64,000 nt of DNA from an uncultured Chloroflexia bacterium (GTDB lineage Bacteria > Chloroflexota > Limnocylindria > Limnocylindrales > CSP1-4), in NCBI GenBank assembly GCA_963763775.1, contig CAVXPZ010000004.1:192001-256000 (forward strand). The letters are read 5' to 3'. Positions 1-64,000 of the stretch are shown here, piece after piece. The position numbers and the translations under genes were made by a program. A model generated the notes under the pieces. It saw only the letters and a list, made by a program, of their open reading frames with translations. It did not search any database and was not told where the DNA came from. How positions within the stretch are numbered: the stretch's first letter is position 1; each line of letters opens with the position of its first letter.

Positions 1-1892
1 TCGCCCTTGGGCTGCGAGTGGCCCCCGGTCGGGTGGTGTCGATACGTGAACGGCACCTGCCCGACGTGGCGCGGCACGGACACGGGCAGTTTGCCGCCGG
101 GGTTGATGGCCCCGGTGAGCGCGGCGGCGATGGCGTCTGGCCCGGCGTCGCCCGGGACCCAGGCGAGCAGGATCGCGCCACAGTGCCTCGCGGCCCACTC
201 GATGGCCAGCGGCCGACCGCTGACCACGACCAGCGCGACCGGCGTCCCGGTCCCGACCACGGCTTCGAGCAGCTCCTGCTGCCGACCGAGGAACCCGAGG
301 CTCCCCCGGTCGCGGAACTCGCCGGTCGTCGAGTCGTCCGTGAGGCCGGAGCGCTCGCCGAGGACCACGATCGCGACGTCCGACGAGCGGGCCAGTTCGA
401 CGGCGGCCGCGATCTCCTCGTCCGTGCCGCCGCTGATCCCCGTCCCGCGGGCGTGCGAGACCTCGGAGTCGACGAGCGCGGCGCGAAGCGCGTCGAGGAT
501 GGTGCGGCGTCCGGAGAGCTCGTCGCCGGGCTCGAAGATCACGCCGTCGCCGACGATCCCGAGCGCGTCGACGCCGTTGCGCATCTCGCGGAGCGTCTCC
601 ATGTGGACGAGATGGCTGTAATCGCCGAGCAGGTCGCGGGCACTGTCGGCGATCGGGCCGATGACCGCGATGCGACGGTGTCCGGCCGCGAGCGGCAGAA
701 GGCCGTCGTTCTCCACGAGCACGAGTGAGCGCTCGGCGAGCGCCTGGGCGGCCCGCGCCTCGTCGGCGGCGAGATCCTCCAGCGTGACCTCGCCCGGCAG
801 GTCGATGTACGGCCGTTCGAAGATGCCGAGACGGAACTTCATGCGCAGCACGCGGGCCACGGTCGCGTCGAGCGTCGCCTCGTCGACCCGGCCCTGGTCG
901 AGGGCCGCCTCGAGCGGCCCGCCGAACGCCACGGTTCGCGGCAACTCCGAGTCGACGCCGGCGACGAGCGCCAGGCGGGCCGCCTCCCCGAGATCCGCGG
1001 TGAGGCGGTGGGCGGTGGCGAGCATCTCGACACCCATGTAGTCCGACGCGACGATGCCGTCGAAGCCCCATTCGCCGCGCAGGATCCCGACCATCAGCTC
1101 GGCCGAGGCGTGGCACGGCACGCCGTCCACGTCGCAGTACGCCGGCATGATGCTGCCGATCCCGGCGTGTCGGACGGCCGCCTCGAACGGGAACAGTTGC
1201 TCGTCACGGAGCTCGCGGGGCCCGATGTGGGCCGGCGCCTGGTTGAGGCCGCCCTCGGCCAGGCCGTGGCCGACCATGTGCTTGCCGGTCGCGAGGACTC
1301 CCTCGGTGAGGTCGGGGCCCTGGAGCGCCTCGATGTAGGCGATGCCGAGTTCGGCCGCGAGGTACGGGTCCTCGCCGTACGTCTCCTCGATGCGGCCCCA
1401 GCGCGGGTCGCGCGCGATGTCGAGGACGGGCGAGAGCGCGTGACGGGCACCGGTCGCCAGCATCCGACGGCGGATCGTCGCGGCCATCGCCGAGACGACC
1501 TCGGGGTCGAAGCTCGCCGCCGCCCCGATCGATTGCTGGAAACACGGTGCGGCCCAGGCGATGAGGCCGTGCAGGCACTCCTCGTGGATGATCGCCGGGA
1601 TCCCGAGCCGGGTCTCCTCGACGAGGTAGTCCTGGATGAGGTTGGCGGTCTGCGCCACCTCGACCGGCCGCAGGTTGGTCGAGCCGGCCAGTCGCGTGAT
1701 CTGCCCGACGCCGTTCGCCGCCAGCTCGGCCAGACGGCCCGCATCGAAGCCGGCCTCGCGGACGACCTCGAACGCCCAGAACGAGCCGAGCTGGGCGACC
1801 TTCTCCGCGCGGGTCATGCGCGCCAGGAGGTCGGCCACGCGGGCGTCGATCGGCAGCGACGGATCCCGATAGCGCGGCGCCGTGGTCGTCAT
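1..1892 (-). CDS. Glycoside hydrolase family 3 (beta-xylosidase/beta-glucosidase, BxlA-like); C-terminus runs off the window
   Basis: Not in the ORF track because it has no stop in the window. Minus-strand translation from ATG 1892 reads MTTTAPRYRDPSLPIDARVADLLARMT...SPVLDIARDPRWGRIEETYGEDP...GKHMVGHG...GFDGIVASDY, which are GH3 motifs including the nucleophile SDY. TGATG overlap with the upstream permease. Confidence 0.93.
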   Translation of the reverse strand, partial: MTTTAPRYRDPSLPIDARVADLLARMTRAEKVAQLGSFWAFEVVREAGFDAGRLAELAANGVGQITRLAGSTNLRPVEVAQTANLIQDYLVEETRLGIPAIIHEECLHGLIAWAAPCFQQSIGAAASFDPEVVSAMAATIRRRMLATGARHALSPVLDIARDPRWGRIEETYGEDPYLAAELGIAYIEALQGPDLTEGVLATGKHMVGHGLAEGGLNQAPAHIGPRELRDEQLFPFEAAVRHAGIGSIMPAYCDVDGVPCHASAELMVGILRGEWGFDGIVASDYMGVEMLATAHRLTADLGEAARLALVAGVDSELPRTVAFGGPLEAALDQGRVDEATLDATVARVLRMKFRLGIFERPYIDLPGEVTLEDLAADEARAAQALAERSLVLVENDGLLPLAAGHRRIAVIGPIADSARDLLGDYSHLVHMETLREMRNGVDALGIVGDGVIFEPGDELSGRRTILDALRAALVDSEVSHARGTGISGGTDEEIAAAVELARSSDVAIVVLGERSGLTDDSTTGEFRDRGSLGFLGRQQELLEAVVGTGTPVALVVVSGRPLAIEWAARHCGAILLAWVPGDAGPDAIAAALTGAINPGGKLPVSVPRHVGQVPFTYRHHPTGGHSQPKG

Positions 1893-2809
1893 CAGCCCTT
1901 CACCGCCCCGCCGGTCAGCCCGCCCACGATGTGGCGCTCGGCGACCATGTAGAAGATCAGCGCCGGGATGATCGCGACGACCGTGAACGCCAGGGTGCGG
2001 GCCGCATCCGAGCTGTACTCGGTGGAGAAGTTCATGACCCCGAGCGGCAGCGTCCATTGGGTCGCGTCGTTGAGGATGACCAACGGCAGGATGAACGCAT
2101 TCCAGGTCGTGACGATAGCCAGGACGCTCACGGTCGCGAGGGCCGGCCGGGACAGCGGCAGCAGGACTCGCCAGAAGAACGCGAACGGGCCACACCCGTC
2201 GATCCGAGCGGCATCTTCGAGCTCGACCGGGATGCTCCGGAAGAACGGCCGCAGGATCACGATCGTGAGGGGCAGGCCGAACGCGGCCTGTGGCAGCGCG
2301 ACGCCCAGAAGGTTGCCGGACAGTCCGATCTGCCGGATGAGGATGTACAGCGGCAGGATCGCGACGGCCGTCGGGAAGAGGAGGCCGAAGACGAACAGGG
2401 TGTACATCGCTTCGCGGCCACGGAACCGCATCCGCGCGAAGATGAATGCGGCCAGCGAGCCACACCCGACGGTCAGGCCGACCGCGATGATCGCGAGGAT
2501 CACGCTGTTGAACAGCTCCCGCCAGAACACCGGGGCGTTCTGGCCGACGAGGACGTCCGTGTAGTTGGTGAAGACCCACGGGTCTGGGATCAGCGCCACT
2601 GGGTTCGCCGCGAGCTGGCCGTTCGTCTTGAAGCCGCCGAGGACGGCATAGACGATCGGGATGAGGATGGCCGCCGCGACGATCATCAAGATCGCGTACA
2701 CGACGACGCTGAAGACCGGACGGCGCCGCTCGCGGGGCCGGCTGACCGCGATGGTCGCGGTCTCGGTCGGCACACCGCCGGGGAGTCCGGTCGAGGCTCG
2801 CGTCGTCAT
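1892..2809 (-). CDS. Carbohydrate ABC transporter permease (MalG/BxlG-type)
   Basis: 305 aa, multiple TM helices, EAA loop ELEDAARIDGCG. Confidence 0.95.
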   Translation of the reverse strand: MTTRASTGLPGGVPTETATIAVSRPRERRRPVFSVVVYAILMIVAAAILIPIVYAVLGGFKTNGQLAANPVALIPDPWVFTNYTDVLVGQNAPVFWRELFNSVILAIIAVGLTVGCGSLAAFIFARMRFRGREAMYTLFVFGLLFPTAVAILPLYILIRQIGLSGNLLGVALPQAAFGLPLTIVILRPFFRSIPVELEDAARIDGCGPFAFFWRVLLPLSRPALATVSVLAIVTTWNAFILPLVILNDATQWTLPLGVMNFSTEYSSDAARTLAFTVVAIIPALIFYMVAERHIVGGLTGGAVKG

Positions 2810-2813
2810 CGCA

Positions 2814-3749
2814 TCACGCGTTGTAGGCGGTCACGGCGCCGTCGACGTCGCGCCGCAGCACATATCGCTGATACAGGAGCGCAACGACGAGGGCGCAGAG
2901 GAACAGGAGCACAGCCAAGGCGCTGCCGTACCCCATCTGCTGCCTCGTGAACCCGGTCTTGAACATGTTGACGGCCATCGTGGTCGAGGCGTTGATCGGC
3001 CCGCCGCCAGTCATGACCCAGACCATGTCGAAGAGCTGGAGGGCGCCGATCATCGAGAGGAAGACCGAGACGCGCAACGTCGGCCCGAGGAGCGGAAGGG
3101 TCACGTAGCGGAACGCCTGCCACCGGCCGGCGCCGTCGATGAGGGCCGCCTCCTCGATCTCGTGCGGGATGCCCTGGAGGCCGGCGAGGCACAGGATCAT
3201 GTGGAACCCGAAGTACTTCCAGGAGATGATCACGAAGAGGGTGACCATCACGATGTCGGTGCTGCCCAGCCAGTCCTGGATGATCCCCTCGAGACCCACG
3301 GTCTTGAGCGTGGAGTCGAACAACGCGTCCGGCTGAAGCAGCAGGCTGAAGACGATGCCGGTGATCGCTTCGGACAGGACGTAGGGGACGAAGAACAGGA
3401 GCCGGAAGATCGCCCGGCCCGGGAAGCGCCGGTTGAGCAGGACGGCGAGCCCCAGCGAGAACGGGATCTGGAGGAGGAGGGACAGGACGATGATCAACAC
3501 GTTGTTGCTCACCGCCTGCCAGAACACGTCGCTCGCCAGGGCCACCTGATAATTCTTGAGACCGATGAAGTCGTCGAGCGGACCCAGCCCATTCCACTTG
3601 TACAGGCTGAAATGGGCCGCCTGGATGATCGGGAGGATGACGAAGACGACGTAGAGGACCAGGGCGGGGAGCAGGAACAGGGCGATGGTCAGCCACTTCC
3701 CGGATAGCCGCGGACCCGATCGGGTCCCAGGGCTGTCGGCCCGCATCAC
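2814..3749 (-). CDS. Carbohydrate ABC transporter permease (MalF/BxlF-type)
   Basis: 311 aa, TM helices, EIEEAALIDGAG motif. Confidence 0.95.
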   Translation of the reverse strand: MMRADSPGTRSGPRLSGKWLTIALFLLPALVLYVVFVILPIIQAAHFSLYKWNGLGPLDDFIGLKNYQVALASDVFWQAVSNNVLIIVLSLLLQIPFSLGLAVLLNRRFPGRAIFRLLFFVPYVLSEAITGIVFSLLLQPDALFDSTLKTVGLEGIIQDWLGSTDIVMVTLFVIISWKYFGFHMILCLAGLQGIPHEIEEAALIDGAGRWQAFRYVTLPLLGPTLRVSVFLSMIGALQLFDMVWVMTGGGPINASTTMAVNMFKTGFTRQQMGYGSALAVLLFLCALVVALLYQRYVLRRDVDGAVTAYNA

Positions 3750-3773
3750 GATCTTGCGTCCCCTCCTGAGAAA

Positions 3774-3800
3774 GGGCGGGCCGGCTGCGCCGGCCCGCCC
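3774..3800 (-). terminator. 12-bp stem-loop after the solute-binding protein gene (mRNA stabiliser or partial terminator)
   Basis: GGGCGGGCCGGC-TGC-GCCGGCCCGCCC perfect stem, followed by TTT on the minus strand, between the SBP and permease genes. Confidence 0.7.
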
Positions 3801-3844
3801 CCGTCTGTACCGAGTCTACGAGTGACCCACTCGTGGGGGACGCC

Positions 3845-5191
3845 TTACTGCGTGGCAGCCGCGTCGGTGAGGGCCTGGCAGGCCTTCTCGGGGGTGGACT
3901 TGCCGAGGAACAGCGCCACCGTGGCGTCGTTGAAGGTCGCCGCCAGGTTCCCGTTGGTCGCCTGGTCGAGGTAGAGCTGCATGAAGGTGGCCGCGCCGCG
4001 ACCGGCGAGGACGGCCTGCAGGTTCGGGTCCGTGACGGTGCTCTCGGTCCCGACGGTCGTCGAGAGGCCGATGCCGTCCGTGTTGAGCTTGTCCTGGTTG
4101 GTCTTGTCCATGAAGAACTTCAGGAAGTCGATGGCCTCGGGCGGCGCGTTCTTGCCGACCGCGATCCCGTTGCCACCGCCGATGCCGTCGGTCGCGGCAC
4201 CCGCACCACCGGTCACGACCGGGAACGCGAACCAACCGAGCTTGTCGCCGAGGCCCTTCTTGTCAGCGCTCTGGTCCTTCTGGACCGACGGCGCCCACTG
4301 GCCCATCAGCTCCATGGCGGCCTTGCCGTTGCCGACGGACGCAGCCTCGCTGTTGTAGTCCGCTGCCGCATAGCCCTTCTGGTACGGGTCGAGCGCGTTG
4401 AGCGCCAGCACGGCCTTGCCGGCGGCGATGCAGGCGTCGGTGTTCCAGTTGCCGGTCTGGATCATCTGGCTGAGGGCTTCGCCACCACCGTTGCGGAGCA
4501 GCAGATACGACCACAGGTGCATGGATGGCCACTTGTCCTTGCCCGCGATCGCGAGTGGGGCAACGCCGGATGCCTTGAGCTTGGTGACGGCCGCGAGGTA
4601 CTCGTCCCACGTCGTGGGCGGGGTGGTGATCCCGGCCTTCGCGAAGAGGTCCTTGTTGTACCAGAAGCCGATCATCCCCATGTCCCACGGGATCCCGTAC
4701 TGGGCGCCCTTGTACTGGTAGATGCTCATGGCACCGGGGTTGACGGTGTCCTTCCAATCGGCGACCGCGCCGGTGATGTCCTGGAGCAGCCCGGCGTCCG
4801 CCTGGGCCGCCATCGTGCCGCCGCCCCACGACTGGAACAGGTCCGGATACGCGTCCGGAGGCGTGGCGGCGAGCTTGGTCTTGAATGCCTCGTTCTCGAG
4901 GACCGTGACGTTGATCTTCACGTTCGGATGCGCGGCCGTATACGCGTCCACGATGGCCTGGAAGTCGCTCTTGCCGGGCTCACCGGTCGTGATATGCCAC
5001 CAGTCGACGGTGACCGGCTCGGCCGCAGCCGAGGCCTCTGCCGACGGAGCGGCGGCGGACGGTGCCGCGGCCGACGGGGCGGCGGCGGACGGGGCGGCGG
5101 ACGGTGCCGTGCTCCCGCCACTACTGCTACAGGCGGAGATGACCATGGCCAGCACGGCCAGGATCACCAAGGGACGCCAGCGGATCGACAC
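3845..5191 (-). CDS. Carbohydrate ABC transporter substrate-binding lipoprotein (BxlE-like)
   Basis: 448 aa, lipobox VISAC, PSAAA repeat linker, SBP family 1 motifs (PDLFQSWGGG, FWYNKDLFAKAGI, AAMELMGQW). Confidence 0.93.
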   Translation of the reverse strand: MSIRWRPLVILAVLAMVISACSSSGGSTAPSAAPSAAAPSAAAPSAAAPSAEASAAAEPVTVDWWHITTGEPGKSDFQAIVDAYTAAHPNVKINVTVLENEAFKTKLAATPPDAYPDLFQSWGGGTMAAQADAGLLQDITGAVADWKDTVNPGAMSIYQYKGAQYGIPWDMGMIGFWYNKDLFAKAGITTPPTTWDEYLAAVTKLKASGVAPLAIAGKDKWPSMHLWSYLLLRNGGGEALSQMIQTGNWNTDACIAAGKAVLALNALDPYQKGYAAADYNSEAASVGNGKAAMELMGQWAPSVQKDQSADKKGLGDKLGWFAFPVVTGGAGAATDGIGGGNGIAVGKNAPPEAIDFLKFFMDKTNQDKLNTDGIGLSTTVGTESTVTDPNLQAVLAGRGAATFMQLYLDQATNGNLAATFNDATVALFLGKSTPEKACQALTDAAATQ

Positions 5192-5312
5192 GATTCGACC
5201 TCCTCCTACTCGCGAACTACGGTTGGTTTCGACGTGGCGCGGTCAATGCTCTCGTCCGGGCTCGTCCCTGGTCCTCGAGTCCGGTCCGCATGGGCAACTC
5301 CTCCTGCTTGCC

Positions 5313-5323
5313 CGAAAGTTTCG
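5313..5323. promoter_or_regulatory. LacI-type operator CGAAAGTTTCG (copy 1)
   Basis: Palindrome in the divergent SBP/LacI intergenic region, identical to 5461-5471. Matches the CGAA-Nx-TTCG form described for Streptomyces BxlR. Confidence 0.75.
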
Positions 5324-5460
5324 ACCGTGTGTGCGATTGGTTTCGCGATGGAACCATACGGAGGATGGGACGGGGCGTCAAGAGCGTTCTGTCGGTTGCA
5401 GTCCGGCAACGTTCGAGGCCCGGTGCGGGACGGATCGTCGAAATCACCGTGCGCGAGCGT

Positions 5461-5471
5461 CGAAAGTTTCG
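5461..5471. promoter_or_regulatory. LacI-type operator CGAAAGTTTCG (copy 2), next to a TATACT -10 element
   Basis: Exact repeat of 5313-5323, immediately upstream of TATACT and the LacI ATG. Confidence 0.75.
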
Positions 5472-5485
5472 ATATACTCCGCCGC

Positions 5486-6526
5486 ATGGCCGCTCCCGCC
5501 GTCGGACCCAGGTCCCGACGCCCTCGACGAACCACGACGATCGCCCAGATCGCCGAACAGGCCGGCGTTTCCGTGCCGACCGTGTCGAAGGTGATCAACG
5601 GCCGTGCGGACGTCGCCCCCGAGACCCGCCGGCGCGTCGAGTCGGCGATCCGCGACGCCGGCTATCAGCGCCCGCCGAGCACCGCCCGTCGCTCGCCGCT
5701 GCTCGAAGTCATCTTCCACGAGCTCGAGAGCGAGTGGGCCCTCGAGATCGTGCGCGGCGTGGAACGCGTCGCCGGCCAGCACGACCTGGCGGTCGTCCTC
5801 TCGGAGATGCAGGGCCGGCGGACTCCCGGCCGTGGCTGGATCGAGGGGGTCCTCGCGCGGCGACCGGCCGGCGTCATCGCCGTCTTCTCCGATCTCTCCG
5901 ACACGTTGCGCGAGCAGCTTCGCTCCCGCGGCATCCCGCTGGTGGTGGTCGACCCGACCGGCGAGCCCCTGCACGACACGCCGTCCGTCGGGGCGACCAA
6001 CTGGAACGGCGGGCTCACCGCGACCCGCCACCTGCTCGGGCTCGGACATCGGCGCATCGGGGTCATCGGCGGTCCGGACTGGATCCTGTGCAGCCGGGCG
6101 AGGCTCGACGGCTACCGGGCGGCGATGGACGAGGCGGGCGTGCCCGTCGATCCGAAGCTGGTCAGCCACGGCCAGTTCCATGTGCGCGAGGGTATCGAGA
6201 AAGGCCGCGCCCTCCTGCGCCGGCCCGACCGGCCGACCGCGATCTTCGCCGGCAACGACCTCCAGGCCCTCGGTGTCTACCAGGCGGCCCGCGAGCTGCG
6301 GCTCCACATCCCGGAGGACCTCAGCGTCGTCGGGTTCGACGACCTGCCGGTCGCGCGCTGGGTCGGACCGCCGTTGACCACGATCCGCCAGCCGCTCATC
6401 GACATGGCGGTCGCGGCGGCCGAACTGGTGCTGCGGATGGCCGACGGCGAGTCGCCGGCCCAGCCGCGCGTCGAGCTCGCGACCGAGCTCGTCATCCGGG
6501 AGTCGACCGCGCCGCCCCGCAGCTAG
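5486..6526 (+). CDS. LacI family transcriptional regulator (BxlR-like)
   Basis: C-terminal 346 aa of ORF 3833..6526: HTH TIAQIAEQAGVSVPTVSKVING, VVGFDD, PPLTTIRQP. Confidence 0.95.
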   Translation: MAAPAVGPRSRRPRRTTTIAQIAEQAGVSVPTVSKVINGRADVAPETRRRVESAIRDAGYQRPPSTARRSPLLEVIFHELESEWALEIVRGVERVAGQHDLAVVLSEMQGRRTPGRGWIEGVLARRPAGVIAVFSDLSDTLREQLRSRGIPLVVVDPTGEPLHDTPSVGATNWNGGLTATRHLLGLGHRRIGVIGGPDWILCSRARLDGYRAAMDEAGVPVDPKLVSHGQFHVREGIEKGRALLRRPDRPTAIFAGNDLQALGVYQAARELRLHIPEDLSVVGFDDLPVARWVGPPLTTIRQPLIDMAVAAAELVLRMADGESPAQPRVELATELVIRESTAPPRS

Positions 6527-7822
6527 GCCGGCCGGGCGTCGAACCCGACCGTTCGCTCGGCCCAGGCCGCGGCGCCGAGCAGCCGGTCCTGCCGGGCCGG
6601 GCCTGCGACGAGCTGGATCGCGAGCGGCAGGCCCGTCCCGTCGAGTCCCGTCGGGATGGCGATCGCCGGCACGCCGATGAAGCTCCACGGCGCGCACAGC
6701 GTGAAGTCGCCGGTCCCCTCCCGACGGAGCGGTGCCGGTCCGGGAGCGACGGGCGCGAGGAGGGCGTCGACCGCGTCGAGCACCGGCACGACATCCGCGC
6801 GGAACCGCGACGTCGCCTCGCGCGCGCGCGCCAGCTCGTCGTCCCGCCGAGCCAGGCCCGCCCGGACGAGACCGGCGATGCCCGGCGGGTACTCGTCCGC
6901 ATGCCGCGCGAACATCGCACGCGTGGACCGCGGCCGCCTCCGCCTCGAGGATGACCCGGCCCGCGTCGAGGATGCCGTCGTACGACGGCGGCAGGGTCAC
7001 CTCGACGATGCTCGCCCCGGCGTCGGCGAAGTGCGCGACGGTCGCCTCGAGATGCCGACGGAGCTCGGGTTCCGCCAGGTCGAGCAGGACGCGCACGACC
7101 CCCAGCCGCGGCCGGTCGAGGACGGTCCCCCCGAGCGCGGCACCGGTGAGGACGGCGTCGAGCAAGGCGGCGTCCGCGACGGATCGGGCCATCGGCCCGG
7201 CGTGGTCGAGCGACGGCGCGAGCGGTGCGACGCCGTCGAGCGGGACCGCGCCGTACGGGCCCTTGAGCCCGACGATGCCGCAGTACGCCGAGGGCCGAAG
7301 GATCGACCCCACCGTCTGCGTCCCGATCGCGGCGGGCACCTGGCGGGCTGCCACGGCGGCGGCGGACCCGGACGACGAGCCGCCGGGCGTGTGGGCCGCC
7401 GACCACGGGTTCATCGTCGGGGCCGGGTCCTTGAACGCGAACGCCGTCGCCACGGTCTTCCCGAGGATGACGGCGCCCGCCTCGCGCAGCCGCGCGACCA
7501 GGGCGGCATCCCGCACCGGGAAGGTGTGCGCGAACGCCGGGGCACCCGAGCGCGTCGGCAGCCCGGCGACATCGATGATGTCCTTGACCCCGATCGGGAC
7601 GCCGTGCAGGAGCCCGATCGGCCGCCCGGCCGCGATGTCGGCGTCCCGTGCCGCGGCCGCGGCCAGCGCGCCGTCGCGGTCGACCGTGACCCACGCCTCG
7701 AGCGCCGCGTCGGTCGCGTCGATGCGCTCGATCGATGCGGCGACGAGCTCGACCGAGGAGACCGCGCCGGTCCGGACCGCGACGGCCGCCGCCTCCACCC
7801 CGAGGTCGGTGAGGCCGGTCAA
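6523..7822 (-). CDS. Amidase signature family protein (apparent +1 frameshift near 6918)
   Basis: TTG start overlaps the upstream stop. Motifs GVPIGVKD, GGSSSGSAAAVAA, GTQTVGSILRPSAYCG. Continues in ORF 6523..6915 (GLPLAIQL). Confidence 0.88.
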
Positions 7823-8913
7823 TGCCCCCGGCCGAGGACGAGGTCCCGTCCAGCCACGAGCGCGCGCAGCTTCGCGGTCGTCGCCCAGCGGGCCGTCTGG
7901 CTGAACCCGCAGTCCGGCACGAGGACCAGCCGCTCGGGCGACACACCGGTGGCCAGGACCAGGTCGATGCGCTCGGCGACGTCGTCGGCCGTCTCGAGGT
8001 AGGAGTTCTTCACGTCGATGATGCCCGCGGCCACGTCGCGTCCCGCCGACGCGATCTCGGCGAGGATCCCCACCTCGGCCATCTCGCGGTTCGCGAACTC
8101 GAGGACCAGCTCGTCCACGCGGAATCCGAGCATCGCGTCCAGGACCGGCCGATACGTCCGCTTCGCCAGCGGCCGGCCGAGGTAGTTCCCGAAGCAGAGA
8201 TGGGCGCCGAGCCGGACGCGCCCGACCACCGACTCGACGGCGGCGTTGAAGAGACCGGCGAAGTCCGATGGCGCTTCCGGGTGGATCGCGGGCGACGGAT
8301 CGTCGATCTGGATGAAGGTCGCGCCGGCGGCGACGAGACCCTCGAGCTCGGCGCGCAGGATCGGCACGAACGCCTCGGCCACCTCGTTCCGATGCTTGTA
8401 GACCTGCCCTGGCCCGTAGGTCAGGCGGCCCGACAGCGTGTACGGACCGGGGAGGGTCACCTTGAGCGGCCGGGCGGTGCGCGTCGCCGCGTACCGGTAC
8501 TCCGCGACGACACCGAGGCCGTCCGGCGCGGCGATCGCCTCGACGACCTCGAACCGATGCTGCTGATCGTGGCCGCCGGCCCCGAGCTGCCGCGCCGGCG
8601 GCAGCGGCCGGACGCCGCTGAGGTGCTGGTAGAACTCGGCCGTGAAGAATCCGGCGCGGCGCATCTCGCCGTCGCTCACCACGTCGATGCCGGCCGCCTC
8701 CTGGTCGCGCAGCGCGAGGTCGACAGCGTCGTCCAGCATCTCCGACAGGTCGGCCGGTCCGAACTCGCCTCGCTGGGCGGCGTCGATCCCCGAGACGAAC
8801 CACGACGGCCGCGCATGGGATCCGACGACACTCGTGAGGAGTCCGCCCGGTCGGGCCGACGGCGAGATGGGTCCGGAGGGACCGGCCGTCGGCACCGCGT
8901 CGGAGGTCGGCAT
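7819..8913 (-). CDS. Cobalamin-independent methionine synthase II family protein (catalytic domain only)
   Basis: 364 aa: TSVVGSHARP, GIDVVSDGEMRR, IQIDDP, Zn ligands in HLCFGN / LEFANR / PDCGF. Confidence 0.9.
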   Translation of the reverse strand: MPTSDAVPTAGPSGPISPSARPGGLLTSVVGSHARPSWFVSGIDAAQRGEFGPADLSEMLDDAVDLALRDQEAAGIDVVSDGEMRRAGFFTAEFYQHLSGVRPLPPARQLGAGGHDQQHRFEVVEAIAAPDGLGVVAEYRYAATRTARPLKVTLPGPYTLSGRLTYGPGQVYKHRNEVAEAFVPILRAELEGLVAAGATFIQIDDPSPAIHPEAPSDFAGLFNAAVESVVGRVRLGAHLCFGNYLGRPLAKRTYRPVLDAMLGFRVDELVLEFANREMAEVGILAEIASAGRDVAAGIIDVKNSYLETADDVAERIDLVLATGVSPERLVLVPDCGFSQTARWATTAKLRALVAGRDLVLGRGH

Positions 8914-9884
8914 CAGCCAGCTCCGACCGGGTCGTCGGCGAACGCGAACGCCCGCGCGGGGTTGGCCACGAACAGCCGCTGGCGGGTCGCCGGGTCGATC
9001 CCGCGCGCGCCCATCGCCCGGGTGAACCCGTCGAGCAGCCAGCTCAGGCCGGGCTGCCCGCCGTAGACCGAGTAGTAGCCCTGCCGTGCGGCGTCCATGC
9101 CGAGCAGGATGCCATCGATGAGGTCGTCCTCGAGCGCCCAGCTGAGCAGCGTGAGCGTCCCGTTGTCGCGGTCGCCCCAGCGGAAGGAGCCGTCGTACTC
9201 GGCGAACGCCCCGGTCCCCAGCAGCTCGCGGTGATAGGCGCGGTCGACGACCTTGTCGACGTGGCTCAGGACCACGTGCGACGCCGGGACGCCGAGGTCG
9301 CCGAGCACGCGTACCTGGTTGAGCGCTCCCGTGCCGCCTTCGCAGTGGGTCAGGATCGGCGCACCCGTCCACCGGTGCGCCATCGCGGCGGCCTCGAAGA
9401 TGCGCAGGTCGCGCGCCGACGGACCGTTGTCGCTCCCGGCGATCTTGATGACCCCGGCGCGGTGCTCGGTCCGGCGGATCGTCGGGCCGGCGTAGTCGTT
9501 GGCGTCGATGCCGTCCGTGATGTCGAGGGCGAACCGGTCCGCCACCTCGCCCACGGACAGGCGGGCGCTCCAGTGGTCGGGGCCGTAGTAGCGGTCGTGG
9601 TGGAGCCCGGTCGGGCCGACGATGTTGATGCCGGTCCGGCGACTGAGATCGGCGAGTTTCAGGACGTTCCGGCCACAGTCGCAGGGCATCGCGTCCACGA
9701 CGGAGCGCAGGCCCAGGGCGGTCGCGCCCGCCACTTCGACCGCCATCTTGTCGACGTCGCCCAGGTCGAAGTCGGCATGCATCTCCACCGGCCGGCCGCC
9801 ATCGATGACGAGGTGCTCGTGCGCGTACGTGACGCCCAGCTCGGCCGGGTCGATGTCGCCGAGCACGGTCCGGACGAAGCTCAT
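8913..9884 (-). CDS. Phosphotriesterase-related metallo-hydrolase/lactonase
   Basis: 323 aa: VRTVLGDI..LGVTYAHEHL, GVIKIA, THC, SHVD, GMD. Confidence 0.9.
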   Translation of the reverse strand: MSFVRTVLGDIDPAELGVTYAHEHLVIDGGRPVEMHADFDLGDVDKMAVEVAGATALGLRSVVDAMPCDCGRNVLKLADLSRRTGINIVGPTGLHHDRYYGPDHWSARLSVGEVADRFALDITDGIDANDYAGPTIRRTEHRAGVIKIAGSDNGPSARDLRIFEAAAMAHRWTGAPILTHCEGGTGALNQVRVLGDLGVPASHVVLSHVDKVVDRAYHRELLGTGAFAEYDGSFRWGDRDNGTLTLLSWALEDDLIDGILLGMDAARQGYYSVYGGQPGLSWLLDGFTRAMGARGIDPATRQRLFVANPARAFAFADDPVGAG

Positions 9885-11218
9885 GTCGACGCCCCGGCGG
9901 AGGCCGGCAGCCCAAGGACGGCCCCGTCGGCGCGGAGGTGCGAGAGCAGCCTGTCCACCGGGACCGCCCGCACGTCCTCGCCGGCCGTCGCGGCGAGCGC
10001 GGCGGCGGTGCCGGCGGCCTGGCCCATCGCCATGCACTGCGCCATCGACCGGATCGCGGCATGCGCCTCATGGGTCGCCGAGAAGCAGCGGCCGGCGACG
10101 AGTGCGTTCGTGCCGTCGCGGACGACCAACGACCGCCACGGGATGCCGACTGCGCTGCCGTCGGCGAGGTAGCGCCACGTCGTCCCGTCGCCGGCGCCGC
10201 CATGGTGGTCCTCGATCGGCGCCCCGCACAGGCCGATCTGGTCGTCGAACTGGCGGGCGGCCAGGACGTCGTCGCCGGTCACCCGGTAGTCCCCATGGAC
10301 CCGGCGGGTCTCGCGGACGCCGACGCGGGTCCCGAGCGATACGAGGGCGGCCCGTTCGTAGCCCGGCACACGGTCGACGAGGAACCGCGCGTACTCGAGG
10401 GCCTGTCGACGGCCGGCGATCTCCAACTCGGTCAGGACGTCGGGGTCCGACGCGTTGCGGACCCGGCCCGCATCGTCGCGGCGGACCTGGTCCAGCCGGG
10501 TCATGATCGTGGCGGTCACGCCGTCGATGGGGGTGAGGTGATCGCTGCCCTCTCGCCGCGGCAGGTCGTACCCATCAGCGGCGGCCTCGGCCATCAGCTC
10601 GTGGAGTCGGGTCTTGTCCACGGTCCGGCGGGCCTCGGCGTCGACGTTGGCCATGCGGAACGTCGCCGTCGCGGTCTGGGCGGGCGCGTCCGCCCCGGCG
10701 AGCTCGTACCCGAACCCGGCGAGATGGCAGAGGTCGGCGTCTCCCGACGCATCGATGAACACCGCACCCCGCACCGTCCGGAGGCCACCGCGGGTCGCGA
10801 CCACGACCTCCTCGACCCGGCCGTCCCGAACGCGGGCGTCGACGACCACCGCGTGCAGCAGGATCCGGGCGCCGGCGGCCTGGACGAGCCGCTCCCACAC
10901 CACCTTGAGGTGCTCCGCGACGTAGGTCACCCCGGTCCCGGCCCCATACGTGTTCGGCCGCTCGATGACCGGGCCGAGGGCACGAAGCCCGTCGACGACC
11001 TCGTCGGCGATCCCGCCCACGACCTTCCGCGACCGCGATCCCGGTGTGTAGAACCCGTAGAAGGTGTCCAGCACGGCCGTCGACGTGCCTCCCAGGAACG
11101 GCAACGCCTCGATCAGCAGGGTCCGCGCTCCGCCACGGGCCGCCGCGATGGCGGCGGCCGAACCGGCCGACCCGCTCCCGACGACGACGACGTCGAAGGC
11201 GCCGTAGGCCTCGGTCAA
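9881..11218 (-). CDS. FAD-dependent oxidoreductase (FAD_oxidored family)
   Basis: 445 aa: DVVVVGSGSAG, FIDASGDAD, GVRETRR, LVAGRCFS, CMAMGQAAG. Confidence 0.9.
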   Translation of the reverse strand: MTEAYGAFDVVVVGSGSAGSAAAIAAARGGARTLLIEALPFLGGTSTAVLDTFYGFYTPGSRSRKVVGGIADEVVDGLRALGPVIERPNTYGAGTGVTYVAEHLKVVWERLVQAAGARILLHAVVVDARVRDGRVEEVVVATRGGLRTVRGAVFIDASGDADLCHLAGFGYELAGADAPAQTATATFRMANVDAEARRTVDKTRLHELMAEAAADGYDLPRREGSDHLTPIDGVTATIMTRLDQVRRDDAGRVRNASDPDVLTELEIAGRRQALEYARFLVDRVPGYERAALVSLGTRVGVRETRRVHGDYRVTGDDVLAARQFDDQIGLCGAPIEDHHGGAGDGTTWRYLADGSAVGIPWRSLVVRDGTNALVAGRCFSATHEAHAAIRSMAQCMAMGQAAGTAAALAATAGEDVRAVPVDRLLSHLRADGAVLGLPASAGAST

Positions 11219-12499
11219 CTCGCGCGCCCCAGGCCCAGGTCCGGCGCCATCGTCGGGTCGCCCGCGCCGATCCAGCGGCCGATCGACTCACGGGCGAAGA
11301 TCTGGTCGCCGACCATCGACGAGGCCCCGATGACGCCGGCGAGCCCGCCCAGCGACGAGCGCTGGATGAGCAGCTCTCGCGTCGCGAGCGGCAGGGACCG
11401 CCGATACACGGATTCGCGGATGGAGGCCAGGAACAGGTCCGGGCTGCTCGCGACCCCGCCACCGATGACGATCAGGGATGGGTTGAAGAAGTTGACCACG
11501 CTGGCGAGCATCGAGCCGATGCGCCGGCCGGCGGCGGCGATCAGGGCCACGGCCACTGCGTCACCGAAGGAGGCCGCGCGGGCGACGTCCTGGGCGGACA
11601 CGGCGCCGTACTGGTCGTACGCGAGGCGCAAGCGCGGCGAGCGTCCGTCCAGCGCCGCCGCCTCGCCGTCGCGCGCCAGTGCCGCCCCGCCCGCGAGCGA
11701 CTCAAGGCAGCCGACGTTCCCGCAACGGCAGAGGACCGCGGGGTCGTCGACGACCTGGATGTGCCCGACGTCACCGGCGCTGCCCTGGGCACCGCGATGC
11801 AGGTGGCCGTCGGAGATGATCCCGGCGCCGATGCCGGTCCCCACCTTGACGAAGACGACGTTGTCGTGGCCGGCCGCGATGCCCGACCGCCACTCCCCCA
11901 GCGCCAGGACGTTCACGTCGTTGTCGATCCAGACCGGGAGCGCCGTAGCGCTCGACGAACCGCTCACGGATCGGATAGCCATCCCAGCCGGGCATGATCG
12001 GCGGCGAGATCGGCCGACCGGACTCGAACTCGACGGGTCCCGGGACACCGATCCCGATCCCCCACAGCCGACCCGGGACGCCCTGGGTCGTCCGGAGCAG
12101 CGACTCGAAGAGGAGGTCGACCCGGTCGAGGCACGCTTCCGGTCCGGCCTCGATCCTGGCCGGCTCGTCGTGGTGGCCGAGGATGCGCCCGTCCAGGCTG
12201 GTGACCGCCACGTCGATGCTGGTCGCGCCGAGGTCCGCCACGAGGACGTGGCCGGCGTCCGCGTGGAACGAGAGCTGACGCGGTGGCCGTCCGCCCGTGC
12301 TCGGGCCGAAGTCGCCCTCGGTGACCAGGCCGCGGTCCACGAGCTCGCCGACCCGCTGGGCCACGATGGCCCGACCGAGGCCGGTCCGCGCGACAAGGTC
12401 GGAGCGCGACCGCGACCGCCCGAGGCGGATCTCGTCGAGCACGGTCACGAGCGCGTCGAGGGCCTCGTCCGCGAGCGGCGCGTGCAGGTGAGGCTCCAT
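11215..12499 (-). CDS. ROK family transcriptional regulator (apparent +1 frameshift near 11937)
   Basis: N-terminal HTH plus STGGRPP and DLGAT in ORF 11771..12562. WIDNDVN, GTGIGAG and CRCGNVGCLE in ORF 11215..12396. Confidence 0.9.
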
Positions 12500-12540
12500 G
12501 GCGGCGCCATCATACGCTCCCTTCGTCCGCTCGACGGGTG

Positions 12541-12565
12541 ACTTTTGCACTTGACAGTTCAAAGT
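12541..12565. promoter_or_regulatory. Candidate ROK operator ACTTT-N15-AAAGT containing TTGACA
   Basis: AT-rich inverted repeat about 40 bp upstream of the ROK gene start, in otherwise very GC-rich DNA. Confidence 0.45.
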
Positions 12566-12664
12566 ATCATCAGCATGAGCGCGTCCCCGACCGGCGACCT
12601 GATCGTGTCCGGCCCGTCCCGATGGCCGACACCGAAGCGAGACCGCGCGGCCGCCAGTGTAAGA

Positions 12665-12674
12665 TGTCTAGACA
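12665..12674. promoter_or_regulatory. GntR/HutC (DasR/NagR-like) operator TGTCTAGACA, copy 1
   Basis: Perfect palindrome 30 nt upstream of the 12705 start; repeated at 45597 and 48290. Confidence 0.8.
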
Positions 12675-12704
12675 GGTTCGGCCACAGGAGATGGTGAGCT
12701 GTAC

Positions 12705-13889
12705 ATGACGCGAGGGTTCGCCGACATCGGAGCCGCGGTCATCGGAACCGGCTTCATCGGCACGGTCCACGTGCAGGCACTCCGCCGCATCGGTGTCCAG
12801 GTCCGAGGCGTCCTCGGCAGCACGGCCGAGCGCGGCGCGATCCGGGCCGAGGCCCTCGGCGTGCCGCGGGCCTACACGTCGCTCGCCGACCTCCTGGACG
12901 ACCCGGGCGTCGAGGTCGTGCACGTGACCTCGCCCAACGACCTGCACGTCGAGCAATCGCTGGCCATCCTGGCGGCGGGCCGGCACGTCGTGTGCGAGAA
13001 GCCGCTGGCGATGACCGCCGGCGGGTCTGCCGAGTTGGTGGCCGCCGCCGAGGCGACCGGACTCGTGAACGCGGTCAACTTCAACATCCGCCACTACCCG
13101 CTCAACCAGCATGCCCACGAGGTCGTGGCGGCTGGGACGATCGGGGATGTCCGGCTGGTCACGGGCCGCTATTTCCAGGACTGGCTCCTCCTCCCCAGTG
13201 ACTGGAATTGGCGGCTCCGACCAGACCGGGGCGGCACGCTCCGCGCCGTCGGCGACATCGGCTCGCACTGGCTGGACCTCATGACGTTCGTGACGGGGCA
13301 GCGGATCGTCGCGGTCATGGCGGACCTCGCGACGTTCATCCCCGTGCGCGAGGAGCCCACGGGGCCGGTCGAGACCTTCTCCACGGAACGGACCACGGCC
13401 ACGACGCCCCGGGCGATCCAGACCGAGGATGCCGCCACCATCCTCCTGCGCTTCGAGAACGGTGCGCGCGGCGCGCTGAGCGTCTCGCAGATCAGCCCGG
13501 GCCGGAAGAACTCGCTCGTCTGGGAGGTCGACGGCTCCGACGGCGCCCTCGCCTGGGACTCGGAGAACCCGGATCAGATCTGGCAGGGGCACCGCGAGCG
13601 GCCGAACGAGATCCTGATCAAGGACCCGTCGCTGATGGGCGACGCCGGGCGCACCACGGCGGCCCTCCCGGGCGGCCACGTCGAAGGGTTCGCGGACACG
13701 TTCGCGGCGTTGTTCCGGGCGATCCACACCGACGTCGCCCGCGGCGGGCCGTCGGCGCGACCCGCCTACCCCACGTTCGCCGACGGCCACGACGAGATGC
13801 TCGTCAACGACGCCATCGCCGAGAGCGCCCGCACGGCCCGCTGGGTGGACGTGGCCCGCGCCCCGGCCGACATCGTGGCCGTCCGATGA
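12705..13889 (+). CDS. Gfo/Idh/MocA family NAD(P)-dependent oxidoreductase
   Basis: 394 aa: IGTGFIG, HVVCEKPLA, DIGSHWLD. Confidence 0.93.
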   Translation: MTRGFADIGAAVIGTGFIGTVHVQALRRIGVQVRGVLGSTAERGAIRAEALGVPRAYTSLADLLDDPGVEVVHVTSPNDLHVEQSLAILAAGRHVVCEKPLAMTAGGSAELVAAAEATGLVNAVNFNIRHYPLNQHAHEVVAAGTIGDVRLVTGRYFQDWLLLPSDWNWRLRPDRGGTLRAVGDIGSHWLDLMTFVTGQRIVAVMADLATFIPVREEPTGPVETFSTERTTATTPRAIQTEDAATILLRFENGARGALSVSQISPGRKNSLVWEVDGSDGALAWDSENPDQIWQGHRERPNEILIKDPSLMGDAGRTTAALPGGHVEGFADTFAALFRAIHTDVARGGPSARPAYPTFADGHDEMLVNDAIAESARTARWVDVARAPADIVAVR

Positions 13890-13928
13890 CCCGATCATCC
13901 CTGCCCGCCTGAGACCGGAGGTCGATCG

Positions 13929-14945
13929 ATGCAGCTGGGCCTGCTGACCGCGCCGTTCCCCGAGACCCCCCTGATGGAGGTCGCGGACTGGACCGCCGCC
14001 AACGGCTTCGAGAGCCTCGAGATCGCGTGCTGGCCGCGCACGACCGGCCCGACCCGCCGCTATGCCGGCACGAGCCACATCGACGTCGCGAACCTGACGG
14101 CGAGCCAGGGCCGGGAGATCGTCGAGGAGATCGCGGGCAAGGGCCTGGCCATCTCCGGCCTCGGCTACTACCCGAACCCGCTCCATCCCGACCTCGAGCA
14201 CCGGGCGATGGTCATCGACCATCTCCAGGCGGTCATCCGGGCGGCCGAGGGGATGGGTATCGGGCTCGTCAACACGTTCATGGGCGGCGATGCCGCCAAG
14301 CATGTCGACGACAACTGGGCGGTCGCCCTCGAAGTCTGGCCGGACATCGTCCGCTACGCGCAGGACCACGGGGTCAAGCTGACCATCGAGAACTGCCCGA
14401 TGCTCTTCAGCTACGACGAGTGGCCTGGCGGGAACAACATCGCGTCGTCGCCGTACATCTGGCGACGGATCATCGAACAGTGGGGCGGGACCGTCGGGAT
14501 CAACTTCGACCCGTCGCATCTCGTCCTCACGATGATCGACATGGGCCGGTTCCTGCGCGAGTTCGCGCCGCACATCCTCCACGTCCAGGCGAAGGACCTG
14601 ATGATCGACCGCGACGGGCTCTACGAGCGCGGGATCCTCTCGGCCGGGATCGGCTGGCAGGTGCCACGCATCCCGGGACTCGGCGAGGTCGACTGGCGCG
14701 TCATGTTCTCCGAGCTCTACCGGGGCGGGTATGACGGCCACATCATCATCGAGCACGAGGACCGCGTCTTCGAAGGCACCGACGAGCGCGTGAAACGCGG
14801 CTTCCTCGTCGCCCGCGACGTCCTGCGGCCGTACATCAAGATGACGCCGCCGATGACTCGACTTCCCCACCCGAGCGTCGGTCTCGGCGCCGACCGCTTG
14901 CCACGCTCATCCCGTCGATGCCGATCGCGCGCACGCAGGAGGTGA
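13929..14945 (+). CDS. Sugar phosphate isomerase/epimerase (xylose-isomerase-like TIM barrel); true stop probably TGA 14842-14844 after a +1 error
   Basis: IENC, NFDPSH, HVQAKD, IIEHED metal motifs. The tail after LRPYIK looks non-homologous. Confidence 0.88.
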   Translation: MQLGLLTAPFPETPLMEVADWTAANGFESLEIACWPRTTGPTRRYAGTSHIDVANLTASQGREIVEEIAGKGLAISGLGYYPNPLHPDLEHRAMVIDHLQAVIRAAEGMGIGLVNTFMGGDAAKHVDDNWAVALEVWPDIVRYAQDHGVKLTIENCPMLFSYDEWPGGNNIASSPYIWRRIIEQWGGTVGINFDPSHLVLTMIDMGRFLREFAPHILHVQAKDLMIDRDGLYERGILSAGIGWQVPRIPGLGEVDWRVMFSELYRGGYDGHIIIEHEDRVFEGTDERVKRGFLVARDVLRPYIKMTPPMTRLPHPSVGLGADRLPRSSRRCRSRARRR

Positions 14946-15054
14946 CCCCGACATAATGCGAAGGCACACACCCCGGGGAGAGGGGGCCGTGTTCAACCGA
15001 GCGCACAGCTCGCCGGCGACGCCGACGAGTGCGCCATTCTTCGAGGAGGAGCAC

Positions 15055-16248
15055 ATGACAGGACAGGGCACGACCCGGGCCAGATGGCTCGTGGGTCTCG
15101 TGGCCGTCGCGACGATCGCCGTCGCATGCACGAGCAGCGGGTCGTCCGCTGCGCCGAGCGCGGCAGCGCCGAGCGCCGCGGCGCCGAGCGCGGCAGCGCC
15201 GAGCGCCGCGGCATCCGCGGCGGCGCCGAGCGCGGCCGCCAAGATGTACAAGATCGGGTTCTCGAACACCGGCGGGACCGGCAACGGCTTCCGCGAGGAG
15301 CAGAACTGCACCGCGAAGGCCGAGGCCCTCTCGTCGGGCGAGGTCTCGCAGATCACCGTGACCACGCATGACACGGACTCAGCCGGCCAGCTCCAGGACC
15401 TTCGCGACCTGATCGCGAAGGGCGTGGACGCCCTGGTCTTCAACCCGAGCTCGCCCGATGCGCTGAACCCGGCGCTCGCCGAGGCCAAGGCCGCGGGGAT
15501 CAAGACCGTCGCGGTCGACGCGTACGTCACCGACCCCGACACCTACAACCTGTACAACAACCAGATCAACTACGCGTACCTCGGCGCCAAGTGGCTGTTC
15601 GAACAGCTCAAGGGCACCGGGAACGTCTACTACATGCGCGGCATCGCCGGGCATCCGGCCGATAGCGACCGCGACATCGGGTTCAAGAAGGCCCTCGCCG
15701 AGTACCCGAACATCAAGGTCGTCCCGAACGCGGACGGCGTCGCCACCGGATGGGATCCGGCTGTGGCCACGAAGCTGGCCAACGAGTTCATCTCGAGCGG
15801 CCAGTACGACAAGATCCAGGGCATCTGGACCTCCGGCATCGATTCCGAGGTCGTGGACGCCATCAAGGCCGCGGGCAAGAAGTTCGTGCCGATCGTCGGG
15901 ACGGACCGCGGCTCGTTCACCAAGCAGCTCCTTGACGCGACGAACTATCCCGGCCTGCAGGGTGCGGCCGTGACCAACACCGCCGCCGTCGGTGGTGCTG
16001 GCGTCGCCCTGGCACTGAAGCTCCTGAACGGCGAGACGGTGACGACGGATCCGTCGGCCACCCAGCCGAACACCGTCCTCCTGACCCCGGTCATCGCCGA
16101 CAACCTCACGGACGCCGGCAAGGCCACCCTGGACTCCTGGCAGTCGGTCAAGGGGCTCACGCCCACCTGGCCGCTCGGCCTCGAGATCCCGGACTGGACC
16201 ACGTACACCCCGGATCAGGCCGTCGCCTGCAAGGGCCCGGGCGAGTAA
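15055..16248 (+). CDS. Monosaccharide ABC transporter substrate-binding lipoprotein (RbsB-like)
   Basis: GAGGAGG RBS, lipobox AVAC, PSAAA linker, KIGFSN...GVDALVFNP periplasmic-binding fold. Confidence 0.92.
   Translation: MTGQGTTRARWLVGLVAVATIAVACTSSGSSAAPSAAAPSAAAPSAAAPSAAASAAAPSAAAKMYKIGFSNTGGTGNGFREEQNCTAKAEALSSGEVSQITVTTHDTDSAGQLQDLRDLIAKGVDALVFNPSSPDALNPALAEAKAAGIKTVAVDAYVTDPDTYNLYNNQINYAYLGAKWLFEQLKGTGNVYYMRGIAGHPADSDRDIGFKKALAEYPNIKVVPNADGVATGWDPAVATKLANEFISSGQYDKIQGIWTSGIDSEVVDAIKAAGKKFVPIVGTDRGSFTKQLLDATNYPGLQGAAVTNTAAVGGAGVALALKLLNGETVTTDPSATQPNTVLLTPVIADNLTDAGKATLDSWQSVKGLTPTWPLGLEIPDWTTYTPDQAVACKGPGE
15151..15240 (+). repeat. 15-bp tandem repeat encoding APSAA linker units
   Basis: GCGCCGAGCGCGGCA/GCGCCGAGCGCCGCG alternating four times, plus one more unit. 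A similar array lies at about 5040-5110. Confidence 0.85.
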
Positions 16249-16276
16249 CCCTCCCCCAGCCTTCGTCGCAACGACA

Positions 16277-16309
16277 ACGGGAGATGCCGGCTCGTCCGGC
16301 ATCTCCCGT
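16277..16309 (+). terminator. 14-bp stem-loop between the SBP and ATPase genes
   Basis: ACGGGAGATGCCGG-CTCGT-CCGGCATCTCCCGT; no U-tract, so more likely an mRNA stabiliser. Confidence 0.7.
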
Positions 16310-16324
16310 CACTATCGGAGACCG

Positions 16325-17914
16325 ATGACCGCGATCGCCACCGACCTCCTGCTCGAGGCGACCGACATCTCGAAGACCTATGGCGCCGTGGTCGCCCTGC
16401 GATCGGCGTCCCTGGCCGTGCGGCCGGGTGAGGTCCACGCGCTCATGGGCGCCAACGGCGCCGGCAAGAGCACCCTCGTCAAGATCCTGACCGGCGCCGT
16501 CTCGCCCGATGGCGGCACGATCGCGGTCCGGGGTCACGCGCGCACCGTCCATTCGCCCCGCGACGCGCGCCGCGGCGGCATCGTCTCGGTCTACCAGGAA
16601 CCGGCACTCATCCCCGACCTGGACATCCGGTCGAACCTGCGCCTGACCGAGACGCCCATCGAGCCCTTCCGCCACTGGCTGCGGGAGCTCGGGCTCGTCG
16701 ACCTCGACCTGTCGAGCCTGGCGCGGCGCGTGCCGCTGGCCTCGCTCCGGATCATCGACCTCGCCCGCGCCCTCGCCATCGAGCCGGACATCCTGATGCT
16801 CGACGAGATGACGGCCGCCCTGCCCGCCGACCTCACGGAACGGGTGCTGGAGGTCATCGGCGGCCGGCGGGGCGGGGACCACTCCGTCATCTTCATCTCG
16901 CACCGCATGATCGAGATCGCGGCGGTCTGCGATCGCGCGACCGTCCTCCGCGAGGGGGTGACCGTCGGCGTGGTCGACGTCGCCCCGGGCTCCGAGGAGA
17001 AGATCGTCGAGCTCATGCTCGGGCAGGTCGCGTCGGAGGTGCCCGCGGCGGCAGACCGCGAGTCCGAAGCGGAGAGGCCAGAAGACGCCGTCCCGCGCCT
17101 CACGGCGCGCGATCTCAGCGCCGGCCACAACCTGACCGACGTGTCCTTCGACCTCTACCCCGGCGAGGTCCTCGGCGTCGTCGCGCTCGAGGGCCAGGGG
17201 CAGGACGAGCTGTTCGACATCCTGGCCGGCTCCGTGCGGCCCAGCTCCGGTGAATTGCTCGTCGACGGCTCGGCGGTCTCCTTCCGGCACCCGGCCGATG
17301 CCATCCGCGCCGGCCTGGTGTACGTGCCGGCCGACCGCGCCGAGGCGTTGCTGATGCAGCGGTCCGTCCGCGAGAACATCGCCCTCCCGTATGCCGCTCG
17401 ACTGCGCCGGTGGGGCCTCATCAACGCGGGCCAGGAACGCAAGAGGGTCGACAGCGGGATCGCGACCCTTCAGATCGACACGCGCGCTCAGGGCGAAGTC
17501 CGGCGCCTGTCTGGCGGGAACCAGCAGAAGGTGACCATCGCCCGATGGGTGGCCGGAGGGGTGCGCACGATGTTGTGCTTCGACCCCACCCGCGGCATCG
17601 ACATCCGGACCAAGCAGCAGATCTATCTCCTCCTGCGTGAGCTGGCCCAGGCTGGCGCCGCGGTCCTGCTGTACACCTCGGAGCTCAAGGAGGTCCAGCT
17701 CGCCTGCGACCGGGCGATCGTGATCTTCGGCGGGCGTGTGGTCGCCGAGATCCCCGTCAACGAGGCCGATGAGCCGACGCTCCTGCGCGCTGCGTACAAC
17801 CTGCGATCCGGCGCGTTGATGCCTGAGGAGGTCGTCGCCGAGGCCATCTCGTCCGGCGAGCTCGCCCGGACGGACGGGCCGGCGTCGGCGCCTCCGCCGG
17901 AGGTCGACCGATGA
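16325..17914 (+). CDS. Sugar ABC transporter ATP-binding protein (RbsA/MglA type)
   Basis: 529 aa: GANGAGKST, LSGGNQQKV, two ABC domains. Confidence 0.95.
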   Translation: MTAIATDLLLEATDISKTYGAVVALRSASLAVRPGEVHALMGANGAGKSTLVKILTGAVSPDGGTIAVRGHARTVHSPRDARRGGIVSVYQEPALIPDLDIRSNLRLTETPIEPFRHWLRELGLVDLDLSSLARRVPLASLRIIDLARALAIEPDILMLDEMTAALPADLTERVLEVIGGRRGGDHSVIFISHRMIEIAAVCDRATVLREGVTVGVVDVAPGSEEKIVELMLGQVASEVPAAADRESEAERPEDAVPRLTARDLSAGHNLTDVSFDLYPGEVLGVVALEGQGQDELFDILAGSVRPSSGELLVDGSAVSFRHPADAIRAGLVYVPADRAEALLMQRSVRENIALPYAARLRRWGLINAGQERKRVDSGIATLQIDTRAQGEVRRLSGGNQQKVTIARWVAGGVRTMLCFDPTRGIDIRTKQQIYLLLRELAQAGAAVLLYTSELKEVQLACDRAIVIFGGRVVAEIPVNEADEPTLLRAAYNLRSGALMPEEVVAEAISSGELARTDGPASAPPPEVDR

Positions 17915-18915
17915 GCGCCGCGGCCCCCCCGCTCGATGCCACGCGAGCCCGGCCGGGCGACGCGATCGCGAGCTGGGCGCGGCGCAACGCCTGGACCCTG
18001 GGACTGGTGGTGTTCCTCGTCCTGCTGCTGATCTTCACCAAGCTCATCCAGCCGTCCTACGGCGTCACCGGCGTGCAAGGCCTCGCGATCTCGGTGCTGC
18101 CGCTCGCCCTGGCCGCCGTGGCCCAGGCGATCGTCGTCATCTCGGGCGGGATCGACCTCTCGATCGGGTCGATGATGGCCCTGACCAGCGTGGTCGCCGC
18201 GGTCCTCATGAAGGGCCAGCCCGAGGGCTTCGGTCTGGTCGTCGTCCTGCTCGTGCTGCTCCTCGGCCTGGCCCTCGGCGGGATCAACGGCAGCCTCGTG
18301 GTCGCGACACGCGTCCCGGACATCGTCGTGACCCTGGCCATGGGCTTCGTGTGGGCCGGGTTCGCGCTGCTCGTCCTGAACACGCCAGGCGGCGGCTCGG
18401 CGCAGTGGCTCAAGGACCTCGTGAAGGGGTCGCTCGGCAACGAGTGGGTCCCGAAGGCCGCCATCGTGCTGCTGGTGGTCGTGGCCGTCATCTGGATCCC
18501 GCTCCGTCGCTCGACGCTCGGCCTGTCCATCTACGCCATCGGGAGCAACCGCCTGGCAGCCTTCCGCAGCGGCGTGCCGGTCGGTCGGACGAAGGTCGCC
18601 GCCTACACCCTGACCGGGCTGTTCTCCGCGCTGGCCGGGCTGAGCCTGACCGCGAGCACGGGGATCGGGACACCGGTCCCCGGCCCGTACACCCTGCTGA
18701 GCGTGGCCGCCGTGGTCCTCGGCGGCGTCAGCCTCGCGGGCGGCCGGGGCGGCGTCTTCGGCCCGATCGTCGGCGTCCTGATCCTGTCCCTCATCCGCTC
18801 CGACATGACCTTCCTGAGCCTCGACACGAACCTCGCCGTGGTGATCCAGGGGATCATCCTCATCGTGGTGGTCATGGTCGGCAGCCTCATCCAGCTGCGC
18901 TGGCGGCGGGCATGA
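17911..18915 (+). CDS. Sugar ABC transporter permease (RbsC type)
   Basis: 334 aa: GGIDLSIG, GGVSLAGGRG. Confidence 0.95.
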   Translation: MSAAAPPLDATRARPGDAIASWARRNAWTLGLVVFLVLLLIFTKLIQPSYGVTGVQGLAISVLPLALAAVAQAIVVISGGIDLSIGSMMALTSVVAAVLMKGQPEGFGLVVVLLVLLLGLALGGINGSLVVATRVPDIVVTLAMGFVWAGFALLVLNTPGGGSAQWLKDLVKGSLGNEWVPKAAIVLLVVVAVIWIPLRRSTLGLSIYAIGSNRLAAFRSGVPVGRTKVAAYTLTGLFSALAGLSLTASTGIGTPVPGPYTLLSVAAVVLGGVSLAGGRGGVFGPIVGVLILSLIRSDMTFLSLDTNLAVVIQGIILIVVVMVGSLIQLRWRRA

Positions 18916-19898
18916 GCGTCGCGACGGACACCCGGCCACCGATGGGCGCCCGGAACGTGCGGACGCTGTTCCGCGACCGCCCGATCATCCCCCTGATCGG
19001 CTTGCTGGCCGTGCTCGTCATCCTCTCGGAGCTGGTCCGACCCGGGATCATCAGCGCCGAGTGGACCGGCGTGATGATCCAGGCGGCCATCCCGCTGGCC
19101 ATCCTGGCCGGGTGCCAGACGCTCACGATGCTCACCGGCGGCATCGACCTGTCGGTCGCCGCCGTCGCGTCCATGGCCGGCTTCGTGGTCGCCACCCTGA
19201 TCCACGGCCCCGGGCTCGAGGTGGGCCTCGTCGTCGCGCTGGTGGCGGCCGTGCTCGTCGGCCTGATCAACGGCATCGGCGTGGGCGTCTTCAAGGTCCA
19301 CCCGCTGATCATGACCCTCGGCATGAGCCTGGTCGTCCTCGGTCTCGCGAACGCCTGGCAGATCCTGACGCTGCAGACCTCCACGGGCGTGGCCGACGAA
19401 CTGCGGACACTCGGGTCCGGTCGCTTCCTCGACGTGCTGCCGAACAGCCTGATCGTCTTCATCCCGGTCGCCGCGCTGATCCTCTTCGGCCTCCGCCGGA
19501 CCGGCTATGGGCGCCTGCTCTTCGCCATCGGGGACAACCCGATCGCGGCACGCCTGGCCGGAGTTCGGGCGTGGCAGGTCCTCATCGCGCTGTACGTCCT
19601 GTCGGCGATCTTCGCGGCGATCGCCGGCTTCCTCATCTCGGGGCTGACGAATGTGGCGAGCGTCACGCTCGCCGATTCGTTCGTGCTGCCATCGGTCGCG
19701 GCCGCGGTCATCGGCGGGACCTCGATCATGGGCGGCCGAGGCGGGTATGGCGGGACGATCGTCGGGGCCTTGATCCTGACCGTCCTGTCCTCGCTCCTCT
19801 CGTCCCTCGGCTATCCCGAGGCCGTCCGGCAGATCCTGTACGGGGCGATCATCGTCGCCGTCGCCGCCGCCTACACCCGGGTCACCGGCGAGACCTGA
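18912..19898 (+). CDS. Sugar ABC transporter permease (RbsC type)
   Basis: ATGA overlap; GGIDLSV, IGGTSIMGGRG. Confidence 0.94.
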   Translation: MSVATDTRPPMGARNVRTLFRDRPIIPLIGLLAVLVILSELVRPGIISAEWTGVMIQAAIPLAILAGCQTLTMLTGGIDLSVAAVASMAGFVVATLIHGPGLEVGLVVALVAAVLVGLINGIGVGVFKVHPLIMTLGMSLVVLGLANAWQILTLQTSTGVADELRTLGSGRFLDVLPNSLIVFIPVAALILFGLRRTGYGRLLFAIGDNPIAARLAGVRAWQVLIALYVLSAIFAAIAGFLISGLTNVASVTLADSFVLPSVAAAVIGGTSIMGGRGGYGGTIVGALILTVLSSLLSSLGYPEAVRQILYGAIIVAVAAAYTRVTGET

Positions 19899-21020
19899 TG
19901 TCCCCGGACACGGTTCGCGGGCGCCTCGTCCTCGAGGACCGGGTCGCGACCGGCCGGATCGCCATCGAGGGCGGCCGGATCACCGCGGTCGAACTCGACG
20001 ACCGACCGGACGACACCGCCCCGTACCTGGCGCCGGGCTTCGTGGACGTCCACGTCCACGGCTGGGGCGGCCACGACGCGATGGGCGATGGCGCCGCGCT
20101 CGACGGGATGGCGCGATGCCTGCTGAGCCGGGGCGTGACCGCGTTCCTGCCGACGGCGGTCACGGCGCCGATCGAGACGCTCGTCGGCTTCGCCGAGCGC
20201 GTCCGCACCTGGATCCCGCGGGCGCCGATCGACGGCGCCGAGCCCCTGGGGTTCAACCTTGAAGGCCCGTTCCTCGCCCCGGCGCGCCGCGGCGCGCACG
20301 ACGCCGCCCTCCTCCAGGTCCCGGCCGACATCCCGCGCTCGGCGCTCGAGCCGCTCATCGACGGCCTGCGGCTCGATCACGATCGCGCCGGAACTGCCGG
20401 GGGCCACGGACCTCATCGCCTGGCTCCGTGAGCGCGGCGTGGCGAGCTCGGTCGGCCACTCGGCGGCGACGGTCGAGGAGGCCCGCGACGGCTACCGGGC
20501 CGGCGCCCGCTCGACGACCCACCTCTTCAACGCGATGAGCGGCATCGACCACCGGAGCCCCGGGGTCGCCGTCGCGGCCCTCCTCGACGACGAGGCCTAC
20601 GTCGAGCTGATCGCCGACGGGATCCACGTCGACCGCGCGTTGTGGCCGCTGGTCGCCCGGCTCAAGCCGGCGGACCGGTTGGTCCTCGTCAGCGACGCCG
20701 TCGCCCTCGCCGGGACCGGCGACGGCCGCGGGCGGATCGGCGGCCTGGACGTCGAGGTGGTCGGCGAGCGCGTGACGCTCTCGGGGACGACGACGCTGGC
20801 AGGCTCGGTGATCGCGCTCGACAACGCGGTCCGCCAGCTCGTGGCGAGCGGGGTGGCCCTCCCTGCCGCCGTCGCCGCCGCGAGCGCGAACCCGCTGGCA
20901 TTGCTCGGGGTGACGGACCGTGGCCGGATCGCCGTGGGCCAGCGCGCGGACCTCGTCGAGCTCGACGACGGGCTCGAGGTCCGTCGCGTCATGCGCGGCG
21001 GGGCCTGGATCCCGGGTTAG
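19898..21020 (+). CDS. nagA: N-acetylglucosamine-6-phosphate deacetylase (apparent +1 frameshift near 20375)
   Basis: PGFVDVHVHG and LEGPF in one frame; TIAPE, GHS, THLFNAM, IADGIHV, VSDA, LAGS in the next. Confidence 0.88.
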
Positions 21021-21805
21021 CGCGGCGGCATCGCCGCCATCGTGCGCTCGATGTCCTCGATCATCCGGACGGTCGCCTCGGTCACGACCTTGAGGTAGCC
21101 CTCGCCGTACTCGACCGAGGACTCGCGCGCGTCGCCCCATGTCCCCGACTGCGACGCGCTGTGGACCGACCCCGGGGCCGAGAAGAAGAACGCGGTGTGG
21201 ACCGCGGCCGGCGCGGCGACATCGGGGAACGGCGGCATCTCGGCGTTCGCGCGCTCGAGGTCCACCAGGCCCGGATCGATCGCCATGACCGCGGAGGTCT
21301 CGGCGCGGTTGGCATGCAGCCCGGCGGTCGGGCCGAAGTACTCTCCCGCCTCCTCGGCGGTCATCCCGTCCCAGTAGTTGACCGGGAAGGCGCGCGTCCC
21401 GGCGGGCAGCCGGTCGGCGGCGTTCGCGCAGGCGTAGGCGATCGCATACGTGTTGTCGTAGTGGCCGTTGAGGAACACGATCCGCCGGAACCCGATCGAG
21501 GCCAGCGAGGCGCACAGGTCCTCGACGAGCGCCATGAACGTCGGGATCCGGATGTGGACGAGGCCCGGGAACCCGACGTGCGGGTACGACAGCCCGTAGT
21601 TGATGGGCGGGGCCACGACCGCGCCGACACGCGGCGCGACACGCCGGGCGACCTCGGTCGGCACCAGCGCGTCGGTCAGCAGCGGACCATGCGGCCCGTG
21701 CTGCTCCGTGGAGCCGGTCGGCACGATGACCGTCTGATGCTCGCGCAGGAAGGCCTCGACCTCCGGACTCGTCATCTCCCCGAGGAACACGGTCGCCGGC
21801 TTCAT
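21017..21805 (-). CDS. Creatininase family amidohydrolase
   Basis: 262 aa: PTGSTEQHGPHGPLLTD, NGHYDN, HANRAETS. Confidence 0.92.
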   Translation of the reverse strand: MKPATVFLGEMTSPEVEAFLREHQTVIVPTGSTEQHGPHGPLLTDALVPTEVARRVAPRVGAVVAPPINYGLSYPHVGFPGLVHIRIPTFMALVEDLCASLASIGFRRIVFLNGHYDNTYAIAYACANAADRLPAGTRAFPVNYWDGMTAEEAGEYFGPTAGLHANRAETSAVMAIDPGLVDLERANAEMPPFPDVAAPAAVHTAFFFSAPGSVHSASQSGTWGDARESSVEYGEGYLKVVTEATVRMIEDIERTMAAMPPR

Positions 21806-21828
21806 GGTTCGGTCCTCCTGCTCGCGCG

Positions 21829-22677
21829 TCAGGCGATGGTGGTGGCCAGTTCCCCGATCCCGTCGATCCAGACCGTCACCCGGTCCCCGGCCTGGAGGTG
21901 CCGTTCCGGGCCGAGCGGCCCGTCGAGTCGCGGCGGCGTGCCCGTGGCGATGAGGTCGCCCGGCCGCAGCGTCATGTGGCGGCTCAGATACGCGATGACG
22001 TCCGCGATCGAGGTCCGCATCTCGGTCGTGCGACCGTCCTGGACCGCGACGCCGTTGATCGTGCACCCGAGACGCAGGTCGGCCGGGTCCAGCTCGTCGG
22101 CCGTCACCACCCACGGCCCGACCGGGCAGAAGCCCGGCATCGACTTGCCGAGCAGCCACTGGTCGCCGTCGAGCCACGGGTCGCGCGACGAGACGTCGTT
22201 GATGCAGGTGTACCCGAAGACGTGCTCGAGGGCGTCGGCGGCCGACACGTTCGTGGCCGTGACCCCGATCACCACGCCGAGCTCGCATTCGGCGTCGACC
22301 TCGGCCGTGATGGTGCGATCCCAGGTGAGCGTGGCTCCGTGTCCCGCGACGGCGGTCGCGGCCTTGCCGAAGATCAGCGGCCGGGCTCGCGGGCCGGCGT
22401 CGTGCTCCCCGAGCCCGCGGTAGTTCTCGCCGACCGTGTAGATCGCCCCAGGGTCCGGGAGCGCCGGGCCGTAGGTGACCGCATCCGCGTCGAGTCCGGC
22501 ATCGGGTGGCTGCGCGTCGACCCACGCCGCGATGCGGTGGACGGCGTCCGTGCCGCGTCCGGCGATCTCGCGGACGGATGCCCCGAGGTCGGCGTCCGGC
22601 GGCAACGGCAGGCAGCGGTCGCGCTCGATGACGGCGACGACCAGCCGACCATGATCGAGGATCGTCGCGAGCCGCAT
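21829..22677 (-). CDS. Fumarylacetoacetate hydrolase family protein
   Basis: 282 aa: DAECELGVVIG, GYTCINDVSSRD, GKS, PGDLIATGTP. Confidence 0.93.
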   Translation of the reverse strand: MRLATILDHGRLVVAVIERDRCLPLPPDADLGASVREIAGRGTDAVHRIAAWVDAQPPDAGLDADAVTYGPALPDPGAIYTVGENYRGLGEHDAGPRARPLIFGKAATAVAGHGATLTWDRTITAEVDAECELGVVIGVTATNVSAADALEHVFGYTCINDVSSRDPWLDGDQWLLGKSMPGFCPVGPWVVTADELDPADLRLGCTINGVAVQDGRTTEMRTSIADVIAYLSRHMTLRPGDLIATGTPPRLDGPLGPERHLQAGDRVTVWIDGIGELATTIA

Positions 22678-22680
22678 CGG

Positions 22681-23538
22681 TCAGGCCCGAGCCGTTGGGT
22701 CGGCGAGGAGCGGCGCGACCGCGGCGCGCATCACGTCGGCCATCCCGGCCACGCCGGTCCAGCGCTCGAAGGCGGTCGCGGCCTGGGCGATGAGCATCTC
22801 GGAGCCGTTCGCGGCGCGCAGGCCGAGTGCGCGAGCCGCGGCGAGCAGCGGCGTCTCGACCGGGACGTAGACGAGGTCGAAGACCGTGGCCGACGCGGGG
22901 AGCCGCTCGACGGGGATCGCCGCGCCGGGATCCAGCATCCCGACCGTGGTCGCGTTCACGGCGACGTCCGCCGTGCGGAGCGCCGCCTCGAAAGCGGGGT
23001 CGCCGAGGGCCACCGCGGTCCGGGTCCCCGCGCCGATATCGCGGAAGCGCTCCACCAGGGCCGCCGCCGACGCCGGCGTCCGGTTCGCGACCGTGACGCG
23101 CGACGCGCCGGCGCCCAGGCAGGCGAAGACGACCGCGTGGGCGGCCCCGCCGGCGCCGGCCACGACGACCTCGGCGCCGGCGAGCGAGCGGCCCATCGCG
23201 AGCTCCACGCCGGCTCGGAAGCCGGGGGCGTCGGTGTTGAACCCGACGAGCCCGCCATCCGCGGTGCGGGCGACGTTGTTGACGGCACCGATGGTCTGCG
23301 CGTCCGGTTCCACCGCGTCCACGAGACCCGCCACGATCCGCTTGTACGGCGCGGTCACCCCGAGCCCGAGCCATCCCGGGCCGCGAGCCTCGCGGACCGC
23401 GTCCTCCACGGCGTCCGGCTCCAGCTCGAGCAGGACGTAGCGGGCGTCGATCCCCGCGGCGTCGAAGGCGGCGTCCTGCATCACCTGCGAATGCCGCCGT
23501 TTGAGGGGCTTGCCGATCAGCCCGACCCGCTGGGTCAT
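22681..23538 (-). CDS. aroE: Shikimate/quinate dehydrogenase family protein
   Basis: 285 aa: VTAPYK, IGAVN, GFNTDAPGF, GAGGAA, VNATTVGM, DLVY. Confidence 0.85.
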   Translation of the reverse strand: MTQRVGLIGKPLKRRHSQVMQDAAFDAAGIDARYVLLELEPDAVEDAVREARGPGWLGLGVTAPYKRIVAGLVDAVEPDAQTIGAVNNVARTADGGLVGFNTDAPGFRAGVELAMGRSLAGAEVVVAGAGGAAHAVVFACLGAGASRVTVANRTPASAAALVERFRDIGAGTRTAVALGDPAFEAALRTADVAVNATTVGMLDPGAAIPVERLPASATVFDLVYVPVETPLLAAARALGLRAANGSEMLIAQAATAFERWTGVAGMADVMRAAVAPLLADPTARA

Positions 23539-24579
23539 CGCCAGGGGGTCGGCGGGCGGCGGACGGGTCCCGCCGTCGCGGGGAACGTGACGTTCGGGAT
23601 GATGCGGTCGACCCACAGCTGGAGCTGGGCCGGATCGGGGGTCATCGTGTGCAGGAAGAAGTACTCGACGCCGGCGTCCACGCGCGCCTGGAGCGACGCG
23701 ATGATCTCGTCGGGCGTCCCGAACAGGTAGACCGACTCGAGGTACTCCGGCCCGCGCTCGGCGCTCATGACCTTGAGGAACGCCTCGTGCTGCTGCCGGC
23801 GCGCCTCGACCGGGTCGTCGGTCATGACCAGGTGCAGGAAGTTCTCGTGGGCGACGAGCGTGTCGGACGGGTCCTTGCCGGCCTCGCGCATCGCCGCCTG
23901 GAGCTCGTCCCAGTCCCGGGCGATGTCCGGCGGCGGGCAGGTGGGGCGCGGGATCCAGCCGTCGGCCCTGACGGTCCGGCGCTTGACCGAGTCCACGAAC
24001 TTCGGCAGGTCCGGCGACTTGGGGGACGCCAGGCTGCGAGCCGCCGCCGATCCAGAGCAGCGGACGCTGGGCGGAGCGCGGCTCGATCGAGACGTCGTCG
24101 ACCGAGTAGAACTGGCCGTGGTACGTGACGGTCTCGCCCTCGAGGAGCGGCATCATGATGTCGAGCATCTCGTCCGTGCGCTTCCCGCGCTCCGACTTCT
24201 TGACGCCGACGGCCTCGTACTCGACGTCATTCCACCCGACGCCGGCGCCCAGGATCACGCGGTCCTCGGACAGGAACTGGAGCGTCGCGAGCTCCTTGGC
24301 CAGGATGACCGGGTTGCGCAGCGGCATGATCAGGATCGACGTGCCCAGGCGCACGCGCTCCGTCGCGCCGGCGGCCACGGCGAGCGTCGTCAGCGGCTCG
24401 AGCCAGTTGACCGAGTAGAACCGCTTGCCGACCAGCAGATGGTCGGTGATGAAGAGCGAGTCGAACCCGAGCTCCTCGACGGTGCGGGCGAACTGCTTGA
24501 TCCCCCGCGCCCGTTCGGCGCCGTCACCGTCCCAGATGTACGACGGCAGGAAGACCCCGAACCGTCCGACTTCGGCCAT
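23535..24579 (-). CDS. LLM class flavin/F420-dependent oxidoreductase (apparent +1 frameshift near 24032)
   Basis: GFDSLFITDH, RVRLGTSIL, GAGVGW, LWIGG, then ADGWIP in ORF 23535..23996. Confidence 0.88.
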
Positions 24580-24612
24580 GTGGCAGATCCCTCCGTTGGT
24601 GGTGCGATGGAC

Positions 24613-25392
24613 TCAGCGACCCCGGTAGACGGGGTCACGCTTCTCGAAGAAGGACGCGGCGCCCTCGAGCATGTCGTCGGTGGCGAAGACGCGTTGCGAG
24701 GCATCGGTCTCGGCCGTCAGGCCTGCGCCGATCTCCGTCTCGAGCGCCAGGTCGACGAGCCGCTTCGCCTCGCGGACCGCGACCGGGCCGCGCATCGCGA
24801 TCTCCTCGCCGATGGCGGTCGCACGGGCGACGGCCTGCCCGGCCGGCACGACCTCGTGCACGAGGCCGATGCGCTCGGCCTCCTCGGCCGAGAGCACCTT
24901 GCCGGTCAGGATCAGCTCCTTGGCCCTGGCCGGCCCCACGATGCGAGGCAGGCGCTGCGTGCCACCGGCGCCCGGCGTCACCGCCAGGCGGACCTCCGGC
25001 AGGCCGAGTCGCGCGCGCTCCGACGCGATCCGCAAGTCGCAGCAGAGGGCCAGCTCCAGACCGCCGCCGAGGGCATTGCCCTCGATGGCGGCGATGGTCG
25101 GCATCGGCAGCTCGGCGAGGCGTCGGGCCACCCTCGACTCGAGCTCGTGGCGCGCCCGGCCGGCCGGTCCGCGCTGGGCTTCGAACTCGCCGACGTGCGA
25201 GCCGGCCGAGAACGCGCGCTCGCCCTCGCCGGTGACGACCACGGCCCGAACGTCGCCCGGGTCCGCCGCCTCGAGCGTCGCGAGGGCGACCTCGAAGGAC
25301 GCGAGCAAGGCCTCGGTCACGAGGTTGAGCGGCGGGTTGTCGATCGTCAGGCGGGCGACCGCGCCGAGGTCCAGGCGGATCCGGTCACTCAC
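24613..25392 (-). CDS. Enoyl-CoA hydratase/isomerase family protein
   Basis: 259 aa: AFSAG, ALGGGLELAL, GLPEV, PGAGGTQRLPR. Confidence 0.93.
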   Translation of the reverse strand: MSDRIRLDLGAVARLTIDNPPLNLVTEALLASFEVALATLEAADPGDVRAVVVTGEGERAFSAGSHVGEFEAQRGPAGRARHELESRVARRLAELPMPTIAAIEGNALGGGLELALCCDLRIASERARLGLPEVRLAVTPGAGGTQRLPRIVGPARAKELILTGKVLSAEEAERIGLVHEVVPAGQAVARATAIGEEIAMRGPVAVREAKRLVDLALETEIGAGLTAETDASQRVFATDDMLEGAASFFEKRDPVYRGR

Positions 25393-26960
25393 GGGGCGGC
25401 GTCCCGGCCGAAGTCGGCGGCCAGCCCCATCGGCCCGGTGGCATACAGCCGGGCGTCCATCGTCCGCAGGTCCGCGGCGACACGCGGGCGGAATCCCATC
25501 TGGCCGAGGACGTCGCGCGCGACGTCGATGCCGGGCGCCACCTCGATCAGGACCAGCCCGTCGTCCTCGAGCGCGAACACGGCTCGCTCGGTGATGTAGC
25601 GGACCTGCTGCCCGCGCTCCCGGGCGAGGCGGCCGTTGAAGGAGATCTCCTTGACCTCGGCCACGAACTTCGGCATCGAGCCCTCGCGGGCGATGCGCAC
25701 GCCGCCGTCGATCTCGAGCTCGAGGCCCTTCGCCGTGAGCGTCCCGACGAAGTTGATCTTGCGAGTCTTCGCGCTGATGTTCGGGAAGCCGCCCGGCCCG
25801 CGGACGCGGCCCTCGAACGCGTGGACGTTCACGTTGCCGTCGGCGTCCACCTCGGCGAACGACAGGCTGGCCACGTCGAGGCCGCCGCCGTCGTAGAAGT
25901 CGAACATGTACGGCTGGTCGATCATCGCCTGGTAGTTGAAGCCGGCGCCGCCCTCGTTGCCCGCGACCGGCACCCCGCCGAAGATCCCCTGCTCGACGGT
26001 CAGGACGAGCTGGTCGGTGATGCCCTCTTCCCAGGCCACGCGCCCGATGAGCTGGCTGATCCCGAAGCCCAGGTTGCAGATCGCCCCGGCCGGGAACTCG
26101 AGCAGCGACCGGCGGGCGATGATCTTTCGGACGTCGAGCGGGAGTGGCGGCTCGGGGCGGACCGGGCGACGCAGCGCCCCGGCGTAGTACGGCGAGTCCT
26201 TCGTGATGTAGGTCTGCCACTGGTCCGGGTCCACGTAGACGTGGTCGATGAGGGCTCCCGGGACCTTCACGTCGCGCATCCGCAGGCTGCCGCGCGTCGC
26301 GAGCTGGCGGACCTGGGCGATGACGATCCCTCCGCTGTTGCGCGCCGCCATCGCCATCGCGAGCATCTCGCCCTGGACCGCCTCGCCCTCCATCGTCAGG
26401 TTGCCGTCCTCGTCCGCCGTCGTGCCGCGGATGACCGCGACGTCGATCGGGAACGCGTGGAACAGCAGCCACTCGCGGCCGCGGATCGTCACGACCTCGA
26501 CGAGGTCCTCGGTCGTTCGGGCGTTCTGCTTGCCACCGGTGTGCCGCGGATCGACGTAGGTCCCCAGCCCGACCTGGGTCAGCACACCCGGCCGTCCGGC
26601 GGCGATCTCGCGCATCAGCTGCGACAGCACGCCCTGCGGGAAGGAGTACGACTCGATCTCATCGGCCTCGACGAGCGCCCCGAGCCGCGGCTCGTTGCCG
26701 ATGTTGCTGCCGATGGTCCGGCGCATGAGCCCGGAGAGCCCGAGCTGCGAGAACCCGCGGTCGGCGAAGTCGCCGATCCCGACGACGCGGACCGTCGTCA
26801 GGTCGCGCGGATGGCCCTCGGCCGCGTAGACCGCAGCCAGCTCGTCGATGAACCGCTGGGGCAGCGCGTGTCCCGCACCCGATCCGCCGATCACGACGGT
26901 GCTCCCGTCGCGAACCAGCCCGACCGCCTCCCGGACCTCGAGGACCTTTGCCTGCTTCAT
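25389..26960 (-). CDS. Acyl-CoA:acetate/3-ketoacid CoA-transferase (YdiF/Pct-like, fused alpha/beta)
   Basis: 523 aa: GLGTYVDPR, RGTTADEDGN, NLGFGI, TVEQG, GPGGFPNIS, YITERAVF. Confidence 0.92.
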   Translation of the reverse strand: MKQAKVLEVREAVGLVRDGSTVVIGGSGAGHALPQRFIDELAAVYAAEGHPRDLTTVRVVGIGDFADRGFSQLGLSGLMRRTIGSNIGNEPRLGALVEADEIESYSFPQGVLSQLMREIAAGRPGVLTQVGLGTYVDPRHTGGKQNARTTEDLVEVVTIRGREWLLFHAFPIDVAVIRGTTADEDGNLTMEGEAVQGEMLAMAMAARNSGGIVIAQVRQLATRGSLRMRDVKVPGALIDHVYVDPDQWQTYITKDSPYYAGALRRPVRPEPPLPLDVRKIIARRSLLEFPAGAICNLGFGISQLIGRVAWEEGITDQLVLTVEQGIFGGVPVAGNEGGAGFNYQAMIDQPYMFDFYDGGGLDVASLSFAEVDADGNVNVHAFEGRVRGPGGFPNISAKTRKINFVGTLTAKGLELEIDGGVRIAREGSMPKFVAEVKEISFNGRLARERGQQVRYITERAVFALEDDGLVLIEVAPGIDVARDVLGQMGFRPRVAADLRTMDARLYATGPMGLAADFGRDAAP

Positions 26961-27715
26961 GGCATGTACCCCCCGGCGTTCGGGTTGAGCGTCTGGCCCA
27001 GGTACAGGCTGGCGGCGTCGGAGAGCAGGAAGATGACCGAGTCGGCTACCTCGTCGGCGCGCCCGTAGCGCCCGAGCGGCATGTCCCGGAGGCGGCGGCG
27101 GCCCTCCTCGCTGTCGACGAGATCGGCCGTCATCTCGGTGACGGTGACACCGGGGGCCACGGCGTTGATGCGCACGCCACGCGGCCCGAACTCCCGCGCA
27201 AGGGCTCGGGTCAGGCCGATGAGCCCGGCCTTGGCCGCGCTGTACGCGGCGGTCTCCGCGATCCCCATCTGCCCGAGGCGTGACGCGACGTTCACGATCG
27301 AGCCGCTCCCCCGCTCCGCCATCGAGGGCAGGACCGCGCGGCACGTGTGGAACGCGGCGCTGAGGTCCGTCGCGATCACCTCGTCCCACTGGGCCGGCTC
27401 GGTGTCGAGGAACGGGCCGACGAGCGTCCGGCCGGCGTTGTTGACCAGGCCGTCGATCCGGCCGAAGCGTTCGATGACCGCGGTCACGAGTCCGGCCGCC
27501 GAGACGCCGTCGGCGATGTCGGCCGCGAACACCGCGCCGTCGCCACCCGCGTCGCGGACGCGTGCCAACGTGCGATCGGCCCCGTCCGCGGACTGGTGGT
27601 AGTGCACCGCGACGATCGCGCCCTCGGCCCCGGCCTTGACGGCCACCTCGGCGCCGATGCCCTTGCTGCTGCCGGTCACCAGCACGACCCGGCCGGCGAG
27701 CATCCCGGCCATCAC
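26957..27715 (-). CDS. SDR family oxidoreductase (FabG-like)
   Basis: 252 aa: TGSSKGIG, NNAG, YSAAK. Confidence 0.93.
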   Translation of the reverse strand: MMAGMLAGRVVLVTGSSKGIGAEVAVKAGAEGAIVAVHYHQSADGADRTLARVRDAGGDGAVFAADIADGVSAAGLVTAVIERFGRIDGLVNNAGRTLVGPFLDTEPAQWDEVIATDLSAAFHTCRAVLPSMAERGSGSIVNVASRLGQMGIAETAAYSAAKAGLIGLTRALAREFGPRGVRINAVAPGVTVTEMTADLVDSEEGRRRLRDMPLGRYGRADEVADSVIFLLSDAASLYLGQTLNPNAGGYMP

Positions 27716-28782
27716 GCCGCACCCGGCGCGGCGCGTCGCTCGCCGAGCGACCCGGGCAAGGCGGTCGGCGGCGGCGGCGCGGTCGACCCGCGCATCGCCA
27801 GGGTCGTCGGCAGGACCTCCCGGCGCGGCGACCCGCCGGCCAGCTGGCGTTCGGCGAACCGGAACCCGCGGCGGCCGATCTCCTGCAGCGGCAGGCGCAC
27901 GGTGGACAAGGCCGGCGTCGCCATCGGGGCGGTCTGGATGTCGTCGAAGCCGGCGACGGACACCTCGTCCGGCACGGCGATCCCGAGGTCCGCCAGGCGC
28001 TGGAGCGCGCCGAGGGCGAGCAGGTCGTTGGCCGCGCAGACCGCCGTGAACGGCGCCGCCCCGGCGAGCAGCAGGTCGATCCCCAGGGCGCCGCCTTCAC
28101 GGTTGAAGCCGGTGCTCACGATGCGTCGCTCGTCGACTGGGATCCCGGCCTCGGCCAGCCCGCGGCGGTAGCCGTCCGCACGCTGGCGCGCGACAAAGAG
28201 CGACGTCGGGCCGGACAGGAAGGCGATGTCCCGGTGCCCCAGGCGGACCAGCTCGGCCACCATGCTCGCGACGCCCTCGGCGTTGTCGACGCCGACATCG
28301 GCCTCGCCGAACGCGTGGGGCGACAGGTGGACGACGGCCGCGCCGTAGTCGCGCATCGCGTCGAGGTGCTTGCGGATCTCCTCGTTGACCTCGGGGTCGT
28401 CGAGGCCGCTGCCCGCGAAGATCAGGGTCGCGGCGCGCATCGAGCGGAGGAGCCGCACATACGAGTTCTCGCGCTCGGCGATCCGGTCCGAGCTGCACGT
28501 CACGACCAGGTAGCCGCCGAGCGCGGCGGCGTCCTCGACGCCGCGCACGATCTCGGCGAAGTACGGGTCCGTGATGTCGTGCACGACCACGCCGACGACC
28601 GGGATGTAGCTCTTGAGGAGGCCGCGGGCGAGCGCGTTCGGGACGTAGTCCAGGGTCTGCGCCGCATCGAGCACACGAGCCCGCGTCGCGGCGCTGACCG
28701 CGTACGGCGACGACGAGACCACTCGCGAGACGGTCGCCGTGGACACCCCGGCGAGCTTGGCGACGTCGGTGATGGACGCCAT
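27712..28782 (-). CDS. LacI family transcriptional regulator
   Basis: 356 aa: SITDVAKLAGVSTATVSRV, VSVAGFDDI. Confidence 0.94.
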   Translation of the reverse strand: MASITDVAKLAGVSTATVSRVVSSSPYAVSAATRARVLDAAQTLDYVPNALARGLLKSYIPVVGVVVHDITDPYFAEIVRGVEDAAALGGYLVVTCSSDRIAERENSYVRLLRSMRAATLIFAGSGLDDPEVNEEIRKHLDAMRDYGAAVVHLSPHAFGEADVGVDNAEGVASMVAELVRLGHRDIAFLSGPTSLFVARQRADGYRRGLAEAGIPVDERRIVSTGFNREGGALGIDLLLAGAAPFTAVCAANDLLALGALQRLADLGIAVPDEVSVAGFDDIQTAPMATPALSTVRLPLQEIGRRGFRFAERQLAGGSPRREVLPTTLAMRGSTAPPPPTALPGSLGERRAAPGAA

Positions 28783-30260
28783 CAGAAGGGGAACGTCGGC
28801 GGCTCGTCGCGCATCGTCACCCACTGCCACTCGGTGAACGTGTCGAGGCTGGCCTCGCCGCCGTACCGGCCGCCGTTGCCCGAGTCGCCCATGCCGCCGA
28901 ACGGGATGATCGCCTCGTCGTTGAGGGTCCCGTCGTTGATGTGGACCATGCCCGTGCGCATCCGGTCGGCGACCGCGAGACCTCGCGCCGTCGAGCGCGT
29001 GTAGATCGACGCGACCAGCCCGTAGCTGCTCGCGTTGGCGAGGGCGATCGCCTCCTCGTCGTCGGCGAACACCGTGATCGGCGCCACCGGGCCGAAGATC
29101 TCGTCGGTGAAGGCCGGCATGTCGGGCGTGACCGAGGTCAGCACGGTCGGGCGGTAGAACAGGCCCTCGAAGGTGGCGCCTTCGTTGACGACGGCGCCCG
29201 CCTCGATGGAGCGCTGGACGATCCCGTCGACGCGGGCGATCTGCTTCTCGTTGACGATCGGCCCCAGCTGGACGTCCTCGCGGTACGGGTCACCCGTCCG
29301 CAGGCGCTTCGCCTTCTCGGTCAGGGCCGCGATGTACGCGTCGGCGACGCTCCGGTGCACGAGGTGACGACCGGCGGCGAAGCACACCTGGCCCTGGAAC
29401 TGGAACGCGGAGAACGCGCCGGCGGCGGCGGCCGCATCGAGGTCCGCGTCGTCGAGGACGATGAAGGCGTTGTTGCCGCCGAGCTCGAGCGAGACCTTCT
29501 TGAGCATCCCGCCAGCGAGCTGGCCGACGCGCCGCCCGACCGCCGTCGAGCCGGTGAACGACACGACCGGGATGTTCGGGTCGGTCACGAGCGCCTCGCC
29601 GACGTCGGCGCCGCCGACGACCACCTGGAGCAGGCCGTCGGGCAGGCCGGCTTCGCGGAACACCGCGGCGAACATCGCGCCGCCGATGACCGGCGTCTGC
29701 GGATCCGGCTTGAGGACGACCGCATTGCCGAGCGCGAGCGCCGGCGCGACGACGCGCATGCCGAGCACGGACGGCGAGTTCCACGGCGTGATCGCGCCGA
29801 TGACGCCGACCGGGACCCGGCGGACCATCGAGAGCCGGCCCTTGACCGCCGACGGCATGAGCGAGCCGTACGGCTGCGACGGCAGCGTGGCCGCGTTCAG
29901 GATCTCCTGGTACGCGAAGGTCGACTCGTGGTGCATCTTGCTGTGCGACGCGCCGGTCTCGCGCTGGGTCCACGTGCCGAACTCGTCGCGGTTGGCCTCG
30001 TAGATCTCAGCCGCTCGGCGCAGGACGCGGGCGCGCTCCTGGTAGCTCGTCGCCGCCCACGCGGGCTGTGCGGCCTTGGCGGCCTCGGCAGCTCGGGCCA
30101 CGTCGTCGGGCGTCGAGCCCGGGACGGTCGCGATCAGCCGGCCGGTGGCCGGCTCGCGGTCCTCGATGGGCGCCCCGGTCCCGGGCTCCCACTGCTCGAC
30201 GAAGGATCCAAGCCAACCGGATGCCGCGGACGCCGTGGCGTCGGGTGCGATGGCGCTCAT
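28782..30260 (-). CDS. Aldehyde dehydrogenase (benzaldehyde dehydrogenase-like)
   Basis: 492 aa: ITPWN, FTGST, LELGGN, QGQVC, EIFGP, PFGG; C-terminus PPTFPF typical of aromatic ALDHs. Confidence 0.92.
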   Translation of the reverse strand: MSAIAPDATASAASGWLGSFVEQWEPGTGAPIEDREPATGRLIATVPGSTPDDVARAAEAAKAAQPAWAATSYQERARVLRRAAEIYEANRDEFGTWTQRETGASHSKMHHESTFAYQEILNAATLPSQPYGSLMPSAVKGRLSMVRRVPVGVIGAITPWNSPSVLGMRVVAPALALGNAVVLKPDPQTPVIGGAMFAAVFREAGLPDGLLQVVVGGADVGEALVTDPNIPVVSFTGSTAVGRRVGQLAGGMLKKVSLELGGNNAFIVLDDADLDAAAAAGAFSAFQFQGQVCFAAGRHLVHRSVADAYIAALTEKAKRLRTGDPYREDVQLGPIVNEKQIARVDGIVQRSIEAGAVVNEGATFEGLFYRPTVLTSVTPDMPAFTDEIFGPVAPITVFADDEEAIALANASSYGLVASIYTRSTARGLAVADRMRTGMVHINDGTLNDEAIIPFGGMGDSGNGGRYGGEASLDTFTEWQWVTMRDEPPTFPF

Positions 30261-30784
30261 CCGTGTCCTCCTTCGGGCGTTCCGGCGCCCGTCGACCAGC
30301 GTTCCTCGTAGGTTCGCGGGGCCCCGTCCGCGACGGCGCGCCGCCCGGTCGCTGGGTCGCGCCACACCGGCCCACGAGCGAGCACGGCGTCGATCAGGCC
30401 CTCATCGAGGTAGACCGGGACCTCCCACGAGCGCAGCTCCAGGGCCATCTGCCCCGGGTACCCGATCAGGTCGCGGACCCCGCGGTCGGTGTAGTAGCCG
30501 GCCACGATCACCAGCTGGAGCACGCCCAGCGTCGACGGCTCGTCCCGGCCGAGGCCGTCGAGGCGCGCGTCGACGTCGTCGCCGAGGTCGGGCCGGAGCG
30601 CGGCGCGGAGCGGCTCGACGAGGTCGGGCCGGGCGTTCAGCACGAACCGCAGGCGGTCGTCGCCGACGACATCGGCCGCGGACGGCATGCCGTGGGCGGC
30701 CGGGATCAGCCGGTCGGCGATGGCGCGCAGCGTCGCCAGCTCCGCGGCGTCCAGGCTGGCGTGCGAGTCGGCGGCGGCGGTCAT
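30257..30784 (-). CDS. Gluconate 2-dehydrogenase subunit 3-like small partner of the GMC oxidoreductase
   Basis: 175 aa: LRAIADRLIPA...MPSA...AGYYTD...IGYPG; coupled to the GMC gene. Confidence 0.75.
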   Translation of the reverse strand: MTAAADSHASLDAAELATLRAIADRLIPAAHGMPSAADVVGDDRLRFVLNARPDLVEPLRAALRPDLGDDVDARLDGLGRDEPSTLGVLQLVIVAGYYTDRGVRDLIGYPGQMALELRSWEVPVYLDEGLIDAVLARGPVWRDPATGRRAVADGAPRTYEERWSTGAGTPEGGHG

Positions 30785-32394
30785 GCCGGCACCTGCTGCT
30801 CGAAGCGGGTCTCGACCATGTGGTCGGCGGCCCGCAGCGCGATCGCGACGATCGTCGAGGTCGGGTTGACGCCGGACGAGGTGACGAAGCACGAGCCGTC
30901 CACGACGTACAGGTTCGGGACGTCGTGGGTCCGGTTCCAGCGGTCGAGGACGGACGTCGCCGGGTCGTCGCCCATCCGGGCCGTGCCCAGCAGGTGCCAG
31001 CCCGAGTAGCGCATGAGCCGGTCGACCTCGATCTTGTAGGCGCCGGCGGCGTCCATCGACTCCTTCGCCCGCTCGATGTGGAAGTCGAGCATCCGGCGCG
31101 AGTTGTCGGACATGCGGTAGTGGACCTCGGGCGCCGGGATGCCCGACGAGTCCGTGACCGTCGAGGACAGCGTGATGTGGTTGGCCTCGTCGGGCAGGTC
31201 CTCGGCGAACAGCCCCCAGTTCGCGCCGTGGCCGAGGTGGCTCTTGACGTGGGTGTGGTGCTCGGGGCCCCAGGCCTGCTCGCCGGCACGGCTGGGCAGC
31301 GCGGTGTTGATCGGCCCGCCGGTCGGGGCGAGACCCCACCGGGCGCCGCGGACGAAGCCGCGCTTCTCGTCGGTCTCGTAGAACTCGAGCGACTCGATGA
31401 GGTCGCCGAACTGGCCCTGCCAGCTCATCAGCGGCTCGTCGAACAGGCCGGCGACGTTGGCGAACGGATGCATCATCAGCCGCTTGCCGACCAGGCCCGA
31501 CGAGTTCGCCAGCCCGTCCGGGAACCGCGGGCTCGTCGAGTTGAGCAGCAGCCGGGGCGTGCCGATCGCGTTGGCCGCGAGGACGACCGTCTTCGCCGGC
31601 TGGAGATGCTCGCCGCCGTCCCGGTCGATCCAGGTGGCGCCGGTGGCCAGGCCTCGGGCGTCGGTCTCGATCCGGCGGACGCGCGCGCCGGTGACGAGCC
31701 GGGCGCCCAGGGCGATCGCCTTGGGCCAGTGGGTCAGGTCGGTCGAGGCCTTGGCGCCCTCGTTGCAGCCGGACTGGCAGGTGCTGCGCTGGACGCACGG
31801 CCGACGGCCGTCGTACGCCACCGAGTTGATCGAGTTGAACTCCGGCCACCAGTGCCAGCCGAGCTTCGTCTGGCCGCGAGCGACCTTCAGCCCGGCGGAG
31901 CCGATCGGGAGCGGCGGCATCGGGGCGTCCTCGGTGTCCGGCGGGTAGGCCGGGTCGCCGGGCAGGCCGGACACGCCGAACTGGCGGTCGGTCCGGTAGA
32001 AGTACGGCAGCAGCTCGAAGTAGTCGATCGGCCAGTCGTCGGCGATGCCGTCGAGCGAGCGGACGCGGAAGTCGGAGGGGAGGGCGCGCGGCCAGGCGCC
32101 CGCGAAGATGATCGTGGAGCCGCCGACCGCGTTGTACATGAGCGGCGAGACCGGGGTGTCGTCCTCGACGATCGGGTAGTCCGCCGCGAGGCCGCGCAGG
32201 TTCGGGCTGGTCGCCCAGTCCTTGCGGGCCTTGAGCTCCCAGTCGAGCTTGTTCCCCGGGTAGTCCGCCCGGTCGAGCCAGTCGCCCTGCTCCAGGCACA
32301 CCACCGAGAACCCGGCTTCGGCCAGCCGCAAGGCCACGACCCCGCCGGACGCGCCGGCGCCGATGATCAGGACATCTGCTGGTTCGGTGGCCAA
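30781..32394 (-). CDS. GMC family FAD oxidoreductase
   Basis: AAGGAGG RBS then TTG start. DVLIIGAGASG, VGGST, GLVGKRLMMHP, HLLGTARMG, NPTSTI. Confidence 0.92.
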   Translation of the reverse strand: MATEPADVLIIGAGASGGVVALRLAEAGFSVVCLEQGDWLDRADYPGNKLDWELKARKDWATSPNLRGLAADYPIVEDDTPVSPLMYNAVGGSTIIFAGAWPRALPSDFRVRSLDGIADDWPIDYFELLPYFYRTDRQFGVSGLPGDPAYPPDTEDAPMPPLPIGSAGLKVARGQTKLGWHWWPEFNSINSVAYDGRRPCVQRSTCQSGCNEGAKASTDLTHWPKAIALGARLVTGARVRRIETDARGLATGATWIDRDGGEHLQPAKTVVLAANAIGTPRLLLNSTSPRFPDGLANSSGLVGKRLMMHPFANVAGLFDEPLMSWQGQFGDLIESLEFYETDEKRGFVRGARWGLAPTGGPINTALPSRAGEQAWGPEHHTHVKSHLGHGANWGLFAEDLPDEANHITLSSTVTDSSGIPAPEVHYRMSDNSRRMLDFHIERAKESMDAAGAYKIEVDRLMRYSGWHLLGTARMGDDPATSVLDRWNRTHDVPNLYVVDGSCFVTSSGVNPTSTIVAIALRAADHMVETRFEQQVPA

Positions 32395-32447
32395 GACTGC
32401 CTCCTTCGGCGACGACGGATGCGACCTCGGATCTCGGGACTGGCGGG

Positions 32448-33390
32448 TCAGGTGCGGGCCGCGGCGCCGGCGATCGGCTCGCGGAGGAGCCCGACCTCGG
32501 CGAGGACCGACGCGAGGAACGCGCGCTCGTCGTCGGAGACCGGCAGCAGCGGGCGGCGGACATGGGCGTTCTCGAGGACCGCCGAGGATCCGCAGGCATT
32601 CCTTCAGCCGGACGCGGTAGTCGCCGACCGGCGCGGCGAAGACGACGTCGGCGAGTCGCTGCACGCGACGGCCGAGCGCCAGGGCCTCGTCGGTCCGGCC
32701 GGCCTGCCAGGCCGCGATCATGTCGACCTGCTCGCGGGTCATCACCGCCCCGAACCCGATGAGGGCGCCGGTCGCGCCGAGCAGGAACGACTCGAGGATG
32801 AAGTTGTCGTTGCCGGTCAGGAGCGTGATCCGTCGCGGCAGGTGCTCGAGGAGCCGGGCCGTGTCCACGAACCGGCGGGCGTCGAAGGACGCTTCCTTGA
32901 TCGCCACCACGCCATCCACGGCGGCCATCGCCTCGAGCGTGTCCTGCTCGTAGTTGACGCCGGCCAGGGCGGGCTGGAGCTGGAACAGGATCAGCGGCAG
33001 GCCGACGTCGGCGATCGCCTCGTGGTACGCGACGGGGACGCGCGGGTCGAGCGGCTGGCTCAGGTAGGCCGGGATCGGGAAGACGAGCAGGGCATCGGCG
33101 CCGGCGGCCTTGAAGTCCCTGGCCTGACGCACCGCGGCGTCGGTCGACGGCCCGGCGAGCCCGGCGACGATCGGCAGGTCCGTGACGTCGTCGACGATGC
33201 GCAGGATGCGGACCTTCTCGTCGTGCGTGAGGTGCGGGCCCTCCCCCGTGTCGACGTTGATCGCCAGCGCGACCGGGCCCTGCTGGACGACCCAGTCGAT
33301 GTAGGCGCGGAGGGCCGGCTCGTCGATCTGGCCGTCAGCGTCCATCGGCAGCACGGTGGCGGGGATCAGGCCGTCGAGGTTCAGCACCAT
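32448..33390 (-). CDS. Dihydrodipicolinate synthase family aldolase/dehydratase (apparent +1 frameshift near 32581)
   Basis: GLIPATVLPMDADGQID, DTGE, AIKEAS, LLTGND. After removing one base it reads HVRRPLLP to TGA at 32448. Confidence 0.85.
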
Positions 33391-33420
33391 CTCTCACTCC
33401 GGTCGCGGGTCGGGCGGGAA

Positions 33421-33432
33421 GTAATCGTTTGC
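33421..33432. promoter_or_regulatory. Candidate LacI operator GTAATCGTTTGC
   Basis: Fits the LacI GnAAnCGnTTnC pattern, 30 bp upstream of the operon that contains the LacI gene at 27712-28782. Confidence 0.55.
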
Positions 33433-33501
33433 TATCGTACGCCGCCGGCCGGTGGCGCCGCCTGTCGTGCCACGCGTCTGGCACGACGCGCGCCGATACG
33501 C

Positions 33502-33512
33502 TCGATAATCGA
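33502..33512. promoter_or_regulatory. Candidate GntR(FCD) operator TCGAT-A-ATCGA
   Basis: Palindrome overlapping a GATAAT -10-like element, 21 nt before the SDR start. Same motif at 43577. Confidence 0.55.
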
Positions 33513-33533
33513 TCAGATGCAGCGAGGAGCCCG

Positions 33534-34321
33534 ATGAGCCAGCTCGACGTCTTCAGCCTGGCCGGCAAGGTCGCCCTGATCCCGGGCGGCGGCGGCGGCA
33601 TCGGATCGGCGCTGGCGGAGGCGCTCGCCGGCGCCGGGGCCCGAGTGGCCGTGGCCGGGCGCAACCTCGAGAACGGCCAGGCGGCCGTCGCGCGCATCGT
33701 GGCCGCGGGCTCCGAGGGCCTGGCGATCGGCGCCGACGCGACCGAGGAGGCGGACTGCGACCGGATGGTCGCGGAGACGCTCGCGCGGTTCGGTCGCATC
33801 GACATCGTCGTGAATGCCGTGGGCGGCGGCGCGGGCAAGGTCCTGCATCCCGCGGAGGCCTACCCGCGGGCCGATTGGGACTGGATCATGGAACTCAACG
33901 TCCGGAGCACGGTGCTCCCGACCCAGGCCGCGGTCCGGGCGATGATCGAGGCCGGCCATGGCGGCGTCGTGCTGAATATCTCGTCCGTGCGGGCCAACCT
34001 CGGGATCAACGCCGGCTATTCGGCGTATGTCGCCGCGAAAGGGCGCGATCAGCTCGCTGACGCGGCAGTGGGCGACCGAGTGGGCGAAGCACGGCATCCG
34101 CGTCAACGCGATCATGCCGACCTTCGTGGACACGCCGCAGGTCGCGATGCTGCTCGAGGACCCGGCGTTCAAGGCCGGCATCGTGAACCGGATCCCGCTC
34201 GGCCCGGGTCGGCGAGACCCGCGATCTGGTCGGGCCGGCGATCTTCTTCTGCTCCGACGCGACGTCGTTCGTGACCGGCCAGGTCCTCGGGATCGACGGC
34301 GGTCTCACCGCCACGCAGTAG
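33534..34321 (+). CDS. SDR family oxidoreductase (gluconate 5-dehydrogenase-like; two apparent +1 frameshifts near 34040 and 34204)
   Basis: PGGGGGIG, NISS, YVAAKG; then EWAKHGIRVNAIMP; then FVTGQVLGIDGG to TAG 34321. Confidence 0.87.
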
Positions 34322-34350
34322 CCCGCCCCACCTCGAGGAGGACCGTCCCG

Positions 34351-35256
34351 ATGGCGACCGCGCCCGATATGCTCGGACTCGAGCGGGTCACGTCGAACGT
34401 CTACACGACCACGACGCTGCGGGGCTGCAACCCGAGCTTCGTCGTGACGTCGGCCGGGGTGGTCTGCATCGACACGCCGCAGCTGCCGACCAAGGCGGTC
34501 GCGATGCGGCAGGCCGCGGAGTCGCATGGGCCGATCCGCTACCTCATCAACACCGAGAACCACGTCGACCACATCTTCGGGAACCACTGGTACCGCGGCA
34601 TCGGCGACGTCGTGATGCACCAGGCGCTCTACGACATCTTCATGGACCAGACCGCCGCGCTCGACCCGTTCGCCTACGCGCTCGAGGCCATCCCGACCGA
34701 CGATCCCGAGGGCGCGGCGATCCTGCCCGACCGGGACGCCTACTACGCCGATCTGCCGCGCGGGACCGTCGTCTTCACGGGCGACCTGACACTCCGCGTG
34801 GGCTCGCACACGATCCGCTGCCTGTGGACGCCCGGTCACACGCCGGGCCAGCTGGCCGTGCACGTCCCCGAGGAGCGCGTGGTCTTCACGGGCGACACCA
34901 TCTTCTCGGGCTGCCAGACCTGGCTGATGACCTCGAACGTGGACCAGTGGCTCGAGGCTTTGGAACGCATCCGCGCCCTCGAGGACGTCGACCACGTCGT
35001 CCCCGGCCACGGGCCCGTGGTCGATCTCAAGTACGTCGAGACCCAGCGCTCCGTGCTGATGACCTGGAAGGCCGCCGTCTCCGATGCCGTCGCGAAGGGC
35101 TTCTCGCGGGAGGAGACGATCGCGAGCGTCCGGTTCGACGACGCCTTCGGGCCGGTCGACGTCGGGCAGGGCTACATGATGGATCACATCCAGAACAACA
35201 ACGCCGGCTCGCTCTGGGACAAGCTGACCGCGACGAACTACTCGAAGGGCCGCTGA
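34351..35256 (+). CDS. Metallo-beta-lactamase fold hydrolase (cyclase-like)
   Basis: GAGGAGG RBS. NTENHVDH, PGHT, FTGD, VPGHG. Confidence 0.9.
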   Translation: MATAPDMLGLERVTSNVYTTTTLRGCNPSFVVTSAGVVCIDTPQLPTKAVAMRQAAESHGPIRYLINTENHVDHIFGNHWYRGIGDVVMHQALYDIFMDQTAALDPFAYALEAIPTDDPEGAAILPDRDAYYADLPRGTVVFTGDLTLRVGSHTIRCLWTPGHTPGQLAVHVPEERVVFTGDTIFSGCQTWLMTSNVDQWLEALERIRALEDVDHVVPGHGPVVDLKYVETQRSVLMTWKAAVSDAVAKGFSREETIASVRFDDAFGPVDVGQGYMMDHIQNNNAGSLWDKLTATNYSKGR

Positions 35257-35294
35257 CGGCGTCGCGGCGCGGTCGCTGTCGCGGGCGCCGGCGC

Positions 35295-37447
35295 TCAGGC
35301 GCGGCCGGCTTCGACCTCGTCGGCGCGGGTCCGGCCGGCGAGCCGGATCAGGTCCTCGTGGAGCTCGAACCAGATCCCGTGATAGCTGTCGACGCGGGGC
35401 GAGGCGACGAACCGTCCGTCGCCAGCCTGCGCCCCCGCCAGCGCGCGCGCCAGTCGAGCCCGGTAGTCCGCCAGACGATGCGGGCCGGCCGTGGCGGCAT
35501 CGAACCAGGTCGCGGCGTCGGCGTCGATCGGCCGCCAGTCGCTCGAGGACGGCCGCGTCGTAGTCGGGGTCCGTGTGGTCGTTGACGACGCCGGCCGTCG
35601 GCGTCGCGGAGCTGCCAGGCCGTGACGACGTCCTTGACCCGATGGTCGAGCGCCAGGAAGGCGTCCAGCGCGGCCGCGGCGGACGCCGGGCCCCACGCGG
35701 CCCGGTCGGCGTCGAGGAGCGCTGCGGCCCGCGCCGTCCCGACGTCGGTGAGCTTGAGCGCGCCGGCCGAGCTCGCGACGAGCCCGTCGATGGCGAGCTG
35801 ATCGAGGACGGGCTCGACCATCGCCGGTTCGGCGAGGACGGCCTCGGCGATCCCGGGAAGCATGGCGAAGCCCTTGATCGCGATCACGCGCAGGCACCGA
35901 TCCGGCGTCACCTTCCGAGCGGCGACTGGCTCGGCGACGGCCGTGGCGGCGACGGCTCCCGGGGCGTCGGCGCGGGCTGGCGCCGGCTCGATCTCGATGC
36001 CGAGCTCCTCGGCCCAGCCGAGGAGCGTCCGCGCCTCGGGGACGACCTCCTCGGTCGTCGGGATGGCGCCCTCGAAGACCTCGCCGGTGCTGCCGTCGAT
36101 CGTGATGACCTCGCCCGTTCGCAGGGTCCGGTCGCCGATGACGACCTCGCCCTCGCGGACGACGAGATCGGCCGCGCCGACGACCGCGGGGATCCCCCAG
36201 CCGCGCGCCACGACCGCGGCATGGCTCGCGAGTCCGCCGCGCGACGTCAGGACCCCGGCCGCGCGGGCCATCCCGTGGACATCGTCGGGCGACGTCTCGG
36301 CACGCACGAGGATGGCCGGTCGGCCGTCGTCGGCGGCGGCCACGGCGGCTTCGGGGTCCGTGACGATCGGGCCGCTCGCCATCCCCGGCGAGGCCGGCAA
36401 CCCCGTCACCAGCGGCAGCAGGAAGCTGCTCCGGACGCTGGCGGTGGTCGGCGGATCCGCGAGCAGCGGGCGGACACGCTCGACGGCCTCGCGGCGCGAC
36501 AACGGGAATCCCGCGTCATCCGCCATGTCGACAGCGATCCGGAGGGCCGCCTGCGGGCTGCGCTTGCCGACTCGCGTCTGGAGCATCCAGAGCCGCCCGT
36601 CCTCGATGGTGAATTCGATGTCGCAGAGGTCGGCGTAGTGGCGTTCGAGCTCGTCGGCATAGCGGCGCAGGTCCGCGGCGACCGCGGGGAGCCGGGTGTC
36701 GAGGATGTCGATCGGCTCGGTCTGATGCGTCCCGGCGACGACGTCCTCCCCCTGGGCGTCGAACATGACGTCCCCGTACAGGCGGGGCTCACCGGTCGCG
36801 GGGTTGCGCGTGAAGACGACCCCGGTCGCCGACGTGGACCCGCGGTTCCCGAAGACCATCGCCTGGACCGTGACCGCTGTCCCCAGGTCGTCGGCGATCC
36901 CCTCCTTCGCGCGGTAGGCGACGGCGCGATCGCTCCGCCACGACCGGAACACGGCTTCGATCGCGAGGCGCAGCTGTTGCCACGGGTCGGCGGGCACGTC
37001 CGGCACGCCGACGATCGACCGGAATCCCGTTTCGAACCGCTCGCGGCACGCCTGGGCGAACGCGGCGTCACCCGAGGCCCGGGCGAGTCCGGCCGTCGTG
37101 GCCTCGTTCAGGCCGAGGTCCAGGATCGTGTCCATCATGCCCGGCATCGAGACCGGCGCGCCCGAGCGGACGCTGACGAGCAGCGGGTCCGCCGGATCGC
37201 CGAAGCGACGCCCCACGGCGGTCTCCACGTCGCGCATCCGGGCGTGGACCTCCTCGTCCAGACCGGCCGGCCAGCCCTCGGCCAGGTACGTCCGGCACGC
37301 CGCGGTGGAGATGACGAACCCGGGCGGCACGGGCAGCCCGAGGTCGCGCGACATGACGCCCAGGTTCGCCGCCTTGCCGCCGACGAGCGCCTTCGCGTCG
37401 TCGAGCGTGCCAGGGTGGGCGGCGTCGAGCGGGTACGCCCAGGTCAC
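35295..37447 (-). CDS. Truncated pyruvate phosphate dikinase-like protein (ATP-grasp plus His swivel domain) fused to a helical C-terminal domain (two apparent +1 frameshifts near 35596 and 35531)
   Basis: GGKAANL, PVPPGF, LVSVRSGA..SMPGMMDT, QAMVFGN, QGEDVVAG, DIEFTIE, GGLASHAAVVARGWG. No PEP/pyruvate TIM barrel; ends with DSYHGIWFELHEDLI. Confidence 0.85.
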
Positions 37448-39690
37448 CGGCCCGCCGCCTCGCGGAGCGCGCGCCACACCCGTTCCGGGGTCAGCGGCAG
37501 GTCGCGGATCACCACCCCGGTCGCGTCGGCGACCGCTGCGGCCACGGCCGGCGCGACGCACAGCAGCGCCCCCTCGCTCATCCCCTTCGAGCCATACGGC
37601 CCCGGGCCGTCCTCGTTCTCGATCACGTCGCTCTCGATCCGGTGCGGCAGGTCCAGGCTCGTCGGGATCTTGTAGTCGATGGCCCCGAGGTTGCGGATCC
37701 GGCCCTCATCGTCGTAGAGGTACTGCTCCATCAGCGTGTGGCCGAGACCCATGACCGCGGCGCCCTCGTCCTGGCCCCGGACCTGGATCGGGTTGAGGGC
37801 CTTCCCGACATCCGAGACGGTCACGTGGCGGACGATCGTGATGTCGCCGGTCTCGCGGTCCACCTCGACCTCGATGGCCGTGCAGTTGAACTCGAAGAAC
37901 GCCGCGGTCCCGCCGAGCGGGTGGTCCGGCTCCGCTTCCTTGCGCATCTCGCCGATGCCGATGACCTCGCCACCCAGCCGACCAAGGCCGCGGATCAGGA
38001 CGTCGCGGATCGGCAGGACCCGCTCGCCGATCCGGACCTCGCCGCGCTCGACGACCACGGCCGACTCGTCGACCGACTCGAGGCGCGCGGCCATCGTCCG
38101 GAGCTTCGCCTGGACCGCCCGGCAGGCATCCAGCACGGCGTTGCCCATCAGGACCGACGAGCGGCTCGCCGACGTCTGCTGGTCGTACGGGACGACGGCC
38201 GTGTCGCCCATGACGACCGTGACCCAGTCGACCGGGGCGCCGAGCTCCTCGGCCGCGATCTGGGCGAGGATCGTCCGGGCACCCTGACCCATGTCGGACG
38301 TGCCGGCGAACACCACGACGCTGCCGTCGGCGAGCAGGCGGACCGTGGAGTACGACAGGCCGGTCGTCGGGCCGGACTTGAGGCCGACGGCGATCCCGCG
38401 ACCCCGGCCTGGCGCCGGCGGGGTCCCCCAGCCGATCATCTCGGCCGCACGGTCGACCGTTCGTGCCCAGTCCCCGTCGGCCGGCGTGTCTCCCGGGATG
38501 AACGCATCGCCCCGACGCGCGAGGTTCTGCCGCCGGAGCGCGAGCGGGTCGATGCCGAGGACTCGCGCCGCCTCGTCCATGTTCGACTCGACGGCCCAGA
38601 TCTGCTGTGGATTGCCGAAGCCGCGGAACGCGGTCGACGGGGTCGTGTGCGACAGGATGCTCCGGGCGAGGATCCGCATCGCGGGGACCCGGTACGGCCC
38701 GGACGAGGTGTAACTGCCCTTGCCGACCGTCCGGTCCGCGATGTCCGCATAGGCGCCGATCAGGTAGTTCGCCTCGACGTCGCGGAACACGATCGTGCCG
38801 TCGCGGCGGAAGCCCGTGCGGACGCGGACCGCCGAGGCGCCGCGACGCACGGCCTGGAACGTCTCCTCCAGGGTCAGGATGAGTCGGACCGGCCGGCCCG
38901 CGCGCAGCGCCATGAACGCCACGAGCGGCTCGTACTTCGCGTGCTGCTTGCCGCCGAACCCGCCACCCGGGTCGGGCGCGAAGATGCGCACCTTGGCCAG
39001 CGGCAGGTGGAGCAGGCCGGCGATGACTCGCTGCAGCCAGTTCGGATGCTGGATCGAGCTCCACACCGCGATCCCGTCGCCGTCGGGCGCGGCGATGAAC
39101 CCGTGCGGCTCGATGGCGAACTGCGTGACCATCGGGAACGTGTAGGTGCCCTCGACGACCACCTCCGCGACCGCCGCGTCCACGTCGCCCCAGCCGTAGT
39201 GATGCTCGCGCAGGACGTTGGTGCCGTTGAGCGGGTCGCCCGGCCGGATCGCGGGGTCCTGGACGAGCGGCGCGGCCGGGTCCAGCGCATCGGCGATCGT
39301 GAAGACCGCGGGCAGCGCCTCGTACTCGACCCGGACCAGCCGGGCCGCCTCCTCGGCGGCATCGAGGGTGTCCGCCGCGACCGCGGCGACCGGCTCGCCG
39401 TGGTAGCGGGTCTCCCCCACCGCGAGCACCGGCCGGTCCTGGAACTGCGGTCCGAACCGCGGCATCGGGTCGGGCAGGTCGGCGGCGGTCATGACCAGCC
39501 GGACACCGGGCACCGCCAGGGCCGCGCTGGTGTCGATCGCGATGATGCGGGCGCGTGCGACGTCGACGCTCACGAGCTTCGCGTGGAGCGCGCCTTCGAC
39601 GCGCAGGTCCGCCACGTAGGCCTGGCGGCCGGTGACCCGGTCGAGTCCGCCGACGCGGGCGGGCGACGTCCCGATGCCGGTCTCGTTCAC
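37444..39690 (-). CDS. Xanthine dehydrogenase family molybdopterin-binding subunit
   Basis: 748 aa: GGGFGGK, AFRGFG, SASRS, GPYGSKGMSEG. Confidence 0.93.
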   Translation of the reverse strand: MNETGIGTSPARVGGLDRVTGRQAYVADLRVEGALHAKLVSVDVARARIIAIDTSAALAVPGVRLVMTAADLPDPMPRFGPQFQDRPVLAVGETRYHGEPVAAVAADTLDAAEEAARLVRVEYEALPAVFTIADALDPAAPLVQDPAIRPGDPLNGTNVLREHHYGWGDVDAAVAEVVVEGTYTFPMVTQFAIEPHGFIAAPDGDGIAVWSSIQHPNWLQRVIAGLLHLPLAKVRIFAPDPGGGFGGKQHAKYEPLVAFMALRAGRPVRLILTLEETFQAVRRGASAVRVRTGFRRDGTIVFRDVEANYLIGAYADIADRTVGKGSYTSSGPYRVPAMRILARSILSHTTPSTAFRGFGNPQQIWAVESNMDEAARVLGIDPLALRRQNLARRGDAFIPGDTPADGDWARTVDRAAEMIGWGTPPAPGRGRGIAVGLKSGPTTGLSYSTVRLLADGSVVVFAGTSDMGQGARTILAQIAAEELGAPVDWVTVVMGDTAVVPYDQQTSASRSSVLMGNAVLDACRAVQAKLRTMAARLESVDESAVVVERGEVRIGERVLPIRDVLIRGLGRLGGEVIGIGEMRKEAEPDHPLGGTAAFFEFNCTAIEVEVDRETGDITIVRHVTVSDVGKALNPIQVRGQDEGAAVMGLGHTLMEQYLYDDEGRIRNLGAIDYKIPTSLDLPHRIESDVIENEDGPGPYGSKGMSEGALLCVAPAVAAAVADATGVVIRDLPLTPERVWRALREAAGR

Positions 39691-40163
39691 GATCCGCCGG
39701 CCTCGGCCGCCGCCAGCACGGCCTCGATGATCTGCTCGTACCCGGCGCACCGGCAGAGGTTCCCGGCGAGCCCGTCCTCGACGGCCGCCCGGGTCGGGTG
39801 CGGGTCGATCGCGAGCAGGGCCTTGGCGGCCAGCAGCTGCCCGGGGATGCAGAACCCGCACTGGGCCGCACCGGTCTCGAGGAACGCCGTCTGGAGCGGG
39901 TGGAGCCGGTCGCCCGAGGCGAGGCCCTCGACCGTGGTGACCGCCGTGCCGTCGGCCTCCACCGCGAACATCAGGCAGGCGTCCACGCTCACGTCGTCGA
40001 CGAGGACGGTGCACGCGCCGCACTCCCCGACGAGGCAACAGGCCTTCGTCCCGCTGAGACCGAGGTCGTCCCGGAGCACCTCGAGGAGCGTGTGATGCGT
40101 GGCCACCTCCGCGGTCCGCGCGCGCCCGTTCACTGACAGCTCGATCCGCCGGGTCTCGGGCAT
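39687..40163 (-). CDS. Xanthine dehydrogenase family 2Fe-2S subunit
   Basis: 158 aa: CLVGECGAC..C, QCGFC, GNLCRC. Confidence 0.94.
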   Translation of the reverse strand: MPETRRIELSVNGRARTAEVATHHTLLEVLRDDLGLSGTKACCLVGECGACTVLVDDVSVDACLMFAVEADGTAVTTVEGLASGDRLHPLQTAFLETGAAQCGFCIPGQLLAAKALLAIDPHPTRAAVEDGLAGNLCRCAGYEQIIEAVLAAAEAGGS

Positions 40164-41033
40164 CACGACACCGCCTGGCCGGACAGCCGCTCGATCGCGG
40201 TGCCGATGGCCCGAAGCCCGAGGACGTGCAACATCGCGAGGCGGTACTCGGGGCTGGCGCGCATCGATCCCGGCGACGGGCTGGCGTCGACGAAGAGCTC
40301 CTCGAGCCGCGTCAGCTTCGCGCCGTCCGGCGCCGATGGATCCGCGAGCACCCCGGTGTCGTCGACGACGAGCAGCGGTCGAGGCCCGAGGCTGCCGTAC
40401 GCGATCCGCGTCGAGCCCGTCGCACTGACGGCACAGGTCAAGGTCACAGACGCGAGGTCGTGGCCACGGCGACGGGTGCGGCGCACGTGGACCGACGCGG
40501 CTGGCCCGTCCGGACGCGGCAGCTCGATCGCCGTGACCAACTCGCCGGGTTCGAGCGTCGTCACGCCGGACCGGACGAAGAAGCCGTCGATGGCGATCCG
40601 TCGCTCGCCGCTCGGGCCGGCCAGCGACGACCACGGCGCTGTCCACGAGGAGCGCCGGCGCGGTGTCCGCGGCCGGGGAGGCGTTGCAGACATTCCCGGC
40701 GAGCGTCGCGCGGTTCCGGATCTGGGCCGACCCGACGACCGAGGCCGCCTCGGCCAGGGCAAGGTGATCGCGGCGGATCCGCTCGTCGGCCGCGATGTCG
40801 GTCATGACGGTCCGTGCCCCGACGCGCAAGACCCCGTCCGCCTCGCGGATCCCCGCGTCGAGCTCGGCGATGCGCTTGACGTCGACGACGACCCGCGGCT
40901 GGATCGACCCGTCCCGCAGCCGGATGATGAGGTCCGTGCCGCCGGCGAGCAGTCGCGCGTCGTCACCGTGCTCGGCGAGCAGGCCCACGGCATCGGCGAG
41001 CCGGGTCGGCCGTTCGTAGGCGAAGGGTCGCAT
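40163..41033 (-). CDS. Xanthine dehydrogenase family FAD-binding subunit (apparent +1 frameshift near 40622)
   Basis: LAGGTDL, QIRNRATLAGN, ASPAAD; continues in ORF 40163..40762 (RASPEYR). Confidence 0.9.
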
Positions 41034-41042
41034 CGTCCGGCC

Positions 41043-41723
41043 CTAGATGGCCCGGTCGACGTCGTCGAGCCAGCGGCGAGCCATGTTCTCGCTGACCTCC
41101 TCGAAGTGGCGCTGGAGCGCGTCCACCACGGCGGCCGCGTCGCGACGTTCGATCGCGGCCTGGATCGGGCCGTGGAGGTCGGCCGACCACGTCGGGTCCG
41201 CCCCGGGGACGACGAGCGTGATGTAGGTCCGCGAGAACGGCTCGAGCGACCGCCAGACGCGGAGCAGGGCGCCGTTGTCGGCCAGCTCCACGATCCGCCC
41301 GTGGAACCGGGCGTCGGCCTCGGCGACGGCATGGCCGTCATCGACTCGGGCGGCGGCGCGCATGGCCTCGAGATGGCCCGCGAGTTCGGCGATATCCGCA
41401 TCGGTCAGCCGGGGCACCGCCAGTCGGGCGCCGAGCGCTTCGAGCGAGGAGCGCACCGCGTACGCCTCGATGATCTCGCGCCGCGACGGGTGGCGGACGC
41501 GTGCCCCGCGGAAGGGCGTGATCTCGACGACGCCCAGCGCCTCGAGGCCGCGTAGGGCCTCGCGGACCGGCGCCTGGCTCGTCCCGAGCTCACGGGCCAC
41601 CTGGGTCTCGATGATCCGGGCGTCGGGCGGGTAGTGCCCGCTGAGGATGCCCTCCAGGATCCGGTCCTTCACCTGATCGGCCAGGACGCTCCTCGGGATG
41701 ATCCGCCCGGTGGCCATCGACAC
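41043..41723 (-). CDS. GntR family regulator (FadR/FCD type)
   Basis: 226 aa: LADQV...GTSQAPVREAL, DARFH. Confidence 0.93.
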   Translation of the reverse strand: MSMATGRIIPRSVLADQVKDRILEGILSGHYPPDARIIETQVARELGTSQAPVREALRGLEALGVVEITPFRGARVRHPSRREIIEAYAVRSSLEALGARLAVPRLTDADIAELAGHLEAMRAAARVDDGHAVAEADARFHGRIVELADNGALLRVWRSLEPFSRTYITLVVPGADPTWSADLHGPIQAAIERRDAAAVVDALQRHFEEVSENMARRWLDDVDRAI

Positions 41724-41729
41724 GGCCGC

Positions 41730-43515
41730 TCAGCGTCCGATCGCGGACGTCGGCGAGCCGGCGGGTCGAGCGGACTCGTCGCGGATGATCTCGACGCGCC
41801 CGGCAGTCCCGTCGAGCCGGAGACGGTCCCCGGTCACGATCCGCTGCGTCGCGACCGACGTGCCGATGACCGCGGGGATCCCGAACTCGCGGGCGAGGAC
41901 AGCCGGGTGCGAGGTGGTACCGCCGGTATCGGTGACGAGTCCGGCGATCTTCGTGAAGAGCACGACCCACGCCGGGTTCGTCATCTGGCAGACGAGGATG
42001 TCTCCCTCGCGGACGTCGTCGAACTCGTCGACGGTCCGCACGACCCGCGCGATCCCCTCGACCGTGCCCGCGGACCCGCCGATCCCGGTGATGACCCGCT
42101 GGTCCTCGGATTGCCGCTGGTAGAACCGGTCCGGATACCCCCAGTTCACGAGATACGGGAACGCGAGCTGCGAGGACGTCACGGTGCCCACCCAGTCGCG
42201 CGGGTGCAGCCGTTGGGCCGCCTCGCGCTCCTCGCGGCGCGCGGCGACGATCCCGCGGGCGTCGATCGCGGTCGGGCTCCCGATGAGGGCTCGCAGCTCG
42301 TTGTAGCGGAGGAACATCACGTCGTCGGGCTGGTCGAGCACGTCCGGCCGCGACCAGTTTGTCGCCGACGGTCAGCAGCACCAGGCGCAGGTGCGCGTTG
42401 GCCCCTTGGTCGATGTAGAAGTGATGATCCGGGGTCAGCGGCGCCATCCGGAGGTTGACCTCGTTGGCGGCCCGCATCTCGTCGAGGGCCGTGCCGGACA
42501 GGCCCTCGAGGATCTCCCGTGACGCCGCCTCGATGTCGAGCCGCATCGCCTCGATCGCGCTCGGGTAGTCGTAGTCCGAGACGAGATAGCCGCGGACGAG
42601 CTCGAGGATCGGCTCCATCTGTTCGCGGGCGGTCGGGAAGATGAACTCGTGGCTCCAGACGGCGTGCCAGCCGAACTCGCGCTGGTAGGGCTCGATCCGC
42701 TCGGTGATGAACCGCTGGCCGCGGGCGCTCGCCCGGAGCGACCCGGCGATCCTGTCGACGTCGTCGGGGGCGAACGCCGCGCGGAGCTCCGGGTCGTCGC
42801 CGACCTCGTCCTTCATCCGCCACAGGGCCTCGATCGAGTCCCAGTTGCGATCCGACGCCGAGTTCTGGAGTCGCCCCAGCAAGGCCTCGTCCACCGAGCC
42901 GCGGGTCTTCTCCATGACCGCACGCAGGTTCAATGTCGCCGAGAGCTGCGCGAAGTTGAGCATCCAGTGGATCTTCCAGTGGCGGTCGTGGACGTCGATG
43001 GCGTCCTCCAGGAGGCACGCGGCGTCGGCCAGGTCCATCTCGTCGGCGGCGTCGAGGCGGGCTTCGAGGAACGCGAAGTTGCGCTCCATCTCGGGCCGCA
43101 GCCGGTCGCGCCACCAGTCGGCGAAGTCGCGGCCGTACACCGGGAGCACGGCGTCGAGATAGGCGCCCATCGTGGTCGCGAACGCCGCGTCGCGCGGCAC
43201 GCGCGCCACATAACTGGCGCTGTACTCGGTGCCCTCGATGCGGAGTCCCGGGTCCGCCGGGATGGCCGTCGTGTACACATAGCCGTTGACGTTCTTGGCC
43301 AGCCAGTCCACCGCGAACGGCGTCCCGAAGCGCCGGAACATGTGGTCGCAGCTGAGCCACCAGCCGCCGATGTCGAAGAACATGGGGCTGACGGGATGCG
43401 GGATGTGCAGGTCGTCGTAGACCCAGAAGAAGTCCTTCTCGGCATCGGACGCCCACGTCACCGGGAACGTCGCGTCCCCCAGGAACTGGCCGAGGATCTC
43501 CTCTGTCGCTGCCAC
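41730..43515 (-). CDS. PEP-utilizing enzyme: large substrate-binding domain plus C-terminal phosphohistidine swivel, no ATP-grasp (apparent +1 frameshift near 42342)
   Basis: GGAGG then GTG at 43515. C-terminus GDILVCQMTNPAW...DTGGTTSHPAVLAREFGIPAV...LDGTAG. No GGK or VRSS ATP-grasp motifs. Confidence 0.85.
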
Positions 43516-43576
43516 GGGCCGACCCTCCAAGGTGCCACGGGGTTCGGGTTCCACGGACGTCACGTCCGGCGAGTCA

Positions 43577-43587
43577 TCGATCATCGA
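43577..43587. promoter_or_regulatory. Candidate GntR(FCD) operator TCGAT-C-ATCGA
   Basis: Palindrome (extends to ATCGATCATCGAT) just downstream of a minus-strand CATAAT -10, between the divergent PEP-utilizer and transaldolase genes. Confidence 0.6.
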
Positions 43588-43626
43588 TTATGATAGCCGC
43601 GTCGCGGCGGCGCTCCACGAGGAGGC

Positions 43627-44751
43627 ATGGTGCTCGCTCCAGCCGAGGAAGACCTGATCGACTGCCCGATGCTTCGGACCGTCGTCGATCGCCCGACGGA
43701 CTACTGGAACGACTCGTGCTCGGTCGAGGAGCTCCGCTACGCGGTCGCCCGCGGCGCGACCGGGGCGACGTCGAACCCCAGCATCGTCCTCGAGGTCCTG
43801 CGCAAGGAGCACGCACATTGGGCCGCCCGGATCGCCGAGATGGCGGCCGCCGATCCCGCCTCGACCGAGGTCGACCTCACCTGGGCCGTGATCGAGGAGA
43901 TGGCCGTGCGCGGCGCCGCCGTGCTGGAGCCCGTCTTCGTCCGCGAGGACGGCCGCAAGGGCCGGCTTTCGCTCCAGACCGATCCGGCGAACTACCCGGA
44001 CACCGAGCGGATGCTCCAGCAGGGGCGGCGGTTCGCCACCCTCGCACCGAACATGCAGGTGAAGTTCCCGGCGACGCGGGCCGGGATCGCCGCGATCGAG
44101 GCGGCCACCGCGGCCGGCGTGAACATCAATGCCACGGTGTGCTTCACCGTCCCGCAGGCGATCGCGGTCGCCGAGGCGGTGGAGCGCGGGCTCGATGCGC
44201 TGGCCGCGAACGGCAGCGCGGGCGAGGCCGGCGTGGACGCGACCGCCCTGACGCCCGTGTGCACGATCATGGTCGGGCGTCTCGACGACTGGATGCGCGC
44301 CGTGGCCGAGCGGGACGGGATCGCCGTGCACCCCGACGCCCTGGACTGGGCCGGGATCGCCGCGTTCAAGCGCGCGTACGGGATCTTCCGTGAGCGCGGG
44401 TATCGCACGAGGCTCCTCGCGGCCGCCTACCGGCATCGTCTGCATTGGACCGAGTTCGTCGGCGGGGACGTCGTCCTGACGATGCCGCACGCCTGGCAGG
44501 AGCGGTTCAACGCCAGCGGCATCACACCAGAGGACCGGATGGACGCGCCGGTCGATCCGGGACTCGTCACCGAGTTGCTGGAGCGGATCCCGGACTTCGG
44601 CCGAGCCTATGAGCCGGACGGGATGGCGATCGCCGAGTTCGATGGCTACGGCGCCACGGTGCGGACGCTCCGCGGGTTCATCGGGTCGTATCACGAATTG
44701 GTCGGCGCGGTCCGCGACATCGTGCTGCCCGATCCCGACAAGCGGCGCTGA
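43627..44751 (+). CDS. Transaldolase family protein (atypical active site)
   Basis: 374 aa: WND, GATSNP, QVKFPAT, NINAT, MVGRLDD; GGAGG RBS. Confidence 0.88.
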   Translation: MVLAPAEEDLIDCPMLRTVVDRPTDYWNDSCSVEELRYAVARGATGATSNPSIVLEVLRKEHAHWAARIAEMAAADPASTEVDLTWAVIEEMAVRGAAVLEPVFVREDGRKGRLSLQTDPANYPDTERMLQQGRRFATLAPNMQVKFPATRAGIAAIEAATAAGVNINATVCFTVPQAIAVAEAVERGLDALAANGSAGEAGVDATALTPVCTIMVGRLDDWMRAVAERDGIAVHPDALDWAGIAAFKRAYGIFRERGYRTRLLAAAYRHRLHWTEFVGGDVVLTMPHAWQERFNASGITPEDRMDAPVDPGLVTELLERIPDFGRAYEPDGMAIAEFDGYGATVRTLRGFIGSYHELVGAVRDIVLPDPDKRR

Positions 44752-44758
44752 AGGCCGG

Positions 44759-45557
44759 TCAGTCCGTCGGGCGGCCGGTCTCCGCCCCGGCGATCGTGCG
44801 AGCCACGCGCCGGGCGTGCTCCCGGTAGGCCGCCTCGAACAGCTCCGCCGAACGCGCCGCCCCGACCACCGCGGCGCTCGTCAACACCGGCGGCAGCTTC
44901 CCTTCGGCCTGGAGCAGCGCCGCGGTCTGGACCTTGATCTCGTTCACGATCGCCGCGTTCGCGACCGTCGATCCCGGACCGATCGGCGTGTCGAGCCCGT
45001 CGAGGCGCACGAGCGCATCCCCAGCCGGCGTGCACAGGTCGATCACGATGTCCGCGTGGTCGAGAAGCCTCGTCCCCGTCGGATGATCAGGGGGCCGCGC
45101 CATCGACTGCGCCACCGACGTCACGGCGACGACCGGCAGACCGCGAGCCTTCGCCCCCATGGCCATCTCGATCGGGACCGCGGTCAGCCCGGACGCAGAG
45201 AACACGATCATCACGTCGGCCGGGGCGAACTGGAAGTTGGCGAGGATCGCCTCCGCGAGGCCGCTCGTCCGCTCGATGAACATCGCCTGACGCTGCCCGT
45301 TGGAGCCGGCCACTTGCGTGTGGAAGGTCATCGAGAGCTCGGCGATCGGGTGGAACCCCGGGTACGAGCCGTAGCGCGGGAACATCTCCTCGAGCGGGAT
45401 GCGCGAGTGCCCGGTCCCGAAGAGGTGCACGAGGCCGTCCTGCGGCGATCGCCCGCGCGGCCAGCTCGGCGGTCCGCGCGATGGCCGGCATCTGGGTCGA
45501 CTCGATCCGGTCGAGGACGGCGCGGGCCTCGGTCAACCACGCTCCGGCGATCGACAC
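44759..45557 (-). CDS. SIS domain sugar isomerase-like protein (apparent +1 frameshift near 45442)
   Basis: VHLFGTGHS, VFSASG, PIEMA, DIVIDLCTPAGDA, GPGST. Confidence 0.87.
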
Positions 45558-45596
45558 GCGTCCCTCCCCTGCTGGCCGTGGCCCGGCGCGCGAAGC

Positions 45597-45606
45597 TGTC
45601 TAGACA
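45597..45606. promoter_or_regulatory. GntR/HutC operator TGTCTAGACA, copy 2
   Basis: Perfect palindrome between the divergent SIS and GntR genes. Confidence 0.85.
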
Positions 45607-45631
45607 ACTCTGCCATCCTAGGCGCGCCATC

Positions 45632-46372
45632 ATGACACCGTCAATGTCGACCGACCCGACGCCCCGCTACCAGGAGATCGCCGACTACCTGCGGCGGTTG
45701 ATCTCGGCGTCCCGGCCCGGCGACCGGCTGCCGTCCGAAGCGGAGCTGTGCGAGCGATTCGGCGTGAGCCGCATGACCGTCCGCCAGGCGCTGCAGGTCC
45801 TGGCCAACGAGCACCTGCTGGTCCGCCGCCGCGGCGAGGGGACCTTCGCCGCGCCGCGCGTCGTGGCGCGACTGCTCGGATCGCCGCTCTCGTTCACCGA
45901 GAGCATGCGTCGGCGCGGCCTCCGCGCCTCGTCGAAGATGCTGCACGCGGGCTGGATCGAGCCGAGCGTCGAGGACCGCGCGGCCCTGCATCTGCCCGTC
46001 GGCAGTCGGGCGATCGTCGTCGAGCGGCTGCGACTGGCCGACGACCAGCCGATGGCGATCGAGCGGGTCGTCTCGCCGCCGACCTGCGCCGGCATCCTCG
46101 ATGACGATCTCGAGGGCGGGTCCCTGCACGACGCCTTCGAGCGGCTCGGCCGGATCCCCACCCGGGCGCAGGCTCGCGTCTCGGCGCGCCGGGCGACGGA
46201 CATCGAGCGCCGGCTGCTCGGCCTCGATCCGGACGGCGTCGTGCTGAGCGAGAAGCGCACGATCGACGACCAGGACGGGATCCCGATCGAGCGCACCGAG
46301 ACCCTGTACGCCGCCGAGCGCTACGAGTTCGAGGCGGTCCTCCAGCGCGGCACGGACGCCGAGGTCTCCTGA
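45632..46372 (+). CDS. GntR family regulator, HutC/UTRA type (DasR/NagR-like); start 45632 or 45644
   Basis: PRYQEIADYL, LPSEAELCERFGVSRMTVRQAL, GEGTF, SFTESM, UTRA domain. Confidence 0.93.
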   Translation: MTPSMSTDPTPRYQEIADYLRRLISASRPGDRLPSEAELCERFGVSRMTVRQALQVLANEHLLVRRRGEGTFAAPRVVARLLGSPLSFTESMRRRGLRASSKMLHAGWIEPSVEDRAALHLPVGSRAIVVERLRLADDQPMAIERVVSPPTCAGILDDDLEGGSLHDAFERLGRIPTRAQARVSARRATDIERRLLGLDPDGVVLSEKRTIDDQDGIPIERTETLYAAERYEFEAVLQRGTDAEVS

Positions 46373-46374
46373 CC

Positions 46375-47280
46375 GTGACGCGGCATCTCGGCCTGGATCT
46401 CGGCGGCACGAACATCAAGGTCGCGGTCCTCGAGCGCGAGGCCGACCAGCAGGCGCCGCGCCAGGTGGCCGGCTCGTCCGTGAAGACCCATGCGGAGCGC
46501 GGTCCCGACGGCGTGGCCGCGGCGATCGTCGACGCGGGACTCGCGGCGATCGACGCCCACGGGCCGATCGCCACGATCGGGGTGGGGATCCCCGGCCTGT
46601 TCGACCGTGCGACGGGCCAGATCACCCTCTTCCCGAACTTCCCTGGGCCGTGGACGGGCTACCCGCTCCGCGACCGGCTGACCGACGGCCTCGGGATGCC
46701 GGTGACGTTCATCAACGACGCCCGGGCGCACACGCTCGCGGAGGCGCGGATGGGTGCCGGGCTCGGCGTGTCGACGATCGCGATGCTGACGCTCGGGACG
46801 GGGATCGGCGGCGGCCTCGTCATCGACGGGAAGCTGCACCTCGGCGCCACCGGGACCGGCGGCGAGATCGGGCATCAGACCGTCCATGACGGCGGGCGGC
46901 AGTGCGGCTGCGGCAATCGCGGCTGCGCCGAACCCTATGCGCAGGCCGGGGCGTTGATGGCGGCGGCGGGGCGCACCTCCGTCGAGGCCGTGTTCGAAGG
47001 GGCGGCGGCCGGCGACGAACGATGCCAGGCGGCGATCGACACCGCCGTCGATGCGCTCGGGATCGCGATCGGCAACATCGTCACGGTGCTCGTCCCGGAT
47101 CGTGTCGTCATCGGCGGCGGCATCTCCGAGGCGGGCGAGCGGATCATGGCCCCGTTGCGGGCCGCGGTGGCACGTCGCACGCCGTTCGTGCCGGCCGGCG
47201 GGCTGGACCTGCGGCTCGCCGAACTCGGACCCGGCGCCGGGGCGATCGGGGCCGCGCTCGCGGGGGCCGAGGCGAGCTAG
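46375..47280 (+). CDS. ROK family sugar kinase (glucokinase/N-acetylglucosamine kinase-like)
   Basis: 301 aa, no HTH: GLDLGGT, INDARA, TLGTGIGGG, EIGH, CGCGNRGC. Confidence 0.92.
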   Translation: MTRHLGLDLGGTNIKVAVLEREADQQAPRQVAGSSVKTHAERGPDGVAAAIVDAGLAAIDAHGPIATIGVGIPGLFDRATGQITLFPNFPGPWTGYPLRDRLTDGLGMPVTFINDARAHTLAEARMGAGLGVSTIAMLTLGTGIGGGLVIDGKLHLGATGTGGEIGHQTVHDGGRQCGCGNRGCAEPYAQAGALMAAAGRTSVEAVFEGAAAGDERCQAAIDTAVDALGIAIGNIVTVLVPDRVVIGGGISEAGERIMAPLRAAVARRTPFVPAGGLDLRLAELGPGAGAIGAALAGAEAS

Positions 47281-47323
47281 CAACCTCGCGGGCGCCGCGG
47301 CGCGCCGGCTCGCCCGTCCGGCC

Positions 47324-47489
47324 CTTAGTCACCGGGCGACTGCTATTCCCGGCCCGGGCCGTCGCTGCGCCGGCAGCCGCGCCCTTCCGGTGCCTTCCAT
47401 GCAGCGTGATGCATCGGAGGCGCCGATCCAGCGGCAAGAGAAGCCCCAGTGACGCCCGGTCCCGGCGTAGCAGTCAGGTAGTGACTAGG
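47324..47489. ncRNA. 166-nt rod-like imperfect hairpin (6S-RNA-like ncRNA or MITE/REP-like palindromic element)
   Basis: Nested helices: 47324-32/47481-89, 47338-45/47468-75, 47354-59/47454-59, 47361-67/47447-53, central bubble, 47376-80/47431-35, 47388-95/47418-25, 47399-402/47411-14. Lies between convergent genes. Confidence 0.5.
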
Positions 47490-47539
47490 CGCCACAGATC
47501 GAGCGGACTCGCCCCGGGCCGGCCCACCCTCCACCGACC

Positions 47540-48259
47540 TCAACGAGCCGCGGCGGCCTCGGTGGCGGCCTTGCGGGCCACGAACTCGTCGAGCATCTCG
47601 GCCGTCTTGGTGGCCCCCGACCGATCCGCGCCGGCATCCATGACCTCGATCAGGGCATCGAGGGTGCGAACGCCGCCCGCGGCCTTGACCTTGACCTTCG
47701 GCGAGACGCTCGCACGCATGAGGCGCAGGTCCTCGAGCGTCGCCCCGCTCGGCGCGAACCCGGTGGACGTCTTCACGTAGTCGGCACCGGCCCGCTCGAC
47801 CGCCTGGCATCCGCGCACGATCTCGTCCTTGGTCAGATAGGCGTTCTCGAGGATGACCTTGACGATGGCCCGGCCACCCACGGCGTCGACGACGGCCCGG
47901 ATGTCGGCCTCGACCTCCGCGTCCATCCCGGACCGGAGCCAGCCGATGTTGATCACCATGTCGAGCTCGGTCGCGCCATCCCCGAGCGCGCGGATCGATT
48001 CGAAGACCTTCGTCTGGGTCTTGTGCGCACCGTGCGGGAAGCCGATGACGGTCCCCACCGCGACGTCGGAGTCGGCGAGCAGTCCCGCGCAGAGGACGAC
48101 GTCGGCGGGGCGGGCGCAGACGGAGGCGACGTGATACCGGGCCGCGATCTCGCAGCCTTCCCGGACCTCGTCGAGGGTCAGCTCGGGCCGCAACAGGGAG
48201 TGGTCGATGGTCTTGGCGACCCGCTCATAGGTCAAGTCGTCGATGGTGAGGGTGCTCAT
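47540..48259 (-). CDS. deoC: Deoxyribose-phosphate aldolase (start 48259 or 48268)
   Basis: IDHSLL, TVIGFPHG, ELDMVINIG, VKVILEN, VKTSTGF, VKAAGGVR. Confidence 0.93.
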   Translation of the reverse strand: MSTLTIDDLTYERVAKTIDHSLLRPELTLDEVREGCEIAARYHVASVCARPADVVLCAGLLADSDVAVGTVIGFPHGAHKTQTKVFESIRALGDGATELDMVINIGWLRSGMDAEVEADIRAVVDAVGGRAIVKVILENAYLTKDEIVRGCQAVERAGADYVKTSTGFAPSGATLEDLRLMRASVSPKVKVKAAGGVRTLDALIEVMDAGADRSGATKTAEMLDEFVARKAATEAAAAR

Positions 48260-48289
48260 GGTGCCCATGATGCCAGCCTTGACCAGAGA

Positions 48290-48299
48290 TGTCTAGACA
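48290..48299. promoter_or_regulatory. GntR/HutC operator TGTCTAGACA, copy 3
   Basis: Perfect palindrome about 30 nt upstream of deoC. Confidence 0.82.
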
Positions 48300-48312
48300 A
48301 CTTCCCGCTCAG

Positions 48313-49137
48313 TCAGCCGGGATGGCGGTGGCCCGCCTCGGTCACGCTCCACCCGCCGTCCACCGCGATCCGCTGCCCCGTGATGTGGCGCGCCTCGTCG
48401 GAGAGCAGGAACAGGGCGGCATCGGCCACGGACTCGGCCGGCAGGAAGCCGCCGGCGAGCGGCTGCTTGCCGGCGGCGTAGGCCGCCGTGACGGGATCGG
48501 CCTGGGCCCGCGTCGACATCGGCGTCGCGACGAGCCCGGGGGCCAGCGCATTGACGCGGATCCCGTGCGGCGCGTAGTAGGCGGCCATCGTCCGCGCCAG
48601 CGAGTCCTCCGCCCCCTTGATCGCGGCATAGGCGTGCGTGGCGAACAGGTCGGGGACGGGGTCGCTGGCCAGGACGCTCGTGACGATCACGATCGAGCCG
48701 CCCGCCGCACGGCCGTGGCCGTCGCTCGGCAGGTCGAGCATCGCCCGCACGACCTCGCGGGCCGCCAGGAAGGCGGGGAGGCCGTTCAACGCGAGCGTCT
48801 CGGTCCATCCCGCCATCGTGATCTCGTGCAGCGGGCCGTCACCGAACCGTCGGCCCGAACCGCCGGCGACCGCGAAAAGGCCATCGATCCGGCCATACGT
48901 GGTGCGGGCGCTCGCGACCGCGGCGACGGTGGCGGCTTCGTCACGGAGGTCGGCCGTCGCAGAGGCGGCGCGGCCACCGGACCGTTCGATGCCGCCGACC
49001 AGGTCGGCGCACGCGGCGGCATCCCGGCCGATCACGAAGACCGCGGCGCCCTCGGCCGCGAACCGCCGTGCCCCGGAGGCCGCGATCCCGCTGGCACCGG
49101 TCACGACGACCACGCGATGTGCGAGCCGATCACCCAT
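48313..49137 (-). CDS. SDR family oxidoreductase
   Basis: 274 aa: TGASGIA, YAAIKG, IRVNALAPG, VDGG. Confidence 0.92.
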   Translation of the reverse strand: MGDRLAHRVVVVTGASGIAASGARRFAAEGAAVFVIGRDAAACADLVGGIERSGGRAASATADLRDEAATVAAVASARTTYGRIDGLFAVAGGSGRRFGDGPLHEITMAGWTETLALNGLPAFLAAREVVRAMLDLPSDGHGRAAGGSIVIVTSVLASDPVPDLFATHAYAAIKGAEDSLARTMAAYYAPHGIRVNALAPGLVATPMSTRAQADPVTAAYAAGKQPLAGGFLPAESVADAALFLLSDEARHITGQRIAVDGGWSVTEAGHRHPG

Positions 49138-49176
49138 GGCCCATGTCTACCACACGGCGGCCGGCATCGCCCGCCG

Positions 49177-51111
49177 CTACACCCCTGCGGCGAGCGCGGA
49201 CAGGTCGTACAAGGCGCCGTTGCCGACGCCCTCGACGAGCGTGCCGTTCGCGGTGACCCACGACGAGACGTCCGACGAGCCGCCCCGGCCGCCGGGACCG
49301 CCGCGCCCGCCGAGGAGCACGTATCGGAGCTGGCCGCTCGCGACGTCGGCTTGCAGCTGGGCCAGGGTCGGTGCCGGGTCGCTCCCCGAGAACCCGCCCA
49401 TCGCCATCACCGGCAGCCCGGTCGCGAGCTCGATCGAGCCCGCCTCATCCGCACCGCTCACCGCGACGATCCACGTCGCGCCACCCTGGTTGGCGACGAG
49501 GTAAGAGGTCAGCGCATCGTCGACGGTGGTCCCGCCACCCGGCCCGCCGCCCGCGAACGTGCCCCCGCCACCGGGCCCGCCGAAGCCGGAGCCGGCGACC
49601 GCCGGTCCCGCCGAGGGATCGCCGCCGCCGAGGGCCGTGCCCATCGTGTCGATCGCATACGCCGCGGGACCGGCGAGCAGCACCGCGACGCCGAGGACAC
49701 CAGCCGCGGCAGCCGTCCGTGGTGAGGCATGCCGGGCCGGCACCGCGAGCACGATCGCGACGATGCCGCCGACCACGAGGATGGCGACGCCGAGACCGGG
49801 CGCGAAGTCCGGCGTGCGTGCCAGGAGCTCGAAGGCCCAGGCGGCCGACCCGAGGACGACTGCACCGAGGGCGATCCCGCCCCACACCGACCGGGCGCGG
49901 ATCCGCCAGAGCTCGACCAGTCCGGCGCCGACGAGGGCGCCGATGGCCGGGGCCATCACGACCGTGTAGTAGGAGTGGATGATCCCGGACATGAAGCTGA
50001 AGACCACGACGTGCGTGGCCAGCCAGCCGCCCCACAACAGGTAGCCGGCCCGACGGAGGTCGGTCCGGGGGGCGCGGCGCGACACCCACAGTCCGAGTCC
50101 CGTCGCTCCGGCGGCGAGCGGCAGGAGCCAGCTCACCTGGCCGCCGAGCTGCGCGTTGAAGAGTCTCAGCAGGCCGGGCACGCCGGAGAACCCGCCTCCC
50201 CCGCCAGGACCGCCGCCACCCGGGCCGCCGCCGGCGCCACCGCCCTGGCCGAAGATGCGCCCGAGCCCGTCGTAGCCGAGCAGCAGGTCGACGACGGAGT
50301 TGGTCTGGCTGCCACCGATGAACGGCCGGGCGCTGGCCGGAAGCAGTTCCACGACCGCGACCCACCAACCACTCGCGAGGATGACCGTCACCAACGCGAC
50401 GGCGAGTCCGGCCACGCGGCGGCGCAGCGAGACCGGGGCCGCCACGAGCCAGACGAGCGCAAAGGTCGGCAGCACCAGGTACGCCTGCAGGTACTTGGTG
50501 AGGAAGGCCGCGCCGACGAGGGTCGCGGCCAGCACGACCCAGCGGAGCCGGCCGGCATCGAGGGAGCGGAGCAACGCGTAAGCGGCCACGACCAGGAGCA
50601 GGGTGAGCAGGGCGTCGGGGTTGTCGTATCGGAAGATCAGCACCGCGGCCGGCGTGAGCGCGCACACGAGACCGGCGATGATCGCGGCCACCGAGCCGAA
50701 CGACCGGCGGACCGCGGCCATCAGCACCGCGACCGTCGCGACACCGGCGAGCGCCTCCGGCAGGAGGATGCTCCACGAGGACAGGCCGAACAGCCGGACC
50801 GACAGCCCGATGAGCATCGTGCCGAACGGCGGCTTGTCGACGGTGATGAAGTTCGCGGCGTCGATCGAACCGAAGAACCACGCGGACCAGCTCTGCGCCC
50901 CCGAGAGCGCCGCCGCCGAGTAGTACGTGTTCGCGTACCCGCTGACCGTCAGGTTGACGATGTACAGCACCGCGGCCAACGCGATGACCCCGAGCGTGGC
51001 GGGAAGGACCCACGCCGCGTCGTCGGCGCGGACACCCGTCAGCCGGGCGAGGACGGCCCGGGGCCGCCGGTCGGCGACACCCCGGATGTCTGGCCGGGTG
51101 ATGGCGGTCAT
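49177..51111 (-). CDS. Polytopic GT-C glycosyltransferase (GT39/ArnT-like, YkcB-like)
   Basis: 644 aa: ANTYYSAA, NFITVDKPP, DNPDALL, Gly-rich loops, VMAMGGFSGSDPAPT. Confidence 0.9.
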   Translation of the reverse strand: MTAITRPDIRGVADRRPRAVLARLTGVRADDAAWVLPATLGVIALAAVLYIVNLTVSGYANTYYSAAALSGAQSWSAWFFGSIDAANFITVDKPPFGTMLIGLSVRLFGLSSWSILLPEALAGVATVAVLMAAVRRSFGSVAAIIAGLVCALTPAAVLIFRYDNPDALLTLLLVVAAYALLRSLDAGRLRWVVLAATLVGAAFLTKYLQAYLVLPTFALVWLVAAPVSLRRRVAGLAVALVTVILASGWWVAVVELLPASARPFIGGSQTNSVVDLLLGYDGLGRIFGQGGGAGGGPGGGGPGGGGGFSGVPGLLRLFNAQLGGQVSWLLPLAAGATGLGLWVSRRAPRTDLRRAGYLLWGGWLATHVVVFSFMSGIIHSYYTVVMAPAIGALVGAGLVELWRIRARSVWGGIALGAVVLGSAAWAFELLARTPDFAPGLGVAILVVGGIVAIVLAVPARHASPRTAAAAGVLGVAVLLAGPAAYAIDTMGTALGGGDPSAGPAVAGSGFGGPGGGGTFAGGGPGGGTTVDDALTSYLVANQGGATWIVAVSGADEAGSIELATGLPVMAMGGFSGSDPAPTLAQLQADVASGQLRYVLLGGRGGPGGRGGSSDVSSWVTANGTLVEGVGNGALYDLSALAAGV

Positions 51112-51132
51112 CGGTGGCTCCGATCGGTCGAG

Positions 51133-51598
51133 TCAAGGGACGAGGCGGCAGCCGAGCCGCCGACGCGCGCGGTCCGCCGATCCAGGTCCGGAGCAGGAGG
51201 AACCGGACGACCGTCGCCGCGATGTTGGCCGTGACGAGGACGGCGATCTCGGTGGTCCGTCCCGCGGCCGGGGCCACCAGGCCAAGGAGGACGACCGAAC
51301 CGGACGTGATCCCGAGCGCGACGGCGAAGGCCACGAGTCCCGCGAGCTGGTCGCGCACGACCGTGTCGCGGTCGCGGATCCCGAAGGTCAGGCGCCGATT
51401 CGCCGCGGTGTTGCCGACGGCGGTGACGAGCAACGCCACCCCGTTCGACGCAAGCGGCGACGCGACCGTCCGCAGCAGGGCGTAGAGGATGACGTACGCG
51501 ATCGTGCTGACGACGCCGATGGCGGCGAATCGGATCAGCTGGCCGACCAGCGGCGACGTTCGAAGCCTGTCGGAACGGCCCGAGGCGAGGATCTGCAT
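51133..51598 (-). CDS. GtrA family flippase-like protein (stop reached only with one indel)
   Basis: QLIRFAAIGVVST...NTAANRRLTF...RFLLLRTW, four TM helices. The ORF-track frame runs on into antisense-like junk. Confidence 0.8.
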
Positions 51599-51789
51599 GA
51601 CCCCGAGGCTGCGGCCGGAGTCTGAGCCGAACATGAGAGTCGAAACGGGCGTTGGCGGGTTGCGCCCGGGGGGTGGCGACCGTACGATGCGGTCACCCCG
51701 AGCCGACCACGTACGGGGCTCGTCCACGTTCCACTTCGGTGGCTGGATGCATGAGCCCGCGATGAGCGACCGGGAGCGGAGGTACTCGC

Positions 51790-52950
51790 ATGGCCACCGT
51801 GACGTTCGACAACGTCAACAAGATCTACGGCGACTTCCACGCCGTGAAGGATCTGAACCTCGAGATCGGGGATGGCGAGTTCATGGTCCTGGTCGGCCCG
51901 TCGGGCTGCGGCAAGACCACCAGCCTGCGGATGATCGCCGGGCTCGAGGAGATCTCGTCGGGTGAACTCCGCATCGGCGACCGCGTCGTCAACGACGTCC
52001 CGCCGAAGGATCGCGACATCGCGATGGTCTTCCAGAGCTATGCGCTGTACCCGCACATGTCGGTCCGCGAGAACCTCGCGTTCGGCCTGAAGCTGCGCAA
52101 GGTCCCCAAGCCGGAGATCGAGCGCCGGGTCAAGGAGGCCGCGGAGACCATCCAGCTCGAGAAGCTGCTCGACCGCAAGCCCAAGGAGCTCTCCGGCGGC
52201 CAGCGGCAGCGCGTCGCGCTCGGCCGGGCCATCGTCCGGGAGCCCGCGGTCTTCCTCATGGACGAGCCGCTCTCGAACCTCGATGCCAAGCTGCGCGTCC
52301 AGACGCGCGCCGAGATCGCCCGGCTGCACCAGCGTCTCGGGACCACGATGGTCTACGTCACGCACGACCAGATCGAAGCCATGACGATGGGCACGCGCAT
52401 CGCGGTCATGAGCGAGGGGATCCTCCAGCAGGTCGGGGCGCCGCAGGTGCTGTACGACACACCGATCAACCGCTTCGTCGCCGGCTTCATCGGGAGCCCG
52501 TCGATGAACTTCGTCGAGGTCAAGCTCGACGGCTCCGGGCAGGGCGCGAGCCTCGTCGGCCCGGCCGACTGGCGGATCCCGCTGCCGGACCGCTATCGCG
52601 AGGCCGCCGGCCCAACGACCGGCAAGGTGCACGTCGTCGGGTTCCGGCCGGAGCACCTCGACATCGGCGAGGCCGGTCCCGGCCAGGGCTCGTTCCGGGC
52701 TCGCGCCGACGTCGTCGAGTACCTCGGCAACGAGGAGCTCCTGCACCTGAGCGCCGCCGACGCGGACATCGTGGCGATCGTCAGCTCCGAGCACCACGTC
52801 CGCACCGGCGACATCGTGAACATGGTCGTGCCGCTCGACAAGCTCCACGTCTTCGACGCGGAGACCGGCCACTCGATCGCGCCGGACCTCGCGCCCCTCG
52901 CGGCGGCCATCCCCGCCACGCCGGCGCCGGCGGCGGCGGCCGTCAGCTGA
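51790..52950 (+). CDS. Sugar ABC transporter ATP-binding protein (MsiK/MsmX/UgpC type)
   Basis: 386 aa: GPSGCGKTT, LSGGQRQRVALGRA, DEPLSNLDAKLR, TOBE domain. Confidence 0.95.
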   Translation: MATVTFDNVNKIYGDFHAVKDLNLEIGDGEFMVLVGPSGCGKTTSLRMIAGLEEISSGELRIGDRVVNDVPPKDRDIAMVFQSYALYPHMSVRENLAFGLKLRKVPKPEIERRVKEAAETIQLEKLLDRKPKELSGGQRQRVALGRAIVREPAVFLMDEPLSNLDAKLRVQTRAEIARLHQRLGTTMVYVTHDQIEAMTMGTRIAVMSEGILQQVGAPQVLYDTPINRFVAGFIGSPSMNFVEVKLDGSGQGASLVGPADWRIPLPDRYREAAGPTTGKVHVVGFRPEHLDIGEAGPGQGSFRARADVVEYLGNEELLHLSAADADIVAIVSSEHHVRTGDIVNMVVPLDKLHVFDAETGHSIAPDLAPLAAAIPATPAPAAAAVS

Positions 52951-52979
52951 ACGACGAGGCGGATCCGTCCGCTTCAGCC

Positions 52980-53008
52980 TCGGCCCCGGAGGACACCTCC
53001 GGGGCCGA
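52980..53008 (+). terminator. 13-bp stem-loop after the ATPase gene
   Basis: TCGGCCCCGGAGG-ACA-CCTCCGGGGCCGA. Confidence 0.6.
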
Positions 53009-53024
53009 TCTCATCGAACGCGTC

Positions 53025-53570
53025 GTGGATTCCCGGGTCATCCACGAGGGGCGCTACCTGACCTTCCGGGTCGATACCGTCGAGCGCGCCGACGGGTCGC
53101 GCTCGACCCGCGATGTCGCCGGCCACCCGGGCGCGGTCGCGATCGTGGCGGTCGACGACGAGGACCGCGTGCTCCTTGTCCGGCAGTTCCGGCTGCCCGC
53201 CGGGGGCGTGCTGCTCGAGATCCCCGCCGGGACGCTGGACCGCGATCCTGATGGGGCCATCGAGGACCCGTTCGTGGCGGCCCAGCGCGAGCTAGAGGAA
53301 GAGACCGGGATGCGGGCCGGCACGTGGGAGAGCGTCGGGTCGTGGTACTCCGCGCCGGGCTTCACCGAGGAGCGGATGCACCTGTTCTTCGCGAGGGACC
53401 TCGAGCCGGCCGGCGAGGATCGGCTCACGCCCGATCACGACGAGTTCCTGCTCCTCGACCGCCGGCCCTGGCGCGACGCCGTCGCCGCCGTGGAGCGCGG
53501 CGAGATCGTCGACGCCAAGTCGATCGTCGGCCTCTTCTGGCTCGCCCGTCGACGCGAGGCGGCCGGCTGA
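53025..53570 (+). CDS. NUDIX hydrolase (ADP-ribose pyrophosphatase NudF-like); start may be upstream (CTG 52947)
   Basis: HPGAVAI, LLVRQFR, LEIPAG...AQRELEEETG, SAPGFTEE, DAKSI. Confidence 0.92.
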   Translation: MDSRVIHEGRYLTFRVDTVERADGSRSTRDVAGHPGAVAIVAVDDEDRVLLVRQFRLPAGGVLLEIPAGTLDRDPDGAIEDPFVAAQRELEEETGMRAGTWESVGSWYSAPGFTEERMHLFFARDLEPAGEDRLTPDHDEFLLLDRRPWRDAVAAVERGEIVDAKSIVGLFWLARRREAAG

Positions 53571-54481
53571 TGCCGACGTTGGCCGCCGTCGTCCGCCCCG
53601 CCCGCGCGAGCGACGAGGCGGGCCTGCGTGACGTCATGGAGGCGAGTCTGGCGACCGACGCGATCCCGGGGTTCCTCCGCTCGGATATCGAGCGCGCCCT
53701 GGTCCGCATCGTCCCCGATCCCGCGGGCACCGTGGTCGCCGTGGAGGACGGGCGCGTCGTCGGCTACTGCACGCCGCACCACGACGACCTGACCGTGCAT
53801 CCGGCGTTCCGCCGACGCGGGCACGCTCGACGACTCGTCCCGGCCGCGATCGAGCTCGTCCGTGAACGCGGCCACGATGAGCTCCAGCTCTACGTGCCCT
53901 CGCACCTGCCGGCGTCGCAGGCCTTCGCGGCAGCACTCGGGTTCCGGTACCGCTCGAGCCTCTGGCAGTTCCGCCTTCGCGACGGTCATATGGTGTCCGA
54001 GCCCCACTTCCCGCCCGAGGTCGTGACGCGACCGTTCGATCCGACACTCGATGGCGATATCGACGCCTGGGTCGCGTTCATGCTCGCGGCCTTCGACGGG
54101 CACCCGACGCCGATGACGTGGACGCCCGCGGTCATCGCGCATGTCAACGCGTCCAGCGACTTCGACCCCACGGCCATCCTGCTGGTCGCCCCCGCCGACG
54201 ACCCCACACGACCCGTCGGATTCGCGCGGATCGAGACGGCGCTGGATGAAGCCGGCGCCGTCGTCGGCGACGTCGGGCTGATCGGGGTGCTGCCGGCCTG
54301 GCGCGGACGCGGGCTGGGCCGCGAATTGCTGCGGTGGAGCGTGTCCGACCTGCGGCGGCGCGGTGCCAAGACGATCGAGCTGTCGGTCGAGGCCGCCAAC
54401 GAGCGCGCGACGACCCTGTATCGGGCCCACGGCTTCGAACCGGCGATCGAGTGGCCGCACTGGGTGCTGCCGGCTCGCTGA
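53570..54481 (+). CDS. Tandem GNAT acetyltransferase (MshD-like architecture)
   Basis: 303 aa with two acetyl-CoA motifs: VHPAFRRRGHA and VLPAWRGRGLG...NERATTLYRAHGF. Confidence 0.88.
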   Translation: MPTLAAVVRPARASDEAGLRDVMEASLATDAIPGFLRSDIERALVRIVPDPAGTVVAVEDGRVVGYCTPHHDDLTVHPAFRRRGHARRLVPAAIELVRERGHDELQLYVPSHLPASQAFAAALGFRYRSSLWQFRLRDGHMVSEPHFPPEVVTRPFDPTLDGDIDAWVAFMLAAFDGHPTPMTWTPAVIAHVNASSDFDPTAILLVAPADDPTRPVGFARIETALDEAGAVVGDVGLIGVLPAWRGRGLGRELLRWSVSDLRRRGAKTIELSVEAANERATTLYRAHGFEPAIEWPHWVLPAR

Positions 54482-54545
54482 GCCAGGCCGGCGAGGGCGT
54501 CGACCCGGGCGGCGGCGAGGGCCACCGAGCGCATTCCCGGCCGAT

Positions 54546-54697
54546 ATGCACCAGGTGCGTGGTATCCGAGCCGACAGGCCCCACACCCATCGATCGGCAC
54601 CGGTTTGACGATCCTGGCTGCACGGTTTCGCATCAAGGTTGCGGTCCTTGGCGACCGGGAGATCGACCGGATGGCGCGTAACAGTCACCAGGTGACT
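54546..54697. repeat. Degenerate palindromic element related to 47324-47489
   Basis: Perfect AGTCACC-A-GGTGACT at 54683-54697. The minus strand AGTCAC-N5-GACTGTTACGC matches AGTCAC-N5-GACTGCTACGC of the 47.4-kb element. A weaker GCACCAGGTGC arm is at about 54548. Confidence 0.45.
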
Positions 54698-54763
54698 CAA
54701 GGCCGGGGCGACGCTTCGCGACCCCGGCGGCGCCGTTGGGCCAGGCCCCGCGCCGCGGATCCC

Positions 54764-55171
54764 TCAGGACCCGAGGCGAGCCAGCGCGTCCCGGTACAGC
54801 GTCGTCCCGGGGCTGAGCGCCACCGCCAGCCGCAAGTGCGTGCCCGCCTCGGCACGCCGGCCGAGGCGCTTCAGGCTCTGCCCCAGCGCGAAGTGCGCGT
54901 AGTGCGCGGACGGGTCGAGTTCGAGCACCCGCTCGAAGATCGCTCGGGCCATCTCCGGCTGGTTCGAGTTGAAGTAGGCCCGCCCGAGCGCCTCGAGGAT
55001 CGACGCCTTCCCCGGCTCGAGCCGGTCCGCTCGCTCCAGGACGATCGCCGCCTGGGCGTGATGCCGGCCCGCGAGCAGCTCGTGGCCACGCTGGAACAGG
55101 TCGTAGGCGGTCTCGGACTCCGGCTCCTCGCCCGGCTGGCGGGCGGTGGGAGCGTCGCGCTCGTCGTCCAT
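54764..55171 (-). CDS. Tetratricopeptide repeat protein
   Basis: 135 aa: ETAYDLFQRG...EALGRAYF...YAHFALGQSL. Confidence 0.88.
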   Translation of the reverse strand: MDDERDAPTARQPGEEPESETAYDLFQRGHELLAGRHHAQAAIVLERADRLEPGKASILEALGRAYFNSNQPEMARAIFERVLELDPSAHYAHFALGQSLKRLGRRAEAGTHLRLAVALSPGTTLYRDALARLGS

Positions 55172-55260
55172 GTGGTCGATGGTCGCACGGAAGCCCGGAT
55201 CACGGCCAAGCGTGCCGGTTCGCGCCGACCTCACGTCGATGATCGCGCTCGACGGCAGTC

Positions 55261-55389
55261 GTGGCGACGCTCACCTTCGGACCCGTCCTATGGCTCGTGG
55301 GTGTGGGGCTCGTCGTGGCCCTCCTCGCCTGGATGGCGTCGCTCGCCCTCGCGTTCGCGGCGTCAGCCCCGCAGGTGGCGTGGGCGTGA
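55261..55389 (+). CDS. Putative small single-pass membrane protein (42 aa)
   Basis: GTG...TGA encodes VATLTFGPVLWLVGVGLVVALLAWMASLALAFAASAPQVAWA. Below the ORF-track cutoff and no clear RBS. Confidence 0.4.
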   Translation: MATLTFGPVLWLVGVGLVVALLAWMASLALAFAASAPQVAWA

Positions 55390-55458
55390 CGGACGGCGAA
55401 CTGGTGATCGCCGCGGATCACCGGGCGGCGACCCGCGCACCGTGGATCGGAGCCGCGG

Positions 55459-56487
55459 CTACGGCTCTCGGTACGCCCCGAGGTCCACGGGGCGCAGGCG
55501 CGGCGAATCGGTCAGCCCGGGGATGCGCCCACGCTTGGCGATGGGGCGGCCGTCGATCTCCTTGATGTCGCCCGTGAAGTCGATCGGCGTCGCCCCGCTG
55601 ATGTACGACCCGACCGCATACGAGTCGACCGGCGCACCGGCCTCCTTGAAGTACCCGATCCGATCGGGCGTGAGGCCCCCGGACACCACGACCTTCACGT
55701 GGTGGAACCCGGCCTGGTCGAGCCGCGCCCGCACCTCATGGACCAGGTCGGCCGTGACGCGGCCGCGCTCGGACGGGGTGTCGAGTCGGACGCCGTACAG
55801 CCGGTCGCCGAGGGCGTGGGCGACGCGGAGCGCCTCCTCGGCCTCGTCCTTGAACGTGTCCACGAGCACGATCCGGGGCACTTCGGGGCCGATATGCCGG
55901 TCGAACGCGAGCGCCGCCTCGACGGTGTCGCCGAAGATCAGCACCAGCGAGTGCGGCATCGTGCCCGTCGGCGCCAGCCCGGCGAGCCGCGCCCCCGCGG
56001 GCGTGGACGCGCCGACGCAGCCGCCGATGATGGCGGCGTAGTCGAGCACGTCGGTGATGTCAGGATGGATGTGCCGGGCACCGAAGCTGATGACCGGGTC
56101 CGGAGCCGCGGCTCGCACGCAATCGCGGGCGGCGGTCGCCCACCCGGTGGACTGCGCCAGCATCCCGAGGACCGCGGTCTCGTACAGCCCGAACCGGCGA
56201 TACCGAGCCCGGATCCGCAGCACGACCTCCTTCGGCGAGATCGCGTCGCCGTCGTCGAGCGACTCGAGGCACGTCTCGTCGAGGTCGGCCGTCGCGAGCA
56301 CGTGGCCGAGGAGGTTCTTCGCCTCGTCGATGCCGCACAGGACGGCGTCCTCGCGCGCGAAGACCTCCATCGTCACGAGCGGGTCGAGCCCCTCGGACTC
56401 GAGGATCGTGTCCGCGCGGGCGAAGTACACGTCCGCGGAATCACCGGACAGGATCTCGTGCGACGGTCGTGCTCGCTGCATCCCCAT
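55459..56487 (-). CDS. pncB: Nicotinate phosphoribosyltransferase (short type)
   Basis: ADVYF, SFGARHIHP, GTMPHSL, LVDTF, VRLDTP, VSGGL, DFTGDIKE, AKRG. Confidence 0.88.
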   Translation of the reverse strand: MGMQRARPSHEILSGDSADVYFARADTILESEGLDPLVTMEVFAREDAVLCGIDEAKNLLGHVLATADLDETCLESLDDGDAISPKEVVLRIRARYRRFGLYETAVLGMLAQSTGWATAARDCVRAAAPDPVISFGARHIHPDITDVLDYAAIIGGCVGASTPAGARLAGLAPTGTMPHSLVLIFGDTVEAALAFDRHIGPEVPRIVLVDTFKDEAEEALRVAHALGDRLYGVRLDTPSERGRVTADLVHEVRARLDQAGFHHVKVVVSGGLTPDRIGYFKEAGAPVDSYAVGSYISGATPIDFTGDIKEIDGRPIAKRGRIPGLTDSPRLRPVDLGAYREP

Positions 56488-56617
56488 CAGGCCGGGTGGG
56501 CTCCTTGCTCTGGATGAGATCGCCACGACCCCGGGCGCCGGGGCGGAGGTGCCGCGGAGTGTATCGCACGTCCCCCTCGACGCGGCACCCGGGCGGCCGG
56601 CTGCGGCTCCCGAGCGG

Positions 56618-58732
56618 TCAGTGCTTGATGAGGTGGGCGTGCATCCGGTGGCGACGGCGACGGCGGCGGCCGAACACGAACGCGACGATGAGCAGGCCCG
56701 TCAGCACCACGGCCAGGAGGAGCACCGCGAGGCTCATCGCGCGGCCCTGCCCCACCGCGCCGGCCCCCGTCCAGGCGGCGGCGGCCGAGTCCGCGTCCTG
56801 GGCGACCTTCGCGAGATCGCCGCTGGCGAACGCCTCCCGGGCGCTCGCGAGGTCGGCGTCGGGTGAGACGTCCATCAGCCCGAGCGCTGTGAACGGACCA
56901 TCGCCGGTCGGCCGGCTGGCGACCGCCGCCGTGTAGTGGTCGATGGCCTGGAGCTCGGCGGTCGCCTCGGCCGTCGCGCCCGCGAGCCCGGCATCGCCCT
57001 CGAAGGCCGCCTGCATCGCGGAAGGCGGCGTCAGCCCCGCGTCGGTCGCGGCCTGCTCGACGGCGGATCGCTGGTCGAGCACGGTCCCGACCTGGTCGAG
57101 GAGGGCCGTGGCGTCGTCGAAGCGCCAGGCTCGCATCGCGTCGCGGATCGCGCGGGGCAGCTGCCAGTCGCCGGCCTCCGCGACCACGGCGTCGTACCGC
57201 GTGCGCGCCGCGGCACGGGCGTCGAGCAGCGGCAGGTCGGTGTCGCGCGCGACCCACGTCCGCCAGAGGTCGTCGTAGTCGGCGCTCGTCCGCGCCTCGA
57301 GGAGATCGAGGAACCCTCGCCAGTCCGGTGGTCCGTCGACCAGCTCGGGCGCCGCGTTCCCGGTGCTCGCCGCATTCCCCGCGCCCGTCCCGGTCCCCGC
57401 CGTCGCACCGGTCCCCGCGCTCGCACCGGCCCTGGTCGCCGGCGTCCCGCCGGCCGGCGGCTGATACGCCCCGATGCGTCCCGCGGCGTCGGCCCAGACC
57501 GCCTGCAGCCCGTCGTCCCCGGCTCGCTTGGCGATGGCCCGAGCGAGGGCCAGCGTTGCCGCGTAGGCGTAGTCCTCGGTGGCGGCCGACTCCCGACCGA
57601 CCGCTCCCCACGCGTTGAGGGGGATCTTCGACTTCTCGAGCTTGGGCGTCATCACATCGCCGGTCGCCTTGACCTTGAGCGCCTTGGCCGCCTCGAGGCC
57701 GTAGTACGAGGCGAAGGCCTCGTTCGCCCAGCGGTCGGCGAGGAGCGCCCCGTTGAACCAGCTGTGCGCCGACTCGTGGAGGACGACGAAGTCGTTGGCG
57801 TAGTAGGCGATCTCGACGAGCCCCTTGGCGGGATCGAAGAGCCCGGCGTAGCCCCCGGTCGACCGACTCACCGCTTCCTGGACGACGAGCGGCTCGGTGC
57901 GCGGCCACGGCAGCCCGATGGCGGTGCTCAGCGCCGGCAGCCCGCGGGCCACGAGGTCGCCGACCTTCTTGCGCCAGGCCTTGTCCTCCGGCCAGGAGCG
58001 GACGGTCAACGCGACGGGGGTCCCGGCGATGACCGGCTTGACGGTCGTGGTGGCGTACGCCCCGGGGCGGTCGCCCACGAGGAACGCGTAGAACGACAGC
58101 GGCTGGGCGAGGCGCCCGGTCCGGAACACCGTGCGGCTCTTCGCATCGGTGCTCGGCGCCGGGATCCGGCCGCCTTCGACGTCGACCCGATAGCCCGCCG
58201 GGAACGTGACCGTGACGCTGCCGCCCGGCGTGGCGTCGCTGGCGAACGCCCAGACGGGGAACGACACGAGCGAGTCCCCGATGCGGATGTTCCGCGTGGG
58301 CTTGCCGCCTGGATCCGCGATGTCGAACCGGAGCGTGACCTTGGCCGACTGCCCGCCGTACAGGCGTTTCGCGAGGCCGAGCCGCAGGATCGTGTAGTCC
58401 TTCGTGCGCTTCGACGCGCGGACGCTCGGCGACCCGCTCCCGGCCCAGGTCAGGTGGTACGCCGACGACTGTGGCATCACCGCGAGGAAGCCGTGGTCGA
58501 AGTAGTAGCGGGTGGTCTTGGTGTCCTTGAGGTGATTCGCGAGCGTGAGGTCGACCGTGACCCGGACGCGGTGCTGGGCGGGTTGGACCACGTACCGGGC
58601 GTCGCCGGTGATGGTCAGGTCCGGCGTGGCCGCGCGGACCTCCGCCGTCGACCCGGGTGCGGCGAGCAGCCCGACCGCCGCGACGATCGCGAGCAGGAGC
58701 GACAGCATGCGCGTCGAACCCGGGCGCCTCAT
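56618..58732 (-). CDS. Secreted, C-terminally anchored gluzincin/M1-like zinc metallopeptidase domain protein
   Basis: 704 aa: signal peptide, VLHESAHSWF...WANEAFASYY, C-terminal TM helix plus RRRRRR. Confidence 0.75.
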   Translation of the reverse strand: MRRPGSTRMLSLLLAIVAAVGLLAAPGSTAEVRAATPDLTITGDARYVVQPAQHRVRVTVDLTLANHLKDTKTTRYYFDHGFLAVMPQSSAYHLTWAGSGSPSVRASKRTKDYTILRLGLAKRLYGGQSAKVTLRFDIADPGGKPTRNIRIGDSLVSFPVWAFASDATPGGSVTVTFPAGYRVDVEGGRIPAPSTDAKSRTVFRTGRLAQPLSFYAFLVGDRPGAYATTTVKPVIAGTPVALTVRSWPEDKAWRKKVGDLVARGLPALSTAIGLPWPRTEPLVVQEAVSRSTGGYAGLFDPAKGLVEIAYYANDFVVLHESAHSWFNGALLADRWANEAFASYYGLEAAKALKVKATGDVMTPKLEKSKIPLNAWGAVGRESAATEDYAYAATLALARAIAKRAGDDGLQAVWADAAGRIGAYQPPAGGTPATRAGASAGTGATAGTGTGAGNAASTGNAAPELVDGPPDWRGFLDLLEARTSADYDDLWRTWVARDTDLPLLDARAAARTRYDAVVAEAGDWQLPRAIRDAMRAWRFDDATALLDQVGTVLDQRSAVEQAATDAGLTPPSAMQAAFEGDAGLAGATAEATAELQAIDHYTAAVASRPTGDGPFTALGLMDVSPDADLASAREAFASGDLAKVAQDADSAAAAWTGAGAVGQGRAMSLAVLLLAVVLTGLLIVAFVFGRRRRRRHRMHAHLIKH

Positions 58733-59259
58733 CCCGCGAACAGCTCCGGCAGCCGACCCGCGAACCGCTCGAGGAGCGCCGCGTTCCGCGAGACCCGATC
58801 GGCCTGGCCGGGCGGGACCTTGCCGCCGATCCAGATCCAGCCGATCGATTCGTCGAACAGTCGGTCCGAGATGCCCACCACCCGAGCGAGCGCCAGCCCC
58901 AGTCCGTCGGCGTCGGCCGCCGCCATCGGCATCTCGACCGCGAGCACCGGGCGCTCGTCCTCGCTGACGCTGAACTTCGCGAACGGGAACTCGTCGTTCC
59001 AGCGCAGGAGCTTCCGATACGACTTGCGGAACATGTCGTTGAGCGGCGGCGCGTAGTGCGCCCAGACGATGACCGCGAGCGACGGGTCGAGGATGACCGT
59101 CACGCGGAGGTCGAATCGGCGGCGGCCGTCGAGGACGAGATCCCAGGAGGCGATCCCCTCGCGTTCGGCTCGTTCGACCGGTTCGAGGCCCAGGTCGGCG
59201 AGCCAGCGCTCGACGTCGGCCGGGCGCACGGCGGGAGCGCCGGGGTCGGCGTATGGCAT
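58729..59259 (-). CDS. YbjN domain-containing protein
   Basis: 176 aa: WDLVLDG...YRKLLRWN..PFAKFSV pattern of YbjN/T3SS-chaperone-like folds. Confidence 0.7.
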   Translation of the reverse strand: MPYADPGAPAVRPADVERWLADLGLEPVERAEREGIASWDLVLDGRRRFDLRVTVILDPSLAVIVWAHYAPPLNDMFRKSYRKLLRWNDEFPFAKFSVSEDERPVLAVEMPMAAADADGLGLALARVVGISDRLFDESIGWIWIGGKVPPGQADRVSRNAALLERFAGRLPELFAG

Positions 59260-59314
59260 GGCCCGCGGAGTCTAGCCGAGAACCGTCCGGGACCGCCTCA
59301 GCAAGGGCGCGCGG

Positions 59315-60658
59315 TCACTCGTCGGGGTCGCGCCGCTTGTTCCGCGATGCGCCGACGATCACGCGTGGCGCACCAGGTTCGAGATCGCGGGCGCGGCCGG
59401 CCGCGGCCTTCGGCTCCACCGACTCGCCGCTGCGCACGACCCGTCCGACGAAGTCGGAACTCCGGATGTCAGCGGCCACGCGCACATTCCGCCCGATGCG
59501 GACGCTGCGAGGGATGACCGCGCGCTTGCCGACCACCGTGATGCCGGTGTTCAGCCGGCCGGGCTCCTGCTTGTTGGGCTTGTCGGGGAAGGGTCCATCG
59601 CCGACGAGGGCCCCCTGCCCGACGACGACCTCCTTGTCGAGGATCGCCCGGTCGACGACGGCGCCCGAGCGGATGACCGAGTCGAACATGACGATCGAAT
59701 CGCGCACGACCGCGCCCACGCCGACACGGACCCCCGGGGACAGCACCGAGTTCACGACGGTGCCCTCGATCACGCAGCCGTGGCTGATGAGGCTGCGATG
59801 GACCTGGGCCGTGGGCCCGACCTTCGCCGGCGCGCGCTCTTCCGAGCGGGTGTGGATGATCCAGTCCTTGTCGTACAGGTCCAGCTCGGGGCCGTCCTCG
59901 AGGAGCGCCATGTTGGCCTCCCAGTACGACTGGATCGTCCCCACGTCCTGCCAGTAGCCGTTGTAGCGGTACCCGTAGACCCTCGCCCCGGCCTCGAGCA
60001 TCGCCGGGATGACATTCGCCCCGAAGTCGACGCGGTCCTCGCTCAGCCACCGGCGCAGCGTCTTCTTCGAGAAGACGTAGACGCCCATCGACGCGAGGTC
60101 GCTCTTGGGCTGCTTCGGCTTCTCCTGCCACTCGGTGACTCGGTCCTGCTCGTCGAGCGCGAGGATCCCCATCCGCGAGGCCTCGGCGAGGGGCACCCGG
60201 CGGACCGCGATCGTGACGTCGGCGCGGTGCCGGCGATGCGCGGCGACGAATGGCTGGTAATCCATCTTGTAGATGTGGTCGCCGGCGAGCACGAGCACCG
60301 TGTCCGCCGAGTCGTGCTCGATGACGTTGAGGTTGCGCAGGACGGCGTCGGCCGTGCCCCGATACCACTCGGCGACCCGGCCGCGGGCGATGTACGGCTG
60401 GAGCAGCTTGACGCCGCCGGTGTTGCGGTCGAGGTCCCATGGCCGCCCGAGGCCGATGTGGTCGTTGAGGGACCGTGGGTTGTACTGGGTCAGGACGACG
60501 ACGTCATCGACGTCGGAGTTGATGCAGTTGGACAGCGTGAAATCGATGATCCGGTACTTGCCGCCGAACGGGACCGCGGGCTTGGCCCGTTCCTGGGACA
60601 GGATGGACAGCCGCTCGCCCTCCCCGCCGGCGAGGATCACCGCCATCGTCCGCTTCAT
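59315..60658 (-). CDS. glgC: Glucose-1-phosphate adenylyltransferase
   Basis: 447 aa: [54 protein letters not shown]. Confidence 0.96.
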
Positions 60659-60795
60659 CGGTCCCGCCTCCAGTCCTGGGAACCTGAGCCCGTGGGACGC
60701 GCCCCGTGCGCCGATGCTAGCACGGGCATCCCCGGCGTCGGTGAACGGGGTGTTCGCAGCGGGTCAACAGCGCGAGGACCTCGCGCGACCGGACG

Positions 60796-62217
60796 CTAGA
60801 GGAACAGTCGCGGGTTGACGAAGGTCCCGTTCAACATCACCGCCCAGTGGAGGTGGGCGCCCGTGGAGTGCCCCGTGTTCCCCTCGTAGCCGATGACCTG
60901 CCCGGCGTGCACGTGGCTGCCCTGCCCGATGTTGCCTGGGTATGCGGGCTTCATGTGCGCATACCAGGTCTGCAGGTTGGAGCTGTGCGCGATGATCACG
61001 ATCCAGGCCGGGTCGGCGCCGTCGGCGTAGTTCCAGCCGATGTATGCGATGACGCCGTCGCCCGAGGCGCGCACCTTCGTCCCCGACGGCGCCACGATGT
61101 CGATGCCGCGGTGGAAGTGGGCGCAGCTGCCCAGCGGCGGCTCCCAGGTGAACCCGGTGCACCCGAAGTTCTGGGTCACCGTGCCGGACATCGGCCACTG
61201 GAGCGTGCCGTTGTAGTCGGACGGGATGTTGCCCTGCTGGGTCTGCTTGCGGACGATCGCGGCGATCTTGCCGGCCAGCCGCTTCTGCGCGGCAGCCGCC
61301 GCGGCCAGCGCGCGTTTCGCGTTCTTCTTGTTCGCGTTGATCTTGGCGTAGGTCGCGCGCTGCGCCGCCAGGTTCTTCTGGGTGGCCCGCTCGAGCTTGC
61401 GCAGCTCCGCCTTCGCGACCTTGAGCTCGCCCAGGCTCGCGTCGAGCTCGCGCTTCTGCGCGGCGGTGTCGAGTCGCAGGCTGTTCGTGCGGTCGCGGGT
61501 GTCGCCGACCGTCTCGTGGAGCGCGGCCAGCGTCTCCTGGTCGCGCGAGATCTGCTCGGCCAGGGCCTTGTCCTGTTCCCCGACGTCAAGGTAGTAGCTC
61601 ATCTGCGTGAGCATGTCGGTGAAGGTCTGGCCGGACAGGAACGACTCGAGCATGGACGTCCGGTCCGTGTCATAGGCGCTGCGGAGCCGGTCGGCGAGGA
61701 GGCCCTGCCGCTCGCGCAGCTCCTCCTTCTTCACCGTCTCGCGAGACTCGTAGAACAACAGCAGCCGGTCGAGCTTCGCGAGGTCGTTCACGAGGCCGTC
61801 GTACTTCGACTGCACGACCGCGATGCGGTCGCCCATCCGCGTGATCTTGCGGCGGACGACCGTGAGGTCGGCGTTGATGCCCGCGAGCTGATGCCGGGTC
61901 GAGGCGATCTCCGCGGCGAGCCCGCGCTGCAGCGCCTCGAGCTGCTTGACCTGCGCTTTCTGGTCGGCGACTTCCTTCTTCTGCTGGGCGAGCCGGGCCC
62001 GCGCGTCGCTCAATTCGTCGCCCTGGGCCGCCGGCGGGTTCACCGGAGCGCCGAGGAGGCCGAACACGAACGGCATGAGCAGGAGGAGCGCCACGATCCG
62101 TCGGTTCGAGGGACCCCGCCGCGGCCTGGGCGCCGACGCCCACCCCGAGCCATCCGGCAGCGACGGCACCAGCGGCACGATGGGCGGCGTGGTCAGCGTC
62201 GGACGGTCGCGGTCCAT
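60796..62217 (-). CDS. M23 peptidase with coiled-coil (EnvC/CwlO-like murein hydrolase); start 62217 or 62244
   Basis: Signal anchor, long coiled coil, [27 protein letters not shown]. Confidence 0.92.
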
Positions 62218-62395
62218 GCGACGGTCGGTCTTGAGGCCTCTCACGTGGGCGATGTCATCGTGCGAGCAAGCTCCGTGGTTCGCGGCGGATCCGGAGATCC
62301 ACGCGGCGCCTTGTCGGCTACGCCCGCCGGTTCATCGCCGTCCCGATCGGGCACGACCCCAGGACGACACCGGCATCAAGGCATTCTACCGTCGG

Positions 62396-62405
62396 AGTCT
62401 AGACA
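62396..62405. promoter_or_regulatory. Near-match GntR operator AGTCTAGACA beside a minus-strand TAGAAT -10 (62383-62388)
   Basis: 9/10 match to TGTCTAGACA, in the promoter spacer upstream of the M23 gene. Confidence 0.4.
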
Positions 62406-62520
62406 GGGCCTCCCGGCCGCCCAATGGGACCTTGGTCCTATCGATGACCCGGACCCTGGGCGCCGGACGTCTGGCGCGAGAGGCCATCGGCGGGGCGGCT
62501 CCCCCGCTGCCGCGGAACCC

Positions 62521-63162
62521 CTACGGCCGGATCAGCACCGCCCAGAGCGCCCCGATGATCAGGAACGGGCCGAAGGGCACGTACGAGCGGCGGCCGATCC
62601 GGCGCGCCGCCAGCAGCACGGCAAGCGAGAGGCCCGCCACGATCAACCCGATCAGCACACCGCTGAGCGCCCGCTCGCCACCGGTCATCAGGCCGATGCC
62701 GATGAGCAGTTTCACGTCACCCATGCCGAACGCCCCCGCACCGAACGGGATCGAGGGCAGGTAGAGCACCGCCGGGATCAGGATGGCGGCGGCGATCGCG
62801 AGGACGACCTGGTCGCCGACCAGCGGGTTCTGGCCGCTGAGCGCGTACAGCAGGGCGACCGGGATGACCGGCAGGGTCAGCTCGTCCGGCAGGATCCGCT
62901 GGTCGAGGTCCGTGGCGAGGCCCACGACCAGCGTGACGAACCATGCCCCGAACAGCAGGGCCGCGAGGGGCACCGCGCCGAACCGGACCGTCAACAGCCC
63001 GAAGCAGACGACCCCGACGCCGGCCGTGAGCACCGTGCGCCAGTCGACGCGGCGGCCCGGGGGATGCTCCTCGTCGTGCTCGGGCCAGCGGGTGGCGAAG
63101 CGGTCGGCGACGACGCCGAGGATGCCCCCGGCGACCGCCAGCCCGATCGCGAGTGCGTCCAA
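62521..63162 (-). CDS. Prepilin peptidase (A24 family)
   Basis: TM helices, DLDQRILPD, GMGDVKL, VPFGPFL. Start TTG 63162 or CTG 63177. Confidence 0.87.
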   Translation of the reverse strand: MDALAIGLAVAGGILGVVADRFATRWPEHDEEHPPGRRVDWRTVLTAGVGVVCFGLLTVRFGAVPLAALLFGAWFVTLVVGLATDLDQRILPDELTLPVIPVALLYALSGQNPLVGDQVVLAIAAAILIPAVLYLPSIPFGAGAFGMGDVKLLIGIGLMTGGERALSGVLIGLIVAGLSLAVLLAARRIGRRSYVPFGPFLIIGALWAVLIRP

Positions 63163-63173
63163 ACCGGGTGGCG

Positions 63174-64000
63174 TCAGTCGGCGGCTGCGCCCGCGAGCGC
63201 CAGCTCGACGAGCGTCGCATGCGACGCGCCGGTCGCGCCGCGTGGCGCGTACGAGGTGGGCTTGCGGAAGTACGCGGTCCCGGCGATGTCGAGGTGGACC
63301 CACGGCTTCGTGACGAACTCGCGCAGGAAGAGCCCGCTCTTGACGAGCGAGCCCTCGGCACTGCCCGAGTTCTGGAGGTCGCCGTACCACGACTCCATCT
63401 CGGGCACGTAGTCATCGACGAGCGGCAGCTGCCAGTAGCGCTCGCCGGCCCGGTCGCCGGCCGCGACGACCTGGTCGTAGAAGTCCTGCGGGCGACCGAA
63501 CGCGCCCGTCACGAGGTGGCCGAGCGCGCGAGAGACGGCGCCCGTGAGCGTCGCCACGTCCACGACGTGCGTGGCGCCCAGCTGCTCGGCGTACGTCATC
63601 GCGTCGCCGAGGATGAGCCGACCTTCGGCATCCGTGTTCGTGATGTCGACCATCTTCCCGTTGAGCGCGCGGACGATGTCGCCGGGCCGCGTCGAGTGCG
63701 GGCCGGGCATGTTCTCGACGGCGGGGGCGAGGGCCAGGAGCGGGGTGCCCGGGGCGAGCCGGGCGACGGTCGCGATGGCCGCGATCACGGTGCAGGCACC
63801 GGTCTTGTCCATCTTCATCTCTTCCATCCGGTCCGACGGCTTGATGCTGATGCCGCCCGAATCGAAGCAGACGCCCTTGCCCACGATCGCCAGGTGCCGC
63901 CCGAGCGCGTCGCGCTCCCCGGCGCCGCCGGACCGGAGGACGATCATCCGCGGCGGGTTGTCGCTGCCCCGCCCGACGGCCATGAACATCCCCATGCCGA
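63174..64000 (-). CDS. pepA: Leucyl aminopeptidase (M17), N-terminus outside the window
   Basis: VGKGVCFDSGG, MKMD, NTDAEGRL, DVATLTGA, WVHLDIAG. Confidence 0.95.
   Translation of the reverse strand, partial: GMGMFMAVGRGSDNPPRMIVLRSGGAGERDALGRHLAIVGKGVCFDSGGISIKPSDRMEEMKMDKTGACTVIAAIATVARLAPGTPLLALAPAVENMPGPHSTRPGDIVRALNGKMVDITNTDAEGRLILGDAMTYAEQLGATHVVDVATLTGAVSRALGHLVTGAFGRPQDFYDQVVAAGDRAGERYWQLPLVDDYVPEMESWYGDLQNSGSAEGSLVKSGLFLREFVTKPWVHLDIAGTAYFRKPTSYAPRGATGASHATLVELALAGAAAD

Follow-up and report, generated by a model that had tools for sequence, protein, structure and literature searches.

Within a 64,000-nucleotide stretch of DNA from an uncultured soil Chloroflexia bacterium (hereafter the window), the first and last genes of a minus-strand operon, A and E, on balance probably code for the two halves of a split small-molecule dikinase of the rifampin phosphotransferase (RPH) type, working with a xanthine dehydrogenase (XDH)-family Mo hydroxylase (BCD) under a GntR/FCD regulator in the likely breakdown of a hydroxylated aromatic or N-heteroaromatic substrate. 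The ORF listing, a GC3 frame plot and three-frame translations delineated a single gene train, A-GntR/FCD-B-C-D-E, at positions 35295-43584:

41730..43584, minus strand: A, candidate split-dikinase acceptor subunit, with an RPH/HpeH-like helical substrate-binding domain of ~480 aa and a C-terminal swivel domain (GGTTSH)
41043..41723, minus strand: GntR-family regulator with an FCD ligand-binding domain (Pfam GntR 2.9e-13, FCD 6.7e-26)
40163..41033, minus strand: B, FAD-binding subunit of the XDH-family Mo enzyme (FAD_binding_5 5.1e-35, CO_deh_flav_C 5.2e-06)
39687..40166, minus strand: C, [2Fe-2S] subunit (Fer2_2 1.6e-28, Fer2 1.7e-07)
37444..39690, minus strand: D, molybdopterin-binding large subunit of 748 aa (Ald_Xan_dh_C, MoCoBD_1, MoCoBD_2), with an AFRGFG motif (STAFRGFGNPQ)
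35295..37447, minus strand: E, VadK-like truncated PPDK with a C-terminal winged-helix/four-helix-bundle domain (PPDK_N 3e-50, PEP-utilizers 1.5e-23; GGLASH)

GTGA overlaps place the start of one gene on the preceding stop at the B/C, C/D and D/E junctions. The stretch 35100-43800 yielded no sigma-70-like promoter or intrinsic terminator, nor was an inverted repeat found 5′ of A. All parts of the operon described in the initial annotation were recovered by ORF listing, GC3 plot, translations and Pfam: an opening PEP-utilizing protein that carries GGTTSHPAV and has no ATP-grasp (Pfam detected PEP-utilizers only, and the fold is that of the RPH acceptor), a GntR regulator and three XDH-family subunits (Pfam domains were found for all four), and a closing PPDK-like protein with an ATP-grasp and GGLASHAAV, in which the Pfam scan detected no PEP-utilizers_C barrel. 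The neighbours scanned in the window code for SDR, MBL-fold, transaldolase-like, SIS, GntR/UTRA and DeoC proteins; the transaldolase-like, SIS and DeoC genes resemble sugar-phosphate genes rather than ring-cleavage genes.

Three-frame translations revealed four frameshifts within ~8.3 kb that break A, B and E in the window genome: a 1-base indel at ~42342 in A (N part 42343-43584, C part 41733-42341), an indel at ~40616-40619 in B (N part 40620-41033, C part 40166-40615) and two indels in E, at ~35590-35594 and ~35529-35530 (pieces 35594-37447, 35530-35589 and 35298-35528). Since the orthologous genes are intact in relatives (A of ~600 aa in 46 loci, E of ~708 aa in 48 loci, and B whole too), the frameshifts are probably long-read assembly errors. 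We regard it as highly improbable that the window operon is a decaying pseudogene cluster in which all four frameshifts are real. Such decay would fit the density of the breaks, the frame shift in the adjacent SDR gene and the absence from the window operon of a further gene, X (see below), yet in-frame stops are absent, GC3 remains at ~0.9 throughout each corrected frame, and the segments are 74-87% identical to the intact orthologues of the closest locus. Moreover, other few-contig assemblies of the genus (G017, G020 and G024) are split at other places, the 4-contig window genome is itself only 87% complete, and X is missing from intact loci too (L025, L028, L032, L034, L076, L091 and L094). 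In two soil read runs, only 5-6% of the sampled words were present and most of the short contigs stemmed from relatives; the listing showed no indel at any of the four sites, whose cover was not stated. A candidate D-E fusion protein (P0369) was rejected as read-through from a frameshift in the C-terminus of D.

A is built like the acceptor subunit of a two-component dikinase: a domain resembling the rifampin-binding one of RPH precedes a C-terminal swivel domain that bears the His. It lacks a PEP-binding domain. The PEP-utilizers match is confined to the last 200 aa, the first 414 aa being free of any Pfam match. An intact orthologue of A could be aligned from one end to the other with both NF006153 (PRK08296.1-5) and RedH/PigC, and its structural model matched RPH (5fbu/5hv1) over 611-624 columns with a TMq of 0.62. 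The initial annotation had named a cryptic ATP-grasp in the N-terminal domain as fatal to its proposal; this candidate was rejected, profile alignment and fold both identifying an RPH rifampin-binding-type acceptor domain. The RPH models of NCBIfam scored far under their cut-offs (NF041857, 124.7 against 999 on the C-terminal piece of A), and PF27448 is the precomputed family annotation on homologues of A. Aligned over its whole length, A shares 25% identity with an HpeH-like plasmid protein. The catalytic swivel His, His554, is conserved in 34/34 aligned sequences, and the motif around it reads GGTTSH in 16 and GGTVSH in 9 of the 34, thereby placing Thr or Val at His-2.

The first ~490 residues of E correspond to a truncated PPDK composed of an ATP-grasp and a phospho-His domain without the PEP/pyruvate barrel, and are followed by a C-terminal domain of ~210 aa. 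E exceeds the cut-off of NCBIfam NF004531 (PRK05878; 502 against 456 bits) and is not a bona fide PPDK (TIGR01828, 530.9 bits against a cut-off of 843.45; PEP-utilizers_C absent). PPDK chains align to E only up to approximately residue 540; likewise, a model of an E orthologue (pLDDT 86.4) matched PPDK 1kbl over 536 columns in Foldseek. VIA-align superposed the E model on the ATP-grasp of HpeI (9goj) with a Z of 19.4, and residues 503-576 on MarR-type winged helices with a Z of 11-13. A Foldseek search with the complete E model left the C-terminal domain without a clear match, and VIA-align returned only generic MarR-type winged-helix and helical-bundle matches for it; stand-alone homologues of the domain are annotated as MarR-family or transcriptional regulators. 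E, at ~708 aa, is thus unlike the grasp-only, PEP-synthase-like proteins of ~340-360 aa: it resembles PPDK, carries a swivel His itself and has an additional domain. Its swivel His, His409, is conserved in 45/45 sequences, and so both catalytic His residues are kept, as first proposed. In the window genome (87% complete), no grasp-only gene was found, and the only two PPDK_N genes, alongside three swivel domains, are E and one full-length PPDK. The notion that A and E complement each other as incomplete proteins agrees with this profile search, which detected no other free ATP-grasp of the family in the genome.

On plasmids, the C-terminal domain of E also occurs apart from the rest of the protein, which is new. 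In Diaphorobacter and Mycobacterium avium it is a separate gene of 201-206 aa beside VadK-like and A-like proteins (the 201-aa gene of the M. avium plasmid adjoins the VadK-like gene and is homologous to the domain at 1e-44), and on a Rhodococcus plasmid it is fused to an AMP-binding protein. An HpeH-like acceptor protein is encoded near the truncated-PPDK type in each of the four systems examined.

The three subunits between A and E could be assigned to the XDH family as a whole, every NCBIfam equivalog falling under its cut-off for D. The solved chains closest to D are the alpha subunit of 4-hydroxybenzoyl-CoA reductase (1rm6_A, 332 bits) and then quinoline 2-oxidoreductase. D scored 454.2 bits against 994.55 for the alpha subunit of 4-hydroxybenzoyl-CoA reductase (TIGR03194), while B matches TIGR03195 at positions 4-116 and 177-273 only and does not show the extra insert of that beta subunit. 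Scores were also under the cut-offs for xanthine dehydrogenase (XdhA NF043082, 451.8 against 780) and aerobic CO dehydrogenase (CO_dehy_Mo_lg, 255.7 against 991.15). In most relatives, the 295-aa gene X sits between GntR and B; its product bears only weak PEPCK/HprK-like P-loop similarity, and no homology could be detected between X and the plasmid-module genes of 296-304 aa.

A, E and the Mo enzyme travel together. The operon was found in all seven fetched loci of the genus. In the best 80 loci, E was present in 61, D in 67, B in 71 and X in 65; when the count was restricted to loci in which A is flanked by 9.5 kb or more on each side, these figures became 48/50 for E, 49/50 for D and 44/50 for X, although the counts are not independent because the loci belong mostly to kin (Limnocylindria). 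Linkage is kept in rearranged layouts, with E divergent from A in five loci (L050, L053, L058, L062 and L086) and B-C-D-E on the opposite strand in three (L088, L093 and L097). In one locus (L059), neither XDH nor E accompanies A and GntR within the available DNA, and another (L069) has A-GntR-X-B-C-D with no E within 4.8 kb downstream. Across 24 genomes of the genus, A occurs together with the C-terminal domain of E in 12, neither occurs in 8, A occurs alone in 4 and E alone in none; in two of the A-alone genomes the contig ends within or just past D (G008 and G009), and the other two are fragmented assemblies (G013 and G014). One genome (G016) holds a second A operon carrying its own E paralogue, a co-duplicated pair. 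Chance juxtaposition of A, E and the Mo enzyme is rejected by the locus counts, the phyletic pattern and the rearranged layouts, and this gene-neighbourhood check bears out the initial view of two incomplete proteins forming a conserved pair linked to the Mo enzyme. Genomics thereby suggests that A and E pair physically. The GntR gene follows A in most related loci and is also present in T. roseum and other Chloroflexota families.

In those other families, the partner encoded within the operon is grasp-only, which is also new. Orthologues of A that are 49-59% identical lie beside a grasp-only protein, XDH subunits and GntR in T. roseum and in three other Chloroflexota genomes (G151, G047 and G326; no GntR match in G047). 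The grasp of the partner is thus the constant element, and direct loading of A's His by the grasp of E is therefore favoured. In the mechanism that we propose, E would bind ATP in its PPDK-type ATP-grasp and the phosphoryl group would go onto a swivel His, in the simplest case A's own His554, by analogy with HpeI and HpeH. The swivel of A would then deliver it to the helical acceptor domain for transfer to a substrate hydroxyl. The Mo enzyme may act on the phosphorylated compound or, alternatively, make the compound to be phosphorylated. By the same analogy, A and E would carry out dikinase chemistry, converting ATP to AMP and Pi and phosphorylating a phenolic hydroxyl via His~P. Because the window neighbours look like sugar-phosphate genes rather than ring-cleavage genes, an aromatic substrate is only a guess from precedent. 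E's swivel His together with its winged-helix/helical-bundle domain appears to be a lineage-specific addition, which may act as another phosphoryl carrier, in docking or in regulation.

Direct loading of A leaves the invariant swivel His of E (45/45) unexplained, and the initial annotation had proposed a His-to-His relay in which E autophosphorylates His409 and passes the phosphoryl group to His554 of A, or directly into its acceptor site, before A phosphorylates the substrate. The invariance of the His motif in both proteins is what such a relay predicts, and the Diaphorobacter, M. avium and Rhodococcus plasmids repeatedly combine an A-like with a VadK-like protein, each retaining GGxxSH. VadK, which falls under the same family model as E, autophosphorylates the equivalent His according to the available text of its report (PMC13400623). 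We nonetheless consider the relay unlikely, as the partners of orthologous A in T. roseum and the three other Chloroflexota genomes have no His domain at all. To our knowledge, moreover, relay from a swivel domain is known only for PTS enzyme I, which passes its phosphoryl group to HPr. Less probable still is that E is a regulatory histidine kinase of the VadK kind, bearing a MarR-like winged helix and controlling the operon or the Mo enzyme, with A using another donor. VadK, the sole characterised relative of E, is described as a regulator interacting with metabolic enzymes rather than as part of a catabolic kinase (PMC13400623), a MarR-type winged helix opens the C-terminal domain of E, and the annotations of its stand-alone homologues point the same way. 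However, the window genome offers A no other ATP-grasp of the family except one full-length PPDK, A cannot be fed through a PEP-binding domain of its own, a plain grasp-only dikinase subunit takes the functional place of E in sister lineages, and A and E were co-duplicated in G016. 

A broader proposal, about as doubtful as the relay on which it draws, is that in a second, widespread class of split small-molecule dikinases ATP is loaded by VadK-type truncated PPDKs together with a small winged-helix/helical-bundle partner. The phosphoryl group would pass from ATP to the His of the VadK-like protein, to the His of the HpeH-like protein and to the substrate hydroxyl, and the phospho-ester would be processed by the Mo hydroxylase here, by Rieske dioxygenases in Diaphorobacter or by acyl-CoA enzymes on the actinobacterial plasmids. 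If true, a family described as a regulatory histidine kinase would gain a catalytic partner and a small-molecule substrate.

To return to the split dikinase that we favour, why some Mo hydroxylases depend on an ATP-driven dikinase has lacked an explanation ever since the 3-hydroxypyridine study, and the present operon family, abundant in soil Limnocylindria, is a compact test system. The comparison ties together three literatures, on phenolic two-component dikinases, the 3hpd hydroxylase and VadK-type truncated PPDKs, among which we saw no mutual citation in the texts available. The HpeH-like acceptors nearby give the truncated-PPDK family a testable biochemical role, and for the carbon cycle the operon suggests that a dominant uncultured soil lineage may handle hydroxylated aromatics or heterocycles by a "phosphorylate first" route.

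The pathway had been called undescribed in the initial annotation, a label that goes too far given the published systems, as far as the available portions of their reports describe them. HpeHI of Rhodococcus rhodochrous GD02, CreHI and PpsAB are characterised two-component small-molecule dikinases, with AcvAB placed in the same group, and HpeI loads HpeH's own swivel His (PMC12167813). A shares with HpeH the RPH-like acceptor domain, the C-terminal swivel His and the best structural match, RPH, and the ATP-grasp is on a separate protein here too. In contrast, HpeI, CreI and PpsB are grasp-only, PEP-synthase-like proteins of ~340-360 aa, and E, with its PPDK-like build, own swivel His and extra 210-aa domain, is unlike every ATP-loading subunit characterised in that text; moreover, these dikinases feed carboxylases or P450s instead of adjoining a Mo hydroxylase, and HpeH has Met at His-2 where A has Thr or Val (PMC12167813).

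The pairing of a dikinase with a Mo hydroxylase has one published precedent, 3hpd of Ensifer adhaerens HP1, in which orf9 ("pyruvate-phosphate dikinase") and orf10 ("PEP-utilizing protein mobile subunit") are genetically essential for HpdA-dependent conversion, the mechanism of the requirement being left unexplained in the main text (bioRxiv 10.1101/2020.01.08.898148). That preprint, covered without its supplements, was the only literature found on a dikinase/Mo-hydroxylase mechanism. Both systems have an XDH-family multi-subunit Mo hydroxylase adjoining PEP-utilizing and PPDK-like genes with a GntR regulator near, a likeness that rests on the published descriptions of the Ensifer genes and not on their sequences. 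Whereas HpdA1-4 (3-hydroxypyridine dehydrogenase) includes a separate SRPBCC protein, HpdA3, as an additional fourth subunit and is accompanied by the maleamate-pathway genes hpdBCDE, neither an SRPBCC domain nor maleamate-pathway genes were found among the operon ORFs, all of which are accounted for, or among the scanned neighbours. The ATP-loading half here is also of the unusual, cut-down PPDK type.

That type includes VadK (Rv1127c) of Mycobacterium tuberculosis, a truncated PPDK reported to regulate the methylcitrate cycle and to co-purify with a small operonic partner, Rv1126c (PMC13400623). The first ~490 residues of E have the same build, with an equivalent swivel His, and the C-terminal domain of E is likened to Rv1126c by gene order and size only. 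The available text on VadK describes no acceptor subunit or small-molecule substrate, whereas E includes the partner domain in its own chain, and its operon also contains genes for an HpeH-like protein and a Mo enzyme. Finally, RPH (5fbu, 5hv1) has all three modules of A and E, the ATP-grasp, the helical acceptor and the swivel His, in matching folds, but on one chain with one His, where A and E together comprise two chains and two His domains.

Six near-abutting genes on the minus strand span 43584 to 35295 of the window, in a region of about 72% G+C. Third-position G+C and ORF lists were used to assign the coding frames, which gave the following operon and neighbours (swivel, the PEP-utilizers domain bearing the phospho-His; grasp, the ATP-grasp or PPDK_N domain).

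43584..41730, minus strand: A, putative acceptor protein with a swivel His
41723..41043, minus strand: GntR/FCD regulator
41033..40163, minus strand: B, FAD subunit
40166..39687, minus strand: C, 2Fe-2S subunit
39690..37444, minus strand: D, Mo subunit
37447..35295, minus strand: E, truncated PPDK with an extra C-terminal domain
43627-44751, plus strand: transaldolase/FSA-like gene, divergent from A
33429-35256, plus strand: SDR gene, then an MBL-fold hydrolase convergent with E
30784-33393, minus strand: 870-aa open frame with a DHDPS-family aldolase domain and a GMC-oxidoreductase domain

GTGA overlaps join the stop codons to the next start at B/C, C/D and D/E, the usual sign of translational coupling, and neither a sigma-70-like promoter nor an intrinsic terminator was found inside the gene train. 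ORFs, frames, Pfam and NCBIfam confirm the operon described in the initial annotation, and the two domain libraries bear out every domain named there. The flanks of the operon are sugar-phosphate-like genes, and those of related loci are cyclase, Zn-ADH, ABC-transporter, MBL and SDR genes. The transaldolase/FSA-like neighbour of A, which may hint at a sugar-phosphate link, recurs at loci L043 (adjoining a split transketolase) and L052; the MBL and SDR pair also lies downstream of E at L078. The 870-aa frame may represent either a true fusion or a pair of genes joined through an indel.

A and B are each interrupted by one indel and E by two, and the neighbouring SDR gene shifts frame near 34000-34270, probably through another indel. 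The breaks in A, B and E are very probably long-read assembly errors, since the genome (3.3 Mb, 4 contigs) has a marker-gene completeness of only 87%, the same genes are split at other positions in three other few-contig genomes of the genus (G017, G020 and G024), related loci yield unbroken ORFs for A (n = 46, 574-669 aa) and E (n = 48, mostly 703-741 aa), and the corrected frames of A, B and E contain no in-frame stops and keep a GC3 of about 0.9 throughout. Searches and folds were carried out with the intact orthologues of genome G005 (locus L012 = L019), which are 74-87% identical, per segment, to the window proteins.

The swivel of A (GGTTSHPAV) occupies its last 200 residues, and residues 1-414 have no Pfam match. 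The alignment of intact A to the NCBIfam model PRK08296.1-5 is end to end (positions 36-606 of 608) and scores 176 bits, under the cut-off; A can also be aligned to RedH and PigC over their C-terminal two thirds. Its AlphaFold model (pLDDT 86.5, pTM 0.87) matches rifampin phosphotransferase (RPH; 5fbu, 5hv1) over 611-624 columns (E ~1e-18, TMq 0.62). This match spans the rifampin-binding and swivel domains, while every other structural match covers the swivel only. The same structural result is published for HpeH (PMC12167813), and A shows 25% full-length identity to an HpeH-like protein of an acetovanillone-type cluster on a Rhizobium plasmid. On the strength of the modelled fold and the likeness to HpeH, the N-terminal domain of A is predicted to be an acceptor-binding domain. 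A cryptic ATP-grasp in this region, which would have counted against the proposal of the initial annotation, is ruled out on the same grounds.

E combines a grasp with a swivel (GGLASHAAV), and Pfam detects no PEP-utilizers_C domain in it. It passes the NCBIfam model NF004531 for a truncated 'pyruvate, phosphate dikinase' (502 bits for a cut-off of 456) and fails the model of real PPDK (530.9 for a cut-off of 843.45). In the orthologue model (pLDDT 86.4), the first 536 columns match PPDK 1kbl at 39% identity; the grasp aligns structurally with HpeI at Z 19.4 and with the ATP domain of RPH at Z 20.0, and the swivel with the PPDK carrier domain at Z 17.9. A MarR-type winged helix lies at residues 503-576 (Z 11-13, with an rmsd of 1.1-2.1 Å across 73 residues) and a four-helix bundle of common arrangement at residues ~574-701. 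This C-terminal domain is covered by no Pfam or NCBIfam family, and about 1235 proteins match it at E ≤0.001 among 8000 candidates scored from a large protein collection. The 120 of these matches that were listed, some of them fragments, all carry a swivel and nearly all PPDK_N. Across 45 orthologues of E the His loop reads GG[LFM][AV]SHAA without exception, and the named residues of the C-terminal motif SP.VD..H..WFELHE are invariant.

The domain sets of B, C and D are the three that are standard for the xanthine dehydrogenase (XDH) family, and D contains AFRGFG. The solved chains nearest to D are the alpha subunit of 4-hydroxybenzoyl-CoA reductase (332 bits), quinoline 2-oxidoreductase and 6-hydroxypseudooxynicotine dehydrogenase; CO dehydrogenases and xanthine dehydrogenases rank below these three. 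NCBIfam equivalogs for the Mo enzyme all scored under their cut-offs, and B differs from the 4-hydroxybenzoyl-CoA reductase beta model in missing the stretch at positions 117-176. As judged by sequence likeness, the closest solved relatives of D point to a class of substrate, aromatic or N-heteroaromatic, rather than to a named compound.

The complementarity of A and E proposed in the initial annotation is supported by these folds and by conserved linkage. At each of seven loci retrieved from the genus, the genes run A-GntR-(X)-B-C-D-E up to the point where the contig stops, X being a P-loop gene of relatives. A scan of one genome per species gave 565 relatives of A; among the 80 top-ranking loci, whose identity to the query is 59% or more over the best segment, E was found at 61, D at 67, B at 71 and X at 65. 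Where at least 9.5 kb was available on both sides of A (50 loci), E was present in 48, D in 49 and X in 44, counts that overstate independence because the loci are mostly kin. The two E-less loci are L046, with a match to the C-terminal domain only, and L048, with many low-identity fragments. Other exceptions are L059, where nothing else follows A-GntR in ~10 kb downstream, and L069, where A-GntR-X-B-C-D is followed by 4.8 kb without E.

Support independent of kin counting comes from varied layouts, from the phyletic pattern in the genus and from a double system in one genome. E is divergent from A at L050, L053, L058, L062 and L086, and B-C-D-E lies on the strand opposite A at L088, L093 and L097; the gene set stays together despite these changes. 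An extra 2 kb separates D from E at many loci, among them L047, L049, L051, L055 and L057, with a Zn-dependent alcohol dehydrogenase at L055 and a cyclase-family gene at L043. The names of near-identical database proteins assign the organism to Chloroflexota, 'Candidatus Limnocylindria' (CSP1-4 group). Of 24 other genomes in the genus, 16 have A, which was found in none of 16 genomes of a small-genome sister family. Scored for A and the C-terminal domain of E, the 24 genomes comprise 12 with both, 8 with neither, 4 with A alone and none with E alone; among the A-alone genomes, contigs end within or just after D in G008 and G009, and G013 and G014 are fragmented assemblies. Genome G016 contains two paralogous copies of the system (L121, G016:C1:228000-240000; and L013, on G016:C5), and a separate A and E belong to each. 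The matches to A are 68% identical between the copies, those to E are 75% (grasp) and 50% (C-terminal domain) identical to the query, and E is divergent from A in the second system.

The partner of A was surveyed in an even sample of 301 Chloroflexota genomes. The C-terminal domain of E occurs in 10: 6 of the 15 genomes from its own family, 2 of the 15 from another family of the class, a single weak match elsewhere and the genome of the window. Full-length A orthologues (>740 bits) occur in 20, of which 13 lack that domain; the overall tally for A, 143 of 301, takes in swivel-only matches as well, and three of the genomes in it are flagged unpublished. In all three of the 13 that were fetched (G151, G047 and G326), A is followed by GntR (no GntR match in G047), a grasp-only gene and then the FAD, Mo and FeS subunits. 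The megaplasmid of the cultured Thermomicrobium roseum carries the same gene set with other genes interspersed; its A is 49% identical and the partner is a 323-aa protein annotated 'PEP/pyruvate-binding domain-containing protein'. Also encoded in the T. roseum cluster (L099:6490-8593, NC_011961) is a Tm-1-like ATP-binding protein, whose family includes the aromatic kinase MarK (PMC12624787), together with a PEP-hydrolase-like protein, a cyclase, an FAH-family hydrolase and a branched-chain-type ABC transporter. Its presence in sister families and in T. roseum indicates that the module of A, an ATP-grasp, GntR and an XDH-type enzyme is old and widespread in Chloroflexota, and that the plain grasp is replaced by E in Limnocylindria. 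The slot of the grasp-only subunit is filled in most relatives by X (L012:9291-10205, minus strand), a 295-aa product between GntR and B with the P-loop GGESNHGKS and weak PEPCK/HprK-like similarity. X is absent from this slot in the window (41033-41043) and was not found elsewhere in the 87% complete genome.

PPDK_N occurs in only two genes of that genome, E and a single full-length PPDK, and these two together with A account for its three swivel domains; no HpeI-like grasp-only gene was found in it at 87% completeness. Since the constant element among the partners of A is a grasp, we favour direct loading, in which the grasp of E would phosphorylate the His of A. The initial annotation had proposed a relay from ATP to the His of E and on to the His of A and the substrate because both proteins keep a His, a route that we regard as unlikely. 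In the G005 orthologues these residues are His409 of E and His554 of A.

Comparable gene sets occur outside Chloroflexota. Searched against plasmids with tblastn, the C-terminal domain of E matched 17 records, 16 of them covering at least 80% of the domain. Diaphorobacter sp. HDW4B (NZ_CP049906, L123:10356-15156) encodes, in this order, a 304-aa hypothetical protein, a 572-aa PEP-utilizing enzyme, a 206-aa hypothetical protein that is a full-length homologue of the domain (hmmsearch 3e-54), and a 506-aa 'pyruvate, phosphate dikinase' whose grasp and swivel share 44% identity with those of E. Mycobacterium avium pP7a (L125:7362-13617) encodes, again in order, a 542-aa PPDK, a 201-aa homologue of the domain (1e-44), an acyl-CoA dehydrogenase, a 503-aa PEP-utilizing enzyme and a 296-aa protein 35% identical to the 304-aa protein of Diaphorobacter. 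Both plasmids thus share a four-gene module: a 296-304-aa hypothetical protein, an A-like enzyme, a 201-206-aa homologue and a VadK-like truncated PPDK. Its neighbours are Rieske dioxygenases in Diaphorobacter, and acyl-CoA dehydrogenases and a P450 in M. avium. On pLW3 of Rhodococcus sp. LW-XY12 (L124:7414-9585), the domain (residues 529-722, hmmsearch 4e-50) forms the C-terminal end of a fusion with an AMP-binding (acyl-adenylate-forming) protein, with a truncated PPDK directly downstream and a PEP-utilizing enzyme nearby. GGxxSH is kept in all six swivel domains of the three systems, and the two-His arrangement is thus a type of system that recurs beyond this one operon and does not depend on the presence of a Mo enzyme.

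The claim that the pathway is undescribed holds only in part. Two-component small-molecule dikinases and their mechanism are defined in the HpeHI paper (PMC12167813), and 3hpd provides a precedent: according to the preprint, conversion of 3-hydroxypyridine to 2,5-dihydroxypyridine requires orf9 and orf10 as well as hpdA1-4, and its authors, who detected no intermediate, leave the part played by orf9/orf10 open (bioRxiv 10.1101/2020.01.08.898148). A literature search covering few subscription journals returned no explanation of the dikinase requirement of a Mo hydroxylase and no paper linking VadK-type proteins with HpeH-type acceptors. New here are the grasp-only partners encoded in sister families, the co-duplicated A/E pair of G016, and the split and fused forms of the C-terminal domain of E beside VadK-like and A-like genes in three phyla. 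According to the VadK study, this truncated PPDK (Rv1127c) autophosphorylates on His422 and was co-expressed with its operonic partner Rv1126c, from which it was separated only by 2 M NaCl washes (PMC13400623). By analogy with the M. avium gene pair, Rv1126c would correspond to the C-terminal domain of E.
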